A DNA stretch of 38,888 nt from Nanobdellati archaeon (GTDB taxonomy: Archaea > Nanobdellota > Nanobdellia > Woesearchaeales > JAADFO01). The stretch is from assembly GCA_013152815.1 (NCBI GenBank), contig JAADFO010000002.1, positions 1-38,888 on the forward strand, given 5' to 3'. Below, piece after piece: positions 1-38,888 of this stretch. The notes under the pieces were generated by a model that made no database searches, was not told where the DNA came from, and saw only the letters and a program-made list of their open reading frames with translations. Position 1 is the stretch's first letter. Each line of letters starts with the position of its first letter. A program made the position numbers and the translations under genes.

Positions 1-119
1 GGGATTTCTATACGGCAGCATACCGGGTGCTGATCAACAAGGAGAAGGGACCGAAGCTGGCGGGCTTTATCTTAACGATCGGGAAAGAGAAGGCAATACA
101 ACTCTTTGAGCAGGTGTGA
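1..119 (+). CDS. lysS: Class I lysyl-tRNA synthetase, C-terminal fragment (5' truncated by window)
   Basis: Frame starting at base 3 reads DFYTAAYRVLINKEKGPKLAGFILTIGKEKAIQLFEQV*. The GPxLAxFIxxIG motif is typical of the class I LysRS C-terminal anticodon-binding domain. Confidence 0.8.
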   Translation, partial: DFYTAAYRVLINKEKGPKLAGFILTIGKEKAIQLFEQV

Positions 120-141
120 GAGAAGGCAAGGGGGTGCAGGA

Positions 142-1599
142 TCAAATCGGCGATGTCCATTTTTTATCTTCTTCAATCTGCTTATTGACCGCAATTGCAA
201 AGGCTGAGTCTTTATCGGAACCAAGAATATCGGTGATCTTCAGTTTATTTTCCCCGATGAAGTCTGCTGCAAACTTGACCAGGTTGTCCTGTGTTGAAGC
301 ATCATCGCTGTTTTTGTAGAAGAGCGATGCGGCGTTGAACACAGCAATCTTATCATCAGCTGACACTACGGCATCTCCTGCGTCTTTCAATTCATCTATG
401 GCCCCATCCAAACGCTGGACATACTGGTTTTGATAGTTCGCCTGCAGTAGATGGACATAAGCGGTCTTTTTACTGATAGCATCGTATGCTTTCTCAACTT
501 TTTTCTTCTCTTTAGCAGTGGCATCTTTCGGATTATCAGGCAACTTATCATAAACTTCAAGATAGGCTGTTACTTTTGAAATATCATCAGAGTCCTTTTG
601 CATTTCATTAAGCTTCATAACCAATTTATCATGTTCAGTAGGAAGATCCAACGGATTCCCTTCCAAAGTAAACGGATTTTCGGGGTCTTCTGCCAATTCT
701 TTAATCGAATCTGTGAGTTTCTTTACCTTAGCAGCCCGAGAAACCCTCTGGGCAGCTACCAGCGCAGATATCTTTTTCTTGAAATCCTGAACATCCGTAA
801 AGCCTGATTTGATGGCGGGCGGTTGTTGGCTCTGTTCAATAGACGCAAGAACTTCAGAGTCAAGAACGGTCAATTTATTGAGAAAGTTATCAATCGATTT
901 CACACCACTTTTCCTTTTCTTTAAATCAGCTAATTTTTTCTTATACTCTTCCAGCTTACTTAAACTATCAGCATTTGAAATACCCAGGTGCAGAGTTCCA
1001 AGATCCGCAATCTTCTTTTCCAAATCAGTTATTTTCAAGTCAGCTAATGTTTTCTTATACTCTTCCAGCTTACTTAAACTAGAAATACCCAGGTGCAGAG
1101 TTCCAAGATCCGCAATCTTCTTTTCCAAATCAGTTATTTCTTTTTCTTTCTGTCTACTTGTGACAGGATTATTGGGAGACTTTGATTTTTTGATGTTCAG
1201 CACCTGGGCCAGGAGGGTATTCCCGGCTGTGATATCCTTGGAATTGGAATTGTCTTTTTTTGTGAATTTCTTTGCGTATGATTTGATGATCGCATCAGTA
1301 AAACTTCTCGTTTTCAGGTCATTATTTATTTTATTAAGCTTTTTTGTATCAGTGAGATATTCGTTCATCGCCGTAATGGTGTCTGTATCGACAATGCCAT
1401 TGACAGTAATTGGTTTGCCTTTATGTTCTTGATTGTAGAGGATCTTGAAGGCAAGGACAGCGGCCTCTGTCCTGGAGCCGTACTTTCCGTCGATGTTGCC
1501 GGGATCCAAACCCAACGTTTTCAGGCCCTTCTGGATCTTGTGGACATCACCATCGTTATCCTTATCAACAGTGGTCAGCTTTTTGTTTTCAAAAGTCAA
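142..1599 (-). CDS. Protein with N-terminal peptidoglycan-binding (PG_binding_1-like) domain and coiled-coil body; possibly the 3' half of a frameshifted gene
   Basis: 485-aa ORF with TTG start. GDVHKIQKGLKTLGLDPGNIDGKYGSRTEAAVLAFK...VNGIVDTDT matches the PG_binding_1 pattern (Q-L-LG, DGxxGxxTxxAV, GxV). AT-rich, with an internal duplication. Confidence 0.75.
   Translation of the reverse strand: MTFENKKLTTVDKDNDGDVHKIQKGLKTLGLDPGNIDGKYGSRTEAAVLAFKILYNQEHKGKPITVNGIVDTDTITAMNEYLTDTKKLNKINNDLKTRSFTDAIIKSYAKKFTKKDNSNSKDITAGNTLLAQVLNIKKSKSPNNPVTSRQKEKEITDLEKKIADLGTLHLGISSLSKLEEYKKTLADLKITDLEKKIADLGTLHLGISNADSLSKLEEYKKKLADLKKRKSGVKSIDNFLNKLTVLDSEVLASIEQSQQPPAIKSGFTDVQDFKKKISALVAAQRVSRAAKVKKLTDSIKELAEDPENPFTLEGNPLDLPTEHDKLVMKLNEMQKDSDDISKVTAYLEVYDKLPDNPKDATAKEKKKVEKAYDAISKKTAYVHLLQANYQNQYVQRLDGAIDELKDAGDAVVSADDKIAVFNAASLFYKNSDDASTQDNLVKFAADFIGENKLKITDILGSDKDSAFAIAVNKQIEEDKKWTSPI
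919..1137 (-). repeat. In-frame tandem duplication (114 bp + 105 bp)
   Basis: 919-1032 and 1033-1137 are nearly identical and encode ITDLEKKIADLGTLHLGIS(NAD)SLSKLEEYKKxLADLK twice. One copy has a 9-bp insert. Confidence 0.95.
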
Positions 1600-3494
1600 G
1601 TCAGCTTATAGATCTTTTCTTTATCGTTCAGAACGATCTTTTTATCGCCCTCGCTGTTTTGTCCGTCATTATTATTTTGGGATCCGCCGCCGCCATTAGC
1701 GTTATTCGTGGACTCGTCGTTACTCTGTTTATCCTTCTTTTGAAGTTTTTCGTTCTTCGTCACGATCTTAGAAAGAGTCACAGTTCCTTTGAGGTCTACC
1801 GTGTATTCTTTCGGATTTTCAGTATCCTGATTATCGGTAATCAGCATCAGAGCGTCAGATACTTTTGTATCCGTCGTTCCAGAGAATTTTGTCGTCCCAT
1901 CTTGATTGTTCAGGATAAAGCTCCCAATGACTTTATCTTCCTCTTGGTGAAGATTCTTTTTGTCTATTAGATATTTATAAGACTTGTCGTCTGCACCAAC
2001 AAGAACAGGCACATCAAGTTTGCCGAAAGAGATGGTGGCGACCTGGGTGCCGGGTAATCTCATCTGGAGTCTTTTATCTGGCTGCAACACAACAGCATGA
2101 TCCTTAGAAGTGATATGCCCAAGATTGACATCATCCTCTGAGCTGACATGCAGATTATCAACGGTTATGTCGCCGACCTTGCCGGAAAAAGAGATGGTCG
2201 TGGCACCAGGATAATAGTCTATGAACACGGTATCAAAGGAGGTTTTCATTTTATCATTTATCTCCAGACCGTTCTCTGTTTTCTTGAAGAAGTGCTCTTT
2301 GTTATTGAACAAAATCAAGGTTGATGCATCGTCATCAGGGCGGGATTGAATCTTTACCTCAAGTTCAGGGTTTTTGCCAACTTCAGGCTCGTATGCATAA
2401 AAATATCCTTTCTTAAGAAGATTAACTGATTGCATAAACCCCTGCTTGTCAATCTTGAGACTAACCTGAGAACCGGTGATTAACTGAGAAACAGTGTGGG
2501 TTTCATCAGGCATATCCCCTCTATGTATAGTAAAGGTTTCATCCCTGTAGAAGTCAGCATTGTTTTCTCCTTTGAGGGTCAAGGTGTCATCTTTCTTGCT
2601 TACCGTAACTTCGCTCCCTTTCCAAAGGGTTACTTTGGTTGATCTGTCTGCATCGGTTACCTTGAGTGTTGGATTACTCGCACTTCCTAAGAAACGACCC
2701 TCAGAACCTCCTCCTTCATACACGACTGGACCGCTCGTTACCTCCACCACATACTCCCCCTTCTGGTTGAGCTGCACTCCTTTTGGAAGGGTATACTGGT
2801 TGTTGCTGTAAGAGAGGGTACTTGTCTTATCCATACCAGAGAGGTCTAATTCAAGGAGATCGTTGACCGTGAGAGAGATATCTTTAGGGCTTGTGTGCGT
2901 CTTCACCTCGATTGTTTCCATGCCCTTGACATTATACCCATCGATCTTGAACCCGCCGTCAGGTGTGCTCGAAACAATATCCTGGTCACGAAGATTGGCC
3001 AACTTCAGCTTTGTCGTGGTAGCTCCGACCGTGTTGATGAGATAAATGTCATCGTCTTTTTTTTCGTATACAAGGTTTCCGTAATTAACTTGAACAACGG
3101 CCGGAGAGAGAGAAGAGAAGTACTCACCCGCAGCATCTCTGTTCTCATCGATCTTTCCGTCCTTCTGGAAATAGGCATCGGCGAGGTCTTTGAATTTAGT
3201 CTTGTCTGAAACTGTTGTATAGTCGTCCTTGAAGAAGTCATCGACCTTATTCTCATACTTCCCGAGAAGAAACTCCACAGAATCTTCATAACCATGAGGT
3301 GTTCCCTCATACGCCATCGCTTGCTCCATGGCTGCGGTAGGATTTTTCTCATAATATGTGGTGAAGTCCAACAGAACCTTATCCGGTTTCCAAGAGTTGA
3401 TATCCTCAGGCACAACACCGCCACCGTCCTGCGCAACGGCAAAGGGCAGCAGGAGCAGCGCCAGCACCAACAGCAGTGTCATTTTCCTGAGCAT
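1596..3494 (-). CDS. Secreted hypothetical protein (signal peptide, beta-rich body, N/G/Q-rich linker at C-terminus)
   Basis: 632-aa ORF with signal peptide MLRKMTLLLVLALLLLPFAVA. It ends in a low-complexity linker (NNANGGGGSQNNNDGQN). The start overlaps the upstream stop (TGATG). Confidence 0.8.
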   Translation of the reverse strand: MLRKMTLLLVLALLLLPFAVAQDGGGVVPEDINSWKPDKVLLDFTTYYEKNPTAAMEQAMAYEGTPHGYEDSVEFLLGKYENKVDDFFKDDYTTVSDKTKFKDLADAYFQKDGKIDENRDAAGEYFSSLSPAVVQVNYGNLVYEKKDDDIYLINTVGATTTKLKLANLRDQDIVSSTPDGGFKIDGYNVKGMETIEVKTHTSPKDISLTVNDLLELDLSGMDKTSTLSYSNNQYTLPKGVQLNQKGEYVVEVTSGPVVYEGGGSEGRFLGSASNPTLKVTDADRSTKVTLWKGSEVTVSKKDDTLTLKGENNADFYRDETFTIHRGDMPDETHTVSQLITGSQVSLKIDKQGFMQSVNLLKKGYFYAYEPEVGKNPELEVKIQSRPDDDASTLILFNNKEHFFKKTENGLEINDKMKTSFDTVFIDYYPGATTISFSGKVGDITVDNLHVSSEDDVNLGHITSKDHAVVLQPDKRLQMRLPGTQVATISFGKLDVPVLVGADDKSYKYLIDKKNLHQEEDKVIGSFILNNQDGTTKFSGTTDTKVSDALMLITDNQDTENPKEYTVDLKGTVTLSKIVTKNEKLQKKDKQSNDESTNNANGGGGSQNNNDGQNSEGDKKIVLNDKEKIYKLT

Positions 3495-4762
3495 CAGGGC
3501 ACCTCGATGACATAGGCAGTCTTGTTGATGAACACCCCGTCGTCGAAGAGCAGGACCTCGAAGAAGTGCTCTCCCTGATCAGCCATGAGGGGCGTATAGG
3601 TAAGCGACGATCCATTGAAAGCAAAGGGACCGGTGACATATCCGGTGTAGGGAAAGTCAGGAAGGGGGGATGCGACCGGGAAGCTGTGGCGGAAGGTCAC
3701 TCCGACGGCAGCGCGCAGACGCAGGGAATCTGCCGGAACGGTCTGGGTGATCTCGATGGGCACCGCTTCCCTCACCAGGACAGGACCGTCCTGCAGCTCC
3801 AGGAAGAGGGTGTGGTTGCCCACATCCTCTGGAAGAGGCGTGAACCTGAGCACACCTGCAGACCTGTTGATGAAAAAGCCGGGCGTGTGCATGCTGAAGT
3901 TGACATCGCTCTCATTGAGCGCGTCGAAATCATAGGAGAAGGGCTGGCCGACGACTGCCCGGAGGGGAGCAAGGTTGGTGAACCTGTTCTCAGGGGTGGT
4001 GTCAAAATCATAGATCGAGCTCACCATGAAGACCAGGGGGAAACCGAGAAGTTCCTCATCACCCTTGATGACATAGACGACCTCATTCTCCCGGTAGGCA
4101 TGCACAGAGACATCCATGCCGAACTGGTTCATGAACGTGGGATCGATCTCATCGGGAAGGGCAAGCTCCATGTCGGCGATGGCCTTCCCCACATAGAGCG
4201 CGTGGCCGAATTGGGTAGTCAGTTCGGTGCGGAAGGCATCGACGGTCAGCACCTCGTCATCGAGGGTCATCTCCAGAGTGTAGGATGTCTCGAAGATCAC
4301 CTTGCTCTCGGTGATGGTTGCCAAGGTATGAGGTTCTGCCAATACCTTGACCGGATAGGGGAAGTCCTGGAAATCGTTGAGGCACGAAGGGAGCACCTCA
4401 TCCATGTAAAGAGAGAGCTGTGAAGCAACCTCTTCATCTGTCGGCCGCGTATCCATGCCCTTGTCATACCAGGCAGCGACAGAGGACATGATCGTATCCA
4501 CCCTCGGCTGGTCATCGGGAAGGTGGGTGAAACCGCCCTGGGAGCCCGCCAGGACCAGGGCCTGCCGGCCTGTCTGCCGCATGCAGGCCTCGACATAGGA
4601 CTGGAGCGGAGCTGCCTTCTGGGGCGTCTTCTGCCGAAGCCCTGTCTCGGTCTGCGCAGGCCCCACTGCAGAGGGTTCTGCGATGGAAAAGAACAGGACA
4701 GCTGCTGCGAGAAGAACAAGACCGATGATGATGAAAAGGCTCACCTGACCTTTAGGATGCAT
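3494..4762 (-). CDS. KGQ-motif (class III signal peptide-like, pilin-like) surface protein with C-terminal Ig-like repeats
   Basis: MHPKG|QVSLFIIIGLVLL N-terminus; LQSYVEACM...GSQGGF motif; two AxVGxxFxyxF...LxxTP...DxGxHxxxxxl segments resembling putative Ig (He_PIG-like) domains. Start placed at 4762 from the TATA position. Confidence 0.75.
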   Translation of the reverse strand: MHPKGQVSLFIIIGLVLLAAAVLFFSIAEPSAVGPAQTETGLRQKTPQKAAPLQSYVEACMRQTGRQALVLAGSQGGFTHLPDDQPRVDTIMSSVAAWYDKGMDTRPTDEEVASQLSLYMDEVLPSCLNDFQDFPYPVKVLAEPHTLATITESKVIFETSYTLEMTLDDEVLTVDAFRTELTTQFGHALYVGKAIADMELALPDEIDPTFMNQFGMDVSVHAYRENEVVYVIKGDEELLGFPLVFMVSSIYDFDTTPENRFTNLAPLRAVVGQPFSYDFDALNESDVNFSMHTPGFFINRSAGVLRFTPLPEDVGNHTLFLELQDGPVLVREAVPIEITQTVPADSLRLRAAVGVTFRHSFPVASPLPDFPYTGYVTGPFAFNGSSLTYTPLMADQGEHFFEVLLFDDGVFINKTAYVIEVP

Positions 4763-4787
4763 TATGGCTCTATTTCTGAGCATGATG

Positions 4788-4796
4788 ATATATAAA
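4788..4796 (-). promoter_or_regulatory. Archaeal TATA box (TTTATATAT) for the pilin-like/secreted protein operon
   Basis: TTTATATAT on the minus strand ends about 25 nt before the ATG at 4762, consistent with a leaderless mRNA. Confidence 0.6.
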
Positions 4797-4811
4797 CATT
4801 ACTATCTGGGA

Positions 4812-5106
4812 GGCTCTGGAGAAAGTTACGCTTTCGCGTGGTCAGCATCAGGCTCGGCCACAGTAATGAGTCTGCTTCTGCCGTTCCGGCCCCGCACCTG
4901 GTTACGCTCAGTTGACACGCAATATGGAGCATGAAGCGCCATTACGCTGCCATGCTGTGCATCTGCAAGGCAGCGATGCGGAACAACGGGTTCCGCTTCC
5001 TTTGATCAAACTTTCGTGAAAGTTTGGGGGCAACCCCCGAAACTCCTTCGCTCCTGTCTTGGATAATGCCTCGCAAAGGATGCTGACCTCACTTTCTTAC
5101 AGAGCC
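4812..5106. mobile_element. Non-autonomous MITE-like element, copy 1 (295 bp; IS5/IS903-like TIRs; 9-bp TSD TATCTGGGA)
   Basis: Left end GGCTCTGGAGAAAGT (4812-4826), right end ACTTTCTTACAGAGCC (5091-5106). Exact direct repeat TATCTGGGA at 4803-4811 and 5107-5115. Second copy at 31680-31975. No ORF. Confidence 0.9.
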
Positions 5107-5124
5107 TATCTGGGAAGGGCAAAC

Positions 5125-5520
5125 CTATTTCTTCTCTTTCATCTTCTTGGTGATGTCGATATTGGCATCGCAGTGCTGACAGTGCACGCGGATGGTATCC
5201 ACGCCGTCGATCTTCTTCCGCTTGTAGGGAACAGCCGCCTCGCCTTCTTTGCCGCAGGAAGGACAGCGATAGGCCGACTCGATCATCAGGCTCTCTTCAT
5301 AGGCTTTCTTCTCGACAGTGTACCCGCAGGCTGGGCATACATACTCTTTGGCGCGGATCTTCACCTGACCCTGCTTTCCGGTCGGCTTGCCCATCTTCGC
5401 CTTGCCGCATTTCGGGCAGAGGGACCGATAGACCCATGCCCTCACGTTGCCATCGCCAATGGTCCTGTTGGTGAAATAGATCAGCTCTTCCATGCTCTCG
5501 GGTTCTGTCACCATCATCAT
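5125..5520 (-). CDS. Multi zinc-ribbon protein
   Basis: 131 aa with four CxxC pairs (CPKC, CPAC, CPSC, CQHC). The start overlaps the upstream gene (ATGA) and is preceded by GAGGTG. Confidence 0.8.
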   Translation of the reverse strand: MMMVTEPESMEELIYFTNRTIGDGNVRAWVYRSLCPKCGKAKMGKPTGKQGQVKIRAKEYVCPACGYTVEKKAYEESLMIESAYRCPSCGKEGEAAVPYKRKKIDGVDTIRVHCQHCDANIDITKKMKEKK

Positions 5521-5780
5521 GCACCTCGCTTGACCACAAAGGTCTTGATCGTCATGTTCTTCTGTTGCTCTTCCCTACCGACCTGAGGAAGCCAGGTCTG
5601 TCGGATCACGAGAGCTGTTATGTCCTTGATATTGCTGCCGAGATGCACCACCCACCTCGCGAAGTCCCAAAAAAAACCTATCCTGTCCTGCTTCCTGTCA
5701 AGCTGGTACTGGTTGGTCGCGACGATGAGCACACCGCCGATGACCAGGAACAGGAGCACGAACACGACTGTTTTACCCAA
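5517..5780 (-). CDS. Small membrane-anchored hypothetical protein
   Basis: 87 aa with an N-terminal hydrophobic helix. Overlaps both neighbours in an operon-like arrangement. Confidence 0.7.
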   Translation of the reverse strand: MGKTVVFVLLFLVIGGVLIVATNQYQLDRKQDRIGFFWDFARWVVHLGSNIKDITALVIRQTWLPQVGREEQQKNMTIKTFVVKRGA

Positions 5781-6570
5781 GACGTTTCACCTCGATGGAC
5801 ACGGCATCTCTCTTGACACGTATGTCTTTTGGGCACAGGACAGAGGGATACTTATGCTTTTCGCAATAGGAGAGGATAGCTTTCTTTTCCCCGGCAGACG
5901 AGAAGGGGACGATGACGTTGATGCCCTTGCCAGGATGAAGCACGTGACCCCTGAAATCCTTCAGGATGGCATCATGGATCATCCTCCAGCGTTCCAGGCG
6001 TGGACGCAGGGAGGTGAGCTGTTCCAAAAGAGCCGGGAAATCTATCTGATGGGAAAGGTCCTGTCTGGACAGGAACCCATCGATGGGGCCATCATCGAAG
6101 GCGAGGAAACCGCCGGTCCGGATGCTGACAGGCTTCCAGCGACCGAAGCTCCCCAGGATGAGGTCACCGAAACGTTCCTGCCCGGTCCCTATGGCACCGG
6201 ACACATCATTGATGAGAAAGACGCCCTGCTGCTTCGCCCAACGTGCAATCGCATCCATGTCCAGGAGCGCATGGTAGCCGGGCATGGCATTGAGGATCAT
6301 GACACCGGGGACATCCTTCAGACCCTCCAGCAGGGAGACATCCACAAGACCGTCATCTGTCGGAATGAACCTGATCCGGTAGCCTTCCTTCACGCCGGAC
6401 TGTCCATAGGTCATCCAGCCACCCTGGTCAGGAAGTGCAAGGGTCTCGGCGAACGACCGTGCGTAGCGCAAAGACAACCGTATCGCCTGATTCCCCCGAC
6501 GGCAGAACATGATATGGCGCTTCCCGGTCATCTTCATGAGCAACCGCCTGCAGGCTGTTTCATAATCCAT
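5773..6570 (-). CDS. PLP-dependent transferase, DegT/DnrJ/EryC1/StrS-like (short form)
   Basis: Motifs LINDVSGAIG and GSFGRWKPVSIRTGG (Schiff-base Lys followed by GG). Confidence 0.7.
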   Translation of the reverse strand: MDYETACRRLLMKMTGKRHIMFCRRGNQAIRLSLRYARSFAETLALPDQGGWMTYGQSGVKEGYRIRFIPTDDGLVDVSLLEGLKDVPGVMILNAMPGYHALLDMDAIARWAKQQGVFLINDVSGAIGTGQERFGDLILGSFGRWKPVSIRTGGFLAFDDGPIDGFLSRQDLSHQIDFPALLEQLTSLRPRLERWRMIHDAILKDFRGHVLHPGKGINVIVPFSSAGEKKAILSYCEKHKYPSVLCPKDIRVKRDAVSIEVKRLG

Positions 6571-6755
6571 GGGCCCGGAAAAAGCGATGAGGATTATAAC
6601 TTTTCCCCTGCGTCATGTCCTTTGGACGACAAGCCCAGACCATCCTCAATATACCTTTTTCTATACTAATAGAAATCTTTATATACTAATTAGAGTATTG
6701 TGGTCTGTAATTCTCAAAGAGGACTCATAGCAACAACAGAGGGAGGGACGACAAA

Positions 6756-7562
6756 ATGAGAAAAATCGCAGTGATCAACCAGAAGGGTGGAGTCGGCAAG
6801 ACCACCACAGCTATCAATCTTTCCGCAGGGCTTGCCAGGGAAGACAAGAAAGTGCTGCTCCTGGACCTGGACCCGCAGGGACATGTGGCCAGCTTCTTCC
6901 CAGGAGGGGGAGAGAAGAAGGACATGTTCGAACTGCTGACCAACGGGGCGACGGCCGAGGAATGCATCGTCTCCATAGGAAAGAACTTCGACGTCATACG
7001 GAGTTCCTCCACCATGCGGGGAGCAGAATACGCCCTTTACCAGAAACAGGACGGGGCAGCCAAGCTCCAGGAAAAGCTCGAGCATCTCTCTGGCTATGAC
7101 TTCGTGATCGTCGACTGCCCGCCCTCGGTGGGCATCATCACCCAGAACGCGCTCCAGTACTGCGACGAGGCGTTCATCCCGGTCTCCACCGAACCCCTTG
7201 CCATCGACGGCGCGAGGAAGATCATCGCCACCATCAAGGAATTCACCGAACACAGCGGCAAGGACGTCAGGGTGAGCAAGGTCATCCCGACACTCTACGA
7301 CCGAAGGAACAGGATCTGCAAGGAATCCCTTGAGAAACTGCAGAATGAATACTATGACATCATCACCGAACCCATACGGCAGAACAGCAAGCTCAAGGAA
7401 GCGCCGCTCCATCGGAAATCCATCTTCACCTACGCCCGGAGCTCCCGGGGAGCGAAAGATTATGGCAGGCTTGTCATGCAGGTCCTTGCCGATGAAGCGC
7501 GGACCGTCCCCTCAGGAGGGGCAGACAGCATCATCCTGCAACCCATGACCGGCCATGCATGA
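6756..7562 (+). CDS. parA: ParA/Soj family ATPase
   Basis: Deviant Walker A NQKGGVGKTT, DLDPQG, DCPPS, EAP motifs. GGAGGGA RBS upstream. Confidence 0.9.
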   Translation: MRKIAVINQKGGVGKTTTAINLSAGLAREDKKVLLLDLDPQGHVASFFPGGGEKKDMFELLTNGATAEECIVSIGKNFDVIRSSSTMRGAEYALYQKQDGAAKLQEKLEHLSGYDFVIVDCPPSVGIITQNALQYCDEAFIPVSTEPLAIDGARKIIATIKEFTEHSGKDVRVSKVIPTLYDRRNRICKESLEKLQNEYYDIITEPIRQNSKLKEAPLHRKSIFTYARSSRGAKDYGRLVMQVLADEARTVPSGGADSIILQPMTGHA

Positions 7563-7630
7563 GAGCCAGAAAAGAATCGGATAACATTCTGGATAAAACA
7601 TATAAACATACTCCTTGCTTCCAGCTAGCC

Positions 7631-8869
7631 ATGGCAACCTCTGAATCACAATACGAAAACGCCCTCGCGAGGGTGAAGAAGGCGTTCGACATCCTCAAGA
7701 TAGACGACCAATATTTTGAGATGCTCAGGGCTCCGAAAAGGACCGTGACCGTGTCGCTCCCGGTCCGCATGGACAACGGGAAGATCCGCATCTTCGAAGG
7801 CTACCGCGTCCAGCACTCAGACCTGCGGGGCCCGAGCAAAGGCGGCATCCGTTTCCACCCTGAAGTCGACATGGACGAGGTCAAGACCCTCGCCTTCCTC
7901 ATGACCTGGAAGAACACGGTCATCGACATCCCCTACGGCGGAGCGAAGGGAGGGGTCATCGTCAACACCAAGGAACTCTCGCTCAATGAGCTGGAACGGC
8001 TCTCAAGGATGTACATCCTCAAGATGGCCGCGGTCCTCGGACCCAAGAGAGACATCCCTGCTCCCGACGTCTACACCAATCCTGCTGTCATGGCCTGGAT
8101 GATGGACGAATACTCCAAGATGATGGGCCACAATGTCTTCGGCGTCATCACCGGCAAACCGGTCGAGCTCGGAGGCTCTTTGGGAAGGGACAAGGCGACA
8201 GCCCAGGGCGGCATCTTCGCCCTCAATGATGCCCTGAAGAAGCTGGAGCTCAAGCCGACGACGGCCGCGGTCCAGGGCTTCGGGAACGCCGGCTATACCT
8301 TCGCGAAGTTCCTGTTCGACGACGGCTTCAAGGTGGTTGCGGTCTCAGACTCCTCAGGAGGGATATATAACGCAGAGGGCTTGCATATCGACCAGGTATG
8401 GGCACACAAGCAGAAGACCGGCAAGGTCCAGGGATTCCCTGGAGCGAAGGACATCACCAACCAGGAGCTGCTCGAGGTCGACGCAGAGGTGCTCGCGCCG
8501 GCAGCGCTCGCCTACCAGATCGACAAGGAGAACGCGAACAATGTCAAGGCCAAGGTCATCGTCGAGCTCGCGAACAACCCCACCGCGCCCGAAGCGGACG
8601 AGATCCTCCACAGGAAGGGCATATTCCTCATCCCGGACATCCTCGCCAACTCAGGAGGGGTCGCAGTCTCCTATTTCGAATGGGTGCAGAACAACCAGGG
8701 CTTCGCATGGACCCGCAAGGAAGTCAACGAGAGGCTCAAGCAGAAGATGGAGCACGCGTTCAACGAGGTGTACAGCCGGGCACAGAAGCATAAGGTGGAT
8801 ATGCGGCTCGCAGCCAACATCTACGCCACCGAGAAGATGGTCAAGGTCATGAAACTCCGGGGCTATTGA
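7631..8869 (+). CDS. gdhA: Glutamate dehydrogenase (Glu/Leu/Phe/Val dehydrogenase family)
   Basis: GPSKGGIRFHP, PYGGAKGG, DIPAPDV, QGFGNAG, PDILANSGGVAVSYFEW motifs. Start moved to ATG 7631. Confidence 0.95.
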   Translation: MATSESQYENALARVKKAFDILKIDDQYFEMLRAPKRTVTVSLPVRMDNGKIRIFEGYRVQHSDLRGPSKGGIRFHPEVDMDEVKTLAFLMTWKNTVIDIPYGGAKGGVIVNTKELSLNELERLSRMYILKMAAVLGPKRDIPAPDVYTNPAVMAWMMDEYSKMMGHNVFGVITGKPVELGGSLGRDKATAQGGIFALNDALKKLELKPTTAAVQGFGNAGYTFAKFLFDDGFKVVAVSDSSGGIYNAEGLHIDQVWAHKQKTGKVQGFPGAKDITNQELLEVDAEVLAPAALAYQIDKENANNVKAKVIVELANNPTAPEADEILHRKGIFLIPDILANSGGVAVSYFEWVQNNQGFAWTRKEVNERLKQKMEHAFNEVYSRAQKHKVDMRLAANIYATEKMVKVMKLRGY

Positions 8870-8889
8870 ACGTCAACCCATCCCTTCTC

Positions 8890-9384
8890 ATGAACGACAG
8901 CTACTATGACGGCATCGCATCCGGCTATGACCAGTTGCATGGAGAGGAACAACAGAAGAAGTTCCTGTTGATCAAGGAACGGTTTCTTTCGCATATCGAC
9001 GTCGAGGACATCGGGCGCGCACTCGACGTTGGCTGCGGGACAGCACCCTATGCTGCGATGATCGGCTTCCCTGTCGAAGGCATCGACCCTTCGGCCGGGC
9101 TGCTCAGGCGATGTCCCTACAGGAAGAAACGGGTCGGCAATGCCGAAGCATTGCCCTACCCTGACCATGCCTTCGACCTGGTCTTCTCCCTGACTGCCAT
9201 ACAGAACTTTGCTGACATCGAGAAAGGGCTGCGGGAGATGCGACGGGTCGGCAAGGAGATGTTCATCCTGAGCTATCTCAAGAGGAGTGAAAAGGCAGAG
9301 CGCATAAAGCAATCCATAGGGCAGCTCTTTACAGTCGAGGAACGTCTCGAAGAGGACAAGGACATCATCCTCCTGTGCAGGTGA
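8890..9384 (+). CDS. Class I SAM-dependent methyltransferase (Methyltransf_11-like)
   Basis: ALDVGCGT, GIDPS, GNAEALPYPDHAFDLV motifs. Start is ATG 8890 or TTG 8866. Confidence 0.85.
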   Translation: MNDSYYDGIASGYDQLHGEEQQKKFLLIKERFLSHIDVEDIGRALDVGCGTAPYAAMIGFPVEGIDPSAGLLRRCPYRKKRVGNAEALPYPDHAFDLVFSLTAIQNFADIEKGLREMRRVGKEMFILSYLKRSEKAERIKQSIGQLFTVEERLEEDKDIILLCR

Positions 9385-9419
9385 CGAAAGCCAGGAAACC
9401 AACACGCCTCTTTCTTCCT

Positions 9420-10001
9420 TCAGCCGAGCGGCACCGGCGGGAGGCTGCTTCCCATGAGACCGAACATCAGAGGGAACACGATTTTCAGCAGACCGAGATA
9501 GAGGGAGATGAACAGCAGGAGATAGAGGGTCGTAAAGGTGACCACGACCGTCAGAAGATCGACCTGGAAGAACTCCATGGTTGCGCGGAACAGGGTCATG
9601 GCCGAAAGGAGAAGCAGGGAAAGGAGGGCGATGCCAGAGAGCACGCCTTTCACGAGCGTCATAGAGAGTTCATCTCCAGGTATCATGCCGATGAGGACGA
9701 CGACAAGGAATCCGAAGGATGAGATATAGTATCCAAGAGACAGGGCAGTCAAGGATTCATAGAACCCTCCCCGTTGGATCAGCACATGCAGGGCAATCTT
9801 TATCAGGAAGGCGATGAACAGGTTTAGCAGGAACACGCCGACGAATACGGTGACAGCCATCTCCCAGTGCTGGGTCATCAGGAATGCGCTGAGGGCGGTC
9901 AGCAGGCTGGCTCCCAGCAAGAGCAGCAGGGTCTTTGTCATGGATCGCTCTGCCTTCGCCCGGGCGATGGCATCCAACGGAAAGAAGATTGCATCAAACA
10001 T
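9420..10001 (-). CDS. Polytopic membrane protein (Yip1-like topology)
   Basis: 193 aa with about 5 hydrophobic helices. GAGGTGA RBS upstream on the minus strand. Confidence 0.75.
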   Translation of the reverse strand: MFDAIFFPLDAIARAKAERSMTKTLLLLLGASLLTALSAFLMTQHWEMAVTVFVGVFLLNLFIAFLIKIALHVLIQRGGFYESLTALSLGYYISSFGFLVVVLIGMIPGDELSMTLVKGVLSGIALLSLLLLSAMTLFRATMEFFQVDLLTVVVTFTTLYLLLFISLYLGLLKIVFPLMFGLMGSSLPPVPLG

Positions 10002-10157
10002 GTCAAAATCACCTCATCGATGTTAACAAATCATTTCTTCCTATAGCAGATCCATATATAAGTGTTTTCATCTATACTTCATCGGTCCAGGGAGGACCGA
10101 ATGGTTCTGTCATAAGCTTTAAATACCATTGATTCCTGAGAGCAGCAGGGAACAGCC

Positions 10158-10886
10158 ATGGAGAACACCAAGGAATTTCTTCGCAACATACCCCGGACCT
10201 TCAACCCGGACACCTATGTCGAATTCTCCAGACGGAGCTTCCGCGAGGCCATCTCTTATTTCATCTCTTTGGTATTGGTCTCCTTCTTCGTCATGATCCT
10301 GCTCTTCCTGCCCAAGGCAGCGTTCCTGCCGTCCATGGTGAGCGAAGAGTTCCAGCATTTCGATACGCTCAGGCTGGTCCCTGAGATCAACATGACGGCA
10401 CCGTTCACCATCAACATCACCGGACCGTTCCTCAGGATCGACACGACCACCAACCACACGGCAAGAGGCGATGAGAGCATCCTCATCACACGGGACAAGG
10501 CATTCTTCAGCCTGTTCTTCAAGGAACACGAAATCACCCTCGACAGCTATGAGGATGTCAAAGGCAACCAGGAGGCCTTCTTCGCCATGTTCTGGATGTT
10601 CCTCGTCCTGATGATGCCAAGCCTCCTCTTCCTGCTCTACATCTTCATGCTCGTGAAATACCTGGCCATCATCCTGCTGTTCTCGGTGATAGCCTATGGC
10701 AGCATACGGCTCGCCAAGAGACGGCTCGGATTCAAGAGGATACTCAACATCGGGCTCTACGGAAGCACGGTCCCGCTTGCCATCGAGGCCATCACCAGAC
10801 CGTATCTGGGCAGCTTCTATCAGATCCCTCTCATCATCTTCATCGTCTATTTCTCGATTGCGGTGATCCTCAATGCCGACCGATGA
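10158..10886 (+). CDS. Membrane protein (DUF1189-like architecture)
   Basis: One TM helix, an extracellular loop with NxT sequons, then 3-4 TM helices. TTTAAATA box at 10118-10125. Confidence 0.7.
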   Translation: MENTKEFLRNIPRTFNPDTYVEFSRRSFREAISYFISLVLVSFFVMILLFLPKAAFLPSMVSEEFQHFDTLRLVPEINMTAPFTINITGPFLRIDTTTNHTARGDESILITRDKAFFSLFFKEHEITLDSYEDVKGNQEAFFAMFWMFLVLMMPSLLFLLYIFMLVKYLAIILLFSVIAYGSIRLAKRRLGFKRILNIGLYGSTVPLAIEAITRPYLGSFYQIPLIIFIVYFSIAVILNADR

Positions 10887-11388
10887 GCTCGGCCAGATTC
10901 TCGGCCCGAGACAGACCGTCCTCATAACCGCCCGGACCGAGAAGACCCCCATCGGCGTCAAGCGGGTGGTGGACGATCTTTATCCCACAGACCATCACTG
11001 CCTGCTCTCTGCAGATCCCTTCCATTACGCCATCGTGCTGCCCGCCGACTCCAAGATGGCCACGACCATCAGGACGAGCAAAAGCTTCTGCGTCAATTTC
11101 CTCTCGCTCCGGTTCGCAGGCGTCATGCATGATGCCCTGCGGAAGGACCCTGACTTCCAGGACAAGTTTGCAGTCCTCAACATCAACAAGACAGAATGCA
11201 GACACATCGATGCCCCCTGCGTCAGGGAAGCGGCGGCCACCATGGAAGTGGAAGTCATGAGCATAGAGGAATTCGGGAAGAACGTATTCATCGCCGGAAA
11301 GGTCCTCCGCCAGACCTTCTCACGTGAAGAGCATCGGCCGTTCCATCTCAGCGGCGGAAGGTTCACTACCACGGAAACCATCCAGTGA
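10873..11388 (+). CDS. Flavin reductase-like (FMN-binding split barrel) protein
   Basis: PRQTVLIT, IRTSKSFCVNFL, DKF, APCVREA, VFIAGKV pattern. Confidence 0.8.
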   Translation: MPTDELGQILGPRQTVLITARTEKTPIGVKRVVDDLYPTDHHCLLSADPFHYAIVLPADSKMATTIRTSKSFCVNFLSLRFAGVMHDALRKDPDFQDKFAVLNINKTECRHIDAPCVREAAATMEVEVMSIEEFGKNVFIAGKVLRQTFSREEHRPFHLSGGRFTTTETIQ

Positions 11389-11528
11389 GAAGGAAAAGCA
11401 CAACAAGGAAGGCAAACGTTAACTATATATATAGCATCCTAGGAAGGAACTAACAACGAGAAAGGAAAGAAGGCAGAGAAGCGACATCACAGACAACATC
11501 AAAAAAGAAAACAAACGAGGGAGAACAC

Positions 11529-12575
11529 ATGGATCATGAAGACAAGGTCAAAGAACTCGCAGCAACGTTGAAGAGATCAGGACTCGCCGCATCGCTCATG
11601 GAGGCGATGGAACGTGCCAAGGCCATCCTTTCTGTCAAGAAGCCCAAGCCAGAGCCTCAACAGGAGCTTCCGACAGGAGAGAAGAACATCCTTGCGGAAG
11701 ACAAGACGCTCCAGGAGCTCATGGACCAGGATGCCCAGGAAGTCTACAGCAAGGACAAGGAAAGGAAGATGCCCTCTGCTGAGACGCCCACAGAGACAGC
11801 GGCTTCCCGGAAGGATGCTCCCGAAGAAGAAGCTCATGAAGAAAGACCGACCCTGACAGAAGAGACAGGACAGCCAAGGCAGGATGCGAGTGAACCTGTT
11901 GCTGAGCAACAGCCAGCCGAAGCAGACCATGCTGATGTCCAAGAAGACAGGACAGCATCGCAGCCTCACCGACCCGAACATTCCGACGGTTCACCTGATG
12001 AACCGATCGTGGCCATCCAGGAGGATCTCAACGAGATAAAGGAAGAGCTGAAGGCAGAGGAAGAGACCATCCATGAGGAGACAGAGACCAGACCCCTGAC
12101 TTCAGGGGTTGTTGCAGAGGAACCTGTCCCTGCAGAGCCTGCTGCACCCGCTGTCCAGGAAGCACAGGAAGATGCGGTTCCACAAACACAAAAAGAGCCT
12201 GCAGACACCCAGGAACAGGAGCCTGCGATGCCAGAGGCAGAAGAACCGACAGCAGAGGTCCGGGAAGAACAGGCAGCAGAAGCCGGACGGCAGGACACAG
12301 GAGAAAGCCCTTTCATCGTTGAAGAGCATGATGCCGAGAGCAGAAGAGCTGACGGACAGGCTGAACAGGCAGCAGAGGCGAGAGAGGATGCACAGATAGA
12401 AGAGGAACTCCCGCCCTCACCAGAACCGCCTGCGGGAACAGCCGCTCCAGGACTGTCCGGAACAGGAATGGCCGGCCCGGAACAACCAGCAGCAGAGACA
12501 GACAAGACCGAAGAACCTTTCATCGTCAGGACAGAGGAAGAGCTTGAAGAGGAGAAGGCGCAAGAACATCCATAG
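11529..12575 (+). CDS. Acidic, largely disordered protein with short helical N-terminal domain
   Basis: 348 aa, E/P/A/Q-rich. N-terminal helical segment DKVKELAATLKRSGLAASLMEAMERAKAIL. GAGGGAG RBS. Confidence 0.8.
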   Translation: MDHEDKVKELAATLKRSGLAASLMEAMERAKAILSVKKPKPEPQQELPTGEKNILAEDKTLQELMDQDAQEVYSKDKERKMPSAETPTETAASRKDAPEEEAHEERPTLTEETGQPRQDASEPVAEQQPAEADHADVQEDRTASQPHRPEHSDGSPDEPIVAIQEDLNEIKEELKAEEETIHEETETRPLTSGVVAEEPVPAEPAAPAVQEAQEDAVPQTQKEPADTQEQEPAMPEAEEPTAEVREEQAAEAGRQDTGESPFIVEEHDAESRRADGQAEQAAEAREDAQIEEELPPSPEPPAGTAAPGLSGTGMAGPEQPAAETDKTEEPFIVRTEEELEEEKAQEHP

Positions 12576-12770
12576 GAGCATATCGTCCAGCTCAACACGT
12601 TCTCACAGCTATTGTTTGTTCTTTGATATCTTTGATACATCGTCTTCCGGAGAGGAGAAAAAGCAGGAAGACCATCAAAGAATAGTAACATTTAAATAAT
12701 CGTATTGACTACTCAGTGGTTACATCATGTAGAGATGACAGGATAATCCCTATAGTGACTTCAATGATGG

Positions 12771-12797
12771 AAAGAAGGCCAGAACGGCCTTCTTTTT
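12771..12797 (+). terminator. GC hairpin followed by T-tract upstream of the S-layer-like gene
   Basis: AAAGAAGGCC-AGAAC-GGCCTTCTTT followed by TT. Confidence 0.45.
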
Positions 12798-12859
12798 ATG
12801 TTTAAACGCAAAAGGCCCTTAGAAATCATAAAAATAAAAACCGTACGGGTGAAAGCAAC

Positions 12860-14908
12860 ATGAAAAAAACCTTTTTGTTCGGAATTGTTCTTTTCCTGAT
12901 CACGGTCAGTTCAGCCTTCGCCGCTGATGACCTAACCATCTCAGGAACCCCGGGTCTGCTGACCGCAAACCCCGGAGACACGGTGAACACCAGTTTTCTG
13001 CTGACCAACAGCGGCACCACAGATCTCAACCTCACCTTCGCTCCGCTCACCCTCACGCAGGGGATCGAGAGCTTCACCGGCACACTGACACCGGTCACCA
13101 CCGAGAACTTCATCGCCGGCTCCACCCAGCTGGTGAACATCAGCATGCTGCTCGGAGCCGACCAGTTCGCCGGAACCTATGCAGGCACCGTTGAAGTCAG
13201 CGGCGGCAATGCAAGCGACTCCTTCACCCTCCAGGTGAGCGTCAACGCAGAACCCTCTGCCACCATGAACGACCTGAGCATGACCATCATCCAGGGGAAT
13301 GCCGGGACCGGCCTCCTGACCGTCACCAACACAGGCAACACCGTCTACGGAGCAAATCTCGTCTCCGGCAACCTGGTGGGCCTCAATCCTGCCAATGTCA
13401 TCTCATCTGCAGCAGTCATCTTTGATGATGCGGTCTTCGACGTCGCCTATGGCTCGTCCCACTCCACCGGCATGACGGTGACCATCCCCTCGGGAGCTGC
13501 AGCAGACACCTATACCGCAACCCTCAGCTGCTCGGCATGCGCCTCCACTCTCACCTCAACCTTGACAGTCACGGTGCAAGAGCCTGTCGCGACACTGAGC
13601 CTGTCTAAAAGTACACTGGAGTTCAAGGAGAAGCCCGGCCAGACCTTCTCAGGGACCATAACGGTCACCAACGACGGAAGCGTCAACCTGGTAGACATCA
13701 CGCCGGTGTTCAGCGGACTCTCCGCCTACAACATCACCACCGATGCAGGGACGTTCTCCCTCAACATCGGCCAGACCAAGCTGGTCACCATCAAGGGAAG
13801 CATCCCTGTCGATGCAGACATCGAGCAGAGCCCCTTCACAGGCGACCTCACCTTCAGCAACAGCCTCGCCAGCGCAAGCACAGGAATCAAGCTCTACGCT
13901 GAGAACCAGCTCGAGCTGAAAAAGTTCGACATCTACGTGAACAACAAGCACGAACGGGTCAGCGACGGCGAGACCATCGACAACATCAAGCCCGGAGACA
14001 CCATCCGCTTCAAGGGCGAGGTCGAGAACACCTGGTCCACCTCAAGAACAGAGGACAAGGACATCAACGACATCGAAGCAGACCTGTTCGTCGAGAACAT
14101 CGATGACAGCGACGACATCGATGAGACCCTCGACATCAATGACCTCAACGCCAGGGATACGGACACCTTCGAGTACACATTTGTGGTCCCCCTGAACACG
14201 GATGAGGACACCTTCGACGGCTATGTCATACTTCGGGGAGAGGACGATGACAACGCCCGGCACTACTACAGGCTGGACTTCTCGCTCAAGGTCGAGCGGG
14301 ACCGGAACGACATCAAGCTCAGCGACATCGTCGTGCAGCCCCAGACCCTTTCCTGCGACAGGAGCTTCTCCGTGGATGCGAGAATCATCAACATCGGACG
14401 GGACACCCAGAGGAACGTTGTCCTCGAGGTGAAGAGTTCCCAGCTTAACATCCAGCAGCAGGAGACCGGTATCAGGCTGTCTGACAACCCTGACGACAGC
14501 GATAACGAGTTCGAGAAGAACTTCCTCCTGAGCATACCGGATACCCAGAGGGCAGGCACCTACCGGCTCAACATCAACGCCTATCTTGACAGGACATCGC
14601 TGGCCGATTTCAAGACCGCGGACATCATCGTCAAGGATTGCGCCACCCAGGAACCGACAGGAACCACCGGAAACGAGGGCACAGGACAGACGAACGAGAA
14701 CGCGGGCAGTGGCAACGGCAACGTGAAGGTCATCACTTCCCCGACCACCACGACCACCGAGATCCCCGACGTGTCGGTCATCGCACAGCCTGTCCAGAAA
14801 GAGACCAGCTTCACCGACACCTCAGCCTACATCGTGCTGCTCGGCTTCATCGCCCTGCTGCTCCTGGTCGGCGTGATCTCTCTGTTGGTGCTCCTGTTCA
14901 AGAAATAG
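12860..14908 (+). CDS. Putative S-layer / Ig-fold cell-surface protein
   Basis: 682 aa with a signal peptide (SSAFA), repeated xxNxGxxxL Ig-like modules, NxS/T sequons, a T/G/N-rich linker, and a C-terminal TM anchor ending KK. Strong codon bias. GGTGA RBS. Confidence 0.75.
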   Translation: MKKTFLFGIVLFLITVSSAFAADDLTISGTPGLLTANPGDTVNTSFLLTNSGTTDLNLTFAPLTLTQGIESFTGTLTPVTTENFIAGSTQLVNISMLLGADQFAGTYAGTVEVSGGNASDSFTLQVSVNAEPSATMNDLSMTIIQGNAGTGLLTVTNTGNTVYGANLVSGNLVGLNPANVISSAAVIFDDAVFDVAYGSSHSTGMTVTIPSGAAADTYTATLSCSACASTLTSTLTVTVQEPVATLSLSKSTLEFKEKPGQTFSGTITVTNDGSVNLVDITPVFSGLSAYNITTDAGTFSLNIGQTKLVTIKGSIPVDADIEQSPFTGDLTFSNSLASASTGIKLYAENQLELKKFDIYVNNKHERVSDGETIDNIKPGDTIRFKGEVENTWSTSRTEDKDINDIEADLFVENIDDSDDIDETLDINDLNARDTDTFEYTFVVPLNTDEDTFDGYVILRGEDDDNARHYYRLDFSLKVERDRNDIKLSDIVVQPQTLSCDRSFSVDARIINIGRDTQRNVVLEVKSSQLNIQQQETGIRLSDNPDDSDNEFEKNFLLSIPDTQRAGTYRLNINAYLDRTSLADFKTADIIVKDCATQEPTGTTGNEGTGQTNENAGSGNGNVKVITSPTTTTTEIPDVSVIAQPVQKETSFTDTSAYIVLLGFIALLLLVGVISLLVLLFKK

Positions 14909-15636
14909 GACCCTTTTTTCTTTTTTTCTTCTTTCTTTTTCTTATCATCTATCTTTCTTTGCCTGTTCTTCTTTGCCTGTTCTTCTTTGCCTGTTCTTCT
15001 TTGCCTGTTCTTCTTTACCTGTTCTTTATCTCTGTTTCCTGCTTCGCACCGCCTCTGACGGTCAGGAAGCATCCGCACGTTGAGCTCAAACCTGTCGATG
15101 CGCCTGCTGTTCTCCTGCAGCTTGCCGTTCGCTATCTTTGTCAGGATACGCAGGTAGAGCTCTTCCACGATGAGCCCGCCGTCCCTGCCGACGATGGTGT
15201 CGAAGGCATCGGAACCCCTGATCTCGAGGACGATGTTGCGCCTGCCGGTGATGCCTGAATGCTTGAACCCTGCCCGTTGGCCCGCATCCAGAAGGGCATA
15301 GGCAGCTTCCATATCCCTGCAACGGACATGGAGGATGAAGCCCTCCTGGCGGAACCAGAGCTCTCCTGCGAACGGCTTTCTTGCAGCCATGATGAGCTGC
15401 TCCTCATCTGCAGGGTCATGGGTCTTGAAGGACCATGCCGCCTGATCCTTCCGGGAAGATGCCTTGGCGATGAGCTGGATCCGACCGGCGCAGGATGATG
15501 TGGTGCAATAATCGTCATCGGCGTTGAGAAGGCCGATGAGCCGGACAATCGCAGAGTCTATCCTGCCTTCTCTCGACTTGTCCTTCCTTGCGAGGACATC
15601 GCGTTTCATCTTCAGGAAGGGGTCTTGGGGCGCCAT
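14827..15636 (-). CDS. taw3: tRNA wybutosine-synthesis methyltransferase Taw3/Tyw3 with repeat-derived basic tail
   Basis: DKSREGRID, YCTTSSCAGRI, ILHVRCR, AGFKHSGI motifs. Start at ATG 15636, about 25 nt after TTTATAT. The C-terminus runs through a 14-bp repeat and overlaps the S-layer gene end. Confidence 0.9.
   Translation of the reverse strand: MAPQDPFLKMKRDVLARKDKSREGRIDSAIVRLIGLLNADDDYCTTSSCAGRIQLIAKASSRKDQAAWSFKTHDPADEEQLIMAARKPFAGELWFRQEGFILHVRCRDMEAAYALLDAGQRAGFKHSGITGRRNIVLEIRGSDAFDTIVGRDGGLIVEELYLRILTKIANGKLQENSRRIDRFELNVRMLPDRQRRCEAGNRDKEQVKKNRQRRTGKEEQAKKNRQRKIDDKKKKEEKKKKGSYFLNRSTNREITPTRSSRAMKPSSTM
14957..15026. repeat. Tandem repeat, 5 x 14 bp (CTTTGCCTGTTCTT)
   Basis: Four exact units plus one with a G>A change. 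Confidence 0.95.
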
Positions 15637-15760
15637 GGAAGATGACCAGGGGACAGGAACGATATAAATCTTGCTCTGGCGAGAAGCGAGAAAATAGCGC
15701 ATACTCCAGGAGACCATGACCGCCAATACCAACCTCTGACCCATGAAGAACGATGACCGA

Positions 15761-16597
15761 TCATGACTTCTTCGCTTTGTCATGGCCTTTCTTGCGTTCG
15801 ATGATCCTCTTCATGTCACGGACGAAATCAGTCGCCTCTTTCTTGTAGCGGTCGAACTCCTGTCCCGAGACGGTCTTGAGCTCCCGATGGGTGATCATCT
15901 TCATGAGCCTGTAGAATTCGCGCATGGTCTGGGCATGGCTCTCATGGGCAAGTTTTTTCGGGACCAGCTCTTCCTCGATCATCTTCGCCACCTGGTCAGG
16001 CGAAGGCGGCAGCTTTCCCCGGCTCATCAGGGCGGCATGGGCAGCATCGATGACCGCCCAGTAGAGGTCGATGCACCCCTGAAGAAGATGCCATTCTGCG
16101 TTCGTTATGGTGACCGGGGCCCTGCTGTAGTAGACCCAGACCGCCTCCTTGGAAGGCCGTATCTGGCCAGCATAGAGCAGCCGCTGCAGCGGGTCGAAGA
16201 ACCCTGTATCGATGATGGCGACACCGTCGCGGAGTATGTTGATGATGAGGGGATCGCCTGCACGGGCATAGTCCCAGAAGGTCGCGAAACGGAGGGTCGT
16301 CAGGTGGATCTTCGGAGAGACGGTCTTGATGATCTTGGCCATCATGATCTTATAGGTCTGGATCATCGGGGGATTGAGCTCCAGGCTCACGTCATCGATG
16401 ACCACCAGCATGTCGATGTCTCCATGGGGATGGTCCTGCCTGCGTGAGGTGGCCCCGAAAAGGACGATGGCCTTGACGAGCTGCCCCATCTCCTTGTGCA
16501 CAGCCCCGGAGAAACGATATGCAGTATCCAGATGAGTCGGATGGTACCGCGATTGATTGTCCTGTCTAGAACGATTCTTTTTCACTGGGAACTCCAT
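15761..16597 (-). CDS. Nucleotidyltransferase (MNT) - HEPN fusion protein
   Basis: AIVLFGA...GDIDML (Pol-beta-like NTase with DxD). Helical C-terminal domain with LYWAVIDAAHAAL and RLMKMITH (Rx6H). Confidence 0.75.
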   Translation of the reverse strand: MEFPVKKNRSRQDNQSRYHPTHLDTAYRFSGAVHKEMGQLVKAIVLFGATSRRQDHPHGDIDMLVVIDDVSLELNPPMIQTYKIMMAKIIKTVSPKIHLTTLRFATFWDYARAGDPLIINILRDGVAIIDTGFFDPLQRLLYAGQIRPSKEAVWVYYSRAPVTITNAEWHLLQGCIDLYWAVIDAAHAALMSRGKLPPSPDQVAKMIEEELVPKKLAHESHAQTMREFYRLMKMITHRELKTVSGQEFDRYKKEATDFVRDMKRIIERKKGHDKAKKS

Positions 16598-16800
16598 AGG
16601 GCTCCAATGTGCTGGAAGGTTTATTAAGTTTTATGACTATCCGGGAATGGTGGCCATCCCGGAGAAGAAGAGCAGACCGGGCCTGAGCTGTCGGGGATTC
16701 GGCAAAGACAGGAAAGACATTAATACCTGGAAAGAGGAGAACATAGGACGTTTACCAAGAAAGTTCACAAAAAAAGACCAGAAAGATATCGGGGAGGACG

Positions 16801-17511
16801 ATGCACGCGGGAACAGATGAGCAGGGACAGGCACAGGAGGAGGCACCGGAACCGTCCCCGAAGCTCGGGAGCAGGATGCAGCACATCCAGCTGCTGCTGG
16901 TCAAGCAAGGCGCCAAGCCTGCTCTGAGGATGGTCATCTCTGAGGAGCAGCTTCCAGGACTCAGTGGGTTCTGTCGGCAACAGGGCCTTGCTCTGGTGAC
17001 CAGCGGGAGGAAAGTGAAAGTCCTGGGCATCCCCGGCAAGAATGAAGGATATGTGGACAAGGGAGTGGCCATCCCGAGAGATGATCCTGCCCCCGGCAGG
17101 CCCATCGTGTTCATCGCACAGGACATGAACACCGCAGTGGCCCTCAAGGCAGCCGAGGACCTCGGGAACCATGATGAGATGGGCCGGCTCCTTGGCTATC
17201 CATCCTGCTGCATCAGGTTCTTCGGCGAACATCTTGAGGATCAACGAGAAGGGGACCTCAGTTTTCTCAGACCCATGATGCTCGCATCAGCCAAGACTAC
17301 CTATCCGAAAACCATGAACATCTTCGCCCGACACCAGGATGCGGCAGTGCTGTTCCACTGCCCCTGTTCACTGGACTGCGCACCCAGTCAGCGCATGGCA
17401 CAACAGTATCTGCACATCATAGAAGAGCAGGAACCTGCACTCGCTGAGAGCATTGATGCACAGCTACAGGGGACGGTCGAGCAGGACGGTCATTCCTATC
17501 GCTTCGTCTGA
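16801..17511 (+). CDS. DUF483-like hypothetical protein
   Basis: KPALR, GRLLGYPSCC and HCPCSLDC motifs. GGAGG RBS. Confidence 0.65.
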   Translation: MHAGTDEQGQAQEEAPEPSPKLGSRMQHIQLLLVKQGAKPALRMVISEEQLPGLSGFCRQQGLALVTSGRKVKVLGIPGKNEGYVDKGVAIPRDDPAPGRPIVFIAQDMNTAVALKAAEDLGNHDEMGRLLGYPSCCIRFFGEHLEDQREGDLSFLRPMMLASAKTTYPKTMNIFARHQDAAVLFHCPCSLDCAPSQRMAQQYLHIIEEQEPALAESIDAQLQGTVEQDGHSYRFV

Positions 17512-18110
17512 TGGCCAAAGCTCCTGCCCTGCTTCTGATTGTCCTGCTTTTGATTGCTCTGCTTCGGTTCCTTGTTCCGGTAGGCGGTCACCCGGTTGCC
17601 GTTGACCATGAAGGTCCTGACCTCCTCAAGGTCACGGGGATGGAAGTGATGGCCATGGACGACAAGGATACCGGAAAGTTCTTTCTTGACCTTCTGCTCC
17701 ACCCCTCGCCAGAGAGGCTTGTCCGGAGAGATATAGACCACATCATAGCCTGAAAGGGGATGGTCCATGAAATCCTGGTTGAGGAACTGCACAGGACCGG
17801 CAACACCCTTTGCAGCAAGTTTCGCCTGGATGTCTCCTGCGACCTCATGGAGCCAGGGGTCATGCTCGATGCCCGTTGCCTTGGTGAAGAGGGACGCGAT
17901 CATCACGGCGATGCCGTCGCCGCTCCCCAGGTCGAGAAAGGCGGACTTCTCGCCGAGCCCGATCCTTCGGAAGATGGAGTAGAGCTCATCGGGGTCGGAA
18001 GGGTTCCAGAAACCCACTCCGGTATCCTTGATGGGAAGACGTCCTTTCTTGAGCAGAGAACGGTGGAAGTCAGAGTAAACCCCTTTGATGGCCTCAAACT
18101 GCGTGTCCAT
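17496..18110 (-). CDS. Class I SAM-dependent methyltransferase
   Basis: FLDLGSGDG, ATGIE, DF motifs. Start placed at MDTQFE (18110), downstream of TTTATAA on the minus strand. Confidence 0.8.
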   Translation of the reverse strand: MDTQFEAIKGVYSDFHRSLLKKGRLPIKDTGVGFWNPSDPDELYSIFRRIGLGEKSAFLDLGSGDGIAVMIASLFTKATGIEHDPWLHEVAGDIQAKLAAKGVAGPVQFLNQDFMDHPLSGYDVVYISPDKPLWRGVEQKVKKELSGILVVHGHHFHPRDLEEVRTFMVNGNRVTAYRNKEPKQSNQKQDNQKQGRSFGHQTKR

Positions 18111-18267
18111 AGGACAATCAGACGGTTGCAGGATTATAAATGCTTTTCGATGGAAAAAGACGACGACAGTGAACATCAGATGAGCAGATGGTCGGATGAG
18201 CAGAGGGAACAGAAGGGACAGGCCAGGTGGACAAACATTTAAAAACATACGGAGACAACCGGACCGC

Positions 18268-19320
<1,053 letters not shown>

Positions 19321-19447
19321 GCAGGGCATCTGGCAGCAATAGAAGCGATAATACGTCCAGGAAGCGATATACGTCCATGGATGCCAGCAGGGACATACAT
19401 CCAAAGGCGGGGAAAGATGCTCGGATGCAAGGAAAGATGTTCGGTTC

Positions 19448-20452
19448 TCAGAGCTCAAATTTCGCAAGATCCCCTGTCTCAATCTCCTGGAGCTCCTGCA
19501 TGTTCAGCATGGCCCTGCCCATATGCCTGATGGCCCCTATGGAAAGCCGGTCATTGACGAGGGCAAGGAGCAGCTGCTTGTCCCGTACCCTGGCCATGAG
19601 GTCCTCTATCTGATCAGCAAGCTTCGCCAGATGCGTCTCGATGGTGTAGCAGGAAGGGTAATCCTCTGCATAATAGGCCTTCATGGTATTCTCGAAGCAA
19701 CGGAACAGCCGGCCATGGAGCTTCCTCATCTTCTGCAGGGTCGCAGGCCTGCCCTTCTGCAGCACCATGGCCCTGGCTATCCGTTTGGCATGGTCACCCA
19801 GATGCTCGAGCCGCATGGTCATGGACCAGTCACGATGAAGACCCTGGATGGAAAGCCCCTTTTCCTGCATGGACGAGGGTTCCTTGAGAAGGTAACGCAG
19901 GACCCTGAACAGGAGGAAGACAAGACGATTGATGTCGCGGTCCCTGTCGAAGAATTCCTCTGCATCCGCTTTGTTGGCGATGTGGACACAGTCACGCAGC
20001 TGGGTGCTGACGATCCGATGGATGTGACGCAGGGTCCTGTCGATGGAGACGGCCTCTTCGTCGAGGATGTCTCTCGCCAGTATCCTGTCCTTGGAGATCT
20101 CGATGACCTCGAGTCCGGTGAGACCATGGAGGATCTTCTTGATGGCCTGGGCATGCTTCAGGTGTCCCTCCGCCTTGACCTCGATGATGTTGGCCACCGA
20201 GAGATAGGCAGAGACGATCTCCATCTGAAGAAAAGACAGGGGGTTCCCTTCCTGCAGGATGGTCTTCTTGAGCAGAGGCCTCCGCTGGGGCTCATCATGG
20301 GGGCTTATCTTCAGGGTGGTCGCGCCCACCTCCAGGCCGAGCACATCCCCCTTCTTCAGCCCGTTGGCTGTTATCCATGTCTTCGGAAGGGAGATGACAA
20401 AGGAGCTCCTTCCGAACCTGATGAGTTTTCTGGTGTCCATGATTCTGCCCAT
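19448..20452 (-). CDS. Archaeal phosphate-uptake regulator (AbrB/MazE N-terminus + PhoU-like repeats)
   Basis: RKLIRFGRSSFVISLPKTW...GLKKGD (AbrB-like), GLEVIE, DRDINRL, RLEHLGDHAKRI motifs. Start may be 20440. Confidence 0.85.
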   Translation of the reverse strand: MGRIMDTRKLIRFGRSSFVISLPKTWITANGLKKGDVLGLEVGATTLKISPHDEPQRRPLLKKTILQEGNPLSFLQMEIVSAYLSVANIIEVKAEGHLKHAQAIKKILHGLTGLEVIEISKDRILARDILDEEAVSIDRTLRHIHRIVSTQLRDCVHIANKADAEEFFDRDRDINRLVFLLFRVLRYLLKEPSSMQEKGLSIQGLHRDWSMTMRLEHLGDHAKRIARAMVLQKGRPATLQKMRKLHGRLFRCFENTMKAYYAEDYPSCYTIETHLAKLADQIEDLMARVRDKQLLLALVNDRLSIGAIRHMGRAMLNMQELQEIETGDLAKFEL

Positions 20453-20590
20453 GATTCTGCCCCGGCTCCGCGCAGAGGAGGATATCGTAGATTTTTAGGT
20501 TTTTCGGTCAAGCATATACCACATATATAGTATATCGTAAAGATATATATGTCTTCCGGATACCCCTCTTTCCTAAGGAAGGTGAAAACG

Positions 20591-20758
20591 ATGAGAAAAG
20601 AAGCATGGAACATGAATCTGCGGGAAGAAGAGGAGTTCTCCGAGGATACAGACAACATCTATGATGCAGACGAGCTCAGCGCCCTGCTCCACGATGATGA
20701 ACTGCAGCCCCGGGAGGAAGCCTTCATGCGCGGCTACCTCGAAACGACAGAGGTCTGA
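20591..20758 (+). CDS. Small acidic hypothetical protein
   Basis: 55 aa, ending NIYDADELSALLHDDELQPREEAFMRGY. AGGTGA RBS just upstream of ATG 20591. Confidence 0.7.
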   Translation: MRKEAWNMNLREEEEFSEDTDNIYDADELSALLHDDELQPREEAFMRGYLETTEV

Positions 20759-20806
20759 AGCAGACGTGAGGCACGGACCAGACCGGAGCAGGACCAAAGA
20801 GGAATC

Positions 20807-20908
20807 ATGGCAAATAGACCGCGAAAACCCCTGACCACAGACAGGCGTGTCGAACTTCTGGACACCGAAGAGCTCCTTCTGCTCAACGGGTCGGCCGAAG
20901 GCCTCTGA
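20807..20908 (+). CDS. Possible 33-aa small protein
   Basis: MANRPRKPLTTDRRVELLDTEELLLLNGSAEGL*, preceded by AGAGG. Below the ORF-track cutoff. Confidence 0.3.
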   Translation: MANRPRKPLTTDRRVELLDTEELLLLNGSAEGL

Positions 20909-21101
20909 AACGAACGAAACCTTTAAAAAACCTCATTCTCTTTTCTTTCAGGACGAGAAAGGCAGGCTTAGCAGGGTAGAGCTTTCTCAGAGAAGCATCA
21001 CTGTCGAGGGATCGGCTGACATACCTTACCGATACACGAGAGAATCGTATCGTCCGTCGGACCGGAACAACAGCAGAACGGGCGTCGAACCGCAGGGATA
21101 A

Positions 21102-22997
<1,896 letters not shown>

Positions 22998-23070
22998 AAT
23001 GATGGGCGGCTGAGCCTGCGCACACAAAAAGCTTATATAAAGGGACACTCATCTTGGTCCTTGAACACGT

Positions 23071-24345
23071 ATGCATGAAATCATCTGGCTTATTGCCTTC
23101 TTGGCCTTCTCGGCCTTCTTTTCCGGTTCAGAGATAGCGCTCATGTCCATCTCAGACCACCGCATCCGGTTCCTCAAGGAGCAGAAGAGACGGGGAGCCG
23201 ACACCCTTGCTGCCCTGCGGGCCAAGAAGAAGGACCTCCTCATCACCATCCTCATCGGCAACAATGTGGTCAATATCGCAGCGGCATCCATGGCGACCGA
23301 GGCGGCGCTGCGGCTCTTCCAGAACAATGCCGTCGCCATAACCACCGGAGTGATGACCCTGCTCATCCTCTTCTTCGGAGAGATCGTCCCGAAATCCTAC
23401 GCGACGGGAAAGGCAGAATCCATCGCGCTTGCCATCGCACCCATCTACAAGGTGCTTGATGTCCTGCTCTCACCCATCGTATGGATCTTCAAGATCCTCA
23501 TGCGGGCATCCAAGGTGAAGGCCCAGAACACCAACATCACTGAGGATGAGCTCAAGATGCTCATCAAGATAGGAGAAGAGGAAGGCGAGATCGCCCCCCT
23601 GGAAAAGGACCTCATACAGAAGGTCTTCCGGTTCAACGACATCGAGGTCAAAGAGGTCATGACACCGCGCACCAAGATGCGGCTCATCGACGCCAAAGAG
23701 TCCATAGCAAAGGCGCTCCTGCTCATGGGCAGACACAAGTTCTCACGGCTGCCTGTGTTCGACACCCGCATCGACAACATCATCGGCATCATCTATCTCA
23801 AGGAGCTCATCTCCATGCAGCCCCGGGACCGGCAGAAGCCCATCGCCGCCATCCGCAGGCAGTACCTGCACAAGCCCTACTTCATCCATGAAGGGCTCAC
23901 CATCGACAAGCTCTTCAAGGACTTCCAACGCAAGAAGATGCAGATAGCCATCATCGTGGACGAGCATGGAGGCGTGGCCGGCATGGTCACGCTGGAGGAT
24001 GTGCTCGAGGAGATCGTCGGTGAGATCTTCGATGAGTCAGACAAGGTGGAATACGAGGTGAAGCGTCAGGACAAAGACACCTACGACATCCTCGGGACAG
24101 CCATCATAGAGGACGTGAACCGATACCTCAAGACATCCATCCCTGAGGATGTGGCCTATGACACCATCTCAGGGTATTTTCAGGAGAAGCTGGGAAGGGT
24201 CACGAAGGTGGGCGACCATATCCGCGAAGGAAGATGGCGTCTCTCCATCATCAGGATGGCCGGCAACAGGATAGAGCTCATCAAGGCAGAAAAGGGGCAG
24301 GGACAGAGGCCGCGCCGGAGCAGACAACCCCTGAAGGACGGATAA
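23071..24345 (+). CDS. CNNM/CorC (hemolysin TlyC-like) DUF21-CBS-CorC transporter
   Basis: SAFFSGSEIAL, ILIGNN, GEIVPK, VMTPR, FSRLPV, VDEHGG, TLEDVLEEIVGEI motifs. Confidence 0.92.
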   Translation: MHEIIWLIAFLAFSAFFSGSEIALMSISDHRIRFLKEQKRRGADTLAALRAKKKDLLITILIGNNVVNIAAASMATEAALRLFQNNAVAITTGVMTLLILFFGEIVPKSYATGKAESIALAIAPIYKVLDVLLSPIVWIFKILMRASKVKAQNTNITEDELKMLIKIGEEEGEIAPLEKDLIQKVFRFNDIEVKEVMTPRTKMRLIDAKESIAKALLLMGRHKFSRLPVFDTRIDNIIGIIYLKELISMQPRDRQKPIAAIRRQYLHKPYFIHEGLTIDKLFKDFQRKKMQIAIIVDEHGGVAGMVTLEDVLEEIVGEIFDESDKVEYEVKRQDKDTYDILGTAIIEDVNRYLKTSIPEDVAYDTISGYFQEKLGRVTKVGDHIREGRWRLSIIRMAGNRIELIKAEKGQGQRPRRSRQPLKDG

Positions 24346-24410
24346 AACCAAAAGGTTTTTATGTATCGCCACAATCTCACTTTTAAAGAAAAGGCTTTGG
24401 GGAACACACA

Positions 24411-24620
24411 ATGAGCCAGCAAGATGTATACATCTTTCTTTCCAAGAACAAAAGAAAATGGTATACTGCAAAGGAGATCATCAGTGCGCTCAACCTTTCT
24501 ACCGGTTCTGTCACCAACAGCCTGAAGCGGCTGCGTGAGACCGACCAGATCAAGTACAGGATCACGAAGGACAAGAAGACCAACAAGAGAAGCATCTACC
24601 AGTATCAGTTCAAGAAGTGA
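24411..24620 (+). CDS. Small winged-helix/HTH DNA-binding protein
   Basis: 69 aa with TAKEIISALNLSTGSVTNSLKRL (HTH) followed by a beta wing. TTTTAAA upstream. Confidence 0.8.
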   Translation: MSQQDVYIFLSKNKRKWYTAKEIISALNLSTGSVTNSLKRLRETDQIKYRITKDKKTNKRSIYQYQFKK

Positions 24621-24677
24621 AAGAGTCCTGTTCCTGGGAGAAAAAGGTGCTTTAGCAGCGACAGGAGTGATATTCTC

Positions 24678-25175
24678 ATGAAACGAAGCGCAAAGAAAAA
24701 AGTCCTTCCCAGCTATGTCTTCAAGAAGATAAGCGGGGTCAAGCACCGCATCACCTGTTATGGGTGCGGGAAGAAATTCACTACGTTGCATTCTGCGAAG
24801 AAATACTGCGACGAATGCCTCAACCGGACCAAGAAAGCAGAACAGCTGGAGATGAGAAGGATCGCGGCCGCCAGGCGACGGGCTGCGAAGAAGGCAGAGG
24901 AAGCGAAACAGAAGACCAGGAAGAAGACCGCTCCCAAGAAGAGGACCGCAGCGAAAGTGAAGCGGACGAAGGGATCCCTCAAGAAAGGCGCAAAGAAGAG
25001 ACCCAGGAGAACGGCAAAGAAGGCCCTGAAGAAGATGAAGAAGCCGACTGCCAAAAGAAAGATGACCAGGCAGGCGATGAAAGGGAAGGCAAGACCGAAA
25101 CCAAAGGCCAGGAAGCCTGCCCGAAAAACTGCCAAAACAGACAGAAGACCCGCAGCACGCAAAAAAGGCCGATAA
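24678..25175 (+). CDS. Zn-ribbon protein with histone H1-like Lys/Arg/Ala-rich tail
   Basis: CYGC...CDEC followed by about 110 aa of K/R/A/P/T low complexity. GGAGTGA RBS. Confidence 0.7.
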   Translation: MKRSAKKKVLPSYVFKKISGVKHRITCYGCGKKFTTLHSAKKYCDECLNRTKKAEQLEMRRIAAARRRAAKKAEEAKQKTRKKTAPKKRTAAKVKRTKGSLKKGAKKRPRRTAKKALKKMKKPTAKRKMTRQAMKGKARPKPKARKPARKTAKTDRRPAARKKGR

Positions 25176-25295
25176 ACGCCGTTTTTCCTAAACATTTATA
25201 AATTCTGAAGTCACTACTACCTCATCATATATAGCATAGAGTATATAGTACCAGCAGCGATTGTACTTGTCGACATTGCCCGGGGGGAATCAGTG

Positions 25296-25586
25296 ATGGC
25301 TCAAGACAACTTCATCTTCATCGCAGCGAAGCCGTTCATGAACTACGTGACCGGCGTCGTCATGCAGTTCACCACCAAGAACGCTGACGAAGTCATCATC
25401 AAGGCCAGGGGGAAATTCATCAGCCGGGCCGTCGACGTCGCCGAAGTGGCGACCAAAAGGTTCCTCGTCGGGCAGGTAGGCGTCAAGGACATAAAGATCG
25501 ATTCTGAGGAGTTCGAGAACAATGAGGGAAAGAAGATCCGGGTCTCCACCATAGACATCACGCTCATCAAGAAAGGACACGCATGA
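25296..25586 (+). CDS. albA: DNA/RNA-binding protein Alba
   Basis: KPFMNYV, VIIKARGKFISRAVDVAEV, VSTIDITL motifs. Start is ATG 25296 or GTG 25293. Confidence 0.95.
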   Translation: MAQDNFIFIAAKPFMNYVTGVVMQFTTKNADEVIIKARGKFISRAVDVAEVATKRFLVGQVGVKDIKIDSEEFENNEGKKIRVSTIDITLIKKGHA

Positions 25587-25788
25587 TCAGTCTTTCTTCC
25601 GGGGTTTCATCCCCTTCTTCTGGACCTCATACTGGATGGCGATGCTGATCCTGCCCAGGATGAAACCTACGGCAAAGATGCTAAAGTATTTAAGGAAGAG
25701 GAGGAGGTCCATGACAGGTCAGAAGCATAAAAATATAAATGTGTTTCGGGTCATGCCGGAAAAAAGCACTTTTCCTTCAATCTCCTAC

Positions 25789-25863
25789 GGGCGCGTGGCG
25801 CAGTCTGGATAGCGCACTTGGCTTCGGACCAAGGGGTCGGGGGTTCGAATCCTCCCGCGCTCA
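25789..25863 (+). tRNA. tRNA-Arg (anticodon TCG), intronless, CCA not encoded
   Basis: Acceptor GGGCGCG/CGCGCTC + A. D arm GCGC/GCGC with GGA (A20 Arg identity element). Anticodon stem CTTGG/CCAAG with loop CT-TCG-GA. T loop TTCGAAT. Confidence 0.93.
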
Positions 25864-25892
25864 TTCTTTCCTGAACAAACACAAGGAGACCC

Positions 25893-26996
25893 ATGACCCC
25901 GCTCTCACCAGAGATGAAGGCACAGCTTGAGGAACAGAAGAAACAATGCCTCTTCTGCCGGATCATCGCAGGAGAGATACCTGCGAAGAAAGCCTATGAA
26001 GACAGCAGGATGGTAGCCATCCTGGACATCAATCCCGCAGTCAGAGGCCACCTGCTCCTCATGCCGAAGGAGCATCATCCTATCCTGCCCTATCTGCCGC
26101 CCGACGAGTTCGCCCACCTTTTCGGAAGGCTCCCGCAAATCGTCAGTGCAGCGAAGTCTTCCCTGGCTGCGAGCGGCGTCACCATCATCATCGCGAACGG
26201 CTATGCTGCGGGACAGCAATCACCCCATCTTCTTTTCCATCTCCTGCCCAGGGAACAGGGCGACCAGGCAGACCTGGCGTTGAACAGCTCTTCTTCGGTC
26301 GGCCCGACCGACCAGGGATCTTTCTTCAGGAGCATAAAGAAGACCCTTTCCCCGAGGCTGGAACGTCTGAGAGACCGCACAGATGCGACGCCGAAAGGAG
26401 AGGTCAAGACAGCAGGATTCCTGGCCGGGAAAAAGATAGGCAAGATGGTGGCCTATGAGGATAGGAAAGCGCTGGTCACGCTCGCGCCCCACCCTCTTGC
26501 CAAGGGACATCTCATCATCTTTTCCCAGGAAGAGCCCGCGCTCATCGAAAGGCTCAGCCCGGAGAGCATGGTCTACCTCATGAACATGGCGAGCCTCGCC
26601 GCGACAACCGTCTTCGAGAGCCTGCAGGCCCAGGGGACCAACATCATCATCAGGTCAGGGAAGAGCGACGACAACCCGGAAGGGATCCTCGACATCCACA
26701 TCATCCCCCGCTGGACCGAAGACAGCCTCGGGCTGCAGCCCAGACCCATGGAACAGCCGCCTGACCAGGACCAGATCCTGGACCAGCTGCGGGAAGAGAT
26801 GATCCTCATCGAACAGGAAAAAGACGTCTGTCAAGAGAAGGACCTCATCGACCTAGACAATCGTGAAGAGGCAGCGAAAGAAGAAGATCCTGGTACACCG
26901 GAAGCATCCCTGGAACAGAAAGCAGGCATCCCGCTCATACCGAAGGATCCTGCCGATGAGATCAAGGAAGCCATCGGAAAGATACAGAAGAGATGA
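25893..26996 (+). CDS. Tandem double HIT-domain protein with degenerate histidine triads
   Basis: CLFCRII, AILDINPAVRGHLLLMPKEH, PHLLFHLLPR in domain 1; PLAKGHLII, ILDIHIIPR in domain 2. Confidence 0.85.
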   Translation: MTPLSPEMKAQLEEQKKQCLFCRIIAGEIPAKKAYEDSRMVAILDINPAVRGHLLLMPKEHHPILPYLPPDEFAHLFGRLPQIVSAAKSSLAASGVTIIIANGYAAGQQSPHLLFHLLPREQGDQADLALNSSSSVGPTDQGSFFRSIKKTLSPRLERLRDRTDATPKGEVKTAGFLAGKKIGKMVAYEDRKALVTLAPHPLAKGHLIIFSQEEPALIERLSPESMVYLMNMASLAATTVFESLQAQGTNIIIRSGKSDDNPEGILDIHIIPRWTEDSLGLQPRPMEQPPDQDQILDQLREEMILIEQEKDVCQEKDLIDLDNREEAAKEEDPGTPEASLEQKAGIPLIPKDPADEIKEAIGKIQKR

Positions 26997-27071
26997 GAAG
27001 ATACGGAAATACAGAAGATCGGATAAGAAGATACAGAAGAGACAAGAACAGAAGAGACGAGCAGAGCAGGA

Positions 27072-27653
27072 TCAGAGTTCTTTGAAGCTGAGGATCGCGT
27101 CCCTTTTCTTCCGGGAAGGTATCAGCTCGGCCAGGCTCCCGCCGGAGATGGTCTTCCCTCCTGATTGCAGATACAGATGGTACTGGCGTACGGATTCAGG
27201 GTTGCCGATGTCAAGGAGATGGTTCAGCAGGAACCAGAGCGAAAGCTTCTCCCCGTAATCCTTGCAGCCCGTGGAGATCCTGCACTGCAAGGGCTTTGCA
27301 GGATGGACCCTGCAATGACCGTCTGTCTGGAGGAAGATGCAGGGCCCATAGGGCAACCCGTTCTTCCTCCTGAGCTTCGGCCTGAAGAACACACGGTCGA
27401 ACTGCTCCACCTCTTCGAGAAACTCTTCCTTCAGCCGTTCTTCAGGAACCTTCAGGTGAACGGCGAGACGATGCAGATCATCCCCTATGAGGATGCCGGA
27501 TCCCATGCTGCAGCCATGGGTGCATGCAGGACAATCACAGGCAGGTGCAAGCCTCAGGATGCGTTCCAGAGGCGTGTCCTTCCTGATCGTCGGCCTCGCC
27601 TGTCTTGACCGATGAGCCGGGTCTTTCTTCCCCCCTGACGCTTTCTTCTCCAT
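27072..27653 (-). CDS. YkgJ-like cysteine-cluster (putative Fe-S/Zn) protein
   Basis: CDCPACTHGC...PCIFL...CRVHPAKPLQCR. Start placed at MEKKAS (27653). Confidence 0.8.
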   Translation of the reverse strand: MEKKASGGKKDPAHRSRQARPTIRKDTPLERILRLAPACDCPACTHGCSMGSGILIGDDLHRLAVHLKVPEERLKEEFLEEVEQFDRVFFRPKLRRKNGLPYGPCIFLQTDGHCRVHPAKPLQCRISTGCKDYGEKLSLWFLLNHLLDIGNPESVRQYHLYLQSGGKTISGGSLAELIPSRKKRDAILSFKEL

Positions 27654-27736
27654 GGACAGGATGAAGACAGGAGGGTTTAAATGAGTATCCACCGCGCACA
27701 GAAAAGCCTTAAATAAGCCAGGAACTCTGCCGGCCC

Positions 27737-29128
27737 ATGAACACATCACCGTCACCAGCCCAAGAGAAGATATCGCCGCTCTTCACCGACCTCTATGAGC
27801 TCAACATGGCAGCAGCCTATTTCTCAGAAGGGATGGACGATGAGGTGACGTTCGAACTGTCCATACGGGGATTGCCCAAGGACAGGGGATTCCTGGTCGT
27901 GGCAGGTCTCGAACAGACCGTGGCATTCCTCCGGCAGATGCGGTTCCCGGCAGAGGACCTGGACTACCTCAGAAGAACCCGGAAATATGACGGGCGGTTC
28001 CTGGAATATCTTGGAAGGCTCAGGTTCACCGGAGATCTCTGGGCCATGCCCGAAGGAGAGCTTGCCTTCGCCAACGAACCTCTCATCCAGATAACCGCTC
28101 CCCGGATACAGGCACAGATCATCGAGACCATGCTTCTCAACAACACGACCCTCCAGACCATGCTCGCGACCAAGGCAACGAGAGTGGTCCTCGCTGCCCA
28201 GGGCAGGCAGGTCATCGACTTCTCGGCGCGACGGGATCATGGGATAGACGCGGCCATGAAAGCGGCGAGAGCATCGTTCATCGGAGGCTGCAAAGGGACC
28301 TCCAACGTCCTCGCGGCGAAACGCTTCGGCATCCCTGCCTACGGCACCATGGCCCATTCCTTCATCCTCAGCTTCCCCGATGAGCTCCAGGCCTTCAGGA
28401 GCTATGCGTCGTCCTATCCCGACGGGTCGGTCCTGCTCATCGATACCTATGACATCTCCCGGGGGACAGCCCATGCCATCATCGTCGGCAAAGAGCTCGG
28501 GGAGAAGGGGCATCAGCTCAGAGGGGTCCGCATCGACAGCGGAGATTTCGTCGAGGAAAGCCAGAAGGTCAGACGCCGCCTGGATGAGGCAGGGCTCACC
28601 GGGGTGAAGATCCTCTGCTCAGGCAACCTGGACGAATACGCGATAGCGAAGATAGAGGAGGCAAAGGCGCCGGTCGACATCTACGGCGTCGGCACGGCCA
28701 TGGGAACGAGCAATGATGCACCGTCACTCAACTCCATCTATAAGCTCGTCGAACAGCGACAGGATGGCAAGTCGCAGGGAGTCTGGAAGCAGAGCGAGAA
28801 CAAAGGCAGCCTGCCCCTGAGGAAACAGGTCTTCAGAAGCTATGAGAAAGGGATGATGAAAGAAGACACCCTCGGACTTCACAGCGAGAAGCCCGACAAC
28901 AGAGCAGAGCCGCTGCTCAGACAGTATCTCAAGAGAGGACAGCTCACTGCAGAACTCCCGTCACTCGGGCAGATCCAGGCCTTTGCAGCGCAGCGGATAA
29001 AGAGACTGCCGAAGGGATATCTTGGTCTCACCGCTCCCCTCACCTACCCGGTGAAGATGAGCCAGGGACTGCAGGAACAGGCGGCTTTGCTCAGGACAGA
29101 CAAGAACCTGACAAGAGACCGCCGATAG
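27737..29128 (+). CDS. pncB: Nicotinate phosphoribosyltransferase
   Basis: LFTDLYELNM, DFSARR, GTSNV, GTMAHSF, LIDTYD, GVRIDSGD, YGVGT, YKLV motifs. Confidence 0.95.
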   Translation: MNTSPSPAQEKISPLFTDLYELNMAAAYFSEGMDDEVTFELSIRGLPKDRGFLVVAGLEQTVAFLRQMRFPAEDLDYLRRTRKYDGRFLEYLGRLRFTGDLWAMPEGELAFANEPLIQITAPRIQAQIIETMLLNNTTLQTMLATKATRVVLAAQGRQVIDFSARRDHGIDAAMKAARASFIGGCKGTSNVLAAKRFGIPAYGTMAHSFILSFPDELQAFRSYASSYPDGSVLLIDTYDISRGTAHAIIVGKELGEKGHQLRGVRIDSGDFVEESQKVRRRLDEAGLTGVKILCSGNLDEYAIAKIEEAKAPVDIYGVGTAMGTSNDAPSLNSIYKLVEQRQDGKSQGVWKQSENKGSLPLRKQVFRSYEKGMMKEDTLGLHSEKPDNRAEPLLRQYLKRGQLTAELPSLGQIQAFAAQRIKRLPKGYLGLTAPLTYPVKMSQGLQEQAALLRTDKNLTRDRR

Positions 29129-29261
29129 GGAGAGCCCCTTCATCCATAAGACATAAAAAGCATATACAAACACAGGAAACCCTGAGAAAGGGATGCGAAA
29201 GCGTCAACAGCAACCCACGACGACCACAACAAACAGGGTTCAACAGCATCGAGGTGAACGG

Positions 29262-30242
29262 ATGAAGAAGCTATTTGTGACCAAGCCCCTCCCCGGGAAG
29301 GTCATGGAACGGTTGAAGGATTCTTTTGACATCACGGTCAACGAGGAGAACAGGCATCTCTCCAGGGAGGAGATCATCGAAGGGGTGAAGGGCAAGGACG
29401 GGCTCGTGAGCCTGCTGACCGACCCCATCGACAGCACCATCATGGATGCAGAACCAAACCTGAAGATCATCGCCAACTATGCGGTCGGATTCAACAACAT
29501 CGACCTGAAGGCGGCCACCGACCGGAACATCCTGGTGACCAACACCCCGGGCGTGCTGGACGAGACCACCGCTGACCTTGCTTTCACCCTGCTCTGCGCT
29601 GCAGCCCGCAGGATCCATGAAGGGGAGAAGTTCCTCAGGTCAGGAAGCTGGGACGGATGGGGGCCATTGCAGTTTCTGGGCCAGGACATCCACAAGAGGA
29701 CCCTCGGCATCGTCGGCCTGGGCCGCATCGGGAAAGAGGTCGCGCGACGCGGGAACAAAGGGTTTTGCATGCCCATCCTCTATGCAGACCCCCGGAAGAA
29801 CGAGGAGTTCGAACGCATGACCGGAGCGAAGCACGTGGACATCAGGGAACTGTTCATGAAAGCTGACTTCGTCTCCCTGCACTGCCCGCTCAACGACAAG
29901 ACCCATCACCTGGTGAACCGGGAACTCATCGACCTGATGAAACCCACCGCCATCCTCATCAACACGGCAAGAGGACCGGTGGTGGACGAGAAGGCGCTGG
30001 TGCAGGCGCTCAGGGAGAAGAAGATCTTCGCTGCTGCCCTGGACGTGTTCGAACATGAACCCAAGATATCGGAGGAGCTTCTGGCATTGGACAATGCCAT
30101 CATGGTACCGCACATCGGTTCGGCATCCATCGACACCCGGACAAGGATGGGTGACCTGGTCATCCAGAACCTGGAATATGCGTTCAGAGGGGAACGGCCG
30201 CCTTTTCTCGTGAACAAGGAGGCATGGAAAAGCCAGGAGTAG
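29262..30242 (+). CDS. D-glycerate dehydrogenase / glyoxylate reductase (D-2-hydroxyacid dehydrogenase)
   Basis: NYAVGFNNID, NTPGVL, GLGRIG, INTARGPVVDE, LDVFEHEP, PHIGSA motifs. GAGGTGA RBS before ATG 29262. Confidence 0.93.
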   Translation: MKKLFVTKPLPGKVMERLKDSFDITVNEENRHLSREEIIEGVKGKDGLVSLLTDPIDSTIMDAEPNLKIIANYAVGFNNIDLKAATDRNILVTNTPGVLDETTADLAFTLLCAAARRIHEGEKFLRSGSWDGWGPLQFLGQDIHKRTLGIVGLGRIGKEVARRGNKGFCMPILYADPRKNEEFERMTGAKHVDIRELFMKADFVSLHCPLNDKTHHLVNRELIDLMKPTAILINTARGPVVDEKALVQALREKKIFAAALDVFEHEPKISEELLALDNAIMVPHIGSASIDTRTRMGDLVIQNLEYAFRGERPPFLVNKEAWKSQE

Positions 30243-30372
30243 AGGAACACCCGCAACCATGAACCGGAATTCCGCCAGAACACATCCATATCATCGATAT
30301 CATTGTCAACAAAACAATATCATCAACAAAACAAAAAACAAATAGCATGAACAAGACAGGAAGGTGAGACAC

Positions 30373-31620
30373 ATGGCCAAGGAACAGTTCAGACTCGCGA
30401 GCAGGATGGCAAAGCTAGGCACGGAAACGGCATTCGAGGTCCTCGGAGAGGTCAAGGCGTTGGAGGCAGAGGGCAAGCATATCGTCAGCTTCTGCATCGG
30501 CGAGCCGGACTTCGACACACCAGCCAACATCCGCAAGAAGGCCGTCGAAGCCATCGACAGTGGAGACACCCATTATACCGGGCCCCAGGGAAAGATCCCC
30601 CTCAGGGACAGCATCTCCAGGCACATGAAGAAGACCCGCGGCCTTGACTATTCCCGGGATGACATCGTTGTCACCCCCGGAGGGAAGCTGGTCATCTTCT
30701 CCACCATCATGGCATTGGCAGGGGAAGGCGATGAGGTCATCTATCCCAATCCGGGCTATCCCATCTACGAGAGCGCCATCGACTTTGCAGGGGCAAAGGG
30801 CATCCCTCTTCCCTATCTTGAGGAACGGCGGTTTGTCTTCGAGCTGGAGACGCTCAAGGGCCTCATCACCGACAGGACCAGGCTCATCGTCATCAACTCA
30901 CCACAGAACCCCACCGGAGGATACGTCCCCCGTGAAGACCTGGAAGAGCTGGCCAGGATCTGCGTCGAGAAGGACATCATGGTGCTTTCCGATGAGATCT
31001 ACTCCCGGCTGCTCTATGAGGGCGAGTTCACCTCAATCGCGACCTTCCCGGGCATGAAGGAAAGGACCATCATCCTTGACGGATTCTCCAAGACCTATGC
31101 CATGTGCGGCTGGAGACTCGGCTGGGCCGCCTGCCCGCCTGGATTCGCCTATTGGGTGACCAGGATGAACACGAACACGGTCTCCTGCGCCCCTTCCTTC
31201 GTCCAGACTGCAGGCATCGAAGCGTTGGATGGCCCTCAGGACGACATCGACAGCATGGTTGCAGAGTTCAAGACACGACGGGACCTCATCGTGGGACTGC
31301 TCAACGATATCGAGGGAGTCTCCTGCCACAGCCCCAAGGGAGCGTTCTACGTCTTTCCCAACGTGACCAAGGCGGTGAAGGACCTGGGCTTTGCAGACGC
31401 CAAGGAACTGCAGGAATACCTCCTGTACCAGGGCAACGTAGCTGTGCTCCATCGGGAGAACTTCGGCAGGAAGAACACCGGCGAGGACCAGGAATACCTC
31501 AGGCTGAGCTATGCGACCTCCCAGGACAACATACGGAAAGGCCTGGCGATGATAAAAGCGGCCCTTGAGGACAAGGAAAAGATAGCAAGCTTCCTGAAAG
31601 CGAAGGGAGCAAAGGAGTAG
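30373..31620 (+). CDS. Class I/II PLP-dependent aminotransferase (aspartate aminotransferase-like)
   Basis: IGEPDF, NSPQNPTG, SDEIY, GFSKTYAMCGWRLG, GAFY, LRLSYA motifs. AGGTGA RBS. Confidence 0.93.
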   Translation: MAKEQFRLASRMAKLGTETAFEVLGEVKALEAEGKHIVSFCIGEPDFDTPANIRKKAVEAIDSGDTHYTGPQGKIPLRDSISRHMKKTRGLDYSRDDIVVTPGGKLVIFSTIMALAGEGDEVIYPNPGYPIYESAIDFAGAKGIPLPYLEERRFVFELETLKGLITDRTRLIVINSPQNPTGGYVPREDLEELARICVEKDIMVLSDEIYSRLLYEGEFTSIATFPGMKERTIILDGFSKTYAMCGWRLGWAACPPGFAYWVTRMNTNTVSCAPSFVQTAGIEALDGPQDDIDSMVAEFKTRRDLIVGLLNDIEGVSCHSPKGAFYVFPNVTKAVKDLGFADAKELQEYLLYQGNVAVLHRENFGRKNTGEDQEYLRLSYATSQDNIRKGLAMIKAALEDKEKIASFLKAKGAKE

Positions 31621-31679
31621 GAAGCGATGGCGAGGGAAACGAGGAGGTCTTGTTTCAGCCGGCTCGACCATCTTCTGAC

Positions 31680-31975
31680 AGCTCTGTAGAAAGTTACGCT
31701 TTCGACGTGGTCAGCATCGGACTCGTCCACCGATGAATATACCTCTTCTGCCGTTCCGGCCCCGCACCTGGTTACGCTCAGTTGACACGCAATAGGGAGC
31801 ATGAAGCTCCATTACGCTGCCCTGCTGTGCATCTGCAAGGCAGCGGTGCGGAACAACGGGTTCCGCTTCCTTTGATCAAACTTTCGTGAAAGTTTGGGGG
31901 CAACCCCCGGAACTCTTCCGCTCCTGAGCAGGGTAAGGCCTCGCAAAGGATGCTGACCTCACTTTCTACAAAGCC
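31680..31975. mobile_element. Non-autonomous MITE-like element, copy 2 (296 bp; 9-bp TSD YCTTCTGAC)
   Basis: Left end AGCTCTGTAGAAAGT, right end ACTTTCTACAAAGCC. Flanks TCTTCTGAC (31671-31679) and CCTTCTGAC (31976-31984). Colinear with copy 1 and in the same orientation. Confidence 0.9.
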
Positions 31976-31989
31976 CCTTCTGACCGAAG

Positions 31990-31998
31990 TTTTTTAAA
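31990..31998 (+). promoter_or_regulatory. Archaeal TATA box for metG
   Basis: CGAAG-TTTTTTAAA ending 23 nt before ATG 32022. No RBS, so probably leaderless. Confidence 0.55.
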
Positions 31999-32021
31999 GC
32001 ACGCTGCGTTCTTCAGTCGCC

Positions 32022-34208
32022 ATGGAAGCTGATAGGCCTGCAAAGCGCATCCTGGTGACCTCGGCATTGCCCTATGCCAACGGCCCCATCCACATCGGCC
32101 ATCTCGTGGAATACATCCAGACAGACATCCATGTCCGGTTCCTCAGGCTCCTGGGCAAGGATGTCATCTACTGCTGCGCCGACGACACCCACGGCACGCC
32201 CATCTCCATCAAGGCAGAGCAGCTGGGCATCAGGCCTGAAGAGCTCATCGCACAGACCCAGAAGGAACATCTGGAGGATTTCTCATCGTTCCACATCTCC
32301 TTTGACTCATACTATTCCACCAACTCTGCGGAGAACCAGGAATACGCCAACAAGATATTCGGAGAACTGAAACAGAAAGGGCTCATCTACCAGAAAGAGG
32401 TCGAGAACTTCTACGACGAGAAAGAGCACCGGTTCCTTCCGGACAGGTATGTGAAGGGCGAATGCCCGAAATGCGGCGCCAAGGACCAGTACGGCGATGT
32501 CTGTGAAGCCTGCGGCTCGACCCACAAGCCGACCGATCTCATCAACCCTTATTCAGTGCTGTCCAAGACCAAACCCATCAGGAAGAAGTCGATGCACTAC
32601 TTCTTCAGGCTCAGCGCCCTCTCGGAGAAGCTGGACCATTGGCTCAGAGGAAACAGCAAACTCCAGCCAGAGATCGTGAACTATGTCGGAAACTGGATAA
32701 AGGAAGGACTGCAGGACTGGGACATCTCCAGGGACGGCCCCTATTTCGGCTTCAGGATACCCGGAGAGGACGACAAGTATTTCTATGTGTGGCTCGACGC
32801 TCCCATCGGCTACATCTCCTCGACCCAGCATTGGTGCAGGCAGCACGGCCTTGATGCAGAAGAGCACTACTGGAAGAGCAGGGACAGCAGGATCATCCAC
32901 TTCATCGGCAAGGACATCATGTATTTTCATTTCCTCTTCTGGCCTGCCATGCTCATGGAATCAGGGTTCAACCTGCCGGACAACCTTGTGGTCCATGGTT
33001 TCCTCACGGTCAACGGAGAGAAGATGTCCAAGTCACGGGGGACCTTTCTCACGGCGAAGGACTTCCTCAGAAGAGCAGACCCTGAGTTCCTCAGGTATTA
33101 CTACGCAGGCAACCTGTCCCACAGCATCAACGACATCGACCTGAACTTCCAGGACCTCCAGGAGCGGATCAACACCGAACTGGTCGCCAACGTGGCCAAC
33201 TTCTTCTACAGGGTATTGTCCTTCACCCACCAGAACTTCCAGGGAACGACCGGCAAGGTGAAAGACACGAAGACCGCGACAGCCTGGTCTGCCCTGTTCG
33301 GGCAGGTCAAGGAAGCGTTCCAGTCCTTCGAATACCGGGAGGCGGTGAAGCGGATCATGCATCTCAGCACCCTGGGAAACCGCTATTTCCAGGAAAAAGA
33401 GCCATGGAAGCTCATCAAGGAAGACCGGGAAGAGACCCTGTCTGTGCTCACCCTCTGCGTCAACCTGGTCAAGGACCTGACCATCTCCCTGAAACCCATC
33501 CTGCCTGTCTTCACCGCTGCCATCGAGAAGCAGCTCAACCTCAAGGAGCTCACATGGAAAGACCTTGACTTCAGGCTGGAAGGACACCGGCTGGGAACCC
33601 CGAAGATCATCCTCAGGCCGACCGAGATCATATTCGATGACATCAAGGAAGACAAAAAAGACAAGCAGGACAAGAAAGACAGACAAGACAAGAAACACAG
33701 CCAAGACAAGAAACACAAGCAAGACAAGACAGACGATGCTTCTGGTGATTTTGGACTCCTGAACCTGAAGGTTGCGGAAGTGCTCGAAGCGAAGGAACAT
33801 CCCGACGCAGACAGGCTCCTGGTGCTGCAGATAGACCTCGGAGAGGAGCAGCGGCAGCTGGTGGCAGGCATCAGGAAGCATTATCGTCCAGAAGAGCTCG
33901 TCGGAAGGCACATCGTCATCGTCGCAAACCTCAAAGAGGCCACGCTGCGGGGCAAGAAGAGCCAGGGAATGCTCCTCGCCGGCCAGGAAGGGGAAAAGCT
34001 CGTCCTGGTGGAAGCCCCAAAAAGCAGGCCAGGAGACCAGGTGACGGTCCCGGGCATCACCCCGAACCAGGAGGAGATAACCATCGACGATTTCAGTACC
34101 GTAAAGATCCTCGCTCTCGACGGCAGGGTGCTCTGGGACGGGAAAGAGCTCAGGACAGGGACAGAACCCTTACGATGCCAGGGCATCGCCAGAAGCAGGA
34201 TCGGCTGA
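32022..34208 (+). CDS. metG: Methionyl-tRNA synthetase with C-terminal tRNA-binding (Trbp111-like) domain
   Basis: SALPYANGPIHIGH, two Zn knuckles (CPKC, CEAC), YVWLDAPIGY, KMSKS, and C-terminal HPDADRL...SQGMLLA. Confidence 0.97.
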   Translation: MEADRPAKRILVTSALPYANGPIHIGHLVEYIQTDIHVRFLRLLGKDVIYCCADDTHGTPISIKAEQLGIRPEELIAQTQKEHLEDFSSFHISFDSYYSTNSAENQEYANKIFGELKQKGLIYQKEVENFYDEKEHRFLPDRYVKGECPKCGAKDQYGDVCEACGSTHKPTDLINPYSVLSKTKPIRKKSMHYFFRLSALSEKLDHWLRGNSKLQPEIVNYVGNWIKEGLQDWDISRDGPYFGFRIPGEDDKYFYVWLDAPIGYISSTQHWCRQHGLDAEEHYWKSRDSRIIHFIGKDIMYFHFLFWPAMLMESGFNLPDNLVVHGFLTVNGEKMSKSRGTFLTAKDFLRRADPEFLRYYYAGNLSHSINDIDLNFQDLQERINTELVANVANFFYRVLSFTHQNFQGTTGKVKDTKTATAWSALFGQVKEAFQSFEYREAVKRIMHLSTLGNRYFQEKEPWKLIKEDREETLSVLTLCVNLVKDLTISLKPILPVFTAAIEKQLNLKELTWKDLDFRLEGHRLGTPKIILRPTEIIFDDIKEDKKDKQDKKDRQDKKHSQDKKHKQDKTDDASGDFGLLNLKVAEVLEAKEHPDADRLLVLQIDLGEEQRQLVAGIRKHYRPEELVGRHIVIVANLKEATLRGKKSQGMLLAGQEGEKLVLVEAPKSRPGDQVTVPGITPNQEEITIDDFSTVKILALDGRVLWDGKELRTGTEPLRCQGIARSRIG
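33648..33737 (+). repeat. In-frame ~18-bp degenerate tandem repeat in the MetRS linker
   Basis: Encodes EDKKDKQDKKDRQDKKHSQDKKHKQDKTDD. Confidence 0.85.
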
Positions 34209-35396
34209 GCTTGCCTTCTTTGCAGCGGCCTTCTCAAGATTGAGGCAGGAATTCATCAGATAGATGTTCGTGATCTCACTACAGACTGTATAGTCCCCTT
34301 CCAGGGCGAAGGACAGGAGACAGGAGTCCTTCTTGCTCGGGATGAGGATCTGGTCACACATCGCCTTGTCATCCACCTCATCCGCCACCTGGGCGATGCA
34401 TTCATCCTTCTGCGCCTGGTCGGTGAGCGTGGTGCAGAGGTCATGAGCCTGGTCAGGATCGGTTGTTGCAAGGTTCCTCGCGAAGATCAGCTGTTCACGC
34501 GGGTCCAGGTCACGGAAGCTGCGGTCTCCCTGGGTGCATGCCCGGCAGATGCCGCCGCAGTCGATGCCGGTCTCGTCCTGGTTCCTGATGCCGTCGAAAC
34601 AGGAAGCGGTCAGGCAGGGCCTGCAGACGCCGCCGCAGTCCACCCCTTCCTCATCCTGATCCTGGACATTGTCGAAGCAGCTCCCCTCGACGCAGGGGAC
34701 GCAGGAACCCCCGCAATCCACATCGGTCTCATCACCGTCCAGCAGTCCGTCGCTGCAATGGTCGCAGGGGTCGCAGCTCCCGCCGCAGTCCACCCCGGTC
34801 TCGTCCTGGTTCTGCTCATTGTCGAAGCAGGTGGGGACCGGCCCTTTCTTATAGACCTTGAAGAGGAAACTCGCCACCGCCTGCTTGCCCTCATAGTCGG
34901 CCAGGGTCTGCATAAGATAATAGCCCGGAGAGAGGTCAGCGGGTATGTCGATGGTCGTCGTGGAGGAACCTTTGGTCTCGATGGCCATGGTCTCTTTCTT
35001 CGAGAGCAGCTCGTCACCGTTCCGGGGATTCAGGATCGAATGGGTCAATACCATATCATGGCGTTTTGCAGAGCCCATGCTGGAGATCTCCTTGATGAAG
35101 GACAGCTGGCCTCCCGGCTCTACGTCCACCTGCAGCGGCTTGGTGTTGAGGTCGAGGAGGAACGACGGTTCAGACCGGTTGAACGCGGTGAAGAAGACGA
35201 CCGCCATGGCCACGACCACGACGAGAAAGCCGACGATGATGAGGGCCATCGGCAGATGATGGTGTTCCTGCCGGGCAAGGCCGGCATCGATTATTGACGG
35301 GGCATAGCCTGCCCGCAGGAGCGAGAGCTTTATCTGGGAATCCGGAACACCCCTTTTTCGCTGCTCCTGGATGTAGGCATGGAGTCGCGGGTCCAT
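34170..35396 (-). CDS. Membrane-anchored surface protein with Ig-like domain and four Cys-rich DCGG repeats
   Basis: MDPRLHAYIQEQRKRG helical N-terminus, one TM helix, an Ig-like region, 4x CxDxxxxxDExxxDCGGxCxxC, and a Cys-helical C-terminus. TTTTATATA about 24 nt upstream. Confidence 0.8.
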   Translation of the reverse strand: MDPRLHAYIQEQRKRGVPDSQIKLSLLRAGYAPSIIDAGLARQEHHHLPMALIIVGFLVVVVAMAVVFFTAFNRSEPSFLLDLNTKPLQVDVEPGGQLSFIKEISSMGSAKRHDMVLTHSILNPRNGDELLSKKETMAIETKGSSTTTIDIPADLSPGYYLMQTLADYEGKQAVASFLFKVYKKGPVPTCFDNEQNQDETGVDCGGSCDPCDHCSDGLLDGDETDVDCGGSCVPCVEGSCFDNVQDQDEEGVDCGGVCRPCLTASCFDGIRNQDETGIDCGGICRACTQGDRSFRDLDPREQLIFARNLATTDPDQAHDLCTTLTDQAQKDECIAQVADEVDDKAMCDQILIPSKKDSCLLSFALEGDYTVCSEITNIYLMNSCLNLEKAAAKKASSADPASGDALAS

Positions 35397-35595
35397 CGTG
35401 AAAGAACAGGGAACACATCTATATAAAAGCTTCTTTGTGAACGCTTTTTGGTATCTCCCCGGAGACGACAGAGCAGGGGACAGGAAGAAAACAGCAAATA
35501 AGCAGATGCAGCACAGGGTGCAATACATTTAAATAGGAGCACCATCAGTTATCCTACCATCAGGGGACCCATTGTCTTAAAAGAGGACGTTTACT

Positions 35596-38500
35596 TTGAA
35601 GGGAAAAATTGGCGACATCAGAAATAGGAGCCTCTTCATGATATGGCTCATCATCTCCCTGCCCATCATCTCTGCTTCGGTCATGGCCCAGAGCTCGAAC
35701 GGCATGCATGCGCGTGCAGCCGGTGCAGACGATGTCGACGGCTTCTTCAGGGGACAGGGAGACCCGGTCACCCTGACGCTCACTGCAGAGGACCAGGCGA
35801 CACCGCTTACCCCTGACCTGGTGGGCATGAGCTATAAGACCTATACGCCGTTGTTCTCTGACACTGTCATCTGCCATGGCACCGGAAACCCGGAACCGGG
35901 CTGCACCGAACTCACCGGCGCAGAATATGCTCCCAGCACCTATGCATGCACCTGTGTCGAGACCTTTACCCAGCCGTTCCGCAACTACCGTCTCTACACG
36001 CTTGACGCAGCAGGGACGAAGCATTTTTCCGATTATCTCGACCTCTACCCTGACAAGCTCCCTCCCCAGGCAAGCATCGTCGGGCTTTCCCAGACAGGGT
36101 CGTCGGTCACCCTTACCACCCAGCTGAGCGACACTGCCTGCAGCACCTGCGGCAACATCTGTTCCGGCGTCAGGGAGATGGAGATCTACAGCCAGGGAAG
36201 CCTGCTCGACACGCTCACCTTTGACAAGAAAAGCTGCAGCTTCGAGAACACGACCGTCCTTGACGTGGGCGCAAGCGGCGACATCCCCATCTGCGTGAAG
36301 GTCAAGGACAAGATGCACAATGGCGGGACCGATCCAGAACATGAATCGCCATTGGTCTGCAAGAACGTCACCACCGATTTCTCGGCCCCCGGGGTCTGTC
36401 CTGACGGCTCGTTCAGGATCATGCAGGGCTCTGAAGAGGTCACCCAGTATTCCACCGGCAACCTCAACTCTGCCTTCACCGCCGATGTCCTGTTCCATGT
36501 GGACGAAGAGCACCTGGCCAGGGTAGAGGTGGACGCCCATGAGCTCCACCTGAGCAGCATCTACAGCGACCCGTTCTACGGAGGCAACTACCTCCATCTC
36601 ACCTATCCCGGCAGGGTGAGCTGCACAAAGGCAGGCACCGGCTACGACTGCAGGATCCCACATCTGCTCATCATGCCGGGAAGCGACACTCTCCAGATAC
36701 AGGTGAAGGCCAAAGACCTGCAGGACAACGAGGGAGACGGAAGCTGCACCGACACGCTCACCAAGGATGACACCAAGCCGGTCTCCACCTTTCTCGGAAC
36801 AAGTACCTGCGACAGCGACCGATGCTACATCAGGCCTGGCAGGATGAAGTTCCTCACCCGCATCGACGAGACAGGATCGGGGTTCGGGAACGGCCTCGTG
36901 TTCTTCGACCTCAACGGCATCAGCACCGCCTACAAGAACGACGGAAACGATGCCTACTGGGCGTACCAGTGCGACGAGGATTCCGGCGTCTGGACCTGCT
37001 ATGGCTACGGTCTGGTTCCTGAGGGCGAGCATCGGTCAGGGGACACGGTGGACATCTCGCTCCATTACAATTCCATCGACGACGCGGGCAATTCCGTAAC
37101 AGGCGTCACCGATGCTGCCCTGGTCTATGATGATGTGGCTCCCTCATTGGTCGAAGACGTCAGTGTCCTTACCGATGCAGGGCTGGACTTCTACACTGAA
37201 GGGTCGAACCTGGAGATCAACGCGCGGCTGACCGACGACGTATCAGGAGTCGAACGGGCGGTGGCAGATTTCAGCAGCATCAAGCAGGGGCTCAACCACT
37301 CAGAGACCACCTGCACCAAGGAGACGGTGGAGGGCAAGGACGAATACCGATGTTCCTGGCTGGTCTCCCAGATAGAAGGGCCGGTGAGCAATGCAGAGCT
37401 TGATTTCACGTTCTATGACATCGCAGGCAACAGCCTGGAGAACTCGACCAGGATAACGGTCCTGGAGAACCAGGACCAGGAGGTCAACTTCTGGGACATC
37501 GACGAGAGCAACATCGTCCGACGGCCCGACAGGATAGACAAGACCACCATGACCCTCAATATCAACCAGAGGATCTATTTCAGCATCCCGCTCCGCAAAC
37601 GGATCGGTTCCAGGGTGAAGACCCTGCAGATGCACGCCGACTGCGGACCCCAGACAAGCACCGATTTCCTGCTGCCTGACAGCCAGGGGAACAGCATCGT
37701 CACCTTCAACGACCAGCAGGGCTCCACCAACCCATTCATCCTGATGACGCTGAAGAAGACCGACGTGCCCATGACCGAAGGGCAGGACATTGATTTTGAC
37801 TGCACCCTGACCACCCAGTCACGGAAAGGGCTCTCCACCTATCCTGCAGAGGAAGACAACTTCACCATCTCCCTGAAATTCTACAACCAGCCCCTGGGCG
37901 AACTTGATAAGAATGTCATGGACGAGGTCTACAGGGTCAAGAACTCAGACCTCGTGTCCCAGAAAGGCTTTGCCTCCATCCAGAAATGGGAGAAGATCGT
38001 GGGCTTCGGCCAGAGCATCTGCACCCTACTGCAGACCATCACGATCACGCTGAATGTGTTCGGCATCACCATGGGAAGCATTTCTGCAGCAGCAGAGAAA
38101 ACAGGGATTCTCGCATGGCTGGCACGGCTTCTCGTAGCAGTCAATGATGGTGCCCAGATAGGAGGGGATGTTGTCATGTTCTCGGTCCACTGGATCTGCG
38201 CAGCCGCAACATGCACCATCCCGCAGAAACTGCTCAATCAAGCAGGTCTCAGGGGAGTATCGACCGTGTGGGGTTTCGCACTGAAGAACCCTGAGTCCAG
38301 CATCATCACCAGCGTCATCACGTTATGCATCCCCGGCATCATCCAGAACCTGAAGAAGGCAAGGGCAGTGGAATGCAGATACATCTCCTGCCTCCGCAAC
38401 GAGGTGAAAGCAGGGATGCCTGTCTTCGCCTGCACGTCTGAAAGAGGATATAACTGGTGCAAATACGTCTATCAGCAACGCATCAATTCCATCCCCTTTG

Positions 38501-38754
38501 TCCAGATGCTCAACACCATCACCAAGATGGTGAGAGAAGCCCTGCGGAACCCGCTGGCCCTGGGCCTTGCTCTGCTGGCAGTGGCATGCGCTGTAATCCC
38601 CAACATCGAAGGCAAGACCGCTTGCCAGATCTCGAATAACATCGGCAAACTCGGACAGATCTATGACTATGTCATGAACTTTGACATCGACAAGTTCTGG
38701 TCAAAGCCTGCAGACGTCTGCACAGGAGCATTGGAGGGACTCGATGACAAATAG
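35596..38754 (+). CDS. Large Cys-rich secreted/membrane protein (Ig-like repeats + hydrophobic Cys-rich C-terminal domain)
   Basis: 1052-aa ORF with signal peptide (IISASVMA). Repeats of DxAGN / DxxSGV Ig-like motifs. C-terminal helical region SIITSVITLCIPGIIQNLKKARAVECRYISCL. Start is TTG 35596 or ATG 35638. Confidence 0.8.
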   Translation: MKGKIGDIRNRSLFMIWLIISLPIISASVMAQSSNGMHARAAGADDVDGFFRGQGDPVTLTLTAEDQATPLTPDLVGMSYKTYTPLFSDTVICHGTGNPEPGCTELTGAEYAPSTYACTCVETFTQPFRNYRLYTLDAAGTKHFSDYLDLYPDKLPPQASIVGLSQTGSSVTLTTQLSDTACSTCGNICSGVREMEIYSQGSLLDTLTFDKKSCSFENTTVLDVGASGDIPICVKVKDKMHNGGTDPEHESPLVCKNVTTDFSAPGVCPDGSFRIMQGSEEVTQYSTGNLNSAFTADVLFHVDEEHLARVEVDAHELHLSSIYSDPFYGGNYLHLTYPGRVSCTKAGTGYDCRIPHLLIMPGSDTLQIQVKAKDLQDNEGDGSCTDTLTKDDTKPVSTFLGTSTCDSDRCYIRPGRMKFLTRIDETGSGFGNGLVFFDLNGISTAYKNDGNDAYWAYQCDEDSGVWTCYGYGLVPEGEHRSGDTVDISLHYNSIDDAGNSVTGVTDAALVYDDVAPSLVEDVSVLTDAGLDFYTEGSNLEINARLTDDVSGVERAVADFSSIKQGLNHSETTCTKETVEGKDEYRCSWLVSQIEGPVSNAELDFTFYDIAGNSLENSTRITVLENQDQEVNFWDIDESNIVRRPDRIDKTTMTLNINQRIYFSIPLRKRIGSRVKTLQMHADCGPQTSTDFLLPDSQGNSIVTFNDQQGSTNPFILMTLKKTDVPMTEGQDIDFDCTLTTQSRKGLSTYPAEEDNFTISLKFYNQPLGELDKNVMDEVYRVKNSDLVSQKGFASIQKWEKIVGFGQSICTLLQTITITLNVFGITMGSISAAAEKTGILAWLARLLVAVNDGAQIGGDVVMFSVHWICAAATCTIPQKLLNQAGLRGVSTVWGFALKNPESSIITSVITLCIPGIIQNLKKARAVECRYISCLRNEVKAGMPVFACTSERGYNWCKYVYQQRINSIPFVQMLNTITKMVREALRNPLALGLALLAVACAVIPNIEGKTACQISNNIGKLGQIYDYVMNFDIDKFWSKPADVCTGALEGLDDK

Positions 38755-38888
38755 GAAACGGTTCCTGGCCCTGCTGTTCGTGGCGTTGCTGCTGGCGGGG
38801 CTTGCAGGAGGAGACGGCAATGACAATAAAGACGGTGATAAATCTCCGTATACGACGATAGAGAAAGGTAAATTCACACCAAACAAAG
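38744..38888 (+). CDS. Secreted protein, N-terminal fragment (3' truncated by window)
   Basis: MTNRKRFLALLFVALLLAGLAGGDGNDNKDGDKSPY... open to the window end. GGAGGG RBS. Overlaps the upstream stop. Confidence 0.7.
   Translation, partial: MTNRKRFLALLFVALLLAGLAGGDGNDNKDGDKSPYTTIEKGKFTPNK

What the first reader, a model, noticed from the sequence alone, without database searches (positions are those of the whole stretch)
4812..5106. The mobile element carries a nested multi-helix structured RNA (or ssDNA), favoured on the minus strand
Seen (copy 1 coordinates): nested long-range stems inside the TIR stem are GGTCAGCATC/GATGCTGACC (4840-4849/5079-5088), GTTCCGG/CCG[A/G]AAC (4883-4889/5037-5043) and CCGCACC/G[A/G]TGCGG (4892-4898/4975-4981). 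Local hairpins are CGCTGCC/GGCAGCG, GGAGC/GCTCC, GCGGAAC/GTTCCGC, CAAACTTT/AAAGTTTG (5007-5026) and GGGGG/CCCCC. Several differences between the copies (at 4976 and 5040 in copy 1, and two TIR positions in copy 2) give C-A mismatches on the plus strand but G-U pairs on the minus strand. ACGC-GAAA-GCGT is a GNRA hairpin on the minus strand. The ~180-nt core has only 7 substitutions. Some features (a GCAA loop, one G-U) favour the plus strand, so polarity is not certain. Inference: the interior is under structural selection, more than transposase binding at the ends would need, suggesting an unannotated mobile ncRNA.
Basis: partly seen in the sequence, partly recalled or inferred. Interest (0 to 1): 0.85.

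Follow-up and report, generated by a model that had tools for sequence, protein, structure and literature searches.

The report
Archaeal mini-transposon carrying nested structured module
This is a small non-coding jumping element of a tiny (Woesearchaeota-type) archaeon that carries, at the tip of its own hairpin, a five-hairpin module from a family that in related archaea sits inside tRNA genes as introns.

Summary
Window 4812-5106 is a 295-nt MITE with terminal inverted repeats and a 9-bp target duplication (TATCTGGGA). It is one of 10 complete copies in this 1.49-Mb genome: 4 long, 6 short. Its ends match a 943-bp insertion sequence encoding a PF01609 DDE transposase in a related genome.

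The long form equals the short hairpin MITE plus a 132-nt module (4895-5026) at the hairpin tip.

The long-range stem CCGCACC/GRTGCGG is not supported.

Polarity is split. The module favours the plus strand, which is the tRNA-sense strand in relatives.

The module's 26-nt head, a hairpin followed by ACACGCAA, occurs in 73 of 401 genomes of the order and in Nanohaloarchaea. There it heads spliceable tRNA introns, tRNA leaders and trailers.

No Rfam family matches and no expression data could be obtained. Earlier notes of this scan describe the same MITE and hairpin families in other genomes. I found no paper on them in four searches. How the module moves is unknown.

The parts
4803..4811 (.). 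left copy of the 9-bp target-site duplication TATCTGGGA
   Evidence: Identical 9-mer at 5107-5115 (with the element end set at 5106).
4812..5106 (+). MITE copy 1, long form, 295 nt
   Evidence: Repeat family in the own genome. TIR and TSD. The ends match the IS in L231.
4812..4826 (+). left terminal inverted repeat GGCTCTGGAGAAAGT
   Evidence: Pairs with 5091-5106. The same terminus is found in 48 of 401 genomes of the order at up to 3 mismatches to a 20-mer.
4825..4839 (+). left-arm extra segment absent from the right arm. It reads either as ACGC-TTTC-GCGT or as GAAA-GTTACGCT-TTTC, carrying the same 8-mer as the P1 loop.
   Evidence: Read. The loop letters vary between copies, so the minus-strand GNRA reading is not conserved.
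4840..4849 (+). arm stem GGTCAGCATC, pairing with 5079-5088
   Evidence: Two arm subtypes keep the pairing through two double changes, GGTCAGCATC/GATGCTGACC and GGCCGGCATC/GATGCCGGCC.
4883..4889 (+). arm stem GTTCCGG, pairing with 5037-5043
   Evidence: Present in all copies. It shows only one-sided changes (A.C or C.A) and no double change.
4895..5026 (+). 132-nt nested module, absent from short copies, where TA or C stands in its place
   Evidence: Long/short comparison. Covariance model R1 scores it 132.5 bits.
4895..4923 (+). module head: P1 hairpin (4895-4914, loop GTTACGCT) plus the conserved single strand ACACGCAA(T)
   Evidence: The 23-nt pattern occurs in 73 of 401 genomes with 0 control hits. 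There are 81 exact loci in genome contigs. P1 shows compensatory variants.
4924..4942 (+). P2 hairpin ATGGAGC-ATGAA-GCGCCAT (A4928.G4938 mismatch in this copy)
   Evidence: 5 of 7 pairs have double changes in A5.
4945..4975 (+). P3 hairpin CGCTGCC / GGCAGCG with a loop of about 17 nt
   Evidence: 6 of 7 pairs have double changes.
4978..4996 (+). P4 hairpin GCGGAAC-AACGG-GTTCCGC
   Evidence: 6 of 7 pairs have double changes, and 98.4% of cells pair.
5007..5026 (+). P5 hairpin CAAACTTT-CGTG-AAAGTTTG
   Evidence: 3 of 8 pairs have double changes, and 91% of cells pair.
5027..5039 (+). GGGGG-CAA-CCCCC hairpin, which belongs to the MITE tip and not to the module
   Evidence: It is also present in short copies.
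5091..5106 (+). right terminal inverted repeat ACTTTCTTACAGAGCC
5107..5115 (.). right copy of the target-site duplication TATCTGGGA
31680..31975 (+). MITE copy 2, long form, 296 nt. Its module is at 31765-31896. The flanking 9-mers match at 8 of 9 positions.

Best explanation
The finding is a composite selfish element.

(1) Outer part: a hairpin-shaped MITE.
- The short form is about 165 nt.
- It is moved cut-and-paste by a trans-acting IS5-type DDE transposase (PF01609).
- That transposase binds the roughly 16-nt terminal inverted repeats and makes 9-bp target duplications.
- The assembled genome holds no such transposase.

(2) Inner part: a 132-nt module (4895-5026) sitting exactly at the tip of the MITE hairpin.
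- It is made of five independent hairpins, P1 to P5, on the window's plus strand.
- It belongs to a family spread through Woesearchaeales and seen in Nanohaloarchaea.
- The family's constant part is a 26-28-nt head: the P1 hairpin with loop GTTACGCT, then ACACGCAA.

In other genomes, shorter relatives of the module lie in sense orientation inside tRNA genes (T-loop 59/60, anticodon 37/38, D-loop). There a bulge-helix-bulge-like junction lets the splicing endonuclease remove them. They also lie in tRNA leaders and trailers.

Inferred, not shown:
- The module is itself a mobile passenger that enters hairpin tips or loops.
- Its helices are kept because it must fold on itself as a single strand. 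I put RNA at about 55%, single-stranded DNA at about 35%, and neither at about 10%.
- In this MITE it is not spliceable and simply rides along when the MITE transposes.
For: MITE:
- 10 complete copies with unrelated flanks.
- Flanking 9-mers are identical in 5 of 10 copies and match at 8 of 9 positions in 1. One copy has an 8-bp repeat, 1 is degenerate and 2 have none (with copy 1 corrected to end at 5106).
- The terminus pattern occurs in 48 of 401 genomes of the order.
- A 943-bp element in L231 has the same 16-nt ends, a 9-bp duplication (TACATCTTT) and a 293-aa ORF matching PF01609 (E 1.8e-9, 38.1 bits against a cut-off of 23).
- L163 is a 284-nt MITE in another genome with GGCTCTGT ends, a perfect 9-bp duplication and the same head motif.

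Module as a separable unit:
- Long and short copies exist for both arm subtypes, and the module replaces only TA or C at the tip.
- In G122 the module also sits at another place in a different repeat.

Structure:
- A2 (18 copies): 95.2% of cells pair, and 18 of 36 pairs change on both sides. With slid partners, 32-43% pair and at most 7 pairs change. 0 of 500 shuffles reach the observed values.
- A5 (27 copies, 12 genomes): 95.5% pair and 24 of 36 pairs change on both sides.

Strand:
- 47 G.U cells against 17 A.C cells on the plus strand.
- tRNA T-loop signatures lie in sense 69 times and antisense 17 times in 157 contexts.

Relatives as introns:
- 24 T-loop inserts were collected.
- In 23 of them the T-loop TTCR pairs with YGAA or a wobble variant at the insert's 3' end (read).
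- Their three hairpins covary at 14 of 21 pairs.
Against: - No transcription data: none could be listed, so RNA is inferred from the relatives only.
- The A5 alignment is fitted to the model and leans towards it. Copies within a genome are not independent.
- Much of the G.U excess comes from two conserved pairs.
- The four copies in this genome show decay, not compensation: 2 of 4 in-module differences between the window copies break a pair.
- Both strands fold equally well, and 9 of 10 whole copies fold better on the minus strand.
- Complementarity of DNA palindromes can be kept by DNA-level processes without any selection on RNA.
- I found no bulge-helix-bulge at the module's borders in the MITE (by eye only).
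- No transposase homologue is in the 90.8%-complete assembly.
- No mechanism of module mobility is shown.
Confidence: 0.7

Rival explanations
1. The module encodes a functional trans-acting small RNA. Its conserved head (the P1 loop and ACACGCAA) binds a protein or another RNA. It uses tRNA transcripts, via introns, leaders and trailers, and MITEs merely as vehicles for expression and processing.
For: - The head is nearly invariant across families of the order: 73 of 401 genomes hold the 23-mer within 2 mismatches. It is identical in Nanohaloarchaea records.
- It is always placed so that tRNA processing would release it: directly after the discriminator base in L160, L190 and L133, or inside introns.
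- It has a strand bias towards tRNA sense.
Against: - The distribution is patchy (328 of 401 genomes lack it) and copy number runs from 0 to 16, which fits a selfish element better than a needed RNA.
- Everything but the head varies or can be missing.
- Beyond the repeat copies themselves, no stretch of the own genome matches the head (30 nt, both strands) better than a perfect 11-mer or a 17-nt match at 88%.
- No Rfam family matches.
- In this genome the motif occurs only inside MITE copies.
Confidence: 0.15
2. There is no RNA role at all. The hairpins are DNA palindromes, small selfish hairpin repeats that stack into one another. Complementarity is kept because the elements act and are copied as single-stranded DNA hairpins or cruciforms. 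The 'covariation' partly reflects one palindromic unit being replaced by another.
For: - P3 and P4 share almost no sequence between genomes while keeping their form.
- Further small hairpins are nested inside module loops in some copies (L027, L058, and the G122 copies L104-L106 and L109).
- Both strands fold equally well.
- The MITE arms, which lie outside the part shared with the IS, are also complementary and show the opposite strand bias.
- Earlier scan notes describe hairpin-tip-seeking repeats in other phyla. Those are leads only.
Against: - Stem lengths, loop sizes and the order of hairpins are the same across 12 genomes, which replacement by unrelated palindromes would not give.
- There is a strong sense bias relative to tRNA genes.
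- Relatives inside tRNA genes must be handled as RNA for the tRNA to work, and they keep a splice-type junction in 23 of 24 cases.
Confidence: 0.25
3. The whole 295-nt element, arms included, is one minus-strand structured RNA, and the MITE features are secondary.
For: - 9 of 10 copies fold 2-16 kcal/mol better on the minus strand.
- The consensus fold of 5 short copies is -62.4 kcal/mol on minus against -53.1 on plus.
- Arm mismatches are minus-type wobbles 19 times and plus-type 4 times.
- Copy 1 lies between two minus-strand genes, so read-through would make its minus strand.
Against: - The module inside is plus-sense.
- Orientation relative to neighbouring genes is mixed among the 10 copies (crude ORF calls).
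- The bias could equally come from deamination-type mutation on one strand.
- The minus-strand GAAA loop is not conserved.
- TIR, TSD and a matching IS explain the ends.
Confidence: 0.1

Closest known systems
MITEs derived from IS5-family (DDE_Tnp_1, PF01609) insertion sequences. I recall the IS903 group as the subgroup with 9-bp duplications. This is recalled, not tested. An earlier scan note (e1-949735) names the same group.
   Same: Short, non-coding and dispersed, with terminal inverted repeats identical over 16 nt to an IS that encodes a PF01609 transposase, and with the same 9-bp target duplication.
   Different: The arms are complementary far beyond the transposase-binding ends. The element carries a separable structured module. 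No partner IS is in the assembled genome. Subgroup membership was not tested against reference ISs.
Structured bacterial MITEs such as Correia (Neisseria) and ERIC/IRU elements (recalled; the prokaryotic MITE review PMC10969869 was seen only as a search listing).
   Same: A long imperfect hairpin when single-stranded, intergenic, and lying next to promoters.
   Different: An archaeal host, a different transposase family and duplication length, and a nested foreign module with its own conserved head.
Non-canonical bulge-helix-bulge tRNA introns and 'tRNA intron transposition' in Thermoproteales (Fujishima et al. 2010; recalled, not read here).
   Same: Relatives of the module are related introns that occur at several positions (59/60, 37/38, D-loop) in many tRNA genes, with a splice-type junction.
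   Different: Here the shared part is a defined hairpin head found also outside tRNA genes: in MITEs, in leaders, in trailers and at the 5' ends of protein genes. The copy in the window is not in a tRNA gene and shows no splice junction.
tRNA-Thr gene disruption in Caldiarchaeum subterraneum: a 5' tRNA fragment, a 1.8-kb element with a recombinase gene, then an intact tRNA (Sugahara et al. 2012, PMC3293823; abstract read).
   Same: In relatives, a 15-25-nt copy of the tRNA's 5' end lies upstream of the module and an intact tRNA lies downstream.
   Different: The inserted piece is only 60-130 nt and has no gene. The same pattern occurs before protein genes.

Membership tests
MITE of an IS5-family (PF01609) insertion sequence | Terminal inverted repeats matching those of an autonomous IS | tested here: met
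   The IS in L231 starts and ends with the same 16 nt as the consensus of this genome's copies. Its ORF matches PF01609 at E 1.8e-9.
MITE of an IS5-family (PF01609) insertion sequence | Target-site duplication of the same fixed length as the IS | tested here: met
   The duplication is 9 bp. It is perfect in 5 of 10 copies, including copy 1, and matches at 8 of 9 positions in copy 2. It is also 9 bp in the IS and in L163.
MITE of an IS5-family (PF01609) insertion sequence | Too small to encode a transposase; many dispersed copies | tested here: met
   The element is 295 nt, and only ORFs of 41-56 aa overlap it. There are 10 complete copies plus solo ends on 12 contigs. No Pfam scan of the short ORFs was done.
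MITE of an IS5-family (PF01609) insertion sequence | Autonomous partner in the same genome | tested here: not met
   tblastn of the L231 transposase against the assembly gives nothing better than E 0.31. No transposase-like ORF lies next to the 10 solo ends, judged by eye from the first 60 residues printed for each ORF; no Pfam scan was run. The assembly is 90.8% complete.
IS903 group of the IS5 family | Transposase and end sequences cluster with reference IS903-group members | not tested
   The resemblance (9-bp duplication, ends starting GGC) is recalled. No reference sequence was compared.
Archaeal bulge-helix-bulge intron | Interrupts an RNA gene that is restored by its removal | tested here: not met
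   The window copy lies in an intergenic MITE. Relatives do interrupt tRNA genes: 24 T-loop cases, plus anticodon-loop and D-loop cases.
Archaeal bulge-helix-bulge intron | Bulge-helix-bulge motif at the two borders | tested here: inconclusive
   By eye I found no 4-bp central helix with 3-nt bulges at CCCCG|CAC and GTTT|GGGGG in the window, and no program was run. In relatives, TTCR pairs with YGAA followed by a 3-nt bulge in 23 of 24 cases (read).
Any Rfam 15 family | Match at or above the gathering score | tested here: not met
   The only match in the window is a tRNA at 25789-25863. With E up to 10, the region 4700-5250 gives only sub-threshold snoRNA-type and other hits (10.6-19.7 bits against cut-offs of 36-70). 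Most lie left of the element.
IS200/IS605-type palindrome-associated elements / omega RNA | No terminal inverted repeats and no target duplication; subterminal hairpins | tested here: not met
   The element has clear inverted ends and 9-bp duplications.

The most novel reading that the evidence does not exclude
The hairpin-headed module is a new kind of mobile element that invades exposed hairpin loops at the RNA level: tRNA D-, anticodon- and T-loops, and the tip of transcribed MITEs. It would enter by cleavage and ligation and then be fixed in DNA by reverse transcription and recombination.

This would explain three things:
- Its relatives are in tRNA-sense orientation.
- They keep splice-type junctions.
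- In leader-type insertions, the upstream direct repeat begins at the 5' end of the transcript. In 5 of 7 measurable tRNA cases it begins 1-3 nt before tRNA position +1. In several protein genes it begins at the start of a leaderless or short-leader mRNA (by eye).

If true, it would be a working route by which archaeal tRNA genes gain introns.
Probability: 0.12. Interest if true: 0.9.

Novelty: new variant of a known kind. Interest (0 to 1): 0.6.

Why it matters
How archaeal tRNA genes gain introns at odd positions is an open question. Here a defined, recognisable module is seen in every supposed stage:
- as a spliceable intron in three tRNA loops,
- as a leader or trailer appendage,
- as a passenger at the tip of a DNA transposon that can carry it between sites and genomes.

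That gives a concrete sequence family with which intron gain can be tested. It also shows that a MITE can be a vehicle for a second, unrelated selfish element.

For annotation, the 26-nt head is a simple marker for interrupted tRNA genes that standard tRNA finders miss. In DPANN genomes ARAGORN called none of the tRNA genes that hold it (0 of 157 contexts).

Tried and rejected
- Rfam at gathering score and at E up to 10: no family matched (also 7 related loci, tRNAs only).
- Viral contigs: 0 exact matches to the 23-mer.
- Transposase next to the 10 solo ends in the own genome: no transposase-like ORF, judged by eye from the first 60 residues of each ORF; no Pfam scan was run. tblastn with the IS transposase: nothing.
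- Idea that the head marks the border of an integrated element at a tRNA 3' end: the 15-mer tRNA end occurs only once in the complete Nanosalina genome, so there is no second att-like copy.
- Idea that the head is antisense to another RNA of the genome: beyond the repeat copies themselves, no stretch of the own genome matches the head (30 nt, both strands) better than a perfect 11-mer or a 17-nt match at 88%.
- Long-range helix CTGGTT/AACCAG in tRNA introns as an alternative to P1: from my reading of the 17 aligned introns, about 8 carry an AAYCAG-type 3' partner and 2 a wobble variant. It is therefore not general.
- Bulge-helix-bulge at the module borders in the MITE: none seen by eye.
- TIR-plus-TSD search around module copies of other genomes: only 1 locus (L163) passed. 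The G122 host repeat has other ends.
- Orientation of copies relative to flanking ORFs: mixed.
- Earlier-findings look-ups by sequence: nothing.
- Thermodynamic strand choice for the whole element: no difference.
Full report
WHAT IS AT THE COORDINATES

A second copy lies at 31680-31975. The window is contig C2 of a 1.49-Mb assembly of 76 contigs, 90.8% complete.

BLAST against that assembly finds:
- four long copies of about 295 nt (two on C2, one each on C12 and C75);
- six short copies of 120-166 nt (C43, C44, C58, C27, C28, C60);
- about ten solo ends.

All complete copies start with GGCTCTG(T/G)AGAAAGT and end with its reverse complement.

The 9 nt on either side of the copies compare as follows:
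- identical in 5 of 10 copies (copy 1 TATCTGGGA, once its end is set at 5106; C12, C44, C58, C27);
- 8 of 9 positions match in window copy 2;
- an 8-bp repeat in C75;
- degenerate in C43;
- no repeat in C28 and C60.

This is the signature of a DNA transposon without a gene, that is, a MITE.

WHICH TRANSPOSON

The 20-nt left end, with up to 3 mismatches, occurs in 48 of 401 genomes sampled from the same order. The reversed control gives scattered single hits, and one of the 48 genomes is an unpublished one.

In one genome (L231) two such ends face each other 943 bp apart. They are flanked by the 9-bp repeat TACATCTTT and enclose a 293-aa ORF that matches Pfam PF01609, the DDE transposase domain of IS4/IS5-type elements (E 1.8e-9, 38.1 bits, cut-off 23). 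Only about 16 nt at each end are shared between this IS and the MITE.

The own assembly has no homologue of that transposase (best tblastn E 0.31). None of the ORFs next to the solo ends looks like one, judged by eye from the first 60 residues printed for each; no Pfam scan was run.

My recollection is that 9-bp duplications and such ends are typical of the IS903 group of the IS5 family. I did not test that.

LONG EQUALS SHORT PLUS A MODULE

The short copies are collinear with the long ones except at the tip of the hairpin. Where short copies read CCCCG-TA-GGGGG or CCCCG-C-GGGGG, long copies read CCCCG-[132 nt]-GGGGG. The 132 nt are window 4895-5026.

The arms come in two subtypes. These differ by, among other things, a double compensatory change in the second stem: GGTCAGCATC/GATGCTGACC against GGCCGGCATC/GATGCCGGCC. 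Both subtypes exist with and without the module.

THE MODULE IS NOT CONFINED TO THIS GENOME

Searching relatives with the whole element hit only its nucleotides 83-113, at 89-97% identity, in five genomes of other families.

The 23-nt pattern CTGGTTACGCTCRGTTGACACGC, with up to 2 mismatches, occurs in 73 of 401 genomes of the order. There are up to 16 copies per genome and no hits to the reversed control. Four of the 73 are unpublished genomes, so the count without them is 69 of 397.

Exact matches in named public records number 81 loci. Their titles name Woesearchaeota, Nanoarchaeia/Nanobdellota, several Nanohaloarchaea (including the complete genome of Candidatus Nanosalina sp. VS9-1) and one 'ainarchaeum'. 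No viral contig has it.

The pattern is a hairpin, CAACTG-GTTACGCT-CAGTTG, followed by ACACGCAA. Variants keep the stem through double changes: ATG/CAT, GTG/CAC, CGG/CCG, and a CAGCTT/AAGCTG version.

CONTEXTS OF THE HEAD MOTIF

I read 96 distinct contexts in one batch and 157 in all. They fall into four groups.

(a) Inside tRNA genes.
- 24 inserts lie in the T-loop between positions 59 and 60. Others lie after position 37 and in the D-loop.
- The T-loop inserts are mostly 78-118 nt (range 46-182).
- In 23 of 24, the T-loop letters TTCR pair with YGAA or a wobble variant near the insert's 3' end, followed by a 3-nt bulge and the T-stem. TTCA goes with TGAA and TTCG with CGAA (read).
- That is the central helix and 3' bulge of a bulge-helix-bulge splice site, in relaxed form.
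- Their three hairpins covary at 14 of 21 predicted pairs in 17 sequences.

(b) In front of intact tRNA genes or protein genes, preceded by a 15-50-nt copy of the gene's own 5' end. For tRNAs where ARAGORN called the downstream gene and a repeat could be aligned (7 of 11), the repeat starts 1-3 nt before position +1 in 5 of 7.

(c) Directly after the discriminator base of tRNAs in Nanohaloarchaea.

(d) In MITE-like hairpin repeats as a long five-hairpin form, as in the window.

ARAGORN called none of the tRNA genes that hold the motif (0 of 157).

STRUCTURE OF THE LONG FORM

Eighteen long-form copies from 7 genomes align over 135 columns.
- RNAalifold predicts P1-P4, with 16 of 27 pairs showing double changes.
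- With P5 added by hand: 95.2% of 647 cells pair and 18 of 36 pairs change on both sides. With slid partners, 32-43% pair and at most 7 pairs change. 0 of 500 shuffles reach the observed pairing, double-change counts or covariation score.

A covariance model (R1) finds matches at E up to 0.001 in 48 of 151 sampled genomes of the order, one of them unpublished. Full-length matches above 100 bits occur in 8 of them: G059, G122, G000, G079, G074, G113, G072 and G076.

A model-fitted alignment of 27 copies from 12 genomes gives 95.5% pairing and 24 of 36 pairs with double changes. P3 and P4 have 6 of 7 each. This alignment leans towards the model. Copies within one genome are also not independent, so the counts overstate the number of events.

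GGGGG/CCCCC belongs to the MITE tip.

It has no counterpart in other genomes, where the 5' side reads CCGCAAC and no GTTGCGG follows.

WITHIN THIS GENOME THE EVIDENCE IS WEAKER

Four of these lie in the module. 4925 breaks a P2 pair in copy 2, 4938 breaks one in copy 1, and 4952 and 4976 are unpaired. No compensation is seen. The case for selection on structure rests on the comparison between genomes.

POLARITY

Thermodynamics does not choose a strand: z is -5.5 on plus and -5.6 on minus.

For the module, the plus strand is favoured:
- 47 G.U cells against 17 A.C/C.A cells. Much of this comes from two conserved pairs, and the alignment was fitted to a plus-strand model.
- In 157 contexts, sense T-loop signatures lie next to or downstream of the motif 31 + 38 times. 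Antisense signatures occur 6 + 11 times.
- ARAGORN finds same-strand tRNAs near 15 contexts and opposite-strand tRNAs near 4.

- 9 of 10 copies fold 2-16 kcal/mol better on minus.
- The consensus fold of five short copies is -62.4 kcal/mol on minus against -53.1 on plus.
- Arm-to-arm mismatches are minus-type wobbles 19 times and plus-type 4 times.

That pattern would arise from selection on a minus-strand fold. It would arise equally from deamination-type mutation on one strand, and I cannot separate the two.

The minus-strand GAAA tetraloop is not conserved. In the copies printed (full, truncated and solo-end copies alike) the loop reads GAAA, GUAA, GUCA, GCCA or AUCA on that strand. The same left-arm segment can instead be drawn as GAAA-GTTACGCT-TTTC, with the very 8-mer of the P1 loop (4825-4832 and 4901-4908). 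A related MITE in L178 also has AAAAGTTACGCTTCC in its left arm. This is unexplained.

WHAT I THINK IT IS

It is a composite of two selfish elements. The outer MITE moves as DNA by a DDE transposase supplied in trans; this is shown by anatomy and by the matching IS, not by experiment. The inner module belongs to a DPANN-wide family that enters loops of hairpins: three tRNA loops and the tip of this MITE. In tRNA genes it persists where the splice machinery can remove it. In the MITE I see no splice junction, so there it is a passenger.

Its helices are conserved in a strand-specific way. I consider RNA the more likely folding molecule because its relatives are necessarily transcribed in sense within pre-tRNAs. 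Single-stranded DNA hairpins would give the same pattern, however.

How the module moves is unknown. The direct repeats that begin at transcript 5' ends suggest an RNA step or Campbell-type recombination of small circles. A comparable arrangement with a 1.8-kb recombinase-bearing element is described for Caldiarchaeum (PMC3293823, abstract read).

LITERATURE

Four full-text searches returned no paper whose title or abstract describes this motif, module or MITE family. The terms combined tRNA intron, DPANN, Woesearchaeota, Nanoarchaeota, bulge-helix-bulge, MITE and insertion sequence. I read only listings, plus one abstract. Subscription journals are not covered.

Earlier notes of this scan on other genomes describe the following:
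- the T-loop intron family (e1-3398942);
- a 32-base hairpin repeat shared by tRNA introns (e1-900184);
- the 'decoy tRNA start plus hairpin' leaders (e1-4892109);
- a hairpin family behind tRNAs (e1-2891253);
- a promoter-side MITE family with a nested module (e1-949735).

I had reached the same observations from the sequence before reading these notes, and I tested most of them here. They are not independent evidence.

VERDICT

The finding is real. This is a new variant of known kinds (MITE; mobile archaeal tRNA-intron-like element), with an open and testable question about how the module moves.

Noticed in passing
window 4784-4811, 31976-32021, and the flanks of the other copies (C12, C43, C27, C75, C28 of the own genome): MITE copies sit just upstream of TATA-like boxes of outward-facing genes. 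The element end lies 46-47 nt before the start codon of the next ORF in 4 of 10 copies and 29-89 nt before it in 4 more (crude ORF calls). An earlier scan note on another genome reports the same habit.
   Followed up: partly
window 4825-4832 and 4901-4908; L178: The 8-mer GTTACGCT of the module's P1 loop also occurs in the MITE's left arm, where it can be drawn as the loop of a GAAA/TTTC stem. A related MITE in another genome has it too. The meaning is unknown.
   Followed up: partly
arms of all 10 copies in the own genome (e.g. window 4812-4894 with 5027-5106): Arm mismatches are A.C or C.A on the plus strand (G.U on minus) 19 times and G.T only 4 times. This means either a minus-strand fold or one-strand deamination bias.
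   Followed up: partly
loci L020, L023, L033, L046, L049, L050, L074, L096, L098, L099, L122 and others: In other genomes the head motif is preceded by a 15-50-nt copy of the 5' end of the downstream tRNA or protein gene. The copy starts at or within 3 nt of tRNA position +1 in 5 of 7 measurable cases. In L033 and L046 (by eye) the sequence just upstream of the intact gene copy, i.e. the 3' end of the inserted piece, carries a Shine-Dalgarno-like run.
   Followed up: partly
L076, L064, L089: Tandem arrays of the unit [gene 5' fragment + head motif + hairpin] occur, repeated two or three times.
   Followed up: no
L104, L105, L106, L109 (G122): Module copies are interrupted in P5 by a further inserted repeat. 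In L105, L106 and L108 the module sits after the right arm of the host repeat instead of at its tip. L106 retains only the head and part of P5.
   Followed up: no
own genome C44:51600-51872 and C37:15626-15760: Two older, truncated copies keep the left arm plus a diverged P1. C44 has the stem CAACGG/CCGTTG, another double change, and a P2. C37 has ACAG/CTGT.
   Followed up: no
window 4703-4865: Weak archaeal C/D-box sRNA-type Rfam hits lie just left of the element (sR3 17.4 bits against 41, E 0.04; sR1 16.3 bits against 45, E 0.083), overlapping the start of the minus-strand gene. They are below threshold and probably chance.
   Followed up: no
window 34536-34830: There are four tandem copies of a 67-nt GC-rich unit spaced 72-78 nt apart (61-79% identity to the reference copy). 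It is possibly a repeated protein domain.
   Followed up: no
window 915-1139: Two pairs of direct repeats (58 nt at 100% identity, 53 nt at 91%) are spaced 105-114 nt apart in an AT-rich stretch.
   Followed up: no
window 25789-25863: A tRNA gene lies here (Rfam 62.3 bits). It is the only Rfam match in the window and has no head motif.
   Followed up: no
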